Source: Nannocystales bacterium (GTDB lineage Bacteria; Myxococcota_A; Polyangia; Nannocystales; Nannocystaceae). Taken from it: a stretch of 64,000 bases of DNA. The notes under the pieces are model-generated. The model had not been told where the DNA came from. It was given only the letters and a program-made list of their open reading frames with translations, and did not search any database. The position numbers were made by a program, and so were the translations under genes. The stretch covers positions 288,001 to 352,000 of the forward strand of contig JBOEGF010000018.1 in assembly GCA_050633305.1 (NCBI GenBank), given 5' to 3'. Below, one piece after another: positions 1 to 64,000 of this stretch (its first letter is position 1; each line of letters starts with the position of its first letter).

Positions 1-528
1 GAAGGCGTTTCCAGAGCCGGTGACCACGACGTAGGTCTGGGCGTGCGGCGTCAGAACGTGGGTCATGAAATTGTAGTCGTACCAATCGCGAAACGCGTAG
101 TCGGGGTCTTCGTTGTCGTCGTCGCCATCGGGCTCGTCCACGACGAAACCAGTGTCCGGGATTCCGGCCACATCGTCGAAGGCCTCAGAGACCAGCGCGA
201 CCTCGGAGCCCGCGGCCCCCGAGACGCCGCCGTTGGTCGCGATGTGAAATCGCCGGAAGGCGAGATCCCATTGTGCGTCCTCGGCGGGATCGTCCACCTC
301 GACCTCGGCACCGGTTTCGAGGTCGAAGTACACCCAGAGAACCTCGTCGGTGGCGTCGACCGTGCTGAGCTGACCGCCGCCGTCCCGAGGTTCGTTGATC
401 GTGTGCGGTCCGACCCTCCCCTGAGCCGGAGGTTCCACGGCGTCGCCGCCGAGCTCATCATCGAGGTCGCCGGCGCAGGCGAGGGGGCACAGGAGGGCGG
501 CGAGGAGTAGACGCGGAGGGAGAGACAT
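1..528 (-). CDS. hmuY: HmuY-family haem-binding lipoprotein (3' end runs off the window)
   Basis: Absent from the ORF track, translated by hand from ATG at 528 with upstream AAGGA: MSLPPRLLLAALLCPLAC (lipobox)...STVDATDEVLWVYFDL...WDLAFRRFHIATNGGVSG...WYDYNFMTHVLTP..TYVV. These are HmuY-type motifs. Lies directly downstream of a TonB-dependent receptor. Confidence 0.85.
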   Translation of the reverse strand, partial: MSLPPRLLLAALLCPLACAGDLDDELGGDAVEPPAQGRVGPHTINEPRDGGGQLSTVDATDEVLWVYFDLETGAEVEVDDPAEDAQWDLAFRRFHIATNGGVSGAAGSEVALVSEAFDDVAGIPDTGFVVDEPDGDDDNEDPDYAFRDWYDYNFMTHVLTPHAQTYVVVTGSGNAF

Positions 529-542
529 GAGGTTTCCTTGGG

Positions 543-2713
<2,171 letters not shown>

Positions 2714-2717
<4 letters not shown>

Positions 2718-4261
2718 CCTCGCCTCCGAAACAAGGCGAGGGCGACCAGTCCTGACCACAGCCCGAACGGGGCCGAGGGCGGCGTCTCGCTGCGGCAGCT
2801 ACAGCCTCCGGTGTCGTCTTGGACGGAGGGAGCGTCGTCGGTGTCGGTTGAGGTCTGCGAGTCAGTCGTCGTTCCGGAGGAGACACCACCACCTTCCGAT
2901 GTCGTGCCGCCGTCGGAGGGGTCGGCGCCTGTCTCGTCCTCTCCGCCCGAGCTGGTGCCGTCGGTCTCTGTGTCTTCGGGTACGTCAGGGCATGCGCTGT
3001 CGTCCGGATCGCTGCCGATACAGAGGTTCGCCCGCGCCGGGCCATCCGCGATGATCGACAGCGCGCCGACGACCCAGTAGCCACCTGCGGGAAGGTCCTC
3101 GAAGATTCGCTGCGCCTGGGGTTCGGGGCTTGTCCAGGTTGCGATGGCGTCGCCGACCGCACCGTCCATCGCAAAGTCCCCGACCGGGTGCAGCGAGAAG
3201 GCGACGTCGGGCAGCCCATCGTCGGCGACAAACCAGGCATCTCCGCCGGGGTGGTGCAGGTTGAAGTAGCTCGCGGCCAAGGGGTAGAAGCGGGCATCAA
3301 GCGCGAGAACTTCTGCGGTGGCGTCCGCATCGATCCCCTCGAGCGCGCCCGCGTAGGGGTGACTCTGTGCCACGCCGGCGCGGCGGCCTGTCGCGAGGTT
3401 GTAGCGTGCGAAGGTTGCCCATGCGGTCTCGAGGTCGTCACCTCGTGCGGCCAGGAGCGATTCGAAGCGCAGCTGTGGTGCGTCGGCATCCTCATCGAGC
3501 GCCTCCAGGAAGTCGACGATGAGACCTGTGTCGTGTCGCGACGAGAGGAAGTCAAACCACAGCGCAGTGCCGTAGGCGAAGGAGGGGACCGGGCCGCCGG
3601 GGGGTTGGTAGACGGGTCGCCCGGGGTCTGCGAGGAGTCCGTTGCACAGCCGAACAAAGTCCGCGGACTCCGGGTCGAACTGACGCTCCGCCCAGGTGGC
3701 GGTCCCCTCCGAGACCCAGTCGGGCAGGAAGTTGTAGGCCGCCTGTACGCCGTGAAAACTCTCGTGCGAGGTCACGGTTGTGATGCCCTCTTCGAGCGTC
3801 GCGTACCCGTACCCCAAGAAGTCGTTCTCGACCACGTAGAACCCCGCACAGCCCGCGTTTCCGCAACCGTCCACCCCGAATCGGCCATCGGCCGCGCCTC
3901 CGAAGTCGATCAGGTAGACGTCGTAGGCTGGGCTCCCGCCGAGCTCCTCCTCGATGGCGCTCTCTGGGACGGGCGGACGAAAACCGAGCGATACGAAGAG
4001 CTCGATCGACTCCGCCGTGCGCTCCGCCACATCCTGCGCGAAGTCGGGGACGCCGTCCTCGTCGAGGTCCTCCAATCGCGTGGCGTTGGGCCCCGATGTG
4101 CTGAAGTGAACACGAACCGTGGACGTGGCCTCTTCCCACGATTCGACCGTGTCGGCGGCATCAAACGACCACAGACCGCCCTGGGTTGGGCGGTCCTCGG
4201 CGAAGGCCGGTCGCGACAGCAGCAGCGCTCCAGTCGCGACGATGGTAGCGGTGCTCCTCAT
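2714..4261 (-). CDS. Secreted zinc metalloprotease-like protein (MXAN_6640-like) with MYXO-CTERM anchor
   Basis: Signal peptide MRSTATIVATGALLLSRPAFA, HESFH zincin motif followed by WVSEGTA, DxDxDG loop, C-terminal GGCSC...hydrophobic...RRR. Start at 4261 overlaps the upstream stop (TGATG). Confidence 0.85.
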
Positions 4262-5214
4262 CAGTCGAGGAAGGACCAGCGCCACGTGAAGTTGGCGCTT
4301 CCAGAGCCCATGGCCCCGGTCTCGTTGCAGCCGGTCTGACCGCTCTCGTAGTACGAATCGACCATGAACTTCACGTGCCGACCGTCGTCGAGTTCGATCG
4401 CGAACGGGACGTAGGTCACCCCGACACACCCCGGATAGAACCACCACGGCGTGAGGGCGTAGTTCGCCCCTCCCGCGCCAGAGCCATCGTCGATGATGGA
4501 GCAGCTGTTGTCGTAGAAGGCTTCGCTACGGAATGTGGCGTCGTCGGGCACCGTTTCAACATCCGCGTAGTCTCCTTCGAGCGTCGCGACGGAGACACAA
4601 CCAGGTCCGCTGGAGCCGCTGTTGAGACGGAGTCCGAAGCGCTTCGCTGCGATGTGCCAATCCGCCGAAGTCAGGGCCTCGAGGTCGTCCAGCTCCACCT
4701 TTTCGAGCCCGTCGTCGGTGAATCGCAGGTAGGTCCAGGGGTTGCTCGGCGCGTCGACGATCCCACCCGCTGTGGCATCAACAGTGGTGATCCATCCGCC
4801 GCCATCGGCCGTGTTCCCGACCGCGCCGGCGCTGACGGTTCCGCTGACGAGGCCAAGGTCGAGAATCATCTCGTCTTCGCAGGGCACGCCGCCTTCGCAG
4901 TCGGTGGCGCCCGTGGTCTCGGTGTCTGACGGATCGGAGGTCGGGTCGGTTGTCTCGCCGTCGCTGTCCGAGGCGGAACCGGTGGTGCTGGTTTCACCGC
5001 CGCTTGGGTCCGTCGTGGGATCGGTGGTGGGTCCGGACGAGGGGTTGCCCGTGGGGTCCGTCGTGGGTGCCGTGCCCTCGGTCCCGGAGGTGTCTGCATC
5101 CGTCGTCCCACCACTGGACTCGCCGCCCTCCTGTGGAGTGCTGTCGTCGTCGCATCCGGTCAGCGGGATGAGCAGGGAGAAGGAAAGAAGGACGGAGAAT
5201 CTTGAACTCTTCAT
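4261..5214 (-). CDS. hmuY: HmuY-family lipoprotein (second, divergent paralogue)
   Basis: Lipobox LTGC, acidic linker, TTVDATAGG..PWTY, DWHIAAKRFGLRLNSG, VKFMVDSYY..G..SANFTWRW. Start ATG 5214 overlaps the upstream stop (ATGA). Confidence 0.75.
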   Translation of the reverse strand: MKSSRFSVLLSFSLLIPLTGCDDDSTPQEGGESSGGTTDADTSGTEGTAPTTDPTGNPSSGPTTDPTTDPSGGETSTTGSASDSDGETTDPTSDPSDTETTGATDCEGGVPCEDEMILDLGLVSGTVSAGAVGNTADGGGWITTVDATAGGIVDAPSNPWTYLRFTDDGLEKVELDDLEALTSADWHIAAKRFGLRLNSGSSGPGCVSVATLEGDYADVETVPDDATFRSEAFYDNSCSIIDDGSGAGGANYALTPWWFYPGCVGVTYVPFAIELDDGRHVKFMVDSYYESGQTGCNETGAMGSGSANFTWRWSFLD

Positions 5215-5480
5215 GGGGATGGGGTCGCGGGGTCGGGTTGAGCAGTCGTCGCGACATCGCGGTCGGGGCTGCAGCTGGCGCCGTGTTCCCCAGCGCAGTG
5301 GAACTGCGTGCCTCGGCAGCGTGCTGACCAGCTCGTCTCGCTCCAGCCGACCGAGACTTCGTCGATCTGGATCTCGTTGGGTGCGCATCCGATGGCTGGC
5401 GAGGAGGCACGGGCTAGGTCGGCGGCACACCCGCAGGCGAACAGCGCCAGTGCAGCAGCAGTCAAGCGAGCGAGTCGCAT
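5211..5480 (-). CDS. Small Cys-rich lipoprotein, first gene of the haem operon
   Basis: 89 aa, signal peptide with FACGC lipobox, four further Cys. Its stop overlaps the next start codon, and it lies right after the Fur-like box. Confidence 0.7.
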   Translation of the reverse strand: MRLARLTAAALALFACGCAADLARASSPAIGCAPNEIQIDEVSVGWSETSWSARCRGTQFHCAGEHGASCSPDRDVATTAQPDPATPSP

Positions 5481-5485
5481 GGCCT

Positions 5486-5505
5486 GTTAATGAAATTGAT
5501 TTTCA
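5486..5505. promoter_or_regulatory. Fur-box-like operator between divergent genes
   Basis: GTTAATGAAATTGATTTTCA: 14/19 match to the GATAATGATAATCATTATC consensus, 7-1-7 near-palindrome TGAAATT-G-ATTTTCA, AT-rich island in GC-rich DNA. Confidence 0.8.
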
Positions 5506-5596
5506 GTTAAGTCAACATGTGGTTCGGGCGATGGTGAGGCCTCGAATGTGAGTTCCAATTGTTGATTTCGACATTCAAGTGCGTTTGGTTGAAAGG

Positions 5597-7612
5597 ATGG
5601 GCATTCGCTCTCTCCTGCTCCTCTCTGGGCTCTCGCTCGCCTGCTCCACCTCCACGCCAGACCGGTCGAGCGTGCCGCCGACCGCTGTGGAGGCGCCGCC
5701 CGAGGCACTCGCGGCCGAACTCCTGCCCACCACGATCGAGGCCAACGTTCCGGTGCTGCCGCAGGGACTCACGTCGTTCGGAAGCGTGGAACACGAGGGG
5801 ATCCTCTACGTGCTCGGCGGGTACTCGGGCATGCCGCACGCTTACTCGGCGAAGGATCAACACGGCGACCTCTTGGCGTACGACGGGTCGGCCGACCCGG
5901 GTCGGCAGTGGTCGGTGGTGGGGAAGGTCCCGCCGGTTCAAGGCGCGGCGTTGGTCTCTCATCCCAGGGGCCTCGTCCGGGTGGGCGGCATGCGAGCGAT
6001 GAACCCCACGATGGCCACGAAGAGCGAGCTTGTGTCGGTGGACGTCGTTCAACGATTCGATGTTGCGCAAGGAACGTGGTCCAACCTTCCCGCGCTGCCC
6101 GAAGGACGCAGCTCCCACGACGCTGTGGTCCTGGGCGACACGCTCTACGTCGTCGGAGGCTGGCAACTCGACCACGAAGCGAAGGACGGTGCATGGCCTG
6201 CAGAGATGTTCTCCCTAGACCTGTCCAAGGATGATGCTCAGTGGTCTCGGTCTCCGACGCCGTTCGCTCGCCGGGCGCTCGCGGTTGCCGCGGCTGGCGG
6301 GAAACTCTACGTCCTGGGCGGGATGGGATCCGACCGCGAAATCTCGCAGCACGTTGAGGTGTATGATCCCGCGACGGGGTCCTGGACCAGGGCGGCCGAC
6401 TTCCCCGGGCAGGGGTTTGGGATGGCGGCCGTCGGCTCCGGCGGCGCGGTGTTCGCGAGTGGTTCTGATGGGGTCGTCCATCGGCTCGACGCCGAGAAAG
6501 GAACGTGGAGCGCGGCCTCGACGATGGCGCTTCCACGCTTCTTCCACCGCCTGATCGCGTCCGCAGATGGCACCGTGTGGGCGCTGGGGGGGATTCGCCC
6601 CTCGGCTTCGGGGACGCGTGTGCGACTCGGAGAGCCGGTTGCGGGAGAGCGAGTGTCGCAGGCGATCTCGTTGCGGCTTCCGTCCCCGATGCCCAGCAAG
6701 AACCGCCAAGGTGCGGCCGTGCTTGGAGATGGTGTGTACTTCTTCGGCGGGAACAACAGTCTCGGCCAGCACGACTTTGCGCCTCAGAACTTCACTGCCG
6801 ACGCGTTTCGGTTCGACCTTGCGACGCTGAAGTGGACGGAGATCGCTGACTACCCGCAAGCGCGTCAAACCATGTCGGTCGCGACACACATGGGGGAGAT
6901 CTATGCGTTCGGAGGTTTCGGGCATGACGGTGAAGTCGCGCGGAGCCATCCCGAAGTGTTCGTCTACTCCCCGGAGGACGATCGCTGGGCACCCGCTGAC
7001 GGGTCGTTGCCTGGGCCTGGGGGACGGACTCAGTTTGGCTTGGCCAACGCGGAAGGGAAGTGGTGGGTCTTCGGCGGTCTCGACTACGATCCAAGCCGCG
7101 CCAAGGGAGATCAGTTTCGGCACGAACAGCCGATTCTGTCCGCGCCCGTTGCACTCGCCGACGGGTTTTCGCCCAGCGGCGCGTCGCTTACGGCGCCCCG
7201 GCGCGCCTTCGCGGGTGCCAAGTTTGGGGAGCAGTACGTTGTCGTCGGCGGCATGAAGGATGGGTTCGCGCTGGTCGATACGTGCGAGGCGTTTGAGTTC
7301 GCGAAGGCAACGTGGAGCGCATTTCCGTGCCCCTCGACGCAGCGTCTGTCCGGGCATCTGATCGGGGTAGGCGATCGGCTCGCGCTGATCGCGGGTTCGT
7401 CGAAGGGCGCCGATGGAAAGTTGGTTCCGGATGCGACCATCGAGGTGTTCGAGCCGTCGACCGGGTCGTGGCGGACGGCGGGCGCGGAACTGACGCTGCC
7501 CCCGAAACACCTGCACGCGTTCGCTTGGAACGAGGCTGCTCTGTTGGTGAGCGCGCACAACGACGCGGGGATGCTCGATGTCGTCGTTCTCCGCGCTGAA
7601 GCAATTCAGTGA
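5597..7612 (+). CDS. Kelch-repeat lipoprotein, probably two beta-propellers
   Basis: Lipobox SLAC and repeated LYVLGG / YVVGG / YFFGG / YAFGG...YDP...W Kelch motifs along the whole protein. Confidence 0.88.
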   Translation: MGIRSLLLLSGLSLACSTSTPDRSSVPPTAVEAPPEALAAELLPTTIEANVPVLPQGLTSFGSVEHEGILYVLGGYSGMPHAYSAKDQHGDLLAYDGSADPGRQWSVVGKVPPVQGAALVSHPRGLVRVGGMRAMNPTMATKSELVSVDVVQRFDVAQGTWSNLPALPEGRSSHDAVVLGDTLYVVGGWQLDHEAKDGAWPAEMFSLDLSKDDAQWSRSPTPFARRALAVAAAGGKLYVLGGMGSDREISQHVEVYDPATGSWTRAADFPGQGFGMAAVGSGGAVFASGSDGVVHRLDAEKGTWSAASTMALPRFFHRLIASADGTVWALGGIRPSASGTRVRLGEPVAGERVSQAISLRLPSPMPSKNRQGAAVLGDGVYFFGGNNSLGQHDFAPQNFTADAFRFDLATLKWTEIADYPQARQTMSVATHMGEIYAFGGFGHDGEVARSHPEVFVYSPEDDRWAPADGSLPGPGGRTQFGLANAEGKWWVFGGLDYDPSRAKGDQFRHEQPILSAPVALADGFSPSGASLTAPRRAFAGAKFGEQYVVVGGMKDGFALVDTCEAFEFAKATWSAFPCPSTQRLSGHLIGVGDRLALIAGSSKGADGKLVPDATIEVFEPSTGSWRTAGAELTLPPKHLHAFAWNEAALLVSAHNDAGMLDVVVLRAEAIQ

Positions 7613-7677
7613 AAGGAGCGTTCAAAATGGGGCGTGAGCGCCCCATGAGTGCCAGCGTTGGCTCACGAATTCCTTTT

Positions 7678-7697
7678 GGTAATGATATTGATTTTCA
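7678..7697. promoter_or_regulatory. Fur-box-like operator upstream of the imelysin operon
   Basis: GGTAATGATATTGATTTTCA: 15/19 match to the Fur consensus and 18/20 identical to the site at 5486. Confidence 0.85.
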
Positions 7698-7722
7698 AAA
7701 CTGAAGCGGGCATACAGCCGGT

Positions 7723-9264
7723 ATGTCTATCGCTTCCCGATGGTCTTCCGGCTTGCTGCTGTCCCTCTCGATCGGCCTGAGCGGCTGTGGCTCGGACGAC
7801 GCGGCCGCCGACACGGAGAACGCCTCTGGCACGGAGGACGCCTCTGGCACGGAGACAAGCTCCGACACGGACGCTGACTCCGACACGGAGACGGACTCCG
7901 GTGAGGCGGTCGTGCACGACCTCGACTTGATGCGTCAGGTCCTCGAAACCAACGCGGACATTGCGTTTGCTGCCTACTCCGACTCTGTCGCGACCGCCGT
8001 TCTACTTCAGACCGCGATCGATACCCTCGTCGCCGACCCCACCGACGCCAACCTCGAAGCGGCGCGCGACGCTTGGCTCGTTGCGCGGGAGCCCTACGGC
8101 CAGACAGAGGTCTACCGTTTCCGCGCGAGTCCCATCGACGACTCCAACTACGACGCGGGGGACGGCGAAGACGGCCCCGAAGGTGACATCAACGCATGGC
8201 CGTTGGGCGAAGGTCTCATCGACTACGTCGTGACCGGGACGGACTTTGGTGACGACCAGGTTGGTGTCACCGACCACGCGACGGGCGTCAACGACCCGAT
8301 CCCCGACAACAACATCATCAACTCGCCGAACATCGTCATCGATGCTGCGTTGCTGGCCAACACCGCGACGGCAGACGACGAGCACGATGTCATCGCTGGA
8401 TACCACGCGATCGAGTTCCTGCTTTGGGGTCAAGATCTCAACTCCGACGGCAGCGCCGACACCGTCGACAGTCGAGACTCGAGCGCCGGGCAACGGCCGG
8501 TCACCGACTTCGCTTCGGACGAGACCTGCACCAGCGGCGAGACAGTCAACGCGGATCCTGACCCCTGCAACCGCCGTGGCCTGTACCTACAGGTCGCCGT
8601 GGCCAAGCTCATCGCCGATCTCGAAGGGGTTCGCGATGGCTGGGCGACCGGCGCGGACTACCGAGTCGCGTTCACGACCGTCGACGACGAGGACGCGGCC
8701 AAGGGCAAGCTACTGGAGATCCTGGTGGGCATGGGTACGCTTTCCGAAGGCGAACTCGCGGGGGAGCGCATGCAGATCTCGCTTTCTGCGAACTCTCAGG
8801 AGGACGAACACTCGTGCTTCTCGGACAACACCCACCGCGACATCTGGCTCAACGCTGAGGGAGTCTCCAACGCCTACCGGGGCGAGTACGCTGGGTACGA
8901 CAGCACGCTCGACGGAAGCGACGATCAGACCGGAAGTGCCGTCGACGGTTACGGAATCGACGACTACCTCACCGATCTCGGCCTCACCGAGGTCGAGGCT
9001 GACGCGTCCGCCGCTCTGGCCACGACCGAGTCCAACTATGGCGCGATCGACTCGTCGGCACGCGGTGGTACGCCGGTCGACCAGATGATCTTGGACGCGA
9101 CCGCTGATGCGGCGCAGCCCATGCGGGACACCATCGTCTCGCTCAACGCCCAGTCGGCTCAGGTCGCAAATATCGCGGTTGCCCTCGAGGTCGGCAGCCC
9201 TGACGATGTCGTCGACCCCGATGCCTCGGAATGCGACACGACGGACCCGACCGTCGAATGCTGA
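7723..9264 (+). CDS. Imelysin-family (peptidase M75, IrpA-like) iron-regulated lipoprotein
   Basis: Lipobox LSGC, AARDAWL.AR.PY.QTE, INAWPL, GYHAIEFLLWGQD (HxxE), ELAGERM, SQEDEHSCFSDNTH. Confidence 0.92.
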   Translation: MSIASRWSSGLLLSLSIGLSGCGSDDAAADTENASGTEDASGTETSSDTDADSDTETDSGEAVVHDLDLMRQVLETNADIAFAAYSDSVATAVLLQTAIDTLVADPTDANLEAARDAWLVAREPYGQTEVYRFRASPIDDSNYDAGDGEDGPEGDINAWPLGEGLIDYVVTGTDFGDDQVGVTDHATGVNDPIPDNNIINSPNIVIDAALLANTATADDEHDVIAGYHAIEFLLWGQDLNSDGSADTVDSRDSSAGQRPVTDFASDETCTSGETVNADPDPCNRRGLYLQVAVAKLIADLEGVRDGWATGADYRVAFTTVDDEDAAKGKLLEILVGMGTLSEGELAGERMQISLSANSQEDEHSCFSDNTHRDIWLNAEGVSNAYRGEYAGYDSTLDGSDDQTGSAVDGYGIDDYLTDLGLTEVEADASAALATTESNYGAIDSSARGGTPVDQMILDATADAAQPMRDTIVSLNAQSAQVANIAVALEVGSPDDVVDPDASECDTTDPTVEC

Positions 9265-9265
9265 G

Positions 9266-10753
9266 ATGAAGCGGAGCGTGTACCGGGCGACAGCCTCGCT
9301 CAGCACGGTGTGGCTGCTCGGCTGCTCGGCATCGGTGGAGACCGAACCAGAACAGGATGGCGCCCCCCTAGCATCGTCCACGGCCTCCGCTCGCGGGCTG
9401 CGTCCTGGAGGAGACACGACCGTCTCCTTGGGGCCCAGCCCGTCGTTCGTTTTGCCCGCTGCGAATCTCGATGGCGCTGGGAAGTCGGCCTTCTACGCGG
9501 GGAAGGCGTTGGCCACCCAACCGTGGGTGCGGGCTCCGACGCTGACCGATGCCCGTGACGGACTCGGCCCGCTGTATCACGCACGTTCTTGCCTCGCGTG
9601 CCACGTCAAGGGAGGGCGCGGCCCGGCGAGCGACGCGGACGGATCCTCCATTGCAACGCTGGTTCGGCTCAGTCGTCCGGGCCAGGGTCCGCACAACGAG
9701 CCCGTTCCAGACCCCGTCTATGGCACGCAGCTCCAGCCGCAGTCGACTTCGCTGAGCCATCAACTCCGCGGTCGGGCGGGGGCCGAGTCCTATGCAGATC
9801 AAGGCGTCGCGATCGAAGCCGATGTGCACATCAGCTGGGTTCGAGAATCGTTCGTATACCCGGACGGCAGCCGGATCGGGCTGCAGGCTCCGAAGCTCGG
9901 GTTCAGCCAGTGGGGCTACGGGCCTCTGGGCACCGACACTCGTGCTTCGCTGCGCCACACGCCCTCGTTGGCGGGTGTGGGCCTGCTCGACTTGATTGCC
10001 CAGGCCGACCTCGATCGGCTTGCCGATCCTGAAGACCGAGACGGTGACGGTATTTCGGGCCGCGGCAACCGGGTTTGGGACCCCGAAACCGAGACGATGC
10101 GTCCGGGTCGCTTTGGGCTCAAGGCAAACCAACCGAGTGTTCGAGTGCAGGTGGCGGGGGCACTGTCGGGTGACATGGGTCTGTCCAGCCCGGTGTTCCC
10201 CATGCAGCCTTGCACGTCGCTTCAGCCGAGGTGTCTCGCCGCGCCGACCGGAAACGACGCCGACGGATTCGAGGTCCCCGAGTCCATGCTGGCTTCGATG
10301 GTGTTTTTTACGATGTCGATCGGTGTTCCGCAGCGGCGCGCTGCAGAAGACCCGATGGTCCTCCGCGGACAAGCGTTGTTCGATGCCGCGGGTTGTGATG
10401 ACTGCCACACGCCGCGGCACGTCACCGCCGCCGACGAGCGCTACCCGCACCTGTCGGAGCAGGACATCTGGCCCTACTCGGACCTGTTACTCCACGACAT
10501 GGGTCCGCAGCTCGCCGATGGACGGGAGGACTTCCTCGCGACGGGCCAGGAGTGGCGGACGCCCCCGCTTTGGGGCGTCGGTCTCGCTCGAGCGATGCAT
10601 GCGCCGGTTGGGCTCCTCCACGACGGCCGCGCACGTACGATCGAGGAGGCCATCGTGTGGCATGATGGTGAGGCACGTGCGAGCCGAGCTCGTTTCGCAG
10701 AGCTGGCCGTAGAAGACCGCCGTGCTGTCGTCGCCTTTGTGAGATCTCTGTGA
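9266..10753 (+). CDS. Di-haem oxidoreductase (DHOR/DUF1111) lipoprotein
   Basis: CLACH and CDDCH haem motifs, DGLGPLY, DPEDRDGDGISGR, GRFGLKA, YSDLLLHDMG, WRTPPLWG, LLHDGRAR. Start corrected to ATG 9266. Confidence 0.93.
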   Translation: MKRSVYRATASLSTVWLLGCSASVETEPEQDGAPLASSTASARGLRPGGDTTVSLGPSPSFVLPAANLDGAGKSAFYAGKALATQPWVRAPTLTDARDGLGPLYHARSCLACHVKGGRGPASDADGSSIATLVRLSRPGQGPHNEPVPDPVYGTQLQPQSTSLSHQLRGRAGAESYADQGVAIEADVHISWVRESFVYPDGSRIGLQAPKLGFSQWGYGPLGTDTRASLRHTPSLAGVGLLDLIAQADLDRLADPEDRDGDGISGRGNRVWDPETETMRPGRFGLKANQPSVRVQVAGALSGDMGLSSPVFPMQPCTSLQPRCLAAPTGNDADGFEVPESMLASMVFFTMSIGVPQRRAAEDPMVLRGQALFDAAGCDDCHTPRHVTAADERYPHLSEQDIWPYSDLLLHDMGPQLADGREDFLATGQEWRTPPLWGVGLARAMHAPVGLLHDGRARTIEEAIVWHDGEARASRARFAELAVEDRRAVVAFVRSL

Positions 10754-11880
10754 CCCTTCGAGCCCCGTTCTTGCTGCCTCGACGCGAGCTCATGCTGGGC
10801 TCGTGTGCGGCTGCGGTCACGTCGATCGGGTGCGGCGAAGGTGGGCGGGGGACTGGTGAACTGTGGGCATCGGCGCAAGGCGCCGAGCCCGGCTCGTTCG
10901 AGTTGGTGATCGCGAGTGCCTCTGGGGTGCACGCGAGGTTCGCCAGTGAGGTTCGCGGGCATGGACTTGCCGCCGACCCCACCGATCCTGCGCGGGTTGT
11001 GATGTTCGGCCGACGACCTGAGTGCGTGGGCATCGCATGTCATGTGGACTCGGGGGAGGTGGCGGGCCGCATCGAGTGCGCGAACGGTCGCCACATGACC
11101 GGTCACGGGTGTTTCAGTCAGGATGGTTCGCGGCTGTTTGTCGTGGAAGCCGACAACACCACGGGGGAAGGGACCATCGCCGTACTCGATGGCGACACCT
11201 TCGGACGACTCGGCGAGTTCAGCAGCCACGGTGTCGGCCCGCATGAGGTCGCGCTCATGCCAGGGGGCAACGTCCTCGCGGTGGCCAACGGCGGCTTGAT
11301 CACCGAGCCCACAGGGCGCGAGCCCATCAATCTCGCCACGATGCGCTCGTCCCTGGTCTTCGTCGACGTCGACAGCGGTGAGCTACGCAGCGAGCATACC
11401 GTCGCCGAGTCCAAAGCCAGCCTTCGGCACTTGGCCGTCGCGCGGGATGGTGTCGTGACGGTTGTGATGCAGATTCAGCGGGAGGCGCTGGCCGATACCC
11501 AGCCTCGAGCGCTGGTCGCGGTTCACCGGCCCGGAGGTGAGCTCGAATCCCTCGAAGATGGGCTCGAACTCGGGACCGCCATGGACGACTACGCGGGCGC
11601 TGTTGCGGTCGACGACGTCTCGCGCGTGGCCGCGGTTACGAGCCCGCGTGGCAACCTGGTGGCGTTTTGGCATCTCGACACCGGTGCATCTCTCGGGGTT
11701 CAGCGCTTTGATGACGTGAGCGGTGTCGCGCTCTCGGCGGACGGCACTCGATTCGTTCTCAGCGGGTCAGGCGGCCAGCTTCGCCAGACCGACATCGCCA
11801 CGCTGCAAGAAGAACCGGACGCTCGCGCACGGCTCGACGATGTCCGCTGGGACAACCACCTCCTCACGCTCGCTACCTAG
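10750..11880 (+). CDS. DUF1513-family protein, probably Tat-exported beta-propeller
   Basis: RRELM twin-arginine-like signal, RGHG, GHGCFSQDG, GVGPHE, VANGG, SLRHL, SPRG, C-terminal WDNH. Usual neighbour of imelysin and DHOR genes. Confidence 0.85.
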   Translation: MTLRAPFLLPRRELMLGSCAAAVTSIGCGEGGRGTGELWASAQGAEPGSFELVIASASGVHARFASEVRGHGLAADPTDPARVVMFGRRPECVGIACHVDSGEVAGRIECANGRHMTGHGCFSQDGSRLFVVEADNTTGEGTIAVLDGDTFGRLGEFSSHGVGPHEVALMPGGNVLAVANGGLITEPTGREPINLATMRSSLVFVDVDSGELRSEHTVAESKASLRHLAVARDGVVTVVMQIQREALADTQPRALVAVHRPGGELESLEDGLELGTAMDDYAGAVAVDDVSRVAAVTSPRGNLVAFWHLDTGASLGVQRFDDVSGVALSADGTRFVLSGSGGQLRQTDIATLQEEPDARARLDDVRWDNHLLTLAT

Positions 11881-11890
11881 GTCCTTGGTC

Positions 11891-12982
11891 ATGTCCGCAT
11901 TCGTTCACAACGTCGCGCTGTTCTCTCTTGCCGCAGGATCGTTGGCGCTCGCGTGCGACAGCTCAGACGGAGGACCGCAGGATGCGAGCACGCTCCCCAC
12001 CGGAGCCGAGATCATGCGTGACACGGTCCAGACCACGATCGTGCCGGACATCACCGCGTTCGACACCGCGGCCCAAGACATGCGGACGGACGTCGATGCA
12101 TTTTGCTCCGCCCCCAGCTCCGATTCGCTGGCCGAGCTTCAAGCGCGTTGGCGGTCGCTTTCCGAGGCATGGAACGCTGTCGCGCCGTACAACTTCGGGC
12201 CGCTTGATGACGATGTCATCACGCCAAAGATCATCTTCATCGAGTCGATGCGCCAACGAGGCACCGACTACACCCAGACGGTGCGCGACGGGATCCTGCG
12301 CGGCATCGAGGGGACGGACGCGCTGGATGTCGACTATTTCGGCCGGCAGACCTTCGATGAGGTTGGCATGCTCGCCCTTGAGGTCCTCGTGTTCGAGGAC
12401 AGCCGCGAGGGGAACTCGGCCGACCCTGCCGATGTCCTCGCCGACTTCGAGGCGAGCCCACGCAAGTGCGATGCGTTGAAGGGGCTGAGCGAGCTTCTGG
12501 CCGGCTGCGCCGCAACTGTACGCAGCGGCTGGACCGAGTCTTTTGCGGATGGTGGTGAGCCATTCGCGGAGACGATGGCTGGGCCCGAGCTTGCGGATGG
12601 CACCGAGCCTGTGGCGGCGCTGTTGATCGTTCTGCAGGAACACCTCGACTACATCAAGGTGCGGAAGCTCGAGGGCATCCTCGACGCAGAACTCTCCGGG
12701 CACTTCTATCCCAACGTCCTCGCGACCCTGGAGGCGATGGAGGAACTCTTGGCGCAACCCTCCGACGAGAGCTTCGGGCTGCTGGAGAGGATGGAGGCCA
12801 CGGGCAACGCGGACGAGGTCGCGACGGTGTTGGCCAACTTCGAGGCCGCTCGGCAAGCTGCGACCGACATGGACCGAGAAGCCCTGACCGCTGCGGTCGG
12901 CTTGCTCGACGGGAACCTCAAACGCGAGATCCCCGACGCCCTTGGTGTGGAGCTGGGCCTGACGTTTACGGACGGAGACTGA
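11891..12982 (+). CDS. Imelysin-like lipoprotein (second, shorter type)
   Basis: Lipobox ALAC, helical pattern FC..PS...L..LQ.RW..L..AW...FGP, GMLALEVLVF, C-terminal LGVELGLTFTDGD. Confidence 0.82.
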   Translation: MSAFVHNVALFSLAAGSLALACDSSDGGPQDASTLPTGAEIMRDTVQTTIVPDITAFDTAAQDMRTDVDAFCSAPSSDSLAELQARWRSLSEAWNAVAPYNFGPLDDDVITPKIIFIESMRQRGTDYTQTVRDGILRGIEGTDALDVDYFGRQTFDEVGMLALEVLVFEDSREGNSADPADVLADFEASPRKCDALKGLSELLAGCAATVRSGWTESFADGGEPFAETMAGPELADGTEPVAALLIVLQEHLDYIKVRKLEGILDAELSGHFYPNVLATLEAMEELLAQPSDESFGLLERMEATGNADEVATVLANFEAARQAATDMDREALTAAVGLLDGNLKREIPDALGVELGLTFTDGD

Positions 12983-12983
12983 C

Positions 12984-14243
12984 ATGAACGGACGCACCAC
13001 CGCCTTCCCACCCGGTTGCACACGGCGACTCGCCGCATTGACGGCGGTACTCAGCGTCGCGCTCGGCGCTTGCGCGCCCCAAGACGACGACGAGCCTCTG
13101 CCGCCAAGCGTCTACGCCGACGTCGAGGAGTTTGGAGAGGCGCTGTTCTTCGATGAGAACCTGTCGATGCAGCGGACTCAATCGTGCGCGACGTGTCACG
13201 ATCCACAGCGGGCGTTCACCGACGGTCGGTTGGACGCGCAAGGGAACGTGCGAGCCGTTTCGCTTGGCGACGACGGGGTCTCGCTGGGCGATCGCAACGC
13301 ACCCAGTGCTGCATATGCCTTCTTGTCGCCCGAGTTCCACGTCGGAGTCCGCGAGCGCCACAACAAGCAGAACAACCATCGGTTGTACATGGGCCCCCTG
13401 GGGGGGCAGTTCTGGGACGGACGGGTTCCTGGCCTCGAGAGCCAGGCCGGAGGTCCTCCCCTCAACCCCCTGGAGATGGGCATGCCCGACCCCGCCTCGG
13501 TCGCACAACGGCTGGACGAGGACACGGAGCACCGACGGGCCCTGTTCGAGTTCTTTGGCCAAGAGGCTCTCGATGACGACGACGTGGCGTACGCCGCAAT
13601 GACGGAGGCGGTCGCCGCGTACGAACGCACCGAAGTGTTCGCTCCGTTCGACTCCCGCTACGACCGCTCCCTCCGGGGTGAGGTGGCGCTGACGTTCAAG
13701 GAGCTGACAGGCAAGGCCATCTTCTTCTCGCAGTTCGGAAACTGCGCTGTTTGTCACCAGCTCTACAGCGAAGGGGACCCGATCAACGAGACCCGCGAGA
13801 CGTTCACGGGGTACGAGTTCCACAACATCGGCGTGCCCGCGAACGAAGCTGTGCGGCTGCAAAACGGTGTGACCGCACCCGACGAGGGGTTGCTGGGCAA
13901 CGACGACATCGATGACCCGATGGCGCGAGGGGCCTTCAAGACGCCCACGCTCCGCAACGTCGCCGTCACGGGCCCCTACATGCACAACGGTGTGTTCGGC
14001 GAGTTACGGACCGTCGTAGAGTTCTACGACCACTTCACGAATGCCGACGAGCGACCGGTCAACCCAGAGACCGGCGAGGCCTGGCGCGCACCCGAAGTGC
14101 CTGACACCGTCCGCACCGAACTCCTTCAGGTGGGCGATCCGATGACCGACACCGACGTCGAAGGGCTAGTCTGTTTCCTACGTGCGCTGACTGACCAGCG
14201 CTACGAGGCCCTCATCCCCAGCGACGGCATCGACTGTGGGTGA
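12984..14243 (+). CDS. MauG-like di-haem cytochrome c peroxidase-family lipoprotein
   Basis: CATCH and CAVCH, RNAP, GQFWDGR, QAGGPPLNPLEMG, FKTPTLRNVAVTGPYMHNG..LRTVVEFY, NPETG..W..PEV. Confidence 0.9.
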   Translation: MNGRTTAFPPGCTRRLAALTAVLSVALGACAPQDDDEPLPPSVYADVEEFGEALFFDENLSMQRTQSCATCHDPQRAFTDGRLDAQGNVRAVSLGDDGVSLGDRNAPSAAYAFLSPEFHVGVRERHNKQNNHRLYMGPLGGQFWDGRVPGLESQAGGPPLNPLEMGMPDPASVAQRLDEDTEHRRALFEFFGQEALDDDDVAYAAMTEAVAAYERTEVFAPFDSRYDRSLRGEVALTFKELTGKAIFFSQFGNCAVCHQLYSEGDPINETRETFTGYEFHNIGVPANEAVRLQNGVTAPDEGLLGNDDIDDPMARGAFKTPTLRNVAVTGPYMHNGVFGELRTVVEFYDHFTNADERPVNPETGEAWRAPEVPDTVRTELLQVGDPMTDTDVEGLVCFLRALTDQRYEALIPSDGIDCG

Positions 14244-14251
14244 GCACCCGC

Positions 14252-16711
14252 TCAACCGAATCGGTGCTTGAAGCCGCCGACCAGTGTGAAACGCTGCCCG
14301 GGTCGTAGTCCAAACGGGCGGCGGGAGACGGCGTAGCTGGCTCGCGTGGCGTTCCCGAGGTTGAGGTAGATCTGCGCGCGTCGAGTGATGTTGACGCTGC
14401 CCCCGAGGTCGAGTGTCAGAAAACGATCGATACGCTCTTGGGAGGGGATAGGACCCTTGCCCGGGACGTCTCTCATTTGCCCGTTGTAGTGGAGCTGTGC
14501 GTGGGCATTCCAGCGTCGCATCCCGCCGACGAGCTGCAGTGAGGCGACATGCTCGGGAATGTAGGGGACCTTGTCGCCGCGCTCGACATCTCCGAGGAAC
14601 GGGCTCGACGAAGAGAATGTGTTGGAGAAGCGCGTCCACGTGAAGGTGTACGTGGCGTTGGCGTTGATCCAGCCGGCGCCCCCCAATTCGGTCTCGTACC
14701 CCGCGAGGGACTCGGCGCCCGCGACGAGGACCTCTCCGCCGCTGAACTGCGAGCCAACATCGGTGGCGTCGCAGCCCTGCGAGAAGGTGCAGTTGCTGAC
14801 GAGGTTGGAGTAGTCGTTGACGAAGGCGATGCCCTCGGTGTGAAAGCCGGAGTGCGCGGCACGAAGACCAGCTTCGTAGCTGACGCTGCGCTCGGGTTGC
14901 ACAGAGGCTCCGCGACCCGGCGCTTTGGGGGCGAACCCGGAGTGCACGCCGCCGAGGACGCCGAGCCATGGCGTTGCCTGGACGTGAAAACCGATGCCGG
15001 GGAGGAAGACCGTGTCGACGGAGGAACTCGTCGTGACTTCGGCATCCGGATCGATGGGAAAGGTGCCATCGCCGAGGTTGGTCTCTTCGAACTCGGTTCG
15101 AATCACCTCGACCCGGGCGCCCGGGCTGACCGTGAACCGGTCGACGATCCGAATCTCGTCTGCGACGTGAAACGAGCCGGCCAAGGCCTCGCCTCGGTTC
15201 TTGACGATGGCCTGCTGCGTTCCCGCCACGAGGGCAGGCGTGCCGCTGAGCATGGCGTACTGGTCCTCATCCTCGTTGCGAGAGACGCGGTCGAAGTGCA
15301 GACGCGCGCCAACTTCGATCACCTGGTCGACGTACCGGGTGTTCGGGGAGATTCGCACCGCGTTTTGCCAGCCCTGCGAAACGAAGTCGCGCTGGTTGGT
15401 GCCGATGAGCAGGTTCTCCTCTTCTCCCGTCGAGTCGGCCTCGCCTCGCAGGACCGCCAGGAGGATCCCGTTGGTGCCCGAGGTCGGGTCCTCGAAGAAG
15501 GTGTAGGGATCCGGTGCGGCCGCGCCAGCGAAGTTGTTGAACTTCGTCCAAGCTCGGGAGAAATCGTGTCGATACAGGGTGCTCTGGTACTCGACGATGC
15601 CCGTCGCCATGAAGTAGGTGGCTTGCATCTGGGTGCGCCACCAGTTCATGCGGTCGAGCGCGGTCGCTCGGTAGCGACGGTAGGGATTCTCGTCGAAGTC
15701 CTCCTGCGTCAGCCCCAGATAGGTCTCGTTGGAGACCTCGGTCGAGAGCCCGAACTTCACATCGAACTGGTGGTAGACGCGGGCGCCAGGGTCTCCGTGC
15801 AGCCGGGTCTTGAGCATGAACTCGTTCTTGCGGAAGCCCGTATCGCCGCCTCCGTCCAGTTCCTTGAATCCGCTGGCGCGGACCCGTGCGCCCTCGAACA
15901 GGATGCCGAAGCGCTTCCAACTCTTGCCCGCAAACCCGTGCAACTTGCCGTAGCCCCACGTACCGGCGGCGATGTCGATGCCGGTCTCGAGCTCCCGCGG
16001 GATGTCCCGGGTCTGCAGGTTGATGGCGCCGCCGATCGTGTTCGGGCCGAAGCGCACGGCCGCAGGCCCTTTGAAGACCTCGACGCCGACCAGCCGGGTG
16101 GGCATCGGGAAGTAGTACGCCGCGGGCGCGGAGTAGGGGGCGGGCCCGAACAGGACGCCGTCTTCCATGAGCGTGACCTTGGCGCTTCGGTTGGGGTCCC
16201 CCCCGCGTAAGCCAATGTTCGGGCGTAGCCCGTAGCCATCCTCACCACGAACGTAGACACCGGGGACCGTCCGCAGGATGCGGTGGATGTCGTCGTGTTC
16301 TTCTCGCTCGAGGGTTTCTTCGTCGACCGAGTGGGCCGAACCGACGATGCGCGGTTGCTCTGCTGGCTCGCCGATGATGGAGATCGTCGGCGTGGCGGCA
16401 TCGAATCCGTCGTCCACTGGAGGCTCGGGGAGTTCCGGGGCGGCGGGTGGGGATGCGCTGGCGGACGTGTCTTGGGCGTCGGCGGTGTCGGTAGTACCGG
16501 GATCGGTGGTGTCGGGGTCCGAAGTGCTGGGCTCGTCCGCATCGGGGTCGAAGTCGGAGAGGTCAACGTCGACCTCGTCATCCTCGGCCGGCGCGGCTTG
16601 GGTGGTCGACGAGAACGCACCAACCGCAAGGATCGCGAGCACGCCGAGCCCGCGAGAGCGCAGGCCGCGGGCATCACGAAGAGTGTCGGGAACGAGCATC
16701 GCCAGCAGCAT
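14252..16711 (-). CDS. TonB-dependent receptor (FecA-like iron receptor)
   Basis: Plug motif VPGVYVRGEDGYGLRPNIGLRG, LMEDGV..PAPYSAPAAYYFP, VEVFKG, beta-barrel with a C-terminal Phe. Confidence 0.92.
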   Translation of the reverse strand: MLLAMLVPDTLRDARGLRSRGLGVLAILAVGAFSSTTQAAPAEDDEVDVDLSDFDPDADEPSTSDPDTTDPGTTDTADAQDTSASASPPAAPELPEPPVDDGFDAATPTISIIGEPAEQPRIVGSAHSVDEETLEREEHDDIHRILRTVPGVYVRGEDGYGLRPNIGLRGGDPNRSAKVTLMEDGVLFGPAPYSAPAAYYFPMPTRLVGVEVFKGPAAVRFGPNTIGGAINLQTRDIPRELETGIDIAAGTWGYGKLHGFAGKSWKRFGILFEGARVRASGFKELDGGGDTGFRKNEFMLKTRLHGDPGARVYHQFDVKFGLSTEVSNETYLGLTQEDFDENPYRRYRATALDRMNWWRTQMQATYFMATGIVEYQSTLYRHDFSRAWTKFNNFAGAAAPDPYTFFEDPTSGTNGILLAVLRGEADSTGEEENLLIGTNQRDFVSQGWQNAVRISPNTRYVDQVIEVGARLHFDRVSRNEDEDQYAMLSGTPALVAGTQQAIVKNRGEALAGSFHVADEIRIVDRFTVSPGARVEVIRTEFEETNLGDGTFPIDPDAEVTTSSSVDTVFLPGIGFHVQATPWLGVLGGVHSGFAPKAPGRGASVQPERSVSYEAGLRAAHSGFHTEGIAFVNDYSNLVSNCTFSQGCDATDVGSQFSGGEVLVAGAESLAGYETELGGAGWINANATYTFTWTRFSNTFSSSSPFLGDVERGDKVPYIPEHVASLQLVGGMRRWNAHAQLHYNGQMRDVPGKGPIPSQERIDRFLTLDLGGSVNITRRAQIYLNLGNATRASYAVSRRPFGLRPGQRFTLVGGFKHRFG

Positions 16712-16721
16712 GAAGACGCGA

Positions 16722-16786
16722 CGGTGTTATCAGCGTTCCGGCCCCAGACCGAGCGAAAACCGGTGTTTTCACGACGATCTGGGGCC
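16722..16786 (-). promoter_or_regulatory. Leader element: long imperfect hairpin plus 11-bp direct repeat upstream of the receptor
   Basis: GGCCCCAGA (16740-48) pairs with TCTGGGGCC (16778-86) and encloses GAAAAC-CGGT-GTTTTC. CGGTGTTWTCA occurs at 16722 and 16761. Confidence 0.5.
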
Positions 16787-16887
16787 CGATATCATGCGAT
16801 CTCGCACGGGGTCCTCAGGGGACTTGGGTCGGACCGCGCACCCCGCCGGGATCGGTGCCAGCGGGCGCGGAAGGCCCGGCGCACCGG

Positions 16888-18180
16888 CTACTTGAAGGGG
16901 TCCGAGAATCGAGGGTCTTGCATGATCACCTCGTCCGTCAGGGTCTCGAGGAACGCGACGATCGCCTGTTTCTCGGGGTCGTCCAGGCCGAGGTTCTGCG
17001 GCTGTCCCCCGGGCATCAGTCGCGGGTCGGTGTCGGGACCGCCTTGCACGCCGTTGTCGTAGTGCTCGACGACTTGCAGGAGGTTCTGAAACCGACCGTC
17101 GTGCATATACGGACCGCTCTGGGCGATGTTGCGGAGCGAGTGGGACTTGAATCGTCCGCCGCCCGCACCCTCGTCTTCGGGGTTCATGTCGAGACCGTTG
17201 TTGATCGCGATAAGGGGCTGGAAGATCGCGAGGTTTCGGGGCTGGCCCGGTTGGGGGACGCCAGGGGCGGCGGCCACGTGACAGATGGCGCAGTTGCCCT
17301 GGGGCCCAAAGAAGAGCTGTTTGCCGAGGTTTTGCTGCTCGGTGAAGTTGGGGAACGGCACGTTGGGATCTCCGGTCGCTTCGATCCCCTCGTCATACAG
17401 GGACTGCGTGCTGACCATGGCGCGGACGAACTGCGCCAAGGCGAATGAGATACGCTCGGTGGTGACCTCGGCGTCTCCGAACGCCTGTTCGAACAAGGGT
17501 CCGTAGTAGGCCTGGCCCTCGACCGCGGCGACCAGGCCTTCGAGTGTCATCCCCATCTCCACGGCGTCCTGAATCGGGAGCAGAACCTGGTCCTCGAGCG
17601 TGTCTGCGCGTTCGTCCCAGAAGAAGCGGCCGTTGTCGTAGTAGGCCGAGTTCACGATCCCCATCGAGTTGCGGCCTGTGTCACCACCTTCGAACCCGAC
17701 ACTGAATTGGCGATTGTCGGAGAAACCTTCGTCTTGTTTGTGGCAGGACGCGCAAGCGATGGTGTCGTTGGCGGAGAGGGCCGTGTCGTAGAAGAGGACT
17801 CGGCCCAAAGTGGCTCCACTGTCGGTGACAGGGTTGTCGGCGGGTGTGTTGTCGAGGTCCTCGACGGGTCCGGATTGGAAGTGCTCGGGCAGGTCTGGGT
17901 CCGCGTAGTTGTCCGGCGGCCATGGGAGGTCCAGGACGTCGGTGACGTCACCGGGGTAGCCGGCGGGCTCTCCCGTGCTGGAATCGCCGGCGCTGTCGTC
18001 GGTGTCACCGGTGCTTCCGGTGCCCGCGTCCGCGGTGTCGCTGCTGCTCTGCTCGCCGGAGGCGTCCGCGGAGGTGTCGTCGGCATCGGTCTCCGCCTCG
18101 TCGCTCGTGGGCGGCACCTCGCTGAAGCAGGCGAGCGAGGGCACTAAGAGCAGAAGCATGCTGAGCGTCGTCCGGACCAT
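16888..18180 (-). CDS. Di-haem cytochrome c peroxidase / MauG-superfamily lipoprotein
   Basis: Lipobox SLAC, LGRVLFYD..LS, CASCH, FFWDERA, CAICH, FKSHSLRN, PYMHDGRF. The 5' extension in the ORF track (to 18942) overlaps the divergent kinase and is spurious. Confidence 0.9.
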   Translation of the reverse strand: MVRTTLSMLLLLVPSLACFSEVPPTSDEAETDADDTSADASGEQSSSDTADAGTGSTGDTDDSAGDSSTGEPAGYPGDVTDVLDLPWPPDNYADPDLPEHFQSGPVEDLDNTPADNPVTDSGATLGRVLFYDTALSANDTIACASCHKQDEGFSDNRQFSVGFEGGDTGRNSMGIVNSAYYDNGRFFWDERADTLEDQVLLPIQDAVEMGMTLEGLVAAVEGQAYYGPLFEQAFGDAEVTTERISFALAQFVRAMVSTQSLYDEGIEATGDPNVPFPNFTEQQNLGKQLFFGPQGNCAICHVAAAPGVPQPGQPRNLAIFQPLIAINNGLDMNPEDEGAGGGRFKSHSLRNIAQSGPYMHDGRFQNLLQVVEHYDNGVQGGPDTDPRLMPGGQPQNLGLDDPEKQAIVAFLETLTDEVIMQDPRFSDPFK

Positions 18181-18192
18181 GACTCGATGTCG

Positions 18193-18208
18193 TGCATGAC
18201 GCATGCCA
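18193..18208 (-). promoter_or_regulatory. Sigma-54 (-24/-12) promoter for the peroxidase-family gene
   Basis: Minus strand reads TGGCATGCGTCATGCA, with exact GG-N10-GC spacing. Confidence 0.72.
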
Positions 18209-18258
18209 CCGGTGAGCGGGCGAGCGGAGCCGATGGCCTTGAACGGCCCGCGGTGGTC

Positions 18259-18295
18259 CTGCGGAAGCCGCAGCGGAGCTCTGCAGGACCTGCAG
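18259..18295. promoter_or_regulatory. Tandem palindromic enhancer-binding-protein sites
   Basis: CTGCGG-AAG-CCGCAG (18259-73) and CTGCAG-GAC-CTGCAG (18281-95), 22 bp apart (two helical turns), midway between two sigma-54 promoters. Confidence 0.7.
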
Positions 18296-18336
18296 CAATG
18301 ACGTGGCGACTTCACGGAACGACACAGGGACCGCCC

Positions 18337-18352
18337 TGGCACAGCCGGTGCA
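18337..18352 (+). promoter_or_regulatory. Sigma-54 (-24/-12) promoter for the two-component operon
   Basis: TGGCACAGCCGGTGCA, with exact GG-N10-GC spacing. Confidence 0.75.
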
Positions 18353-18377
18353 AACCTGCTCGGACATGGGGCGGAGT

Positions 18378-19751
18378 ATGATGACGGGCGTGGGTGACCC
18401 GTCAGCCCGGCAGACCCCGAAGGGTACCCAGCGCATGCGGTGGGTGTTTGTCGGGATTTGTGCGGCGCTGAGCATGGTGCTCGCGGGCTCCGTGTTCTCG
18501 AACTTTCTGGGGGCGCGGCAGCTCGCCGACACCGTCGTGCGTGGGCAGTCCGCGATGCTGTTCCACCTGCTGCACCGGTACGCGCCGCCCGGCCCTCCAC
18601 CGCCCGATGATGCCTCGCTTCGCCGAGCTTTCGACGCAGGACAGGAACTCGGGCTGACCTATGCTGCGCTCGCCAGTCGACGGGGGCCCGTGGTCGAGAT
18701 TGGCGAGCCCACCCGGGCGCTGGTGCTCGGGGATGCTCCGGTGGGTGGGGAGTTTGAGCGGATCGATGGCGTCGTGCGGGCGTGGTCGCGACAACCTCCA
18801 GTTCCTCTTGCCTTCCCCGAAGGCAAGAGGCCTCCGCCGCCACACGAGCGACCCGGACCCGGCGGGGCTCGCCCACTCCATCCGCCGCCACAGGAGCTGG
18901 GCTCCGGACCCCCACCACCGCGGGAGGGAGGACGACGACCACCGGGGATTCACGAGCCCCGCTTTGTGATCGAGTTCGTTCCGACGCAAGCGCAGGCGAT
19001 GGCAGACCGCGCCCGGATCGACCTCATCGTGGGACTCGGGTCACTCGTCGTGTTGTGGGTTGGCGCGCTTGCGTTTTGGAAGCTGTCGCAGCGGGCGTCC
19101 GAGGCCGAGTCCGAGCTCACCCGGAAACAGCACCTCGCGGCGCTTGGGGAGATGTCGGCGGTGATCGCCCACGAGCTCCGAAACCCGCTTGCGTCGTTGA
19201 AGGGACATGCCCAGCTTCTGCACGAGCAAGCCGATGAGGCGAAGCTCCAGCGCAAGGCGAAGCGAGTTGTCGATGAGGCGGTTCGGTTGCAGGCGCTCAC
19301 CAACGGGCTGCTCGATTTTGTCCGCTCGGGGCGGGTGCAACCAGAGACGACGGTGGTCGGGGAGCTGGTGCGGGAAGCGGTCGCAGGCACGCTCGCCACC
19401 GTCGAGACCGAACTCGAGGCGGCCCCGAAAACTTGGAGCTTCGACCGGGCCCGAATGCGGCAGGTCCTCGTGAATCTGCTCGACAACGCACACCACGCTG
19501 CACCGGAGACGGCTGTGGAGCTGTCCGTGCGGGTCGATGCCGGTCAGCTGGTGATCGGAGTTCACGACTGGGGGACGGGCGTGCCGGAAGAAAAGCGCGC
19601 CCAGATCTTCGAGCCGTTTCATACCGGCCGGACCCAGGGGACCGGCTTGGGGCTGGCGGTCTGCCAACGCATTGTTCACGAGCACGGCGGTACGATTCTC
19701 TGTGGTGAGCACCCCGACGGGGGGGCTCTGTTCACCGTTACACTTCCGTAG
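18378..19751 (+). CDS. Sensor histidine kinase with two TM helices and a Pro-rich periplasmic loop
   Basis: H-box IAHELRNPL, N-box NLLDNA, DWGTG, IFEPF, GTGLGL. Exact start uncertain (18366-18435). Confidence 0.93.
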   Translation: MMTGVGDPSARQTPKGTQRMRWVFVGICAALSMVLAGSVFSNFLGARQLADTVVRGQSAMLFHLLHRYAPPGPPPPDDASLRRAFDAGQELGLTYAALASRRGPVVEIGEPTRALVLGDAPVGGEFERIDGVVRAWSRQPPVPLAFPEGKRPPPPHERPGPGGARPLHPPPQELGSGPPPPREGGRRPPGIHEPRFVIEFVPTQAQAMADRARIDLIVGLGSLVVLWVGALAFWKLSQRASEAESELTRKQHLAALGEMSAVIAHELRNPLASLKGHAQLLHEQADEAKLQRKAKRVVDEAVRLQALTNGLLDFVRSGRVQPETTVVGELVREAVAGTLATVETELEAAPKTWSFDRARMRQVLVNLLDNAHHAAPETAVELSVRVDAGQLVIGVHDWGTGVPEEKRAQIFEPFHTGRTQGTGLGLAVCQRIVHEHGGTILCGEHPDGGALFTVTLP

Positions 19752-19778
19752 AAGCACCGACACCTGCAGGACCAACCG

Positions 19779-21107
19779 ATGGCATCGATACTCGTTGTGG
19801 AAGATGAGGAGGGCGTTCGAGAATTTCTCGTCGAGTGCCTCCAGGATGACGATCACGACGTGCACAGCGCGGTAGACGGGCAGGACGGGCTGGATACGCT
19901 CCGCCGTCGAGGCTTCGATGTGGTGCTGACCGACCTGAAGATGCCGCGCGTCGACGGCATGGAGCTGCTGCGAACCGTCCGAGCCGAACAGCCCGAGGTG
20001 GAAGTGGTCATGTTGACTGCCCACGGTGGGGTCGAGTCCGCGATCGAGGCGACGAAGCTCGGGGTGATGGAGTATCTGGAGAAGCCCGTGGATTCTCCGG
20101 CAGCCCTGCGGTTGGTGGTCCGCCGAGCGGCCGAGCGACGACAGCTACGGACTCGGGCTGAAGCAAGCCGAGGCGATGAGCCGCCGCCGCTGTCTTTCGG
20201 GGCCGCAGCGATGGCCCCGGTGATGCACGCGCTGGACAAGGTCGCCCCCACCGAGGCGACCGTGCTGTTGCTCGGGGAGAGCGGCACGGGCAAGGAGGTC
20301 GCCGCACGTCGGATTCACGGCAGCAGTCGCCGCTGCGACGGCCCGTTCTCCGCGGTCAACTGCGCGGCCTTGTCCGAGTCGCTGCTGGAATCGGAGCTGT
20401 TCGGTCACGAAAAAGGCGCGTTCACGGGGGCGGCCGCACGGCGCCGCGGTCGGCTCGAGCTTGCCGCCGGGGGGACGTTCTTTCTCGATGAGGTCGGGGA
20501 GCTGGCCCCCGCGATGCAAGCGAAGCTGCTGCGGGTTCTCCAGGAGCGAACATACGAACGTGTCGGCGGCATTCAGAGTCTGGCGGCAGACGTTCGCTGG
20601 GTCGCAGCCACCAATCGCGACCTCGACAAGATGGTCCGCGAAGGTTCGTTCCGTGAGGACCTCTTCCACCGACTCAGCGTGTTTCCGGTGAAGCTTCCTC
20701 CGCTACGCGAGCGGCTCGAGGACATCGTCCCGTTGGCGGAGTCGCTGTTGCTTCGCGCGACGCAGGGGCTGCGGCGCGCGCCGATGGTGTTGCAGCCGTC
20801 TGCGTACTCCGGCCTCAAGGCTCACCATTGGCCGGGCAACGTTCGGGAACTCGCAAACACGCTCGAGCGTGCGGCGATCTTGGCCGACGGGGATACGCTC
20901 GGCGCGGAGCTGCTTTCCCTCGCGATGGACGGGCGTGCATCCAGCCCGGAGATCCGCAGCGTCCCGCGGACGTTGGCTGAGATCGAAGCCGAGGCGATTC
21001 GCACCGCCCTGGCACGCTACGATGGGAACCGGCGACAGGCAGCCGAGGAACTCGCGATCGGAGAGCGTACGCTCTACGACAAGATCAAGCGGCTTGGGCT
21101 CCGCTAG
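19779..21107 (+). CDS. Sigma-54-dependent response regulator (NtrC family)
   Basis: Receiver domain (VEDE, TDLKMP), [35 protein letters not shown], Fis-type HTH. Confidence 0.96.
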
Positions 21108-21151
21108 GTCGCTCGTCCCGCGGCGCGATGGATCCCCGCTATGCTACGGCG

Positions 21152-22123
21152 ATGACCCGCGCGTGGATGGTTCTGGGATTGATCGCTGCTGGGTGTTCGA
21201 CGGACGGCCCCGAATCATCCTCGAACGTCGTGGATCCTGCGACGGAGTCCAGCGACGACACGACGGGGGACGCCCAGACATCGATGAGCACGAGCGGTTC
21301 GTCCATGTCCTCCGACGAGGCCTCCTCGGCCGATGGCAGCACGTCCGAAGACGGGGAGTCTTCGAGTTCCTCTTCGGAGGACCCCGGTCCGATAAACCTC
21401 ACTCCTGGGTGTGGAGAGCCGATGTCGACGGACGTCCTCGATGGCGTGATTCGTATTCGTGGCGAGGAGCGGACCTATCTGATCGAGGTGCCGCGCGGGT
21501 ACGACCCCGACACGCCGTACCCGATCGTGTTCGGCTTTCATGGCGACGGTGGGGACAGCTCGAACGCGCGCAATGGGTACCGGTTGTCGGAGTTCTACGG
21601 AGGCCAGGCGATCGTCGTGTATCCGGACGGGTCGGGGGCGGGTGGGGCTCCGGCATGGGACACGGCAGCCGATGGCGCCGATGTGGAGATGGTCATGGCG
21701 ATCGCGCAAGAGATCGGAGTCCAGATGTGCTTCGACCTCGATCGGGTGCACGCGTTCGGCTACTCGCGGGGCGCTGCGATGTCCCACGCGGTTGGGTGTT
21801 ATCGGGGGGACTTCTTCACGGGCATTGGCGCGTCCTCCGGGTTCGCGCCATCCACGGGGTTGTGCCAGGCTCCGATCGCAGTGTTCATGTCCCATGGCAC
21901 CGCGGACGACCGCATTCCGTTCAACTCCGGTGTCTCGGCTCGCGACGGATGGACCTCGTACAACGGCTGTTCCGAGGACACGGCACCACTGCGTCCAGCC
22001 GGGTGCGTGAGCTACGAGGGTTGTGAAGCTGGCGCCCCAGTGCAGTGGTGCACGTTCGAGGGCGGCCACACCTTCGACAGCGATTATGCTGAAGCCGCGG
22101 TCCGGATGTTCCAGAGCCTATGA
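21152..22123 (+). CDS. Secreted alpha/beta-hydrolase esterase (PHB depolymerase / feruloyl esterase-like) lipoprotein
   Basis: Lipobox AAGC, PIVFGFHG, GYSRG nucleophile elbow, HGTADD, GGH. Confidence 0.8.
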   Translation: MTRAWMVLGLIAAGCSTDGPESSSNVVDPATESSDDTTGDAQTSMSTSGSSMSSDEASSADGSTSEDGESSSSSSEDPGPINLTPGCGEPMSTDVLDGVIRIRGEERTYLIEVPRGYDPDTPYPIVFGFHGDGGDSSNARNGYRLSEFYGGQAIVVYPDGSGAGGAPAWDTAADGADVEMVMAIAQEIGVQMCFDLDRVHAFGYSRGAAMSHAVGCYRGDFFTGIGASSGFAPSTGLCQAPIAVFMSHGTADDRIPFNSGVSARDGWTSYNGCSEDTAPLRPAGCVSYEGCEAGAPVQWCTFEGGHTFDSDYAEAAVRMFQSL

Positions 22124-23226
22124 CTCGTGGGCCGACAACGCCGAGAGTCAGGGGGTGGGCGACCGTGCTGCTGCTGAGCGCATGCACGACGCCGTCTCCC
22201 CCACTCGATCCGGTGGAGGCTCGGGCACCGTCGAAGGTGGACTCGGCGGCGCCGCCAAAGCTTCCACCGGGGTGGCTCAAGGGGCAGCTCCACCTTCACT
22301 CGGATGCCTCTGGCGACAGCGAGACGCCAGCGGCCGATGTCGTTCGTTGGTATCGGGACCACGCGTATGACTTCATCGTATTCACCGACCACAACCGCGT
22401 GACCGAAGCTCCGTCTCCGTCAGGCATGCTGGTTCTTCCCGGGGTCGAGCTGACACAGAATCTCGAGCGCTGCTCACCTCCACCACAGGCCGGTCATCAG
22501 TGCCTTCTCCACGTCAATGCGCTCGTGGTGGACCCGACGCAGGTGAAGCAAGCTGCGACGCTCGACGTCCCCCACTCCGACGAGCGTGTCGAAATCTTTG
22601 CCCATGGACTTCACCTTGCCGAGTCGCTTGGGGGGCTGGCGCAACTCAACCATCCAAACTTCCACTACGCGGCCAACGCCCAGCAGCTGTCCGCGCTCGT
22701 CGACCGCGGTTTGACGCTCTTCGAGGTCGCGAACGAAGCCTGGGACTCCAACAACGAGGGCGACTCGACCCACCCGTCGACGGAGGCGTTGTGGGATTCA
22801 GTCTTGAGCGGTGGCCGGCGCCTGTACGGCACTGCGACGGACGATGCGCACCACTACTACGACGCCGCTGCGCGTGACGAAGCGGGGGAGCCGGTGTTCA
22901 CGGGTGATGTCGGGTTTGTTGTGGTGCGGGCCGAACGAACACCGCACGCGATTCGTGATGCGCTTCGAGCGGGCGAGTTCTACGCGAGCACGGGCGTGTT
23001 CCTCGAGGATGTGTCGTTTGACGGGGGAGTGCTCGAAGTTCGGGGGACAGACTCGCTCTCTATCGCGTTCATCGCAGACGGCGGCGAACGGGTTCAGACG
23101 GTTCCCGGTCCCCACGCTCGCTACGACACCCGAGGCAAGGGGCACTCGTACATCCGCGCGGTGGTCACCGACCAGGACGGTCGCCGAGCATGGGTTCAGC
23201 CGGTGTTCCTGACAAACCCCGCGTGA
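22120..23226 (+). CDS. PHP-domain metallohydrolase lipoprotein (CehA/McbA-like)
   Basis: WLKGQLHLHS, FTDHN, LNHP, TDDAH motifs. Confidence 0.85.
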   Translation: MTRGPTTPRVRGWATVLLLSACTTPSPPLDPVEARAPSKVDSAAPPKLPPGWLKGQLHLHSDASGDSETPAADVVRWYRDHAYDFIVFTDHNRVTEAPSPSGMLVLPGVELTQNLERCSPPPQAGHQCLLHVNALVVDPTQVKQAATLDVPHSDERVEIFAHGLHLAESLGGLAQLNHPNFHYAANAQQLSALVDRGLTLFEVANEAWDSNNEGDSTHPSTEALWDSVLSGGRRLYGTATDDAHHYYDAAARDEAGEPVFTGDVGFVVVRAERTPHAIRDALRAGEFYASTGVFLEDVSFDGGVLEVRGTDSLSIAFIADGGERVQTVPGPHARYDTRGKGHSYIRAVVTDQDGRRAWVQPVFLTNPA

Positions 23227-23274
23227 GGCCCCTATGGATACCGTCGCGTCGGGAGTCCCGCCGGACTCAGGACG

Positions 23275-24351
23275 CTAGCTCGAGCGCAGTGATGTCCCCG
23301 ACTCAGCGTCGAAGAGGTGAAATCGGGTGACGCGAAGGGGGACGACGTCGCCCGCCTGCGGGCCGCGGCTTCCCTCGAAGGCGGCGATGAACGGGGCCTC
23401 GCCTGCCGTCCCATGGACATGGATGTGAGAGCCGAGGGTCTCGACGAAACGGACCGAGACGTGGAGGTCCGCCTCGGCCTCCGAGCAGCGCTCCAGATCC
23501 TGGGCCCGAATCCCGACGTCCACCGCTCGTCCTTCGGTCAAGCCCTCGAACTCGGTCTCACCCTCGAGTGTGATGCACGAACGAGCGTCGTCGAACTGCA
23601 GGGATGCGCCCTGAATCGTCGCCGGGACCATGTTCATGGCGGGGGAGCCGAGGAACTCTGCAACGAACCGATTCTTGGGTCGCTCGTAGACTTCGAGCGG
23701 CGGTCCGGATTGCTGGACATGTCCGCCTTCGAGAACGAACAGGATGTCCGCCAACGTCATGGCCTCCACCTGATCGTGGGTCACGTAGACACTGGTGGCG
23801 TCGTGGGCGTCGTGCAGGCGGCGAATGTCGACCCGGACCTGGGTCCGCAGCGCCGGGTCGAGGTTGGAGAGCGGTTCATCGAACATGAACAACGCGGGGC
23901 GGCGGACGATGGCGCGCCCCATGGCGACACGTTGTCGCTGCCCCCCCGAGAGCTGCCGTGGGAATCGGCTCAGCAGGTGATCAATGTCGAGGGTCTTGGC
24001 GACCTCTCGCACCCGGGCCTCGATCGTCGCCGCGTCCGTCTTTCGAAGCTGGAGACCGAACGCCATGTTGTCTCGCACGGTCATGTGCGGGTACAGAGCG
24101 TACGACTGGAACACCATCGCGATGTCTCGGTCGCGGGGCGGAAGGGACGTGACATCTTGCTCGCCAAACAGGATACGTCCGGCGGTCACCTGCTCGAGTC
24201 CAGCGATGAGTCGAAGCAGCGTGGACTTTCCACAGCCTGACGGGCCAACCAGCACCGCGAACGCGCCTTGAGGGATCTCGGCGTCGATGCCGTGAAGGAC
24301 GGTCGTTTCGCCGAACTGCTTGGTGACCGACTGAACGTGGACGGCGGTCAT
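23275..24351 (-). CDS. malK: Sugar ABC transporter ATP-binding subunit (MalK/UgpC type)
   Basis: GPSGCGKST, VFQSYALYPH, LSGGQRQR, DEPLSNLD, YVTHDQVEA, C-terminal TOBE-like region. Confidence 0.93.
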   Translation of the reverse strand: MTAVHVQSVTKQFGETTVLHGIDAEIPQGAFAVLVGPSGCGKSTLLRLIAGLEQVTAGRILFGEQDVTSLPPRDRDIAMVFQSYALYPHMTVRDNMAFGLQLRKTDAATIEARVREVAKTLDIDHLLSRFPRQLSGGQRQRVAMGRAIVRRPALFMFDEPLSNLDPALRTQVRVDIRRLHDAHDATSVYVTHDQVEAMTLADILFVLEGGHVQQSGPPLEVYERPKNRFVAEFLGSPAMNMVPATIQGASLQFDDARSCITLEGETEFEGLTEGRAVDVGIRAQDLERCSEAEADLHVSVRFVETLGSHIHVHGTAGEAPFIAAFEGSRGPQAGDVVPLRVTRFHLFDAESGTSLRSS

Positions 24352-24352
24352 C

Positions 24353-26218
24353 TCAAATCTCGGGCTTGTACTCGGCTGCCGGGATGTAAATGGCGCGCCC
24401 GATCGGCGGGACGGTGACCTCCAGCGTGCCGTCCCCGCTGACCACGACCCGTTCTCCGGTCAGCGCATCGACGAGCTCGGTCCCGGCCGGAGCGAGGACG
24501 GCCATCGCCTCATCGCCGTTGCGTGTGACGCTGTCGTGCCCCTGGTGGGTGTTGAAGACGACCAAGGCGTAGCTCCCCCCTGCATCCCCTCCGGCCCGTT
24601 CGAACGCGAGGATCCCGGCATCGGGCTCGTCACCGGTGTTGGGTGTCGAGTACGCGACCTGAAGGCCACCACGCCGCAAGGAGGGGTATGCACCTCGGAT
24701 CGCGATGAGCCGTTGCGTCCACAAGAAGGTCTCGCCAGCCGTGTCGAAGCCCGTGTCCCACATGCGCTCGCGGTTGGCAGGGTCGTTGCCCCCGCTGAGC
24801 TCTTGCTCCGTCCCGTAGTAGATGCACGGGATGCCCTGCGCGGTCATCAGGAAGGCGAGCGCGTTGTGCAGCAGGGCGCGCCGTTCCTCCTCGGGACGCT
24901 CCTGCAGCCAAAACAGGAAGCGGGCGACGTCGTGGTTGTCGAGGAAGTTGATCGGCACCTCGGAGGGAATGAGGCCGGTGCCGTCGGCCATTGCTTCTGT
25001 GCCCCAGGTCGTGGAGCGCTGCTCCCAAAGGGAGCGGATCTGATCGGTGGGACCGGCGTCCTGAAAGACTCCGCGGACCGCCTGGAAGTGCTGCGAGAAG
25101 TAGAACGCGCTGTCGAGCTGGTCTCCGGTGATGGGTTGACCGTCGGGGACACACGACTGCTCGCGCTGCAGCGTCGTTTCGTCCGGGAGGTCCTTCTTGG
25201 TGAAGCTTCCGATCAGAGCATCATTGCCGTCAAAGATCTCACCGAACATGAGGAAGTTCGTCTTTCCCTGCGCGGCCAGCCGCGTACGGACACGTTGCGT
25301 GAAGTAGCGCCAGAACTCCCCCTCAACGTGTTTGATGGTGTCGATGCGAAAACCATCGGCGTTGGTCTTCTCGATCCAGCTCGCGTACACATCGACGAAG
25401 GTTTCCTTGACGTCGCAGCGCGTTGTGTCGATGTCCTTCAGCCCGCCGGGAAAGTCTCCGTGTAGGAGCTGGTCCGGGTCGTCGAAGTTCACCGTGCGGC
25501 CCTTGCGATTGTAGACCGCTGGGTCGCGGAAGATCGCTGGCTCGGGCGGGACGTGGTTCGTTGCGGGGTCGTACTGGAACACCACCGGGGCCGGGCCAGC
25601 CTCCCCCAGCGAGGTGAACGCTTGGATCCCGCGAGGATCGAAGTCGGGGTCGTACTCCGTGTAGTGGCGGAACTCTCCGGCGCCGTTGCTGCCCTGCAAC
25701 GTGATGTCGGGGACGCCGTTGAGGTTCATGTCGTAGTAGAAGGCTTGCCCAACGTGGTTGGTGACGATGTCGATCACCACCTTCATGTTTCGTTGGTGTG
25801 CGGCATCGACGAGGGAACGTAGGGCGACCAGGTCCCCGAAGTGGGGGTTGGTCGCCTCGAAGTCCTGCGTCCAGTACCCGTGGTAGCCGTCGAAGTTGGC
25901 GTCGGTATCGACGTTCTTCACAACGGGCGAGATCCACACGGTCGTGACGCCGAGCTCGTCGAGGTAGCCCAGTCGGTTCTCGAGACCCTTCCAGTCTCCG
26001 CCTTGGTATCGCGCGAGGTCGTCGCCGCGGACCCCTTGGTCGTTGCCGGGGTCGCCGTTGTCGAAGCGATCGATGAGGACCTGGTAGATGACTTCGTTGC
26101 GCCAGTCATCGACTTCGGTGCTGAGTTCGATAGGGCCGTCCAGACCACCAAAGTCCATGCAGCCGCCGCCGAGGGTGACGGCGCCGAGCAGGGCGAGCGC
26201 AGATGCAATGCGATTCAT
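24353..26218 (-). CDS. GH13 alpha-amylase-family lipoprotein
   Basis: YQVLIDRF, GGDWKG, YHGYW, DIVTNH, GFRIDTIKH, GEIFDG, FLDNHD, GIPCIYYG. Confidence 0.93.
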   Translation of the reverse strand: MNRIASALALLGAVTLGGGCMDFGGLDGPIELSTEVDDWRNEVIYQVLIDRFDNGDPGNDQGVRGDDLARYQGGDWKGLENRLGYLDELGVTTVWISPVVKNVDTDANFDGYHGYWTQDFEATNPHFGDLVALRSLVDAAHQRNMKVVIDIVTNHVGQAFYYDMNLNGVPDITLQGSNGAGEFRHYTEYDPDFDPRGIQAFTSLGEAGPAPVVFQYDPATNHVPPEPAIFRDPAVYNRKGRTVNFDDPDQLLHGDFPGGLKDIDTTRCDVKETFVDVYASWIEKTNADGFRIDTIKHVEGEFWRYFTQRVRTRLAAQGKTNFLMFGEIFDGNDALIGSFTKKDLPDETTLQREQSCVPDGQPITGDQLDSAFYFSQHFQAVRGVFQDAGPTDQIRSLWEQRSTTWGTEAMADGTGLIPSEVPINFLDNHDVARFLFWLQERPEEERRALLHNALAFLMTAQGIPCIYYGTEQELSGGNDPANRERMWDTGFDTAGETFLWTQRLIAIRGAYPSLRRGGLQVAYSTPNTGDEPDAGILAFERAGGDAGGSYALVVFNTHQGHDSVTRNGDEAMAVLAPAGTELVDALTGERVVVSGDGTLEVTVPPIGRAIYIPAAEYKPEI

Positions 26219-26245
26219 CTTCTTGTTCCGTGGAGGAGTGGAGGC

Positions 26246-27967
26246 CTAGTCGCGGAAGTAGCTGGTGGAACCGAACCACCACTCGGCGTTGAGTCCGATA
26301 TAGTGATCGACGGGGCGCAAGCCGAACACGTCGTCGCGGGGGTAGAGCCGGCGAGCGCCTGCGTCGCGAATCGAGGCGAGGTAGACCAGCCTCAGGTGCG
26401 GGCGCTGATAGTTGCCGCGGCCGCCCGGGGAGAGGAATGGCATCACGCCGATGCGGCCCATCTGTCCGAACTGAGGTTGCGGGTCCTCTTCTTGGTTCAC
26501 CAGGATGCCGCGCCGTTGCGCTTGATACGAACCCTCCAAGGAGAGGCCGCCCCCACCTTTTCCGAACCAGTACGTGGGGCGCGCGATCACGATGCCTTCG
26601 CCGAGGTCGGCGGTATCGAGGCCTGGGCTGGCGTTACGGAACAACCGCCAGTAGCTGCCCAGCAGAATGCCGAAAGGACCCTTTTCGTAGTTGCCGCTGA
26701 CCGCGGCGAGGACCTCTCGTGCCCCTTTCGAGGTGCGGTCGGGGCCGAGCTGGGTCGGCGTTCCCCATTCGCCGTACGCGGCGAGGCCTCCGGCGTAGCG
26801 GAAGACGAGGTTCAGGTGGGTGGAGCGTTTCCCGGTGAACAGTCCGATCTGCGTTCCGACGAGGAACCCAGTGTCTAGCGGTAGGTCCTCGAACTGCCGG
26901 ACATCGGTCTCTTGTTGCGCCTCGGAGGTGTAGTGGACCTCGCCGTAGAGCACCGGCTTGACGCCGCCGGTTTTTCCGACGGGGAAGATGTTGCTGACGC
27001 GGGCGCTGCTGATGAACTTCTGGCGGTTGGTGATCGCGACTTGTGCCTCGCCGATACGGCCCAGGGGAAGCGGCCGCGCCGCGGTCTGATAGAAGAACGG
27101 ACTGTCGGGCTGATTGATCCCGGTGTGAAGCCGGATCGTGAGGTCGTCCAGGAACGTGTAGGAAAGCCCGCCGCCGACGGTGTTGAGGTTGTCGAGCGGC
27201 CAGAAGTCGAGCAGGTAGATGTCGTTGCCCCGGTACATCCGGGAGCCGATCCACACTCGAAGTCGGTCGCTTCCAAGGCCACTCTCCTCGACGTAGAGGT
27301 TGCGAATGCCGAGGTTCGCGTCGAAGTTCCCGGTCGTGTGGAACAAGGGAGAGCCCACCGCGAGTGTGCTGACGATCCGGGTATACGCGCCCGTCTTCTC
27401 CCAGTAGTCCTCGCGCCGCAGCTCGAGCTCCAGGTAGCTGGACTCGTCGAGCCGAGAACCTCGGGCAACGATGTCTCCGTCCCGGCCCGGTCGTCCCTTG
27501 GCATCCGTCCCCAGCGCGACGCGGCCGTAGGATCCAAAGTGGAAACCGTCGGCGAAGTTTGGCGGGGTGTTGTGAGCGGCATCCCCATCCGCGCCCGCGA
27601 GACTCGGAGCGGGGGGAGGCTCCTCCGCAGCGGGGGACGGGGTAACGGGGGGCGGCGGCGTTGGAGCCGGGGGGGCCGGATCCGCCTTGGGTTGGGAGGC
27701 CAGCATCTCGATCTTCTGCTCGAGTTCGTCGACGCGGCGCTGCAGCGCCTCGACCTCCGCGTTGTCGACCGTGGGCTGGGGTTCAGGCTGGGATGGCGGC
27801 TCGGGAGGATCCGTGGCGGGCTCGGCCGACGCGTTCACGGGAAGCAGCAGGGCGGCTAGGACGGCTAGGGGAGCAAGCCGTCGCACGATGGGAGGTCGGA
27901 GGCCAGACACGACGAATGGGACGGAGGATACCGAAACGGTCCGGGGTGCGGTGGGTCTCGCTGGCAT
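26246..27967 (-). CDS. Carbohydrate porin (LamB/maltoporin-like) with N-terminal coiled coil
   Basis: FHFGSYGR, SRLDESSYLEL, GSRMYRGNDIYLLDFW, terminal AEWWF. Sits upstream of the amylase and MalK genes. Alternative start GTG 27886. Confidence 0.8.
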   Translation of the reverse strand: MPARPTAPRTVSVSSVPFVVSGLRPPIVRRLAPLAVLAALLLPVNASAEPATDPPEPPSQPEPQPTVDNAEVEALQRRVDELEQKIEMLASQPKADPAPPAPTPPPPVTPSPAAEEPPPAPSLAGADGDAAHNTPPNFADGFHFGSYGRVALGTDAKGRPGRDGDIVARGSRLDESSYLELELRREDYWEKTGAYTRIVSTLAVGSPLFHTTGNFDANLGIRNLYVEESGLGSDRLRVWIGSRMYRGNDIYLLDFWPLDNLNTVGGGLSYTFLDDLTIRLHTGINQPDSPFFYQTAARPLPLGRIGEAQVAITNRQKFISSARVSNIFPVGKTGGVKPVLYGEVHYTSEAQQETDVRQFEDLPLDTGFLVGTQIGLFTGKRSTHLNLVFRYAGGLAAYGEWGTPTQLGPDRTSKGAREVLAAVSGNYEKGPFGILLGSYWRLFRNASPGLDTADLGEGIVIARPTYWFGKGGGGLSLEGSYQAQRRGILVNQEEDPQPQFGQMGRIGVMPFLSPGGRGNYQRPHLRLVYLASIRDAGARRLYPRDDVFGLRPVDHYIGLNAEWWFGSTSYFRD

Positions 27968-28066
27968 AAACGAACGAATCCGCCGAGGCGGCGTCTACGG
28001 TGGCTCCGCAGGCGGCGTGCGCCATCTTGGCGGCGCGCACAGAGCAAGAAGGGGTAGGGTGCAGTC

Positions 28067-28564
28067 GTGCTGGATGGGAGTGATCCGGAACATGCGGTCC
28101 GTCGTCCCACCGCTCGTGTTCTCCTTGTGGACACGTCGGACCGTGTTTTGTTGATGGAAGGCACCACGGACTGGGCGCCGGGCGTTTGGTTCACGCCCGG
28201 GGGTGGGGTGGAGTCGGGAGAGTCCTTGGAGGCGGCGGGGATCCGGGAGCTTTGGGAAGAGACATCCTGGACCGCCACGGCGCTGGGACCGGCCGTGTGG
28301 TCACGCTCCCATGTTTGGCAGGGTCCCGGTGGGCGCTGGTACCGCTCGCTCGAGACGTTCTTCTGGCTCCGTGTCCCTCCTTTCGAGCCCCGATTTGCGC
28401 GGGTGAGCGCGCAAGAGGCTGCGACCCTGGGCCGGATGCGCTGGTGGAACCCGGAGGAACTGGCGACAGGCGAACACACGTTTGCCCCGCGTCGGTTGGC
28501 CGAACTCCTGGAACCCTTGAGGCGGGGGGTGTTCCCTGCGACGCCGTTGGACGTCGGGATCTAG
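28067..28564 (+). CDS. NUDIX hydrolase
   Basis: Nudix box GGVESGESLEAAGIRELWEET. Confidence 0.9.
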   Translation: MLDGSDPEHAVRRPTARVLLVDTSDRVLLMEGTTDWAPGVWFTPGGGVESGESLEAAGIRELWEETSWTATALGPAVWSRSHVWQGPGGRWYRSLETFFWLRVPPFEPRFARVSAQEAATLGRMRWWNPEELATGEHTFAPRRLAELLEPLRRGVFPATPLDVGI

Positions 28565-28633
28565 GGTCGCGGAGGGTCGACGCGCGGGCTGTTGCTGTGG
28601 CGTCGCGCCCGGTAGGGTTGCGCCACCTGATTC

Positions 28634-30274
28634 GTGAAGCTCCGCCCCTATCAGCGAGAGGCCATCGAGGCGGTGCTCGACGCACGTCGCCGAGGGATCC
28701 GGCGCATGCTCTTGGCGCTGCCCACCGGGGCTGGCAAGACCATCATCTTCTCCGAGTTGATCCGGCGCGCGAAGCACCCGGTGTTGGTGCTCGCGCACCG
28801 AGATGAGTTGCTCGCACAGGCTCGCTCCAAGATCGAGGCCGCGTTGCGTCGCAACGCGAACGACAAGCGTACGGTCTCCCTGGAACGGGGCCTCCGCCGT
28901 GCATCTCGCGACGCTGGGGTTGTGGTCGCCTCGATTCGCTCGCTGCACGAAGGACGCATCGGCCCCGCGTTGGCGGGACGGGACCTTCGACTGGTCATCT
29001 ATGACGAGTGCCATCATGCCGTGGCGGACTCGAATCGTCGTGTCCTCGAGCAGATCGGGGTGTTTTCGCCTGACTGGCCCGGGACTCTGGTCGGCTTCAC
29101 CGCGACGACGCGCCGGGCCGACGGACGTGGTCTCGGAGAGGTCTTCGAAGAGATCGTCTATGAACGTTCGCTCCGCGAGATGATCGACGACGGCTACTTG
29201 CGTCCACTTCGAGGACTCCGGTTCTCGACCGCGGCGGACCTCTCTTCTGTGACCGTGCGTGGGGAGGACTACGACGAAGATGAACTGGAGGAAGCGGTCG
29301 ACGTGGAGAGCCGCAACTTGCTGGTGGCACGGGCAATTCAAGAATGCACGCGAGATCGCCGGACGATCGCATTCTGTGTCACGGTCCGGCACGCCGAGAA
29401 CCTGGCTCGTTCGCTGCGTGAGCTAGGAGTTCCTGCGGCAATGGTTTGTGGAGAGATGCCCAAACCCGATCGCAGCCGAACACTGCAGCGCTTCGCAGAA
29501 GGGGCGCTACGGGTCATCACGAACGTGGGGGTGCTGACCGAAGGGTTCGACGACCCTGGGGTCTCCGCGGTGGCCATGGTTCGCCCAACCCGGTCGGTCT
29601 CGATGTACCTCCAGTGTGTCGGACGAGGCATGCGGCTCTCGCCGGACTCCGAAGACTGTTTGGTGCTCGACTTCGTCGACCTCTCGGCCCTCGACGTGGT
29701 CACCACCGCGACGCTCGACGCCTCGTCTCGCTCCGGCGAGCCGCAAGAGGAAGGGCAGCCCGAGGACGACGACGAGTCCCCACCGCGCGAAGAGCCTCTC
29801 ACGCTGCCCTTCGATGAGCCGGGAGACGAAGCGCCGGCGACCCTGGCCGAGATCCAGGAACGCCTCGCTCAGTTTGACCCGCTCACGATGGACCAGCGCG
29901 AGGAGACGGCAGCGATCTCCATCAACGCCTGGCTGTCGCTGGGGTCCCAAGGAATGATGCTGCACTTCCAGTCGCACGACGGGGAGCTGCGGTTCTTCGC
30001 CCTCAAGCCGCAGGGACGACAAGGTGCGACGGTCTGGCTCGGCGACCGTCGCCTGGGCAGGTTCTCGACGATGGCTGAGGCGGTTCAGGCGGTCGATGAG
30101 GAGCTGCCGAAGTATGGGCCGCCCCAGAGTGCTGACCCCGCTGCGGCGTGGCGGCTGGAACCGCTCCCCGACCCGCTGCGCTGCGCGGTCGATGCGTTGC
30201 GGCCCCCACGGCACGCACCCGACGTCGGAACGGCCCTGGCCCACCTCGCGCTGGCGCAGGCGCTCGAGAACTGA
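28634..30274 (+). CDS. SF2 DEAD/DEAH-box helicase (ResIII / Irc3-like)
   Basis: LRPYQ, PTGAGKT, DECHH, TAT, LTEGFD, QCVGRGMR. Confidence 0.93.
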   Translation: MKLRPYQREAIEAVLDARRRGIRRMLLALPTGAGKTIIFSELIRRAKHPVLVLAHRDELLAQARSKIEAALRRNANDKRTVSLERGLRRASRDAGVVVASIRSLHEGRIGPALAGRDLRLVIYDECHHAVADSNRRVLEQIGVFSPDWPGTLVGFTATTRRADGRGLGEVFEEIVYERSLREMIDDGYLRPLRGLRFSTAADLSSVTVRGEDYDEDELEEAVDVESRNLLVARAIQECTRDRRTIAFCVTVRHAENLARSLRELGVPAAMVCGEMPKPDRSRTLQRFAEGALRVITNVGVLTEGFDDPGVSAVAMVRPTRSVSMYLQCVGRGMRLSPDSEDCLVLDFVDLSALDVVTTATLDASSRSGEPQEEGQPEDDDESPPREEPLTLPFDEPGDEAPATLAEIQERLAQFDPLTMDQREETAAISINAWLSLGSQGMMLHFQSHDGELRFFALKPQGRQGATVWLGDRRLGRFSTMAEAVQAVDEELPKYGPPQSADPAAAWRLEPLPDPLRCAVDALRPPRHAPDVGTALAHLALAQALEN

Positions 30275-30294
30275 GAGAGCGGAAGCCCTGTCCG

Positions 30295-31284
30295 CTACCT
30301 TGGCTGCGCGCAGGCGCTCGCGTGTTCAATGTCGACGGTGAGGGGTGCCATCAAGTCAACGAAGTTGTCCGCGCCGATGTACAGGGTGCTGTCCCAATCG
30401 CTGATGTCGGCCTCGACGTCGAAGAACGGGACCAGGGTGTCCTCCGACTCCCCCCGTTCGAAGATGATTCGGCCCTCCGCCTCACGCAGTCCAACCCAAG
30501 GGGTGTCGAACTTGTCGAACGGCACGGTGGTCAGATCTGTGAACCCCCCCGCGTGCCAGGACCGAGCATGAACTTGCTCGGCAGCCTCATCCACGACGAT
30601 GTCGTAGGAGTCGACGCCGCCTTCGCGGGTCAGAGAGATGATCGCTTGGAGACCGCTGGCGCTGGGGACGTCGTACAGGGCGACGTGGAACCATCCTCCC
30701 TGGAATCGAACTGGCGTCGGGCGGCGAATCCAGGTCGGCTGGTCTCCCGCCTCCATCGTCGGCCTGAGTTCGACGATGCCTCCGGACAGCTCGACCGTGC
30801 CTGGACCCTCGGTCTCCCAGTCGGGCCACAGCTCCTTGTCGTCAAACCCGTCCATGGGCAAGACTTCGCATTCCGGCGTCGGTCCGGTGGTGCTGCTTTC
30901 TGCGGGGTCGCCGGTTTCGCTCGACGACGCAGAGGACGAGGACGCGCCCGTTTCTGACGTCGCGTCCGTGGAAAGCGTCGTCGCTGTGGACGCGGTGGAG
31001 GTCGTCGTACCGGTCGCGGCTGCGCTGGTGTCCGTGTCGTCTGGCCCGCCCTGAGGAACGCACATGTTTGCGAACCCGCCGCCGGCCAGCTCTCCATAGC
31101 GGGCTCCGCTCTCGCACATGGCGTCTGGAAACGCGCAGAAACCGTTGCTTTGGCAGGTTCCGACCCCTTCTCCGGTGCAGTCGGTGTCGGCGGCGCACGT
31201 AAAAACACCGCTCGACGACGTGCAGGCGGCCAGTGCGGGGGCGAGCCCGCCCAACAGTCCGAGTCGGAGGACCCACCTGCGCAT
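30295..31284 (-). CDS. Hypothetical lipoprotein with Cys-rich N-terminal module and beta-rich C-terminal domain
   Basis: Lipobox LAAC, six further Cys in about 50 aa, Ser/Thr linker. Confidence 0.7.
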   Translation of the reverse strand: MRRWVLRLGLLGGLAPALAACTSSSGVFTCAADTDCTGEGVGTCQSNGFCAFPDAMCESGARYGELAGGGFANMCVPQGGPDDTDTSAAATGTTTSTASTATTLSTDATSETGASSSSASSSETGDPAESSTTGPTPECEVLPMDGFDDKELWPDWETEGPGTVELSGGIVELRPTMEAGDQPTWIRRPTPVRFQGGWFHVALYDVPSASGLQAIISLTREGGVDSYDIVVDEAAEQVHARSWHAGGFTDLTTVPFDKFDTPWVGLREAEGRIIFERGESEDTLVPFFDVEADISDWDSTLYIGADNFVDLMAPLTVDIEHASACAQPR

Positions 31285-31319
31285 CGGCGAATCCTATCAC
31301 GCTGCGTATACTGAGCGCC

Positions 31320-33425
31320 TTGTCTCGCTGGCTCATCCTCGCCTGCGTTGCGCTGACCACTTGCGACGCCGACACCTCGGAGATCCCCGAGGGGGAGTGC
31401 TCGGTTGTTCTCTGGGCGGAACCGCAGCGCTCGTCCGAGACTCTGACCGTTCGTGGGTCGTGGGACGACTGGGCGACGGAGATACCGATGCCCGCGTTCG
31501 ACGGTCGATGGCGGGTCGCCAGTTTTTCTCTCCCGCCCGGGGAGTACGGTTATCAGATCGTCGAGGCCGACAAGGGCCGGCTCGATGCCACGCAAGGACT
31601 GACGCGTTTCCGTTCCAGCGATGGGCAGGAGGTGTCCTGGCTCGAGGTTCACGCGTGCGACGTCCCTCGTATTGAGGAAGTCACCGCGGTCCAGCAGGAC
31701 GGTACGGTGAAGCTGGGGCTCGAGGTCGAGCGAACTCGAACCCGTGCCGAGCTCGATGCCACCGCGGTGTTGGTGGATGGGTCACCGACCGCTGCCGTGG
31801 TGGTCGAGGGTCGACTCGAACTCGAGGTTGGCAACCTCGCCACGGGCAAACACGCGCTCGAGGTGCAAGTCTCCGATGCTGAGGGCGCCACGGGGGTCCA
31901 CAGCGTCGACGTGTGGATGAACGCCAGGGCCGAACGCCCGGAGGACCAGATCATTTACCAGGTGATGATCGATCGCTATCACGGCGACGCGGGGACCGCC
32001 TTGTCGGCTCCCCCCAATCCGGGCGCGCGAGCGGGCGGTACGTTGGACGGGATCACCAGCCAGCTCAGGAACGGGACGTTCGACGCGTTGCCGATCACGA
32101 CGCTGTGGCTGAGCCCTGTGTATCTCAACCCCGACGAAGCTCGGGCGGGGACGGACGGCCAAGTCTACGAGGGCTACCACGGGTACTGGCCGGTGGACTC
32201 GCGTGGGGTTGATCCCCGCATCGGAGGTGAGGCGGCGTTGCATGAGCTGGTCTCGGAGGCCCATGCGCGCGGGATTCGGGTGTTGTTGGACATCGTTCCC
32301 AACCACGTCTACGAGACCAACCCGCGCTACGCCGACTACCTTGCGATCGACGCCGTGCATCAGCGGGATCCGTTGTGCGTCTGCGGCCAACCGGACTGCC
32401 CGTGGGACCAGAACATCCGCTCCTGCTGGTTCGTACCCTACCTACCCGACCTCCGATTCGAGGCCCCTGGAGTGCTCGACTTGGCGGTCGAGGACGCCTT
32501 GTGGTGGCAGGAGACGTTCGACCTCGATGGATTCCGGGTCGACGCCGTCCCGATGATGCCCCGGGCCGTGACACGCCGAATCGCGTCCGGGGTGCGGGCC
32601 CAAGTCCTCAACACCGGGGCGAGCTTCTCCTTGGGCGAGATCTTCACGGGGCCCGGCAGCGCGGGCACCGAGGTCCTCCGCTACTACCTGGGGCCGGACG
32701 CTCTCGATAGCGCCTTCGACTTCCCGCTGATGTGGGCGCTGCGGGATGCGCTGGCGACGAACGGGCCCGGGTTCGACGCAGTGGAGGCAAGCCTGCAACA
32801 CACCGAGAGCGCGGTCGCGGGGTCGGGGGCCACGCTCGGGGTGATGATCGGAAACCACGACGTCACCCGCTTTCTCTCGGAGGTCGTAGGGGATGCGGGG
32901 GTCGATCCGTGGGGAGATGTTCCGCCCGTCCAGCCCTCGGACGCAGAACCCTATGTTCGGCAGGCGCTCGCCCTGGGACTCGTCCTCACCCTTCGTGGCG
33001 CGCCGGTCCTCTACTATGGCGACGAGGTCGGCTTGGCCGGAGGACGGGATCCGGACAACCGTCGCGTGATGCCGCTCCAGAGCGAACTCCGAGGCAACCA
33101 GCAGCAGCTTCTGGAAGTCACACAGCGGCTGGTCCAAGCGCGCCGATGCTTGCCGGCGCTTCGACGGGGTGATCGGGTTCCGCTCCACGCTTCGGCCGAC
33201 ACGTGGGCGTTCATGCGTGATGCTGGCGATGCTGGGCCAGTCGTCGTGGTCGCACATCGCGGCGACGAGCCACAGGCCCTGGAGGTCAGCGCCCAGATCT
33301 ACCCGGGCGCGTACCGAGACCTCGTCTCCGGCGAGCACGTGGTGCTGGAGCGCGGCGAGGATTTGGACTTGGAGCCCTGGTCTCTGCGCGTCTTGGTGCC
33401 GGCGGCTCACGCGTGCGCGCTGTGA
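31320..33425 (+). CDS. GH13 alpha-amylase-family protein with N-terminal CBM48/E-set-like region
   Basis: VRGSWDDW..PGEYGY, YQVMIDRY, YHGYW, DIVPNH, GFRVDAV, GEIF, GNHD, LYYGDEVG. Start uncertain (TTG 31320 chosen). Confidence 0.88.
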   Translation: MSRWLILACVALTTCDADTSEIPEGECSVVLWAEPQRSSETLTVRGSWDDWATEIPMPAFDGRWRVASFSLPPGEYGYQIVEADKGRLDATQGLTRFRSSDGQEVSWLEVHACDVPRIEEVTAVQQDGTVKLGLEVERTRTRAELDATAVLVDGSPTAAVVVEGRLELEVGNLATGKHALEVQVSDAEGATGVHSVDVWMNARAERPEDQIIYQVMIDRYHGDAGTALSAPPNPGARAGGTLDGITSQLRNGTFDALPITTLWLSPVYLNPDEARAGTDGQVYEGYHGYWPVDSRGVDPRIGGEAALHELVSEAHARGIRVLLDIVPNHVYETNPRYADYLAIDAVHQRDPLCVCGQPDCPWDQNIRSCWFVPYLPDLRFEAPGVLDLAVEDALWWQETFDLDGFRVDAVPMMPRAVTRRIASGVRAQVLNTGASFSLGEIFTGPGSAGTEVLRYYLGPDALDSAFDFPLMWALRDALATNGPGFDAVEASLQHTESAVAGSGATLGVMIGNHDVTRFLSEVVGDAGVDPWGDVPPVQPSDAEPYVRQALALGLVLTLRGAPVLYYGDEVGLAGGRDPDNRRVMPLQSELRGNQQQLLEVTQRLVQARRCLPALRRGDRVPLHASADTWAFMRDAGDAGPVVVVAHRGDEPQALEVSAQIYPGAYRDLVSGEHVVLERGEDLDLEPWSLRVLVPAAHACAL

Positions 33426-33454
33426 CGCCTCCGCGTGGTATATCGACTCCCGAG

Positions 33455-35449
33455 ATGAAAGCGTTCAGAGGCCTGCTCGCGTTGTCTGTGGGCGTCGTCG
33501 CGGCTTGCGGCAACGACGGTCTCGAGTCCGACCCCGATCTCCAACCCCCCGCGGGGACCGAGGCGTACGACCCTTCGGATGGTCAGGGCGAGGGCGGTGG
33601 GGGCTACTACAGCACCTCCGGCCCGGATACCGGGGAAGGTGGAGACGAGTCCGGTGGGGCCCTCGGGTGCGAAGAGGACAACCGCCGTTGCTCTTACACC
33701 TTCGAGTTCCCCGACGAAGGCTACGGGACCGTCGAGGTGATGGGCAGCTTCGCCTCTGACGGCTGGGAGAACGGGGTCCCGATGGCGCTCGAGGACGGTG
33801 TCTGGCGAGCGAGTCTGGGCGTCTCTTGGGGCGAGGACACCGAGTACCGCTTTCGTGTCGATGGCAGCGAGGACTGGGTCTTGGATCCGGGCAACGAGGA
33901 CACGATCAACGACAACTCGCTGCTGCAGGCCTCGATGTGCGAGGAGTTCTCGTGCGAGCCCATCGCGCTCGGCGACTTCGACTGGCGGGATGCAGTCATC
34001 TACTTCGTCTTCGTCGATCGTTTCCTCAACGCGGATCCGAGCAACGATGGTGGCGTCGGGGTGCCCTCCGCCAGCGATTGGCAGGGGGGCGACTGGGCTG
34101 GCGTCACGCAGCGCATCGAGGAAGGCTACTTCGAAGACCTGGGCGTGAACGTCCTGTGGCTGTCCGTCCCGATGGACAACACCGACGGGAGCGGGCCCGG
34201 AACCGACGGCCGCGACTACTCGGCCTACCACGGCTACTGGCCGACGGACCTCAACGCCACTGAGGAACACTTCGGCACGCTCGCCGAGCTCCAGCAGCTG
34301 ATCGACACCGCGCACGAGCACGAACTCAAGGTGCTCTTCGACTACGCGATGAACCATGTGCACGACGACTCGCCCGTGTACGCCGAGCATCCAGACTGGT
34401 TCTGGCCGAACGACAACGGGGCCGGTGGGGACTGCGTCTGTGGGTCGGGCTGCGGTTGGGATGACGCGCAGGGGCGCCGTTGCTGGTTCACCGAGTACCT
34501 GCCGGACTTCGACTTCTCCCAGGCTGCCGCCCGCGACTTCTCGGTGGGCAATGCGCTGCAGTGGATCGAGGACACCGGCGTCGACGGTTTCCGGCTCGAT
34601 GCGGTCAAACACATCGAAGACGAGTGGCTTCTCGAGCTGCGATCCCGGGTGCGTGACGAGGTCGAACCCGAGACCGGGCAGCACTTCTACATGGTCGGCG
34701 AGACCTTCACGGGCAACGTCGACACGATCGCCTACTACGTCAACGACGACATGCTCGATGGGCAGTTCGACTTCCCTTTGCGCATGGAGATGGCGCGGAC
34801 CGTGCTGATGCGGCAGGGCTCGATGAGCGATCTCGCCGGCTTCATGGATGCCAACGACGACCGCTACGGCGCGGGCATCATGAGCACGTTCATCGGTAAC
34901 CACGACATTCCGCGTTGCATCCACTTGGCCGAAGACGCCCCGCTGTGGGACGACCCTTGGGCAGGTGGCAAGGACCGTGCGTGGGAAAATCTTCCGGGTC
35001 TGCCTTCCGCGGGCTCAGCGTTCGAGCGACTGGGCAACGCGTTCACCATCCTCATGACGACCCCCGGAGCGCCACTCATCTACTATGGGGATGAGGTCGG
35101 ACTCGCAGGGGCCGGTGACCCCGACAACCGACGCTTCATGCAGTGGGAGGGCTACTCCGCTGGGCAAGAGTCGCTTCTGGGGCACATCTCCGCGCTCACG
35201 GCGTTCCGTGCGGACCACCCCGCAACGCGTCGGGGGACCCGGCAAACCCTCGCCGCCGACGCGGACACGTTCACCTACTCGATGACGTTCGGTGGCGACG
35301 AGGTCTTTGTGGTCCTCAACCGCGCCGACAGCTCCCGAAGCGCGTCGGGGCTGCCCGAAGTCGAACTCACCGACGCGCTCAGCGGCGCATCCGTCTCGGG
35401 CCCCACGGTCGAGGTCGGGGCGCGCTCGGCCCTGGTTCTCAGCCGCTGA
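33455..35449 (+). CDS. GH13 alpha-amylase-family lipoprotein with CBM48-like domain
   Basis: Lipobox VAAC, YFVFVDRF, GGDWAG, YHGYW, GFRLDAVKH, GETF, GNHD, YYGDEVG. Confidence 0.93.
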   Translation: MKAFRGLLALSVGVVAACGNDGLESDPDLQPPAGTEAYDPSDGQGEGGGGYYSTSGPDTGEGGDESGGALGCEEDNRRCSYTFEFPDEGYGTVEVMGSFASDGWENGVPMALEDGVWRASLGVSWGEDTEYRFRVDGSEDWVLDPGNEDTINDNSLLQASMCEEFSCEPIALGDFDWRDAVIYFVFVDRFLNADPSNDGGVGVPSASDWQGGDWAGVTQRIEEGYFEDLGVNVLWLSVPMDNTDGSGPGTDGRDYSAYHGYWPTDLNATEEHFGTLAELQQLIDTAHEHELKVLFDYAMNHVHDDSPVYAEHPDWFWPNDNGAGGDCVCGSGCGWDDAQGRRCWFTEYLPDFDFSQAAARDFSVGNALQWIEDTGVDGFRLDAVKHIEDEWLLELRSRVRDEVEPETGQHFYMVGETFTGNVDTIAYYVNDDMLDGQFDFPLRMEMARTVLMRQGSMSDLAGFMDANDDRYGAGIMSTFIGNHDIPRCIHLAEDAPLWDDPWAGGKDRAWENLPGLPSAGSAFERLGNAFTILMTTPGAPLIYYGDEVGLAGAGDPDNRRFMQWEGYSAGQESLLGHISALTAFRADHPATRRGTRQTLAADADTFTYSMTFGGDEVFVVLNRADSSRSASGLPEVELTDALSGASVSGPTVEVGARSALVLSR

Positions 35450-35488
35450 GCCTTCGGGCGCGGCTATTCGGTGGCCTCAGCGGCTACC

Positions 35489-36481
35489 TCAGCGGCTACC
35501 GTAGTTGTGCTCGGTCCGCTCCTCGTTGCGGTCCGTCGCCACGGCGGGCGGCGTGGAGAGGGTATCGAGCCGTCGCTTGAGCTCGGCATCGAGCGAGTAG
35601 TCGGCCGCGCGCAGGGCGGGCTCGATCTGCTCGACCGAGCGTCCTCCGATCAGCGGCGCTGTGACGGCGGGGTTGGCCCGAACCCACGCGATGGCGAGCG
35701 TGACCGGGTGGACACCTGCTTCGCTCGCAAGGTCGGTCAGGCCCTGGGCGATGTCGTAGTTCGTCTTCGCGGCGTAGCGGGTCACGTACATCGGATTGTC
35801 GATGAGTCGGCCGGAGTCGGGCCGCGTGTTCCGGCCGTACTTCCCCGTCAGCAAGCCACCTCCCAGCGGCGAGTACGGGAGCACTCCCAGGCCTTCCGCA
35901 GCGGCCATCGGAAGCAGCTCTGACTCGGCCTGTCGTTTCGCGAGGTTGTACATGGGCTGAATGCAGGTCAGAGGGGCCCAGCCGTTTGAACGCGCCACGC
36001 CGACCGCTTTCATCGTTTGCCACGCGGCGAAGTTGGAGGCGGCCGGGTAGAGGATCTTCCCGGACTGGACCAACATCTCGACGCCGCGCAACGTCTCCTC
36101 GATATCGGTTGCCTCATCCCAGCGATGCAAGAAGAAGACATCGATGCGGTCCGTCTTGAGCCGCTCGAGGCTGGCTTCGACGGCGCGGACAAGATGGTAG
36201 CGGGACGACCCACGCGCGTTGGGGGTCTTGCGGACCGGGAAGTAGGCCTTGGTCGTGAGGACGATGTCGTCGCGGCAGCTTCGGAGCAGAGTGCCGAGAA
36301 TCGATTCGGAACGGCCCCCGTTGTAGACGTCAGCGCAGTCGAACAGATTGACCCCAGCGTCGAGGCACAACCGGAAGATCGCCTCGCTGGTGTCCGAGTC
36401 GGCGTCCCCACCAAAGGCCATCGTTCCCAGCGCAACCGCTGACACCCGGACGCCCGTTGTTCCCAGAAACCCGTACTGCAT
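35489..36481 (-). CDS. Aldo/keto reductase
   Basis: LGTMAFG, FDCADVY, SESILG, SLERLKTDRID, YSPLGGGLLTGKY. Confidence 0.93.
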   Translation of the reverse strand: MQYGFLGTTGVRVSAVALGTMAFGGDADSDTSEAIFRLCLDAGVNLFDCADVYNGGRSESILGTLLRSCRDDIVLTTKAYFPVRKTPNARGSSRYHLVRAVEASLERLKTDRIDVFFLHRWDEATDIEETLRGVEMLVQSGKILYPAASNFAAWQTMKAVGVARSNGWAPLTCIQPMYNLAKRQAESELLPMAAAEGLGVLPYSPLGGGLLTGKYGRNTRPDSGRLIDNPMYVTRYAAKTNYDIAQGLTDLASEAGVHPVTLAIAWVRANPAVTAPLIGGRSVEQIEPALRAADYSLDAELKRRLDTLSTPPAVATDRNEERTEHNYGSR

Positions 36482-36554
36482 GGCGGGGTTTTAGCGCCGT
36501 GCGTCCCAAGACGGAACCTCGAGAATTGCCGCTGGCGGCCGATGCAGGAGTTTC

Positions 36555-36836
36555 ATGTCGGAGCGTGCCTCGGAAGACCGCCCTCTCGCGATCGCCGCAA
36601 ACGGGGGGGACCTGCCGGAACAGGTGGATGCAGTCGAGCGGGAGCTGCGGCTCGTGCACGCGAAGCTGGACCAGATCCTGTGTTCGGTCGAGTCTCTCGC
36701 GCGCAGCCCCTCGATGGAGCACGCCGTTGCGGCGACCCTTCGCGAAGCGGTGGAGCCCGCTGCCGAGGCGATTCACGCGGGCGCGGGCTTGCTGCTGGAA
36801 CGTGTCCGAGCATCCCGCGTCGCCAGCGGCTGGTAG
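36555..36836 (+). CDS. Small hypothetical helical protein
   Basis: Good RBS (AGGAG) 4 nt before the ATG, 93 aa with coiled-coil-like composition. Confidence 0.55.
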   Translation: MSERASEDRPLAIAANGGDLPEQVDAVERELRLVHAKLDQILCSVESLARSPSMEHAVAATLREAVEPAAEAIHAGAGLLLERVRASRVASGW

Positions 36837-36860
36837 CTCCAGCGGTCTTCGTCGGGTCCG

Positions 36861-36923
36861 AAAACAAAAAAAACCGGCCGCGGCTCTTCGTACGGTGGTG
36901 AGCTGTACGAGAACCGAGGCCGG
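36861..36923 (-). terminator. Intrinsic terminator on the minus strand
   Basis: Long GC-rich hairpin at 36874-36923 followed on the minus strand by TTTTTTTTGTTTT. Confidence 0.85.
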
Positions 36924-37100
36924 CGGTGTTCGGCGTTCATCGCGAACCCGTCCGCCTCAACGTTCCAACCTTCGTGTCTACATGTCTGCAGACGACAAGG
37001 TCGGGGGTGGGGTGGGGTGGGGTGCTAGGACGGCCGGGTTGAGACTCGATGTAGAAAGGGGGACTGACTTGTTCGGTGTCTCTTCGCGGTGGTGTCGCCG
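36861..37100 (-). ncRNA. Candidate structured small RNA (5' end uncertain)
   Basis: Three consecutive stem-loops whose non-Watson-Crick pairs are G-U on the minus strand, a GACA (GNRA) tetraloop, C-rich single-stranded tracts and a terminal U-run. No credible ORF. Confidence 0.6.
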
Positions 37101-37246
37101 GACGCTGCTCCCGTCGCCGTGCCAGCGACTGAGCGCACCATTAGTGGAACTGGGGACCGAACCGATCACGAAAAGTGCTCCGTTTGAGGAGAAAACCTTG
37201 AGGGCGAGTCCAGCCCGCGAACCTTGTATGATCTCGGCTCCGGTTG

Positions 37247-37969
37247 ATGACCTCGCAACGCCCTCCTCAGGCCCCGTCCGACCTCGCTGCGCAGCTCCGT
37301 GCGACCGCGCATGAGCCGGACGACGATGTGGCCTCGGCTCTGCGAGCTCGGTTGCGGCACAAAATGTTCGGTCGTGGCCAGCGTCCAGCTCCCAGTGCGC
37401 CCCTGGACGCCGCGGACCCGCAGGTCGAGTCGCCGTCCTCTCTACTGCTCGGATGGAGCGTCCCGACGGTTGCAGTCGTCGCCCTGGTCGGCATGTCGTT
37501 GTGGCTCTACCGCGCGCGAACCGAGGAGACCCCAGCACCGGCGCCCGAGGAGCCCGCGGTCTTACGCGCTCACGTGTCGGCTCCCCAGGCCGAGGCCGAG
37601 GCTCCCTTGGAGCCCGATCCTGGGCCTGGCTTGCTCGAGGCAGCTGCGCTCGAACCCGATCTGGCGAGGCGGTCGTTCGCGACCTCGGCGGCGGTTCGGG
37701 CAGCCTGGGCGGAGCCCTCCGCACCTCGCCGACTGGAGGCGACAGTGGGACTCGCGGATCAGTTGCGGGGAGAAGGGGAGCCCTTGCGGGCGCTCGAGGT
37801 GGTGCGCGCCGTCCTCGACGACCTGGAACTGCAACCTCACGCGAAGCCGGCTCGCGCAGTCTTGCTGGAGAGCTTGGCGCGGGCCTATGAAGACCTCGGT
37901 CGCGAGCCTGCAGCCACGGCCGCCCGCGCGGAGGCCAGGCGTCTGACTCCGTCCGATGGGGCACGCTGA
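37247..37969 (+). CDS. Single-pass membrane protein with a TPR-like C-terminus, putative ECF partner
   Basis: One TM segment (VPTVAVVALVGMSLWLY), Pro/Glu linker, helical C-terminus ARAVLLESLARAYEDLG. Directly upstream of the ECF sigma gene. Confidence 0.65.
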   Translation: MTSQRPPQAPSDLAAQLRATAHEPDDDVASALRARLRHKMFGRGQRPAPSAPLDAADPQVESPSSLLLGWSVPTVAVVALVGMSLWLYRARTEETPAPAPEEPAVLRAHVSAPQAEAEAPLEPDPGPGLLEAAALEPDLARRSFATSAAVRAAWAEPSAPRRLEATVGLADQLRGEGEPLRALEVVRAVLDDLELQPHAKPARAVLLESLARAYEDLGREPAATAARAEARRLTPSDGAR

Positions 37970-37982
37970 TACAGTGCCCGCG

Positions 37983-38618
37983 GTGAGCGATGGCCGGGAC
38001 GATGTCGAGTTGCTCGAGCGCTGGCGCGACGGGGACTTGGGCGCGGGCGATAAGCTGTTCAATCGCCACTTTTCTAGCGTGCACCGGTTCTTCCGGAACA
38101 AAGTGAACGAGGGGGCGCTCGAAGACCTGGTTCAGCAGACGTTCATGGCGAGCGTGGAGGGCCGGGAGCGCTTTCGCAGCGACTCGACGTTTCGCACGTA
38201 CCTGTTTGGTGTCGCACACAACCTGCTGCGCGACCACTACCGCCGGCAACGCAAGGTCGAGGTGCTCGACTTTGCGGAGGCCTCGGTTGAAGACGTGGGG
38301 TTCGGTCCGAACACGCTGCTGGGTCGCCAGCAGGAGCAGCGGTTGTTGCTCGAGGCGTTGCGCCGGATCCCGATCGACTGCCAGATCGTTCTCGAACTGT
38401 ACTACTGGGAGGAGCTATCGGCTTCGCAGACCGCCGCGGTACTCGGGATCCCCGAAGGGACCGTGCGCGGGCGGGTCCGCAAAGCGAAGGCGCTGCTCAA
38501 GAAGAAGCTGACCGTGTTGGCGCGCTCCCCCAGTGATCTCGAGTCCACGGTGCAGAACCTCGAAGGGTGGGCGGCCTCGCTCCGTGAGGCTCTCGCCGCG
38601 TCGACGCGCAGTCACTGA
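37983..38618 (+). CDS. ECF-type RNA polymerase sigma factor
   Basis: LLERWRDGD, EDLVQQTF, FRTYLFGVAHN (region 2), LYYWEELS..AAVLGIPEGTVRGR (region 4). Confidence 0.93.
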   Translation: MSDGRDDVELLERWRDGDLGAGDKLFNRHFSSVHRFFRNKVNEGALEDLVQQTFMASVEGRERFRSDSTFRTYLFGVAHNLLRDHYRRQRKVEVLDFAEASVEDVGFGPNTLLGRQQEQRLLLEALRRIPIDCQIVLELYYWEELSASQTAAVLGIPEGTVRGRVRKAKALLKKKLTVLARSPSDLESTVQNLEGWAASLREALAASTRSH

Positions 38619-38654
38619 CGCGACGAGCACCCCCGCAGATCCGGTTCCCAGAAC

Positions 38655-39269
38655 CTACTCGCAGGCGCTGCATGCTTCAGAGGCGGCCTCGCACTGCGCA
38701 CCGGCGCGGTCGCATGCGTCCTCGTATCGGACGTCGTCGACGTGTTCGTCCGCGAGCCCACAGATCCGGTCGGCCAAGGTGCACGTGGCCTCGGCCAGGT
38801 CGCAGACCCGCTCACAGCGGGTTTTCTTGCCGCGTTGCTTTCGCTTTGTAGCCCGTCGTCGGGAGCGGGTGGTCTCCGCCGCGAACTCTCGTTCGGAAGC
38901 TCCCGCGACGGTCGCCTCCTCCTCGTCTGCCATGGCCGGCTCCGGCTCTGGAGCTGGCTCAGCAGGCGGCGTTGCGGGAGCCGGGGCGGAGGTGTCGTCG
39001 GAGGCCTCGTCGTCGTCTGGGGCTTGGGGACCGTCAGCTTTGTCGGCGCGAGACTCGGTGACCCGGGCCAGCCGCACACCCTGTGCTTCGAGACGCTCCG
39101 CGTTCACCGCGAGCTCGGACTCGATCGCGACGATGTCGTCGAGCTGGGCCGCAGGAGACTCTGCCGCGGCCGTTCCCGAAGCCGCCTTACAGCCTCCAAC
39201 GGAGAGCACAAGGGCTCCGAGGGCAAGAAACCTCCGGGGATCACGGGCGGGGCGAGTTGAAGCACGCAT
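38655..39269 (-). CDS. Hypothetical lipoprotein with an 8-Cys C-terminal helical domain
   Basis: RRFL...VGGC signal, C-terminal CERVC..C..C...C..C..CSAC. Confidence 0.7.
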   Translation of the reverse strand: MRASTRPARDPRRFLALGALVLSVGGCKAASGTAAAESPAAQLDDIVAIESELAVNAERLEAQGVRLARVTESRADKADGPQAPDDDEASDDTSAPAPATPPAEPAPEPEPAMADEEEATVAGASEREFAAETTRSRRRATKRKQRGKKTRCERVCDLAEATCTLADRICGLADEHVDDVRYEDACDRAGAQCEAASEACSACE

Positions 39270-39366
39270 GCCTGGCTGCAGAATCGACTGCATCACGTCT
39301 GAGATCAACCGCATGGCAGGAGCGGAACGGCTCCGCGGCATCGGTGCTTACAGGTACCATCGCCCG

Positions 39367-39816
39367 GTGTCGCCAGAGGGCCACAGCGTTCGAATCGTGG
39401 TGATCGTGCTCGTCCGACGGGGGCACCGCTATCTGATGGTGCGCGACGACAAGCGCGGGGGGACCTGGTACCCGCCCGCGGGCATTCTCCAGCGCGGGGA
39501 GGATGTGACGGCGGCAGCCAACCGCGTCGTCCAGCGGGCCAGCGGTTGTACGCCGCTGTTGGAAGGAATCGTTCGGATCTCCCACATGCCGTTGCTCCCC
39601 GGCAACGAGCTGGGACGACTCCGCTTTGTGCTCGAAGCCCACCTCTCGACGGAGGCGCTCTCCGAGACCACCGCGAAGGCGCCCGCGTCGTACCTCCTGC
39701 CCTCGGAGATCCGGGGGCTCGAGCTGCGCGACGACTCCGTCGCTTCGCTCATTGCGGAGCACGCCCGCGGCATGCCAACGACGTCGCTGGACGTCTATCG
39801 CTTGGGCCTGGTGTGA
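39367..39816 (+). CDS. NUDIX-fold protein with a degenerate Nudix box
   Basis: VIVLV..YLMV...WYPPAG...GE...AA.R..SG pattern. Start GTG 39367 chosen within the long ORF at 38533. Confidence 0.72.
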   Translation: MSPEGHSVRIVVIVLVRRGHRYLMVRDDKRGGTWYPPAGILQRGEDVTAAANRVVQRASGCTPLLEGIVRISHMPLLPGNELGRLRFVLEAHLSTEALSETTAKAPASYLLPSEIRGLELRDDSVASLIAEHARGMPTTSLDVYRLGLV

Positions 39817-39830
39817 CCTCGGGTGGCCGC

Positions 39831-40931
39831 TCAGGCCACCAACCCGCGACCTGCGAAGGTCTCGCGCATGCGATTCAGCGCCGTGACCTGAATCTGCCGG
39901 ATGCGCTCCCGTGAAAGGTCGTGAAGCTTGCCGACCTCCCGGAGTGTCATCGGTGCGCTGCCGTCCAGGCCAAAGCGTTGTCGAATGATCTCCTGTTGCA
40001 TGACGGGGAGCGAGCCGACCGCCTCGCGAAGCCCATCCGACCAGGCCGTCGCGTCGAGGGCCTCCTCGTACTCGGGGCAGGGGATCGGAAGCTCCTCGAC
40101 GAGGACCGGTTGGCTCGTCTTCGTGGTCGGGTCGTGCGCGATGGCGCGGGTGTACTCGACCGCGAGGAGCCGGCGAACGCGCTCCACGGTGAAGCCGGTG
40201 CACTCGGCAAGTTCCTCCGGGGTTGCCGGTCGGCCCTGCTGCGACTCGAACTGGACCCGAGCGCGCACCAGGGTTTGCTGGCGCTCAGCCACGTGCACGG
40301 GCAGCCGAATCTCTCGGCCTCGATCCGAGAGGGCTCGCCCGATCGCGTGGCGAATCCACCACACCGCGTAGGTCGAGAAGCGGAACCCACGGTCGGGGTC
40401 AAAGCGGTCCACGGCCTTGAGGAGCCCGGTGTTTCCTTCTTGGATGAGGTCCGAGAACGAGAACAGCCTTCGCTCGTAACGGCGAGCGATGCTGACGACG
40501 AGACCCAGGTTGGCCGCGACGAACTGATCTCGCAGCTGTCGTGCACGGTTGATGCTGGCCTGCAGCTCCATGCCGTTGACTCCGCATTCGGGGTGCGTGT
40601 GCACCCAGGCGGTGAGCCGCCGCGCGACTTCGCAGTCACGGTCAGCGGCGACCAGGGCGTCGCGCACACTTTGCGGCCACTGATCGCCACGTTTGCGAAG
40701 TGGTGGAGCTTTGTCGCCCAGGACCGCCTTGATTTCTTTTCGTAGGACCTTGTCGGGTGCCTGAAGGAGACATGTCCAGATGCTCGCCTTCGCACCAGTT
40801 AGCCGCCGCGCGAGGTCGAGCTCTTCGTCGGCTGACAGTCGCTGGGTCGACGACATGTCGTCGAAGTAGGCATCCAGGGGGCGGTCTTGATTGCGGCTCC
40901 GCGGTACTTCCCGCGCGTAACTTTCGGGCAT
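39831..40931 (-). CDS. Sigma-70 family sigma factor (RpoD/RpoS-like, lacking region 1.1)
   Basis: LSADEELDLAR, ANLGLVVSIARRY, DLIQEGNTGLLKAVDRFDP.RGFRFSTYAVWWI, IRLPVH, TLREVG..LSRERIRQIQ. Confidence 0.95.
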   Translation of the reverse strand: MPESYAREVPRSRNQDRPLDAYFDDMSSTQRLSADEELDLARRLTGAKASIWTCLLQAPDKVLRKEIKAVLGDKAPPLRKRGDQWPQSVRDALVAADRDCEVARRLTAWVHTHPECGVNGMELQASINRARQLRDQFVAANLGLVVSIARRYERRLFSFSDLIQEGNTGLLKAVDRFDPDRGFRFSTYAVWWIRHAIGRALSDRGREIRLPVHVAERQQTLVRARVQFESQQGRPATPEELAECTGFTVERVRRLLAVEYTRAIAHDPTTKTSQPVLVEELPIPCPEYEEALDATAWSDGLREAVGSLPVMQQEIIRQRFGLDGSAPMTLREVGKLHDLSRERIRQIQVTALNRMRETFAGRGLVA

Positions 40932-40992
40932 CAGTTGTCCTCCTCACAGAAGCTATTTCGTGAGGGGGGCGGTGCTCGCGAAAGAATTGCAG

Positions 40993-42486
40993 TCAACTCG
41001 GCGGGGCTCGGAGCTCACACTGGCGCAGCACCTCGAAGCGATCCCACGCAGGTCCCCCCTGTGCCGCCAAACGTGCCGCTCGGCGGCGGTATTCGAGCGC
41101 GCGCGCCAGTCTCTCGTAGGGCGCAGCGTTTGCGCGAAGGTCGAACACATCGCCCGAGATTCGGTCGACCTCGTCGCGTGCCGCACCATATGCGGCGTAG
41201 CTCGCGGCCGATGCGAAATGCTCGCGTATCGCGTCGATGTTGCCGGCGAGCATGGTGTTGAATTGTGGGTGCCAGGGATCGTCGAGCACGGGCCAGCGCG
41301 CAAGAATTTCGCCGGCTGCCCTTCGATAGGCCTGGTCTTCGAGTTGCTGTGCGCGGGTCAACGCCTCGGTCTTGGCCTCGATCTTCGCCTCCACGTCCCG
41401 CAGGTGGAGTCGTGCCCGTTCGAGGCCATCGACCAAGCCCGTCTTCCGACCCAGCGCCGCGATGACGGCGTTCTCCTCGGGGAGCACCACCGGGGTTCGC
41501 GGTGCCCCGGGGCCAGGCGCCACTGCCTCGAGCCATCGCTCGGACACGCTGGTCGGCACGTCGAAGGCCTCGCTGTGAATCCGGACGTAGGCGTGGGCTT
41601 CGCGCGCTGCGATCGTTCCATCGCCGTCGAAGTCGATGTCTTGTGACGCCAGCTTGGTGCCGTCTCGCGACTCTCCCGCGAGGGCGTGCAAGAAGTGCAG
41701 GCCGAACCCCTCTTGGGCGGCGCGGTTCGGGTTGGGGTCGCATCCCGAGGCTTCGAGGTCGTGAGGCGCCGCGAACAACCCGCAGACCTCGCCTGGGAAC
41801 GCACCGCCTTGCGCGTTGGCGTCGGCGAACGCAAGCTCGGCGAGACCGCCGGAGAAGCACGTCGTCGCGATGATCTGAACCGGGCGCGGGGTGTCTCGGA
41901 GCAACGCCGCAAGCTCGACCGCCGTCAGCTGGCTTTGGCCCCACAGGCCTACCGCGTTCTCGGCATCGGTCGGGCCGCGGTGTCCGTGTCCCCCCAGGTA
42001 GAGCAGGAGCGGAGCCCCAGGCTTGCTTACCGCAGTCTCGAGTGCGGCCGAGACGCTCTGCGCGGTGGCCGGGCCATCGACGTCGAGCGTGGGTTCTCGG
42101 TACGTCGAGTCCCGCCCGCCCCGGGGTGCGAACAAGTCCGCCAACAGGGAGGCGGGGTCGGAGCGAGGAGGGGCGTCCGAGAGGACCTGAACCACCGGCG
42201 CACCCGCGCCTGCCGCAAAGAGCAGGGTCCCGTGCTCGCCGAACGTCTCACGCGCTAGGGCGAGGTCTTGCTCGAGCGACACTTGGTTGAGCTCAGGAAC
42301 TTGTCCTCCCGCGGCCGCGATCCAGCGGACGTCCGCGCGAGGTGGTGTGGTTGCCAGAGGCTCGGGCGGGGCGAGCTGCGGTACGACCGGCTCAGGCGCT
42401 GCGGCTCCGGAGCGACTGAGGATCGCTGCGCCGGTCAGGCAGAGGCCCCCGAGGCCGACCCATGCCAACTTGGAGGCGAGACGCAC
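40993..42486 (-). CDS. Secreted protein with a putative caspase/legumain-like (clan CD) His-Cys dyad
   Basis: LLLYLGGHG and IIATTCFSGG follow hydrophobic strands. DIDFDGDG loop, C-terminal coiled coil. Confidence 0.6.
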   Translation of the reverse strand: MRLASKLAWVGLGGLCLTGAAILSRSGAAAPEPVVPQLAPPEPLATTPPRADVRWIAAAGGQVPELNQVSLEQDLALARETFGEHGTLLFAAGAGAPVVQVLSDAPPRSDPASLLADLFAPRGGRDSTYREPTLDVDGPATAQSVSAALETAVSKPGAPLLLYLGGHGHRGPTDAENAVGLWGQSQLTAVELAALLRDTPRPVQIIATTCFSGGLAELAFADANAQGGAFPGEVCGLFAAPHDLEASGCDPNPNRAAQEGFGLHFLHALAGESRDGTKLASQDIDFDGDGTIAAREAHAYVRIHSEAFDVPTSVSERWLEAVAPGPGAPRTPVVLPEENAVIAALGRKTGLVDGLERARLHLRDVEAKIEAKTEALTRAQQLEDQAYRRAAGEILARWPVLDDPWHPQFNTMLAGNIDAIREHFASAASYAAYGAARDEVDRISGDVFDLRANAAPYERLARALEYRRRAARLAAQGGPAWDRFEVLRQCELRAPPS

Positions 42487-42528
42487 CCTCGAACTCTTCC
42501 ACAGAAGCCGAGGCCAGGCTACCGGCCG

Positions 42529-43386
42529 CTATTGGCATGCGCCCTGTTCGGGCTCCAGCTGGTCGATGTACAGCCCCTCGCCCGTCACGGTCCCGGTGAG
42601 CCACTGCTCGCCCTCGTCCTCGAAGGGCAGTACGATGAACATCCGGTCCTGGACCACTCGGTAGACGCCGAGTCGGACCGCGTAGAGGGTGTCGGGAACG
42701 GCGGGGAGCTCGGTCCACCGCCGACGCCGGACGTAGCCACCGGGACTGAAGTGGAATTGGTTGTTCTCCCACGAGGTTTCGGGGATGTACTTGATCGTCG
42801 GGCAGTCGACGACGTCCGTCTCGCCCGCCGCGCCGTGGTCGAGGGAATACGCGCCGCACTGCAAGCTGGGCGTCTCGAAGTAGACCAAGGCATCGAGCGC
42901 CACGGCAGCGTCGACGGCACCCTCAGTGAATCCAAGTTCCGGGAACGACAGGGTGAGCGAACCACCTGTGGTGTCGTAGGTCCCCACGCTGGTCGTCTCG
43001 TCTTCGAAGCGAACCGTCACACCGTCCGGGTCGAAGAAGAGACTGAGTGACGTGTCCTCAGCGTCGTAGCAGATGAAGGCCATCCCGGAGAGAGCGCCGA
43101 GCGCGGACAGAGGGTCGTCGTCGAACGGCGTGTCGTCTGCGGGGTCGACAGGGTCGTCGGGGCCGTCGCTGTCTGCAGGGGCACCGCCACTCGAGGCGTC
43201 GTCCTCGTCGTCGGGTGTCGGGCTGTCGTCCGTCCCGGCCATATCGTCGTCGCCCGTCTCGGTCTCCGTGTCGCCTTCGACTCCGGGCATCTCCGAGTCA
43301 CAGCCTGCGACACTCGAAGCGCCGAGCGTCGTGGCGAAGATGGCGCAGAGTCGGGAGCGGAGCGTCTTGGCGGCCTTGGTGGTCAT
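42529..43386 (-). CDS. Hypothetical lipoprotein
   Basis: VAGC lipobox, acidic linker, beta-rich body. Start at 43386 or 43401. Confidence 0.72.
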   Translation of the reverse strand: MTTKAAKTLRSRLCAIFATTLGASSVAGCDSEMPGVEGDTETETGDDDMAGTDDSPTPDDEDDASSGGAPADSDGPDDPVDPADDTPFDDDPLSALGALSGMAFICYDAEDTSLSLFFDPDGVTVRFEDETTSVGTYDTTGGSLTLSFPELGFTEGAVDAAVALDALVYFETPSLQCGAYSLDHGAAGETDVVDCPTIKYIPETSWENNQFHFSPGGYVRRRRWTELPAVPDTLYAVRLGVYRVVQDRMFIVLPFEDEGEQWLTGTVTGEGLYIDQLEPEQGACQ

Positions 43387-43666
43387 CGTGGGTCTCTGCA
43401 CGGTTCGTTGTGCGAGTCCGCGATCCGCTCCCGATTTTTTCTGACTCGATGACTTTGACGCGGCTACCGCTCGCGCCGAGGGCTGCCAGTTGGGAACGCT
43501 GCCCGCCGAAGAGACGCAACAGCGGTGAATCCGCCCCTCGGAGATGTCTTCAGCGGCGCCTGGATCTTGGGGGCCTTGCCTCGGCGGTCCCGCCGTCGCG
43601 GGTGTGCCCGGCGGAAGCTGCGGACGGGCACCTCACGGGTCGCGACCGCTCGACGCTCCTCCGCGC

Positions 43667-44605
43667 TCAATCCTCGATGCGTTCGAGAATGAAGTCGGTG
43701 ACCTCGTCGGGGTTTACCTCCGGCAACCAGTGCCCCTGTCCCGCCATGACTTCGAGCTGGTAGGGCCCGCTCATGTGGTTCTCGGTATCGACGATCGAGT
43801 CCACGCAGGTGAACTCGTCCTCGTCACCCCACACCAACGTCGTCGGTGTGGAGATCGTGCCGAGCGGAGGCGAAGGCTCGGGTAGGGTGAAGGCTGCCCG
43901 GTACCACTTGAGTGCGGCGCCGAGCGCTTCGGGATTCCCGACGACGGCGAGATGTGCTTCGACCTGTGCGGGGTCGAGTTCCGCGTAGGCGTCGCGCAAG
44001 ATCGCGGCGTCGTCGGCGAGCATGACCTCTTCGTATCCTGGGCTGAGGAACGGGAAGATGTAGGTGCCGACCTGCGACTGGCAGGATTCGGGATCGGAGA
44101 ACGCGGCGACGTAGGCGTCGGTGTGCGAGACCGAGATCACGGTCAACGATTCGACCCGCTCCGGCGCCAACCCTGCCACGCGCCAAGCGACCGCCGCTCC
44201 CCAATCGTGACCCACCACGTGGAAGCTCTCGGCACCCATGGCGTCGGCGACCGCGATCGCATCGCCAGCCAGGTTCACGGTCGTGTACGCCTCGACCTCC
44301 TCAGGCCGTGCGCCCGGCGAGTAGCCGCGCTGGTTGAAGGCGACAGCGCGGTAGCCTCGGTCGCCGAGCTCTCTCAGCTGGTCTTCCCACTCGACCGCGC
44401 TCTCGGGAAAGCCGTGCAGCAACAGGACGAACTCGCCGTCTTCAGGGCCGGCAACGTAGGCGTCGAAGACGAAGTCGCCGACCTCGATTTGGGTTTCTTC
44501 AATCTTGTCGCAACCGACGGTGGCAAAAGCCAAGGTCGCGGTGAACGAGAATTGCAAAAGTCGGCCCAAAGGCGCGAATGTTCGTAGTTGGATCTTATTC
44601 ATCAT
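43667..44605 (-). CDS. Alpha/beta hydrolase (epoxide hydrolase-like) lipoprotein
   Basis: [35 protein letters not shown] upstream. Confidence 0.9.
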
Positions 44606-45237
44606 ACCGTCTGTCCTCTCCGTCGGCGTCCTCGCATTGGGAGCCGCGGTTTGTGCGGACTCGGCAAACTCTCTCTTGCCGAATTGCGGCGAAGCCTGTC
44701 ACGCGCGCATCGACGCATCAAAGACGAAAAGCGAGACGTGCATTCTCGAAATTGCGTCTCGTCGGACGGCCGGCGACCTCGCTCGCCTTGCGAATTATCA
44801 CCCGCTTCGCGCATGCCCGACCGCGCCTTCGGTCTGCATCTGCACGCCGCCATCACGCCGCGTCTTTCGTATCGACATTTCCGTGGGCGCCCTCCGTGTC
44901 GGGCCCATGCGGGTCACTCTCTTCGTCACCAAGCCCGAGCTTCGGGGCCTGCGCCCAGACAACTCCCGCTGTTCTTGGCCCTCGGTCCGAGCCGGCGCGC
45001 CTGGGTTCTTGGGCCCCGCGTCTCCGCGCCGCCCATCGGTCCGATGCTTTCCCTGTGCCAGGCTCTGCCCCCATTGTCGGCTGGGCGGCTGGCCGGGTTC
45101 TGCCGGTTGTCGCGGCGGACGATCGAGCGTATCGCTGGGGTCGCCCGTTCCGCGGACACAGGGGAACGAGACCGTCCCAAGGGCCGAGAACCGCGCGCAC
45201 TCGATACATTCGCACGGCTCCGCCCGTTCCCGCGGCG

Positions 45238-46128
45238 ATGAACGCGTCGCGCCGCTTCCTTCTGCTCGGTCTCCTGGGCCTCGCGTCGGCTTGCCAGGCC
45301 GCCGTGGACGCGGGCGAAGCCGCGACCAGCGGCGACGTCGAGGCCAGCTCTTCATCCGGGAGCCTCTCCTCCGACTCAGGCTCGGGCGATCCATCGACGA
45401 CGAGCACGACGAGCACCCCCAGCGAGGATGTGAGCGCCGGGAGCAGTGTGTCGTCCGGTGTCGACGATTCGGGCTCGTCCTCGTCGACCGGAGCGGCGAA
45501 CACCTGCGGGTCCCCGCCCGTCGATCCGCACGACCTGCTGCAGATCACCGACGCTCCGATGCGCGGCAATCCCGATGGACTGGTCACGCTCGTGTTGTGG
45601 ACCTCCTACCGTTGCTCCTACTGTCGCGAGTTCGAGGCAACGCTCGATATGCTGCTCGACGGCCCCGTCGGCGACGAAGTCCGCATCGTGGTCAAGCCGA
45701 TCCCGTTCTCCGAGGAGAACGACCCCGACGGCCGACTGGCACGGGCGGGTTACGCCGCTCACCAACTCGGCGACTATTGGGCCTTCCATGCCGCGATGCT
45801 TGCGGCCGAAGGCGATCTGCTCGACGAGGTGTTTCTCGACACCGTCATCGCCGACGTCGGATTTGATGTCGAGGCTTTCCGCGAGGCGATGGGCAGCGAC
45901 GCGGCCTACGAACGCGTCGCCACCGATGTCGCCTTGATCAGCGACATCGCGCTCGGGGTGCCCACGTCGGTGATCAATGGGTGGTGGGTGCTCGGCGCAA
46001 TCGGGCCCATTGAACTTCAGCTCGGGGTGGAACCGCAGCTCGAGGCCATGCAGGCGCTGATCGACACGGGCATGACTCCCTGCGCGGCGCTCGGGCAGCG
46101 CATCGACGAGCAGTTCCCACCTCGCTAG
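45238..46128 (+). CDS. DsbA/thioredoxin-fold lipoprotein
   Basis: SRRFL..ASAC signal, RGNPD..VTLV..SYRCSYC (CxxC), GVPT cis-Pro loop. Start corrected to 45238. Confidence 0.85.
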   Translation: MNASRRFLLLGLLGLASACQAAVDAGEAATSGDVEASSSSGSLSSDSGSGDPSTTSTTSTPSEDVSAGSSVSSGVDDSGSSSSTGAANTCGSPPVDPHDLLQITDAPMRGNPDGLVTLVLWTSYRCSYCREFEATLDMLLDGPVGDEVRIVVKPIPFSEENDPDGRLARAGYAAHQLGDYWAFHAAMLAAEGDLLDEVFLDTVIADVGFDVEAFREAMGSDAAYERVATDVALISDIALGVPTSVINGWWVLGAIGPIELQLGVEPQLEAMQALIDTGMTPCAALGQRIDEQFPPR

Positions 46129-46866
46129 GTCTTCGCGATTCCCCGTCTGACCAGCGGGTCGATGGCGGAGCTGAGTCGCAGAAAAGAACGACGCTCGCTG
46201 CACCGACGCGTGCCCATGACGACCTCGCCGGCCTGAATGAACCGCGGGCGAGTCGTGGGGACGGTCCCCGCCTGCTCCTGCCGAATGCGTGCAGGAAGAA
46301 GGCGGCGTTGAGGCAAGACGAGTTCGGGGGCGCACCGTCTGTCGGGCAGAGCAAGGAATCAACCGTGTCCGGTTGATTGAAGAAACCGCCTGATTCCGGT
46401 CAGTCTGGCTGAACGCGGACGAACCCGTGCCCGAGTCGAAGCCGCTCTCGCTGCTTCTCCTTCGGGGACAGATCGAGGTTCCGGCCGCTACATCCTTGCT
46501 CTGCCCCAATCCTCCGGAGGCCGTGCTCTAGAGGGATTTTCGACCTCTTTTCCGATCCGGCGCAAGTGCCCAAGTCGTGTGCATCAACCGTAGGAAGCTG
46601 CGTGATCGGGCCGGGCAAAGAGCGCCGGCAACGTACGGACCTCGCGCTCGACGCGCTCCAGCAAGCCTCTCCACGACCGTCGCCCCATCGAGCCGCTCAT
46701 CCAACACAGCGATCGCGGGTCGCAGTAGGTGGTGTCTGACTCTCGTCCAATACAGAACGCGATCGACACCGCCGAGGACCCGTAAACTGGCTGACGTATT
46801 CGGCGATTCGACGGGTTGGCGTGAAGGGCATAACCGCGCTAACCCATGCAAGTCGAAGAGGCTTGT

Positions 46867-47994
46867 GTGCGTAGTCTGGTTTGCCCGCTGTTGATCGTGT
46901 CGGCGTGTTACGTCGGCGTGGAGACCGACGCCCAAGGGGTCGTGAGCGGGCTTCCCGAGGGGTCGTCGACGGGTCGCCACACGGGTGGGCGCGCAACGGA
47001 GGCTGGTGGGGCGAGCGGCGCAAGCGGTAGGGTCGATGAGGACCCAACGGAAAGCTCTGGCGAAACGGGCGACCCGACCGTCGACGACGAGAGTGACGGT
47101 AGCTCCAGCGCGAGCATCGACGGTGAAGGGACGGGCAGCGAAAGCAGCTCGGGCGGAGGCCAGGCGAGCATGTGCCCTGAGGGGATGCTCGACGTTCCGC
47201 TGTTCGCACTCGATCCTCAGGAGACCGGCGTCGCGATCTCGGACGGCTACGTGCACTTGTACGCCGAACCCACCGGGCCTGCGCGCGGCGAGCTGTTCGT
47301 GTTCCTGCCGGGGTCGAACGCGCCGCCGGGTTGGTACGAGCTGATCCTCCAGCTCGCGGCAGCAGGCGGCTACCACGTGCTCGGGCTCGCCTATCGCAAC
47401 GAGGTGAACCTCAGCGACGCGTGTGGCGGCGGTGGCCCCGAGGGCTGCCAGTACAACGCGCGTCGCGAGGTGATCTACGGCGCGAACATGAGTGGGCTCG
47501 TCTCGGTGACGCCCCCCGACTCGATTCACAACCGCCTCGTTCGCGCGCTGCAGTACTTGGAGTGGGACGAGTACCTGCAAGGCGAGGTGCCGCGCTGGTC
47601 GTCGATCGCCTTCGCCGGACACTCGCAGGGTGGGGGGCATGTCGGCGTCCTCGCGCAAGACCATGACGTGGCTCGGGCCGTCTTGGTCTCGGGCACGGAG
47701 TCGGCGGACTGGACCGAGCAGCCGATGGCGACCCCGAGCGACCGGTTGTTCGGGTTTGTGCACGTCGAGGATGGCAACTACGGCGCGATGACCAACTCGT
47801 GGTCGAACCTCGGCATCCCCGGACCGCCGACCAGCGTCGATAGCGTGGACCCGCCGTACGCATCGCACCAGCTGACCACGGCGTTGCCGTCGAGCAATCC
47901 CCACGCTTCGCCCGCCGCTGACGAAGACACCCCACTGGGCGTCGACGACCTGCCCGTCTATCTACCCGTCTGGTGCGCAGCGCTCGGGCTGTGA
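46867..47994 (+). CDS. Secreted alpha/beta hydrolase (BPSS1187-like) lipoprotein
   Basis: VSAC lipobox, LFVFLPGS, GYHVLGLAY, AGHSQGGG. Confidence 0.8.
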   Translation: MRSLVCPLLIVSACYVGVETDAQGVVSGLPEGSSTGRHTGGRATEAGGASGASGRVDEDPTESSGETGDPTVDDESDGSSSASIDGEGTGSESSSGGGQASMCPEGMLDVPLFALDPQETGVAISDGYVHLYAEPTGPARGELFVFLPGSNAPPGWYELILQLAAAGGYHVLGLAYRNEVNLSDACGGGGPEGCQYNARREVIYGANMSGLVSVTPPDSIHNRLVRALQYLEWDEYLQGEVPRWSSIAFAGHSQGGGHVGVLAQDHDVARAVLVSGTESADWTEQPMATPSDRLFGFVHVEDGNYGAMTNSWSNLGIPGPPTSVDSVDPPYASHQLTTALPSSNPHASPAADEDTPLGVDDLPVYLPVWCAALGL

Positions 47995-48046
47995 CGACTG
48001 GTCGTACAAGAGACTGACCCGGGGCCGAGTGGTTCTGATGCTGAAG

Positions 48047-48364
48047 CTACGGGACGTTCGCCTCTAACTCTCGCTCCCAGTGGCCATCGCGGCACCAAAG
48101 CGCCGAGCTGTGGCCACCTGGCTCACCCCAAGACTCGACGCAAAAACCCGCAGAGGGCTGGCACGGGTCGCCCTCGTCTGGAAGGGGATCGCAGGGGTCG
48201 ACGGTGGTGTGGATGTCCTCAGCCGGAGGCTCAGCACGTGTGTCTTGCGTGACCTCGGCCGGGACTGCCAAGTCCGCCGCCCGCTTCGCCCCGGAGGCAG
48301 TACCGCCACAGCCCACCAGCGCAACTGCGGTCAGACAAAGCCCAACTATGGATCTGTGACGCAT
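48047..48364 (-). CDS. Small Cys-containing lipoprotein
   Basis: LVGC lipobox, C-terminal C..LP.EG.PC...C...C..G.W module. Confidence 0.65.
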   Translation of the reverse strand: MRHRSIVGLCLTAVALVGCGGTASGAKRAADLAVPAEVTQDTRAEPPAEDIHTTVDPCDPLPDEGDPCQPSAGFCVESWGEPGGHSSALWCRDGHWERELEANVP

Positions 48365-48675
48365 CTTGGACCCAAGCGAACCTATCACGCTGCGCAGGTG
48401 GCAGAGCCGCCGCTGCTCTCAGGTGATAGCGACACGACCGGCCCGCAGCTGGCGAGCAAGACGATCGCGATGCAGGGGTTGCATGACAAACTCCGAGTCC
48501 CAGGCAAGCTGCCACGGCCGCATATGCCTATCCGTGCGGAACTCGTTGACGCTCCCGACCGGTCGTTGTCGTACGGGACCCCGTGGTCCTGCCACGCCGA
48601 AGACGGAGCGCCCGCCCAGAACCTGAGACTCGGATTCGCCTGGTACTGGGGCCATGGTTGCCGTATTGCAGAGGC

Positions 48676-49497
48676 GTGTCGTTTGGGATCGCCTTCGAGG
48701 GATGCGCGTGCAAGGGCGCGTTTCACGTCGGCGTGGCGGAGTGGATGCACGACTACGGCTACGAGCCCGACGCGGTGGCTGGAGCGAGCTCAGGCTCGGT
48801 GATCGCGGCCTTGGTGGCCCTGGGCGAGGTCAAGGCGCTGGCCGAACTGTGGATGGCGGTCGGCGGTACGGCGGTGTTTCAGCCGAAGCGGATGCTCGCC
48901 GGACGTTGGCCATTTGTGATGAGCGAGGTTGTCGGGGCTCCGCTTCGCCTCAAGCTCGGCGCAATGGCGTTGGCGGATGTCCCCAAGCCGCTGGCGATCA
49001 CTGTCACCGTGCTTCGCCGACGTGGACTGACGCGACGCATCCTCAGCCAGCCAGACCACCTCCCGCTGGTCGACGCGGTGCTTGCGTCGTGTTTCTTCCC
49101 CGGCCCCTACTCGCGAATGGTGCCGGTCGATGGTCGGCCGGCCATCGACGGTGCGTGGCATGTCCGGACACCCGTCGACACGCTGGAGCTGCTGGGGGCG
49201 AACAAGTTGATCGGCTGCGTCACTCGGCCGGAGGGCACACTACGCGGAGGCTTTCTGCGGGAGCGCGTCTTCGATGTCCCCGCGAGGTGCCGGATCTTGC
49301 AACCGATCGAGCCGCTTCGGCTGGATACCTGGGAGCTGAATCGCGGCCGCATCCGCGACGCGATGGCGCTGGGACGTCGAAGCGCCGAAGCGTTCTTTGA
49401 AGCGAATGATACTTGGTTACGCTCGGAGCCAACGGTCCGCCGCTCGACGACGGCGCCAACGGGGAGCTCCAATCGAAGCAACAAGTCGCGGGCTTGA
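48676..49497 (+). CDS. Patatin-like phospholipase
   Basis: GAFHVG, GASSG nucleophile, ASC..PG, DGA. Confidence 0.85.
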   Translation: MSFGIAFEGCACKGAFHVGVAEWMHDYGYEPDAVAGASSGSVIAALVALGEVKALAELWMAVGGTAVFQPKRMLAGRWPFVMSEVVGAPLRLKLGAMALADVPKPLAITVTVLRRRGLTRRILSQPDHLPLVDAVLASCFFPGPYSRMVPVDGRPAIDGAWHVRTPVDTLELLGANKLIGCVTRPEGTLRGGFLRERVFDVPARCRILQPIEPLRLDTWELNRGRIRDAMALGRRSAEAFFEANDTWLRSEPTVRRSTTAPTGSSNRSNKSRA

Positions 49498-49556
49498 AAT
49501 CACGGGGATGCTTCACGCCGCGGTCGATCGCCGCGGCTGGCCGCCACGCTGTGTCC

Positions 49557-49955
49557 TCAGGCTTGGTACACGCGCTGGGCAAGTCCCGCGATACGGGCCT
49601 CCGTGAGGCCGAGTGCCCAGCCGTCCACAAGTACCATCGTCGCGTCGGCGAAGTCGGCCTGCACCTGTACGCGCAGAGCCTCGACCGCTGTGTCCACAGT
49701 GTCTTCGGCTTGGATGGTCTCGACCACCGCCTCCAGATCGAGCTCCAGGGCGTCATCATCCGCGAAGTTCAGAGCATAGCGTTCGCCCACCAAACGGCCG
49801 GTCGCAAGCTCAGCGCCGAAGTACACCTGCATCACCCGCAGGAGGTCGAGGCTGGACCCGCCGTTGCCCGAGCCACCACCGTTGCACCCGGCCAGGCCAC
49901 TCACGACCGTGGTGGCCGAGAGACGAACAACAAAGCTTCGTCGATTCATCGGCAT
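49557..49955 (-). CDS. Small Tat lipoprotein, probable partner subunit of the GMC oxidoreductase
   Basis: MNRRSF...LAGC, DF.....VDGW.L..TEAR. Starts 4 nt after the GMC stop codon. Confidence 0.72.
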   Translation of the reverse strand: MPMNRRSFVVRLSATTVVSGLAGCNGGGSGNGGSSLDLLRVMQVYFGAELATGRLVGERYALNFADDDALELDLEAVVETIQAEDTVDTAVEALRVQVQADFADATMVLVDGWALGLTEARIAGLAQRVYQA

Positions 49956-49959
49956 CGCC

Positions 49960-51477
49960 TCAACTCACCAGTTCCCCAAGATGGTCGGCCAGCCGATGCG
50001 CCAGCGCCACGATGGTCAGCGTCGGGTTCGCGAACCCGCCGGTGGGAAAGACCGAGCTCCCAGCCACGAAGAGGTTGTCGATCCCGTGTACGCGGGAGTT
50101 GGCATCGACAACTCCGGTCGCGGCACTCTCCGACATGCGGGTTGTTCCCATATGATGGCAGCCGCCGGAAACGTTGCCCGGGGAAAACTCCCCGTCGGCA
50201 TTGGGCATCCACAGCCGCCCCAGTCGGGCCCGGGCAAGCGCTGCGCTCCAAAGCTCCAGTGTGCGCTGGACGTCGGCGATGTCCTCATCGGCCACTTTCC
50301 ACCTCACGTTGACCCGCGGAACGCCCAGCGGGTCGAGCTCGTCGCTGAGCATGATTCTGCTGTCGGGTTTGGGACGCTGCTCCGCCCGGAGGTCCAACCT
50401 CAGAAGCTGAACCGCGGGGGGCATGCTACGGATGAAGCGGCGCAGCTGGTCGGGCTGGAGTCCCTCCTCGTCGCCGAGGACCCTGTCGGGGTTGATCTGC
50501 TCAAGCGTCGCGCCCATCGTCACCAGCTCCTCGGCCTCGCGAACCGCCGCGGGCAGCGAGATGGCTGCCTGGTAAACGACCGCGATCCCCTCAGGGGAGG
50601 CGTCGTCGAACGTCAGCGCCTCGGTTCGGGTGGTGTAGAACGAGGTCTCAACATCGTCGGGCAAGGCGAGGAACGCTCGGTTGTAGTAGTGCGGGTGCTC
50701 CATGAAGCACGTGCCCACCAAGCCGTTGGCATTCCCGACCCCCGCGGTCTCTTGCTGGTTTGATGCGAGCAAGATCCGAGCGTTCTCGATCCCCCCCATC
50801 GACAGGACGAAGTGATCGGCCTGCACGGAGAAACGCACGCCCTCTAGCGTAGAGCAGTCGAGCTGCGTCACCGAGCTACCGTCGCCCGACAGCATCACGT
50901 TGACCACGTTGGCGTTGCGGTACGTGGCGAGCGTCGCCATCGACTCGAGGTCGTCGCGGTAGAAGGTCCCAAAGCGGATCGGGGCGCTGTATTGGTAGAT
51001 GATCAACCGCGCCAGCGCGGGGTCTAGGCCCAATGCCGGGGCCCCGGCGCGCTCGGCAATGCCAGCTGCGTCGTACTCGTTGGCTCCGATGACGACTGTT
51101 TCGTGGGCGCGCGCATAGTAGGCTTCCATCTGCTCGGCGGTCACGGGCCAGCCGCTCCCCTCCAGCCATGCTCGGGCGGCGAAGTCGTCGGCTTCGAGTC
51201 GGCGACACCAACCCGCCCAACAGTTGGTCGATCCACCCAACTGCCGAGTGCGGCAGGTGTCGAGCGAGATGTTGAAGTCCCCGCTGTTCTCCCCCCGATA
51301 GAGTTCCTGCGAATCTTCGCTACGCTCGAGACCACCGCCTTCGAGCAGCACCACATCAACCCCGCTCGCAGCGAGGTCGCGGGCCAAGGTGATCCCGGCC
51401 GCGCCTGCGCCTGCGATGCAAACCCGTCCTTGGATCACCTGCCCATCGAGCAGGTCTCGCCCATCAAGCAAAGCCAC
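49960..51477 (-). CDS. GMC-family FAD oxidoreductase
   Basis: GAGAAG, LGGSTNCWAG, GGIENARILL, HHMGTTRM, NPTLT. Start GTG 51477 chosen. Confidence 0.92.
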   Translation of the reverse strand: MALLDGRDLLDGQVIQGRVCIAGAGAAGITLARDLAASGVDVVLLEGGGLERSEDSQELYRGENSGDFNISLDTCRTRQLGGSTNCWAGWCRRLEADDFAARAWLEGSGWPVTAEQMEAYYARAHETVVIGANEYDAAGIAERAGAPALGLDPALARLIIYQYSAPIRFGTFYRDDLESMATLATYRNANVVNVMLSGDGSSVTQLDCSTLEGVRFSVQADHFVLSMGGIENARILLASNQQETAGVGNANGLVGTCFMEHPHYYNRAFLALPDDVETSFYTTRTEALTFDDASPEGIAVVYQAAISLPAAVREAEELVTMGATLEQINPDRVLGDEEGLQPDQLRRFIRSMPPAVQLLRLDLRAEQRPKPDSRIMLSDELDPLGVPRVNVRWKVADEDIADVQRTLELWSAALARARLGRLWMPNADGEFSPGNVSGGCHHMGTTRMSESAATGVVDANSRVHGIDNLFVAGSSVFPTGGFANPTLTIVALAHRLADHLGELVS

Positions 51478-51742
51478 TACCGAACAGACCCTACATGATT
51501 CGAGCGCCACGAGAGCACAGCCGGGTTTCGGTTGGCCCAATAGAATGCTCGAGGGGGGCTGGCAGCCGCCCCGCCGTCGACATGCCATACCGCGACATTG
51601 GTAGCGCGGAACCGTCAGCCGAAACTCGGCGCCCCGGCCCTCGGGACGCCGCGTGAGCTTGGAGATGCAAGGTCGATGGTGCGGTCGAGCTCAGGCTTTG
51701 CGGTGAGCGTGCCCCGAGGACTCGCCGTAGCGTTGCTTTCTC

Positions 51743-54700
51743 TTACTCGATGACTTTGACGCGGCTGCTGCTGCTGTGGCCGAACCGCTCGGGCTCGTAC
51801 ATGGCCTCTGCTTTGACCGGCGGCAGCTGAAAATCGCCGATGGTGGTGGCCCGCGCGGTGTAAGCGTAGGTGTAGACGCCCGCGGGGAGGGTGTCGGCGA
51901 ACAGCAGCATGCGGTCGTCGCGAAGGTCGCTGTGGTCGAAGGTCCACCACGGGTACCACCAGCGGCTTCGGTACCCGCCGGAGGGTCCACCGGTCGTGAC
52001 GCTGCCGGAGATCGCCCCCGCGCCGCTGGTCACGAAGCGGGGGTTGAGCCCTTCGAAGCCCGCGGGGAGGGCGTCGTCGACGACGACGTAGTTCGCCCGG
52101 TCCCGGACCACGACGTTCAGGCTGATCTTGATGTTGGTCCCAGCCTTGATGACCCAGCTTCCGTCGTTGAGTCGACGCACCGCCTTGGGGTCGGGTTCGG
52201 TCTCGCCTTGCTCGGGCATCGCGGCGTAGTGGCGCGAGACGACGAATCCCTGGCTGCGAGCGTCGAGCTGGAGGTCGTCAGGCGCGTACCGAAGACCCAG
52301 ACGGTAGTAGAGCTTGCCGGGGCCTTTTTTGGCCAAGGTCAGGCTGTCTGCGCCCGACTCCTGCAGTGCCTTCATCGGGATGTTCTGTTGCTGCTTGGTC
52401 ATGCTTCGCCCTTCGAAGGTGAAGCTGCCGGCAAAAGCGTCTCCGAGCCAAGCTTGAGCTTCGAAGTTGGGTTCATCGGCTTCGACCACCTCATAGTAGC
52501 GACTGGCGGCAACCAACGCCCATGCGTTGGTGTGGGTGCTTCCCCAGCGCCCGCCCTTCATCGGATCGCGCGAGGCCATGATGCCGGCCATCACCTTCGG
52601 CAGCATCGGGTCCTTGGGGGCGGCGTCGAGCATGGCCATCAAGACGATGGCGTCGGTCTGTACGTTGGAGTGCATCAGGACTCGCAGACCGTCCGCGGCG
52701 TCGGCCTCCGAGCGGCCTTCTTCGAAGTGAATCGTCTTGGGGCTCTCGATGACGGCTTCTCGTAGCTGCGCGAGGATCTCATCGCGCTCGGCGGTCTTGC
52801 CGTAGTTGTGTGCGGCGCTCATCAGATACGCGCGGGCGTACAGCGGCAACTTGTCTCGATGCGTCCAGACGGTGCCGAACAGCTTCTCTCCGCGACTCTC
52901 GCGGCTGAGCAACCAGATCGCGAACGAGCGTGTGGTCCAGTCGTAGTAGACGCCCCAGCGCGAGCGATGCCCGTAGCGGACGAAGTTCTCGACGTAGTTG
53001 AGAGCTGCGTTCAGTTTGCCCTCGTCGACGTCGAACCCGGCCTTCTTGCCTTCGAGCAGCGCGAACGTGGCCCACGTCGAGACGTATGGCCAGCTCTCGC
53101 CGCGGTGCCAGTAGCCGAAGCCACCGTCGGGGTTCTGCTTGGTGAACAGTTTCTCGACCCCGCGGGTTGCGATCGCGGTCCGTGAGACCCGGTCGCGTAC
53201 GCTGGCGATCGGGAACTCGTCCAGGATGTCGCCGAGTACGAAGATCGGGAGCACCCGGCTCGAGGTCTGTTCGGCGCACTCGTAGCGATAGTCGACCAGG
53301 TACTGCACCGAGTCTTCGAGGCCGCTGAGCGCCGTGGAGCTGAAGCTCAGCTCCAGACCCCCGAACGCGGAGAGCACGTCCTTGGGGGCCTCGAGGGTGC
53401 GCAGAATCGAGTCCTCTGTCATCCCGTAGTCGGCGAAGGCCTCGGAGGTGGCCGGGTAGTTCACCGGCACCTCCAGCTGGGTTGCATCCCGCCCCGCGCT
53501 ACTCATTGCAGCGAATTGCACCCGCATGGTGCCGACCGCCTCGGTCTTCATGTCGAAGCGAACCTCCTTGGATTCGCCCGCCGGAATGTCGATGAACTTC
53601 TGGTCCTCAGTTCCGACCGTGACGTTGAGGCCGCGGGTCCCCACGAGCACCTTCTGGTTCTCGCCGGTCTGGTTGTCGACCATGACGCTGGCCTCGAATG
53701 CATCGCCGTAGTTGGCGAATCGGGGCAGGGAGGGGCGGAGCATGATCGGCTTGCGCACGCGAACCTGCGCGTCCCCGCTGCCAAATCGGTCGACCTCCTC
53801 CCGGTCGATGGCGACTGCCATGACGCGGAAGGTGGTGAGGTTCTCCGGCATGTCGATGGTGACGCTGAGCTTCCCCTCTGCGTCGGTCTGCAGGTCCCCG
53901 GCGAAGTACGCCGTGCTCGCGAACAGGGTCCGCAGAGAGACTTCTTGCGCCATAGCCTCTTCGGCTCTGAATGCAAAGCCGGCAGTGTTTCCGCCCAGTG
54001 TCTGTCCTGAGCCGTAGCCGGCGCTCTCCTTGCTCTTCTTCTCGGCGCGTCCCTTGAGCATCGAGCGTTGTCGAGCACCGCCGCCGGGTGCGGCGGAGGC
54101 CGTGGGAGACGGTGGGGCCATCGGCTCCGACGCGTAGGCCATGTCACCGTCGTCCGCGGATTCCTCGAGCTCCATCGGCTCGGCATCGGGCTGTGGTTCA
54201 GGCTCCGGCTCGCCTTCAGTGTCAGGCTCGGGAGCACCTGCCTCTCGGGGAAGCACGTTTCGGTGCAATGCATTCATCCACACGCCGCCGTTGCGCTTGC
54301 GGATGAAGAAACCCAGCGGGTCGGGGGTGGCGTAGTTCATCAAGCTCAGCACGCCTTCGTCGACCACCATGAGCGCGACGCCGGAGGACACCGCTTTGCC
54401 GCCCGCGTCCTTGGTGCTGAGGTTGACGGTCAGCTTGCCCTTGGGCTCGATCTCCTTCGACGAGAGGTCGACCCCGACGTCGATCCGGTGCTCGTCGGCG
54501 CTGATCTTGAGCTCGACCTTGCCTCCGGCGGCGGCAGGCAACCCGAGGTCCTGTCCGGGCGGAGCGCCTTCGACCTCCGTTCGGCCGCGCCAGAGCATCG
54601 CCGAGGCCGTCACACCCGGAGCCCAGGTCTTGGACAGCGGAACTTCGACCGCTGCGGTGCCGCCGTGCACCTCCAGTGGGAAACGCTTGGCGATGCCCTC

Positions 54701-57700
54701 ACGCTCCACAACCAGGATGCCGTGCGCCTCGTCGTACGGTGAGCGGACGAGGATGTTCGCGGTATCGCCGGGTGCGTACTCGCTGCGGTCGGGGACCAGA
54801 TCCACGCGGCTGGTGTTCTGACCCCACACGACGGCATCTTTCCCGTGCACGTAGAACTGGGTCTCGGTCCGGGTCGCGCGCCCCTCATCATCCTTGGCCG
54901 AGCCTCGGATGAGGTACGTGCCCGCGGTGTCGACGGTGATGTCACACGTCGCGGACACGGCTTTGCTCGTGACGTTGCAGGTCGAGACTTCCTGGTCTTT
55001 GGTCTCGTACGAGAACGACCAGCGTCCGTCCTTCTCGACCGCGGTTCGGACGGTCTCGCGTCGCAGGACCTCGATCGCGACCGGTTTGCCCGGTACACGC
55101 TCGCCTTCGAGGTCGACCAGGACCGCCTGGACGGTGGTCTGCTCGCCCTCCTTGAGCACCATCGCATCGGACCGCAGCCCGACATAGACGGTGGCGGGGT
55201 GCACGACAAAGCTGGCCGAACCCGAGATGGCCTGTCGGTTCTCGTCGGTGACCGTCGCGGAGAGGCTGTACGTCGACGCGGCGGGGGGGGCTTCGTCTTT
55301 GTCGGGCTCGGCTGGTGTGACGGCGTCGGGCTTTGCCGCGGGCACAGGGTCGACCGCATGGAGAACATGCTCGACCTCGAACACGCCTTGGGCGGTGGTC
55401 TCGCCGGAGCCTGAAGCGACGATGCGCGAGGGGGGGGTCCACCAACCGTACCGCCGGTACGGCGAGCCGGAGCCGAAGCTGAAGTCACGGTTGAGCTCCC
55501 CTGGCGGAGTGAATCCGCTGTCGGTCCGATTCAGGGAGTAGCGCACGTCGGCCCCGACCATCGGGGCGCCGTGCAGATACTTCGCGAGGACCTCGGCGTT
55601 CAAGGTGTCCTCGTAAACCAGCGGCTTCGAGGTGGGTCGTTCGACGTCGACCTCGAACTCGGGGGTTCGGAAGGTCTCGACCGGAATCGAGTGACGGAAC
55701 GTCTGCGCGCTGCCGAACCAGTTGGCGAAGGTGAGGACGAGCGTGAAGTTCCCGGTCCCGTGTTCCTCCTTGGTGTCGATGTCCAGGGTGAACGCACCGA
55801 GCTTGCTGACCGAGACGTCGCCCGTTGCCACCTCAATGCCGCGCGGGTTGGTGACCCGATAAGCGGCGGTGGAGTCGGAGCGATACAGCGCCAAGCTTCC
55901 CTCAGGTTTTGCCTCCTCTTGCCGGAGGATACCGACGAGGTGAATCGTCTCGCCCGGCTTGTACGGGGTGCGGTCGGTGAAGAAAAAGGCCCGCGGCCGG
56001 TCGGAGGGGGCGTTGCGCGAACTCCAGCCGCCCGCAATGCTCTGGCTGCTTGCGGGGAGGTACGCCGCGTCGGTCGCGGTCTGCACCATGATGTACCCGG
56101 AGTCGATCGAAGCCTCCGGCTCGGCCTGACCTGCGGCATCGGTGGTGCCTGTCCATTTCGTGGAGCCGTAGCGATCGATGAGCGTGACGGTTGCGCCTGC
56201 GACGGGGTCGTTGGTGCTGAGGCTGTGGACGGCGACCAAGCCCCCCGCGTGGTCGAGCGCGGCGGCGATGCCCAGGTCGGTGACCGTGAATGTCTGTGCG
56301 ATGCCCTTGCGCTGCTTGTACCCCCACAGCTCAAACTCATTGCTGCGGGCGATGAACCAACCGATCGTGCCTTTGGAGGCGCCCCCGGCGAGCATCTCCT
56401 GCAGAGGAAGTGCAAGTTCGGAGGGCTTTCGCAGCGATGCGGTCGTGTCGAAGGTCTTCTCGAAGGTGGAGGTGCCGCGGTCCGAAGGCCACGCCCAGTT
56501 CCGATCCCAGTAGCCGTTGGAGAACGTGTGGAGCTCCTTGCCCTCGATGGCGCGGGCTTCGATCTCCACCGCGTCGAGCCCCGCAACCCGCAGCCGCAGC
56601 GAAGGCTTGCTGCCGGCTTCGACGACCAAGGGTTGGGTGCGTGCCTGCGTGAGCTCCAGGTTCGGGAACTGGGGGCCGAGCTTGATGCTGGCTTTGAAGG
56701 GCTTGCCGAGCGTTTGGCCGAATCGATCCTGCAGTCCGCCGTCGACCTCGACGGTGTACTTGGTGTTGCCTTCGAACTCTCCGGACAGCGAGATGCCGTT
56801 CCAGGCCGACGAGACCACGAGTTTGTCGACCTCGGGGCTGACCTTGATGCGTTCGGAGAGCTTGGGGTCCGCGAGCGCGGTGGTGGATGAGAGGTGGATT
56901 CCGTTGCTGGCCCAGCACGGAGCTCCGCAGGCCTGGAGGGCGAGCTTCAGCGGCGGGTAGGTGCTGAAACTGTGGGTGATGGCTCCGCTGCGTTCGGGTC
57001 CTTCCCCGAAGACGCCGGCTGGGATCTTGATCGTGTAGCTGGTGTTCTTGGCGAGCTTGGCCTTCGGCTTGAGGGTCAGGACTCGTGCTGCGCGCTCTTT
57101 GTCCGACGCACTCGCATCCTCGCTCAGCACCGAAGGGACGACCTCCAGCGCAACGCTTCGCCCCGCGCCGCGCATGGTGAGCGCTCCGGCCAACGCGGTC
57201 CGCTCGATCGCCTGGTTGAAGTTCAGGGTGAGGGCCGTGTCCAGGTCGATGTTGCTTCCGCTGGGATAGGCGGAGGTGAGCGCAAGCGTAGGGGTGGAGA
57301 ACGTCCACGACTTCGCTGCGGAAAGGCTATGCCCGTGAATCGAAGTGGCGGTCTCGGGGACGGTGACCGTGTACTTCGTCGAGTACGGCAGACGTCCTTT
57401 GGCTTGCAGCGCGACGGTGCGCGTGCCGAGCCACTGTGCGTCCGCGTCGATGGGAGGGTCGACGAGTAGAGGGACATCTTGGGCCTCGAGGGCCTCGACG
57501 GTCGCAAGCGGGACCATCGCTTCGTTGAAGCTGACGCGTACGGCATCGATCAGCGTTTGGGGACCCGTCGGTCCGAATCGTTGGACCTCGAGCGGGCCCG
57601 GCGGCGGCGTGACGGCGACCCCCGCGTCCGGCGCGACCTCCGGCGGGAAGGGGATCTCGACCGTCTCGCTGACCGACTTGGGCTTGAGCGGTCCCGGACG

Positions 57701-57922
57701 TGGCTTGAGTTCGGTCGCGATGTCCGCGGCATCGGGCACCAGCGGCGGAACGCCTGCCCACAGGTCCAACGCCTTGGGCGCGGCTGTCTCCGCGCCTTTT
57801 TCGGCGTCGGGGGACGCCTCGGCGGCGGGGTCGCTGCCCGTGCAGCCGACGGAAAGCAACGCTGCCGTCACCCAACTCAAGCTACGGCGAAGCCGAAGGC
57901 GGTCGCGCACGTTGTGCCTCAT
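51743..57922 (-). CDS. Bacterial alpha-2-macroglobulin lipoprotein (about 2060 aa)
   Basis: Lipobox SVGC, Ig-like repeats, FTDRTPYKPGE, VVDEGVL, MPENLTTFR, thioester motif YECAEQT, QNPDGGFGYW, DALPAGFE, AEAMYEP. Confidence 0.95.
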   Translation of the reverse strand: MRHNVRDRLRLRRSLSWVTAALLSVGCTGSDPAAEASPDAEKGAETAAPKALDLWAGVPPLVPDAADIATELKPRPGPLKPKSVSETVEIPFPPEVAPDAGVAVTPPPGPLEVQRFGPTGPQTLIDAVRVSFNEAMVPLATVEALEAQDVPLLVDPPIDADAQWLGTRTVALQAKGRLPYSTKYTVTVPETATSIHGHSLSAAKSWTFSTPTLALTSAYPSGSNIDLDTALTLNFNQAIERTALAGALTMRGAGRSVALEVVPSVLSEDASASDKERAARVLTLKPKAKLAKNTSYTIKIPAGVFGEGPERSGAITHSFSTYPPLKLALQACGAPCWASNGIHLSSTTALADPKLSERIKVSPEVDKLVVSSAWNGISLSGEFEGNTKYTVEVDGGLQDRFGQTLGKPFKASIKLGPQFPNLELTQARTQPLVVEAGSKPSLRLRVAGLDAVEIEARAIEGKELHTFSNGYWDRNWAWPSDRGTSTFEKTFDTTASLRKPSELALPLQEMLAGGASKGTIGWFIARSNEFELWGYKQRKGIAQTFTVTDLGIAAALDHAGGLVAVHSLSTNDPVAGATVTLIDRYGSTKWTGTTDAAGQAEPEASIDSGYIMVQTATDAAYLPASSQSIAGGWSSRNAPSDRPRAFFFTDRTPYKPGETIHLVGILRQEEAKPEGSLALYRSDSTAAYRVTNPRGIEVATGDVSVSKLGAFTLDIDTKEEHGTGNFTLVLTFANWFGSAQTFRHSIPVETFRTPEFEVDVERPTSKPLVYEDTLNAEVLAKYLHGAPMVGADVRYSLNRTDSGFTPPGELNRDFSFGSGSPYRRYGWWTPPSRIVASGSGETTAQGVFEVEHVLHAVDPVPAAKPDAVTPAEPDKDEAPPAASTYSLSATVTDENRQAISGSASFVVHPATVYVGLRSDAMVLKEGEQTTVQAVLVDLEGERVPGKPVAIEVLRRETVRTAVEKDGRWSFSYETKDQEVSTCNVTSKAVSATCDITVDTAGTYLIRGSAKDDEGRATRTETQFYVHGKDAVVWGQNTSRVDLVPDRSEYAPGDTANILVRSPYDEAHGILVVEREGIAKRFPLEVHGGTAAVEVPLSKTWAPGVTASAMLWRGRTEVEGAPPGQDLGLPAAAGGKVELKISADEHRIDVGVDLSSKEIEPKGKLTVNLSTKDAGGKAVSSGVALMVVDEGVLSLMNYATPDPLGFFIRKRNGGVWMNALHRNVLPREAGAPEPDTEGEPEPEPQPDAEPMELEESADDGDMAYASEPMAPPSPTASAAPGGGARQRSMLKGRAEKKSKESAGYGSGQTLGGNTAGFAFRAEEAMAQEVSLRTLFASTAYFAGDLQTDAEGKLSVTIDMPENLTTFRVMAVAIDREEVDRFGSGDAQVRVRKPIMLRPSLPRFANYGDAFEASVMVDNQTGENQKVLVGTRGLNVTVGTEDQKFIDIPAGESKEVRFDMKTEAVGTMRVQFAAMSSAGRDATQLEVPVNYPATSEAFADYGMTEDSILRTLEAPKDVLSAFGGLELSFSSTALSGLEDSVQYLVDYRYECAEQTSSRVLPIFVLGDILDEFPIASVRDRVSRTAIATRGVEKLFTKQNPDGGFGYWHRGESWPYVSTWATFALLEGKKAGFDVDEGKLNAALNYVENFVRYGHRSRWGVYYDWTTRSFAIWLLSRESRGEKLFGTVWTHRDKLPLYARAYLMSAAHNYGKTAERDEILAQLREAVIESPKTIHFEEGRSEADAADGLRVLMHSNVQTDAIVLMAMLDAAPKDPMLPKVMAGIMASRDPMKGGRWGSTHTNAWALVAASRYYEVVEADEPNFEAQAWLGDAFAGSFTFEGRSMTKQQQNIPMKALQESGADSLTLAKKGPGKLYYRLGLRYAPDDLQLDARSQGFVVSRHYAAMPEQGETEPDPKAVRRLNDGSWVIKAGTNIKISLNVVVRDRANYVVVDDALPAGFEGLNPRFVTSGAGAISGSVTTGGPSGGYRSRWWYPWWTFDHSDLRDDRMLLFADTLPAGVYTYAYTARATTIGDFQLPPVKAEAMYEPERFGHSSSSRVKVIE

Positions 57923-58041
57923 GGGGCGAGCATACATCTGCCCCATGTACGCCCTACCGCACAGAACCGGTCTGTTCGGTAGGCCAGGCAGCACGGAATG
58001 CGGCCCTCTGCGGTCCCCGGGCCGGTACGAATTCTGCGAAC

Positions 58042-59751
58042 ATGAAGTTCGTGGCCAACGTGACGCTTCCCGCTCGCATGGAAGCCGGATGTGTTCCGGT
58101 CGCGATGCACGGGCGCGCGCCGGCGCTGTACCGAATCCCGATCACGCTCAGCTTGATGGGCTTGTTCATGATCGCGATTCAGGCTGGCCAGCCCCTGGTC
58201 GGGTTCGCGTCGATGATGGCCGTCCTTGCGACCGCGGCCGCGCTCTCGTTGCGATCGATGGCTCGTCGTTACGCGCCTGCAACGATCCTGCGTGATCAAG
58301 GGGACGCGAAGATGGCCAACGGCCGCTACCGAGAGGCGCGGGCGTTCTATGAACGTGCTCTGGCGATCGTCCAGCGTGAGCTCCCTTTGAGTTCGCCCGA
58401 GGTGCTCTCGGGCAACTACAACCTCGCGGTGGTCTCCTCACTGCTGGGAGATCACGACCAAGCGGCGACGTGTCTCGATGCGCTGCTCTGTGGGTTGGGT
58501 GGCCGCGTCCCGAATGCCTGGTCGGGGCGGATCGCTTGGCTGCTTCGGCGAATCGCTCGGCATCACTCGATCCACGGCCGTCACAGTGGAGCCGAGGAAG
58601 CTTGTCGCCTTGCGCTCGACCTCGTCGGCGACGCTCCGGGAGCGGACGACTGTACGGTGCGCTCGCTGGTCAACGACCTTGCTTGGGCGCACCAGCGTGC
58701 TGGAGACCTTCGCGGGGCGGAGTGCTCGTTCCGTGATGCGCTGTCGATCCACGAGCAGTACCGGGACATCGCAGCGACTCTTGCGGCTCCGTCCGGGGCC
58801 GGTCGGGGAGCGCACCAGTCCCCATACCGAGCGCCAAGCCCCAAGGAAACCACGACCAGCGGCGGCCTCGACCGGGCCGTCGCACACTCTTTGGTCGGCT
58901 TGGGGTGGACACTGTTCGAGTTGGGCCGCTTCGCTGACGCCGACGTGTCGTTTGGTCGGGCGCTGATGCTGGCCTCGTTGTCGGGCGGTCCCGAAGACAT
59001 GTCGCTGCGGGCTGAATCGCTTCGTGGCCGGGGCACGGTCGCGTTCGAGTTGGGACGCTACGCGGACGCCGATCGTTGTTACCGACGTGCCGCCGACGCC
59101 CTGTTGGTGGGGGACACCCCGCAGGCGATCGCCTTGCTTCTCGATCGGGCCTGGTTCGCATGCATTCGGGGAGAGGACCCTCGGGCGGAGGGGCTCTTGG
59201 TCGAGGCGGAGCGACGTCTGCGAACATCGCCCGGCCACGTCTCACTGCAAGGGGCCCTTCACGTTGTCTGGGCCGAGCTTGGGCGACGCCAGGGCAACGA
59301 CAAAGAGGCCCACAAGCATTCACAGCGGGCCGTCGTCTTGGCTGCAGACGCTCTCGCCGAACATCCCCGTCGTGCGAGCGTCCTCGCCTTGGCCACTCGG
59401 GTGCATGTGTCGCGCTCCGAGCTTGCGGCCGCAGAACGATACGGACGACGAGCTCTGGAGCTTCTTCGCGGGAGTGGCCTTCCTCAGACACACCCTCGCT
59501 ACGCCGAGGTCTCGCTCGCGATGGGGGAGCTGCACGCGGCGCGAGGCCAGTGGGGGGCGGCGGAGGAGGCGTTTCGCAGCGCTCTGGAGACTCGAGAGGC
59601 GCGACTGGGACCTGAGCACCCCGCGCTCGATGAGATTCTCGGAGGGTTGACCGGAGTCTACGAAGCCACCGGGCGGACCGCAGAGCAAGCCGACCTGCAG
59701 CAGCGCCGAGAGGCGTTGCTCCACACGGAACCCGCCGAACTCGCGAGCTGA
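58042..59751 (+). CDS. Membrane-anchored tetratricopeptide-repeat protein
   Basis: Two N-terminal TM segments and repeated G.Y.EA...Y.RAL / LGPEHP TPR motifs. Start uncertain. Confidence 0.85.
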   Translation: MKFVANVTLPARMEAGCVPVAMHGRAPALYRIPITLSLMGLFMIAIQAGQPLVGFASMMAVLATAAALSLRSMARRYAPATILRDQGDAKMANGRYREARAFYERALAIVQRELPLSSPEVLSGNYNLAVVSSLLGDHDQAATCLDALLCGLGGRVPNAWSGRIAWLLRRIARHHSIHGRHSGAEEACRLALDLVGDAPGADDCTVRSLVNDLAWAHQRAGDLRGAECSFRDALSIHEQYRDIAATLAAPSGAGRGAHQSPYRAPSPKETTTSGGLDRAVAHSLVGLGWTLFELGRFADADVSFGRALMLASLSGGPEDMSLRAESLRGRGTVAFELGRYADADRCYRRAADALLVGDTPQAIALLLDRAWFACIRGEDPRAEGLLVEAERRLRTSPGHVSLQGALHVVWAELGRRQGNDKEAHKHSQRAVVLAADALAEHPRRASVLALATRVHVSRSELAAAERYGRRALELLRGSGLPQTHPRYAEVSLAMGELHAARGQWGAAEEAFRSALETREARLGPEHPALDEILGGLTGVYEATGRTAEQADLQQRREALLHTEPAELAS

Positions 59752-59760
59752 GGCCCCTCG

Positions 59761-60327
59761 CTAGCCGCGGAGCAAGAGCGCCGTCACAGCCGCGAGGAGT
59801 GCAAGCACCGCGAGGACCGACAGCACGATGAGAGGCGTCCGAGAGGGGGCGGCCGTCGGTCCGAGAGAGGGGGTCGCATCGGGTGCGGGAGAGGCCGCGA
59901 GCATGCTCGAGCTGGACAACAGGGCGGACTGCGACAGCGCGGCGCTGCTCGTCACGTCGGAGCCCGAAGCACTCGCGGTCTGCGACTCATGAGCCGCGCC
60001 GGTCTCCTCCTGCGGTGGTGTTCCGGCGAGCGTCTTGAGATCGATGAGTCCCGAGCCCGCGTCGCTTGCCGGTGCTTGCGCGGCGAGGCGCGCCATTTGT
60101 TTGGGCGCACCACCGAGGGTCTTGTGAGCCTGCATCGCACTGAGCGTGTCGAGCTTGAAGAGCACGGAATCGGCATTGCGCTCGTCCGACATGCCCGAGT
60201 CTGACGAGGGCGCGTGATGTCCCGGTCGGGAGGCCTGAGCCGACTGGTGGGTCGCGGGCTCCTCGGTCGGCGGCGAGAACAGGAGGTCTTCCGAGGGCGC
60301 GGGCGGAGTTTTCACGGGAGCGTTCAA
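59761..60327 (-). CDS. Hypothetical low-complexity protein with a C-terminal TM anchor
   Basis: ERNADSVLF and SGLIDL short motifs, terminal hydrophobic helix. Confidence 0.6.
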   Translation of the reverse strand: MNAPVKTPPAPSEDLLFSPPTEEPATHQSAQASRPGHHAPSSDSGMSDERNADSVLFKLDTLSAMQAHKTLGGAPKQMARLAAQAPASDAGSGLIDLKTLAGTPPQEETGAAHESQTASASGSDVTSSAALSQSALLSSSSMLAASPAPDATPSLGPTAAPSRTPLIVLSVLAVLALLAAVTALLLRG

Positions 60328-60461
60328 CGCCCCTCAATCAAGCCGGAACGGCGACGCGAATTCTGTACGCCGGCTCGCCTTTCCGAACCGATTTTCGAGG
60401 CGTATTGCAGGAGGAGATCGTGCCGGCGTCTGGGCCTCAACTGGGCTGCTAGAGTAGGGCC

Positions 60462-61535
60462 GTGCCCCGCGATCGTCGCTTCCTGCTCTGGCCCGCGGTG
60501 TTGTGTGCGAGTTGGCTGATGGCGTGCGATGACGCCGCTGAGCCACCGATATCGGAAGCAGGGCCGCCGGCCGTAGCGCCCGTTGCGGAACCCGCGGCGG
60601 TGGTGCTGACGCCCCCGGGCTTCGACGCGGCACTCGCCCGGGGCATTGTTTCGCCATCTGTGGACGACGGCACGTACCGCGTCGATCCGTTTGTCGCCAC
60701 GCTTGTGTACGAACGGCTTCGCACCGACACCACGCCACTCGCATGGGTCGAGGCCGACGGACCGGCACCTGCGGGGTACCAGGTGGGGCCAGTCGAGGAG
60801 TCGGACGTGTTGTTCAAACTCGGGCTGCGGTCCGGCGACATTGTCGAGGCGCTCAACGGGGTTTCGTTGCAAACCGCGGAGCAGCGGGAGCTCGCGATCG
60901 ACGCCGCGGAGAATCGACTCACGGTCATGATCTTTCGCGAAGATCTCAGCTTCACGAATAGCTACCGATTCGATGGGGGCTTGGCGTGGCGAGATGTGAT
61001 CGGCGGGGCAGAAGAACCTGCGCCCCGCGACGAACCGAGCGTGGCCGAAGCGGGCGTGGAGCCGGGCGACGCGGCGGCGCCGATCGAGGCGGCCCACGAT
61101 GGGCCGACGTCATCGTCGAAGAAAACACGTCGAGTGACCCGGCCGGCGGCGAAGCCGAAGCGACCCAACACCAAGCCTCCGGCCCCACGTTCATCGGAGA
61201 TCCGCTGCTCGAGTGGGTCCGCGTGCACGATCACGAAACGAAAGTTCGACGACCTCCGCTCGTCCCCGAGCCGAATGCAAAAGGGCGTAGACATTGTTCC
61301 TGCGATCAGAAACGACGTCTTCAGCGGATACAAGCTCAAGCGGGTCAACGCGGGCTCGTCGGTCCACCAGCTTGGATTTCGCTCCGGAGACAAAATCACG
61401 CACATCAATGGCCGGGACCTCACTGACGACACCCAGGCGATGGCGCTCTACTGGTCGCTGGGCTCCTCCAAGGTCTTCAAGATCCGCTACGAACGCGGGG
61501 GGCGGAAGCAGGTCAAGACCGTCCGCGTCGTTTGA
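60462..61535 (+). CDS. Tandem PDZ lipoprotein (GspC-like PDZ domains)
   Basis: LGLRSGDIVEALNG and LGFRSGDKITHING PDZ motifs, LMAC lipobox. Confidence 0.8.
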   Translation: MPRDRRFLLWPAVLCASWLMACDDAAEPPISEAGPPAVAPVAEPAAVVLTPPGFDAALARGIVSPSVDDGTYRVDPFVATLVYERLRTDTTPLAWVEADGPAPAGYQVGPVEESDVLFKLGLRSGDIVEALNGVSLQTAEQRELAIDAAENRLTVMIFREDLSFTNSYRFDGGLAWRDVIGGAEEPAPRDEPSVAEAGVEPGDAAAPIEAAHDGPTSSSKKTRRVTRPAAKPKRPNTKPPAPRSSEIRCSSGSACTITKRKFDDLRSSPSRMQKGVDIVPAIRNDVFSGYKLKRVNAGSSVHQLGFRSGDKITHINGRDLTDDTQAMALYWSLGSSKVFKIRYERGGRKQVKTVRVV

Positions 61536-61579
61536 CCGAGACGCTCCGACCCCTGCTGTATGATAGAAGGCCACGCTCG

Positions 61580-62836
61580 ATGAAGCGGATTCTCCTGCGC
61601 GTCGGCGGACTCTTGGTCGTCCTTGCTGTGTTGTCCCTCGGGGCAGCCGTAGGATTGGCGTGGGTGCTGGGTCCGCCCACGTACGACGACTACGACGCAG
61701 GCGACTTCGAGTTCGACAGGCAAGGGGACGTGCTGGCCGGCAAGCGGATCGTTGAGCTCGCCTGCCTCCGCTGCCACTACGACCCGACGACTGACAGCCT
61801 TGCGGGCCGGCGACTCGCACCCGAGTTCAAGGCGTTGGGCCAAGCCCATGCCCCCAACCTGACCCAGGACGAGGTACGCGGCATCGGCTCGTGGACAGAA
61901 GCCGAGTTGGTGATGCTGCTTCGCTCCGGGGTTCACCCCCAGCGCAAGACACGGCTCCCGCCGTGGATGCCGTTTCACCCCAACATCTCCGACGTCGATC
62001 TCGCGAACCTCGTCGCATACCTTCGCAGCGACGACCCGTGGGTTACCCCGCAGCGGACCACGGAGACCAAGAGCAAGCTATCGCTGCGCTCGGTGTTGCG
62101 GGCGTGGATGGCCTGGGAGCCAGGCCCCGCGCAGCTCTCGGTCGTCGAGCGTCCGCGGGAGTCCGAACCCGTTGCGTTGGGTGCGTACCTGGCCAATGAT
62201 CTACTGCAGTGTCATGGCTGCCACAGCGCCTCGGCCGAGACGGTGAACTGGCTGGTCCCGCAGGATACTGCTGGGTTCTATCAAGGAGGGGCGAAGGTCA
62301 CCGACCTCGCGGGCAATACCGTCGTGGCGCCGGGACTGACGCCCTCGCCCAAGGCGGGCATCGGCGGTTGGACGTACGAGGAGTTTCGGCGCGCGCTCAC
62401 CGAAGGGGTGACGCCGGTCGGCAAGATCGTTCGCTGGCCGATGCCGACGTACCCGCGGCTGACCGAGGGGGAAACCTCGGCCATGTACGCCTATTTCCAG
62501 ACCCTGGCGCCGAACAACGCAAAACTCAAGCGGGCACCGCCCTACAGGGTGTCGCCGGAGATCGTGGACCCGGGCCGCCACCAGTTCGAGCGGCTTGGCT
62601 GTCCCAGCTGTCATGCGCCGGATGCCCTGGGTCCGCTGAGTCTGAAGAAGGTCCCCGAGAAGTACCCCGACGATGCGTCGTTGATCGAGTACATCTCCGA
62701 CCCTCGCTTCGTCGATCCCAACGCCTGGATGGGCGCATACGGAAAACTCGTGTCCGACGAAGAGATGACCGCGCTCGCCGAGTACGTGCGTCGCCGAGTT
62801 GAGCGTGGCCCCTACGCTCCGCCGCCCAAAGAGTGA
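61580..62836 (+). CDS. Membrane-anchored tri-haem c-type cytochrome
   Basis: CLRCH, CHGCH and CPSCH, two APNLT/APGLT..GIG.WT repeats, N-terminal TM segment. Confidence 0.9.
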   Translation: MKRILLRVGGLLVVLAVLSLGAAVGLAWVLGPPTYDDYDAGDFEFDRQGDVLAGKRIVELACLRCHYDPTTDSLAGRRLAPEFKALGQAHAPNLTQDEVRGIGSWTEAELVMLLRSGVHPQRKTRLPPWMPFHPNISDVDLANLVAYLRSDDPWVTPQRTTETKSKLSLRSVLRAWMAWEPGPAQLSVVERPRESEPVALGAYLANDLLQCHGCHSASAETVNWLVPQDTAGFYQGGAKVTDLAGNTVVAPGLTPSPKAGIGGWTYEEFRRALTEGVTPVGKIVRWPMPTYPRLTEGETSAMYAYFQTLAPNNAKLKRAPPYRVSPEIVDPGRHQFERLGCPSCHAPDALGPLSLKKVPEKYPDDASLIEYISDPRFVDPNAWMGAYGKLVSDEEMTALAEYVRRRVERGPYAPPPKE

Positions 62837-63474
62837 GCGGCACCCCGCAGAAGGTCGGCGATGCTCACGGCGAGGTCCTGGACGAACTCGACGCGCAGCG
62901 ATGCCATATCCTCTCGAGCTAGGATATCTGCGATCACGGGCGACGGAAATGCGATCTGCCTCAGGCCGATGAGAAGCGCGTACATGCGGAGGAGGGTTCG
63001 CGGCCCTGACCCCTTGGGAAGCGGTGGCCACACGAGCTCCAGAGCCTCTCCCGCAGCATGAATCTGGTCTCGAAGCACCAGCTTGAACGCGAGCGCTGCT
63101 GGGGCGTCGACGTTCTGCTCCAGAATCGTGTGCAGGATGACGAGCAGGTCGCTGAGTGTGCGACGTGTCTCGAGACTGCTGGCGAACTCCTGTCCGAGGA
63201 CGTCGGGGTTCACCGTCGGAAGTGTCGCAAGGCGTTCGCGAAGCGCTCCGAACCACGCCACAAGCTCGCGCTCGAGCAGCGCGAGGAACAGCTCCTCCTT
63301 GCTACGGAAGTAGAGGTAGAGGGTGCCCTTGGCGAGGCCACTTTGGGCGGCCACCTGCGCCATCGTGATGCGAGCGTAGGGATGCGAGCCCAGCAGGGCA
63401 TCGGCCTCGGAGAGGATCGCGGCGCGTCGGGCCTGTTTGTCTTCGTGGTTTCGGGCTCGCTGACGCAGCGCCAT
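62812..63474 (-). CDS. TetR-family transcriptional regulator
   Basis: ITMAQVA..SGLAKGTLYLYFRSKEELF. Start ATG 63474 overlaps the ALDH stop codon (TGATG). Confidence 0.92.
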   Translation of the reverse strand: MALRQRARNHEDKQARRAAILSEADALLGSHPYARITMAQVAAQSGLAKGTLYLYFRSKEELFLALLERELVAWFGALRERLATLPTVNPDVLGQEFASSLETRRTLSDLLVILHTILEQNVDAPAALAFKLVLRDQIHAAGEALELVWPPLPKGSGPRTLLRMYALLIGLRQIAFPSPVIADILAREDMASLRVEFVQDLAVSIADLLRGAAHSLGGGA

Positions 63475-64000
63475 CAGTGCACCAGCTTCCGCAAGATGCG
63501 GCGCTTCGTGTCGTCGTAGGGCGGGTACTTCACCGACGGGTCGAGGAAGTTGGCGGTCTTGAGCACGCCCTTCTTGTGGGAGAAGGCCTCGAACGAGTGG
63601 TGTCCATGGTAGGCGCCCAACCCACTGCTTCCGACCCCGCCAAAGGGCAGCTTGTGGTCGCTGAAGTGCAGCAACGTATTGTTGATGCATCCGCCCCCGA
63701 ACGAGACGCGGTCGAGGATGAGCTGCTCCTCGGAGGCGGTTGTGGTGAACAGATACAACGCCAAGGGGTTGGGGTTCTTCCCGATGGTTTCGACAACCTC
63801 ATCGAGGCTCTCGAAGTCGAGGACCGGGAGGAGGGGGCCGAAGATCTCCTGGCCCATGACTTTGTCGTCCAGGGTCACCTCGGTCATCACCGTGGGGGAG
63901 ATGTAGCGGTCGGCGGCGTCGGTCTTGCCCCCGTGGGCAACCTTGGCCTCGTCGATGAGTCCGGCGACGCGGGCGAAGTGCCGGTCGTTGATGATCCGCC
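63474..64000 (-). CDS. Aldehyde dehydrogenase (ALDH3-like), 5' end outside the window
   Basis: QEIFGPLLP, PLALYLF, GGGCIN, PFGGVGSSGLGAYHG, YPPY. Confidence 0.92.
   Translation of the reverse strand, partial: RIINDRHFARVAGLIDEAKVAHGGKTDAADRYISPTVMTEVTLDDKVMGQEIFGPLLPVLDFESLDEVVETIGKNPNPLALYLFTTTASEEQLILDRVSFGGGCINNTLLHFSDHKLPFGGVGSSGLGAYHGHHSFEAFSHKKGVLKTANFLDPSVKYPPYDDTKRRILRKLVH

Follow-up and report, generated by a model that had tools for sequence, protein, structure and literature searches.

What occupies the gap free of open reading frames at positions 36861-37140 of the window (the whole 64,000-nucleotide stretch of a Nannocystales genome analysed here), and which regulator would control it? 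The initial annotation proposed a trans-acting sRNA of roughly 200-280 nt on the minus strand, transcribed divergently from an ECF module. The comparative analysis agrees with that outline: the predicted RNA, from 212 to about 270 nt long in the loci compared, has the features of a stand-alone structured RNA gene that ends in a terminator of its own and runs divergently to the ECF module; its conservation, its covariation and a suitably placed promoter all support this reading. We are highly confident that it represents a real and uncatalogued RNA gene family. As to function, our preferred reading, to which we give a probability of roughly 60%, is an ECF-driven trans-acting sRNA that would act by pairing its C-rich loops with G-rich sites in mRNAs. 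The initial annotation overlooked the promoter and how it connects with the ECF sigma factor, and the two hairpins that it described are not the conserved core.

The predicted RNA covers 36865-37134 (minus strand), about 270 nt here and 212-236 nt in homologues. The element is single copy in its own genome and is present in all six of the other genomes of the same genus (g1), one of which has it broken at a contig end; among eight matches to its pattern in metagenomes, two carry the element and six are without the rest of it. The comparison set thus comprised nine loci (the own genome, the six genus genomes and two metagenome contigs), with eight full-length homologues, and g13 and g15 were compared as sister genera. 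When 72 family genomes were scanned with a covariance model of 166 positions, matches of 116-155 bits were found only in the six genus genomes. The best score in the 65 family genomes of other genera was 28.5 bits, with 40 candidates scored per genome, and because that number limits sensitivity distant homologues should be regarded as not found rather than absent. The surroundings are also conserved: an aldo-keto reductase gene and a 93-aa ORF flank one side of the element in all nine loci, and the kinase-type gene and the ECF gene on the other side are kept in the seven loci that extend far enough. The convergent 93-aa ORF (36555-36836, plus strand) is 46-81% identical in the six genus genomes and has no family assignment in Pfam, NCBIfam or Atlas.

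The 280-nt strand folds better than all of 200 shuffled sequences (z -4.07), and in 8/8 homologues the minus strand has a better fold z-score than the plus strand. These z-scores, together with the U-tail and the orientation of the promoter, are the reason for taking minus as the RNA strand. The original argument for that strand, that wobble positions would be G-U on it and A-C mismatches on the other, did not hold up, since the 1x1 loops in Watson-Crick-only folds of the eight homologues comprised 11 G-U and 10 A-C.

The predicted plan consists of a 5' hairpin (P1), a long-range closing stem (P2), two arms that form a three-way junction with it (P3 and P4) and a terminator (P5). Single-sequence folds of the eight full homologues agree on inner P2, P3, P4 and P5 and differ at the 5' end in three. 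The most strictly invariant bases sit in P1 and P2. P1 (37107-37134, minus strand) carries the invariant loop UGGCACG at 37124-37118, and two mutually exclusive pairings are predicted for it, one favoured by five homologues and the other by three. The 5' arm of P2 (37084-37103, minus strand) pairs with 36945-36928, and this 3' arm contains CGCGAUGAACGCCG, invariant in 9/9 loci. Twelve of the 15 P2 pairs are the same in every homologue; the pair next to the junction occurs as A-U, U-A or G-C, and 2/8 homologues have a C-A mismatch at one position. The pair probability of inner P2 is 1.0 in all eight. An invariant AUG in P2 was considered as the start of a leader peptide and rejected, as the frames that begin there, 15-199 aa long, yield no common product; likenesses to a T-box or a kink-turn were rejected on position and geometry.

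Both arms and the terminator end in C-rich loops of low complexity, the terminator loop containing CACC across homologues. P3 (37041-37082, minus strand) presents L3, here GUCCCCCUUU at 37064-37055 and GUCCCCC(C)U across homologues, in which the C run varies from 5 to 6 C and has an unpaired probability of 0.65-0.99. P4 (36946-37039, minus strand) presents L4, which reads CACCCCACCACCC across homologues, with an unpaired probability of 0.89-1.0; it holds the CACCCC repeats (37024-37004) which, like CCCCCUUUCU, had been pointed out from the start and are present in the sequence. On the plus strand, 37002-37024 contains four G runs in a G-quadruplex-type pattern (4xG4), which homologues break into GGG-U-GG-U-GGGG, so that the pattern is weaker there. 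P5 (36861-36924, minus strand) is the long intrinsic terminator already noticed by the initial annotation, with a stem at 36924-36873, an 11-nt loop holding CACCACC (L5, 36904-36894) and a U8GU4 tail at 36873-36861.

Other parts of that first description fared differently. The hairpin at 37004-36965 exists with its two G-U pairs, but it is a lineage-specific insert in L4 (minus strand), absent from 7/9 homologues, and its GACA loop is not GNRA, position 3 being C; genome G001 has a hairpin of different sequence at the same position. The second hairpin (36956-36922) is not conserved and does not form in the full-length fold, where its 5' arm is taken up by upstream pairing in P4 and P2. Nor is the CUCAA/UUGAG pairing that was thought to close a larger domain conserved, its bases belonging to P3 and P4.

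The covariation anticipated for homologues was found. In a MAFFT alignment of eight sequences 15 of the 58 pairs change on both sides, a count that shuffles (average 6.6) reached in 0/500 cases and slid controls, at 2-8, did not reach either; such counts are not probabilities, because the eight sequences are related to one another and also supplied the structure. P2 yields little covariation because it is nearly invariant, and RNAalifold missed P3 and P4 because MAFFT misaligns both. For these two arms RNAalifold was replaced by tests in which homologue arms were swapped (40320 permutations). Cognate arms paired better than swapped ones in P3 (449/40320 permutations as good), P4 (24/40320) and P5 (4/40320, with 7/20 pairs changing on both sides), and the test was not significant for P1 (5160/40320). 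Three of the four predicted helices tested, P3, P4 and P5, are thus supported by arm swap. These results bear on the idea that there is no functional RNA, only conserved DNA sites serving the divergent operon plus a terminator. The neutral 11:10 strand count would suit that idea, which we nevertheless regard as very improbable, given that complementary segments lie far apart at varying distances, that P3 and P4 show compensatory changes, that a hairpin insert is tolerated within a loop, and that a promoter points into the element.

Two further readings arise from the genes beyond the terminator. The terminator had been said to have no minus-strand gene to terminate; an aldo-keto reductase gene (minus strand, start at 36481) in fact lies 380 nt past it, but the plus-strand ORF intervenes. 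As the reductase is on the same strand, 360-530 nt past the U-tail in the loci measured, the element might be a cis-acting leader or attenuator for it. We rejected a riboswitch or attenuator leader as barely credible: the intervening opposite-strand ORF is conserved, there is no competitive antiterminator (forbidding the P5 stem costs 25-34 kcal/mol), and no Rfam riboswitch matches. The RNA might alternatively be an antisense regulator of the convergent 93-aa ORF, acting through overlapping 3' ends in the manner of a type I toxin-antitoxin pair. ORF and RNA are adjacent in 9/9 loci and both confined to the genus, the ORF stop codon abuts the U-tail in G002, and the terminator hairpin has no U-run on the plus strand. 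Type I toxins are short hydrophobic peptides, however, which the 93-aa protein is not, and cis-antisense action would not conserve loop sequences or P1/P2, so that this explanation too is highly improbable.

Upstream of the RNA we identified a predicted -35 box, CGTGATCGGTT (37160-37170, minus strand), invariant in 8/8 full homologues, and a predicted -10 box, CACTA (37142-37146, minus strand), of which CACT is kept in 8/8. The motif reads TGATCGGTT-N13-CACTA, and its 13-nt spacer varies in sequence at a fixed length. Genome-wide, TGATCG-N16-CACTA occurs 16 times, versus 0-4 times for 19 other spacers. An ORF was called at 34 related sites, and nine of these have their start codon exactly 7 nt past CACTA, as in leaderless mRNAs, every other distance being seen three times at most; the same 7-nt offset applied to the RNA places the predicted +1 at G37134, the first base of P1. 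Many genes at related promoter sites encode signal-peptide proteins, as judged by eye. A broader class, TGATCG(T/A)-N15-CACTAC, precedes many apparently leaderless lipoprotein and secreted-protein genes in the own genome; it is common in genera g1, g9, g10, g13 and g15, and is probably the regulon of a paralogous ECF, the genome encoding about 19 close ECF paralogues.

Two other promoter assignments were rejected. The invariant TGGCACG resembles the -24 box (TGGCAC) of a sigma-54 promoter, but every homologue lacks the -12 box (TTGC), showing CGGG, GACG, CACG, CCCG, CGCA, CCAG or CCCA in its place; at 321 intergenic sites in the genome TTGC and CTGC (7 each) tie with CCGG for the commonest sequence. 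An ECF11 (sigmaE-ChrR) regulon shares the -35 element, its consensus being GTGATC in the portion of the PMC7826278 supplement covered; on the same partial basis, its -10 is CGTA whereas it is CACTA here, no ChrR anti-sigma factor scores over the cut-off in the genome, and the neighbour is a kinase-type gene.

The presumed reader of the RNA promoter is the neighbouring ECF sigma factor (37956-38618, plus strand; recognised by Pfam and NCBIfam), and the distribution of the motif makes this probable. The exact motif (TGATCGGTT-N13-CACTA, the GGTT subtype) was present in 13/13 family genomes with a match to this ECF of at least 67% identity and in 5/59 of the others, one match each, with none for the reversed control; the count is not one of independent cases, because it rests on three genera. 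In all seven genomes of g13 and g15 a copy of the motif points into the operon that holds the ECF gene, 3.2-3.6 kb downstream, and in six of them a second, divergent copy sits where the RNA promoter lies in g1. The self-directed copy is absent in the host genus, which, like the 19 or so close ECF paralogues in the genome, speaks against the assignment. In g13 and g15 the divergent pair precedes small ORFs of 107-148 aa (L143:6273-7233, L144:3357-3683, L146:2989-3366); four of these were scanned and had no Pfam family over the cut-off, and the divergent member of the pair seems broken or absent in G075 and G029.

Between the RNA and the ECF gene lies a gene for a kinase-type membrane protein without a kinase domain (37244-37969, plus strand), which has no Pfam match and matches both ends of a syntenic 752-aa protein of G003 (compare L108:5750-8008), in which a Pkinase domain is present. 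In each of the three genomes scanned (G003, G018 and G020) the gene preceding the ECF encodes a full Ser/Thr kinase; it is similarly short in G002, G004, G006 and L040, and in G005 the frame measures 827 aa. The part of PMC7826278 that deals with kinase-associated ECFs presents phosphorylation as their probable trigger.

What else this sigma factor might read was sought among the other exact-type sites. In g1 the only other one that recurs precedes a HEAT-repeat gene, which is likely the regulon's second member; in G000, G003, G004 and G006 this gene (L252:543-1121 in G000 C1) follows a promoter of the GGTT type or a near match to it. In g15 promoters of this type stand before two non-coding RNAs, neighbours in 5/6 genomes, each of which has a terminator and 3-5 hairpins with C runs at their tips (L150:1790-2280, L151:1468-2146, L153:1643-2365, L198:945-1596, L203:1168-2082, L199:1078-1337). 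In the second of them 6/34 consensus pairs show double changes. Neither has an Rfam match better than E 0.7, and covariance-model searches with filters off and profile searches, both ways, detected no homology between them and the RNA described here, so we treat them as analogues and not homologues. Among 14 database stretches in which the promoter type is followed by a C run, nine include Paraliomyxa miuraensis and Myxococcota MAGs, and the remaining five come from unrelated taxa and were taken as chance; the system is accordingly one of the myxobacteria. A scan of the own genome for other C-loop RNAs was insensitive, as it missed this RNA itself. At about 600-850 of L250 (minus strand; G000 C24) lies a structured intergenic region that has C-rich loops, a CAUCGCG/CGCGAUG stem resembling P2 and no Rfam match.

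The RNA did not fall into a catalogued family. Rfam 15 gave 0 matches in the window at the gathering threshold (best hit 18.6 bits against a cut-off of 37, best E 0.32) and 0 matches at E<=1 in seven homologue loci. That it matches neither tRNA, tmRNA nor 6S RNA was confirmed: a tRNA/tmRNA search of the element found none, and 6S (RF00013, a single long hairpin with a central bubble) did not match at the element, a true 6S RNA (62 bits) lying elsewhere in the genome on contig C32. The Rfam comparison that the initial annotation had in mind, myxobacterial Pxr included, was equally negative, the best RF01812 score in the genome being 22.7 bits against a cut-off of 80, away from the element. CsrB/RsmZ-type sponges carry repeated GGA motifs in their loops, and this class was rejected because the loops here are C-rich and GGA motifs absent. 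The predicted structure, with comparative support, is that of a C-rich-loop sRNA: several stems that expose conserved C runs, with a promoter and terminator of its own.

Functional relatives were therefore sought among characterised RNAs of this shape, here as described in the parts of the cited papers that were covered. Xanthomonas sX13 likewise has three stems and three C-rich loops (4C/5C, one of them UCCCCCU as in L3), does not need Hfq and targets G-rich motifs near start codons (PMC3771888); the RNA here has no sequence or Rfam match to it, is longer, and has a three-way junction, an invariant 5' hairpin and an ECF-type promoter. Caulobacter GsrN is also an sRNA under an ECF sigma, with a conserved C-rich loop and homologues typically beside the sigma locus; it depends on EcfG/SigT, carries a single main C loop and is an activator of katG (PMC5869019), whereas here the ECF is kinase-associated, the promoter is TGATCGGTT-N13-CACTA and the loops are three. 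Listeria LhrC (PMC4132741) and actinobacterial 6C (PMC6486639) share redundant C-rich or CU-rich sites and chaperone-independent pairing, and LhrC is multicopy, like the tandem RNA pair of g15; both come from different phyla and have no Rfam match here, and control of LhrC lies with a two-component system. Pxr of Myxococcus (RF01812) is a myxobacterial trans-acting sRNA with several stem-loops; its promoter is of the sigma-54 type, its gene lies after pxrR/pxrK and its model spans 109 positions (PMC5684412), none of which holds here. The RNA likely works like sX13 or GsrN and belongs to none of the families listed. The literature searched contained no description of it, and the ECF classification supplement (PMC7826278), covered in part, may list the promoter.

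By our preferred reading, the neighbouring kinase-linked sigma would transcribe the RNA of about 270 nt from the ECF-type promoter, and the fold would keep L3, L4 and L5 open. The open loops could then pair, independently of Hfq, with G-rich sites near the ribosome-binding regions of target mRNAs, whose translation would in this way be controlled, most likely repressed, and the RNA would form the post-transcriptional arm of a small ECF regulon. From sequence and analogy we infer transcription, the sigma assignment, Hfq independence and translational control, as well as the pairing of the C loops with G-rich ribosome-binding regions. Hfq was not found in the 92%-complete genome, in a search whose control was positive in 5/14. 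Genome-wide, the loops do not pair at start regions with better energies than at coding controls (8225 genes, rough gene calls), the top matches are not enriched for secreted proteins or lipoproteins, and G-runs are not enriched at the genome's ribosome-binding sites (GGGGG 0.82 versus GGAGG 3.1).

Four top candidate targets of L3 (C7, C9, C10 and C14) were traced into relatives. C7 was dropped because its site is not conserved there, and C9 because it resembles an ordinary Shine-Dalgarno site and lies in the 11-13th percentile in 3/5. C14, an IgGFc-binding lipoprotein, carries AGGGG(G)A(C/U)UG at its ribosome-binding site in 6/7 genus genomes, interrupted in the seventh, with a C/U exchange opposite a G of L3; its pairing falls in the 0.3-6th percentile in the five genomes scored, and in the 4-6th in three of them. 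C10, also a lipoprotein, has a run of 5-7 G in 5/7 genus genomes and GGAGGG in the other two, compared with a run of at most 2 G in 21 of the 22 orthologues from other genera (23 loci examined, one without a start). We tentatively put forward the C14 and C10 mRNAs as candidate targets; shared ancestry and the needs of translation could explain the conservation of both sites.

Rho, KH and cold-shock proteins prefer C-rich single strands, and the ECF-driven RNA could instead be a decoy for such a protein, multivalent in the way of the GGA loops of CsrB. The three loops here and the 3-5 similar C-run loops in each g15 RNA would suit a decoy, as would the variable length of the C run, the lack of a genome-wide excess of targets and the finding that in 3/5 genomes there is no perfect 13-nt complement of L4 outside the gene. 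Against this, the three loops have distinct conserved flanks, and CsrA, which the genome encodes (L246, G000 C32), requires GGA loops, absent here. The characterised RNAs of like shape (sX13, 6C, LhrC and GsrN) moreover all act by base pairing in the published accounts, as far as these were covered. We judge the decoy unlikely, with an outside chance.

Pairing through the C loops does not explain the strict invariance of P1 and P2. One way to accommodate it is to suppose that the working part is the invariant 5' domain, with its UGGCACG loop and P1/P2 switch. This domain would act by base pairing of the 5' loop or by changing from one fold to the other when a partner binds, and the C loops would play a secondary part. 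The conservation of P1 and P2 above all other bases, and the split of homologues between two exclusive predicted pairings, speak for this; there is no excess of L1 complements, and the switch is a prediction only, because invariant pairs give no covariation. We consider this account doubtful. Also improbable is a scheme in which the kinase-linked ECF has a mainly non-coding output: two genera would have recruited unrelated multi-C-loop RNAs to the same promoter, and these would either act as multivalent decoys for a C-run-binding protein (for example Rho) or broadly block ribosome-binding sites that contain G runs, with a 5' domain of two states as the gate here.

As a class, ECF-controlled sRNAs with C loops are already known. 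For the myxobacteria, Pxr is the only individually characterised regulatory RNA named in a review, in the part of it that was covered. To this the present analysis adds a defined RNA family whose ends and fold are predicted, together with a promoter consensus for a kinase-associated ECF sigma that is itself uncharacterised. Because the cultured Paraliomyxa miuraensis carries the promoter type with a C-rich RNA, sigma factor, promoter and RNA should be testable together.
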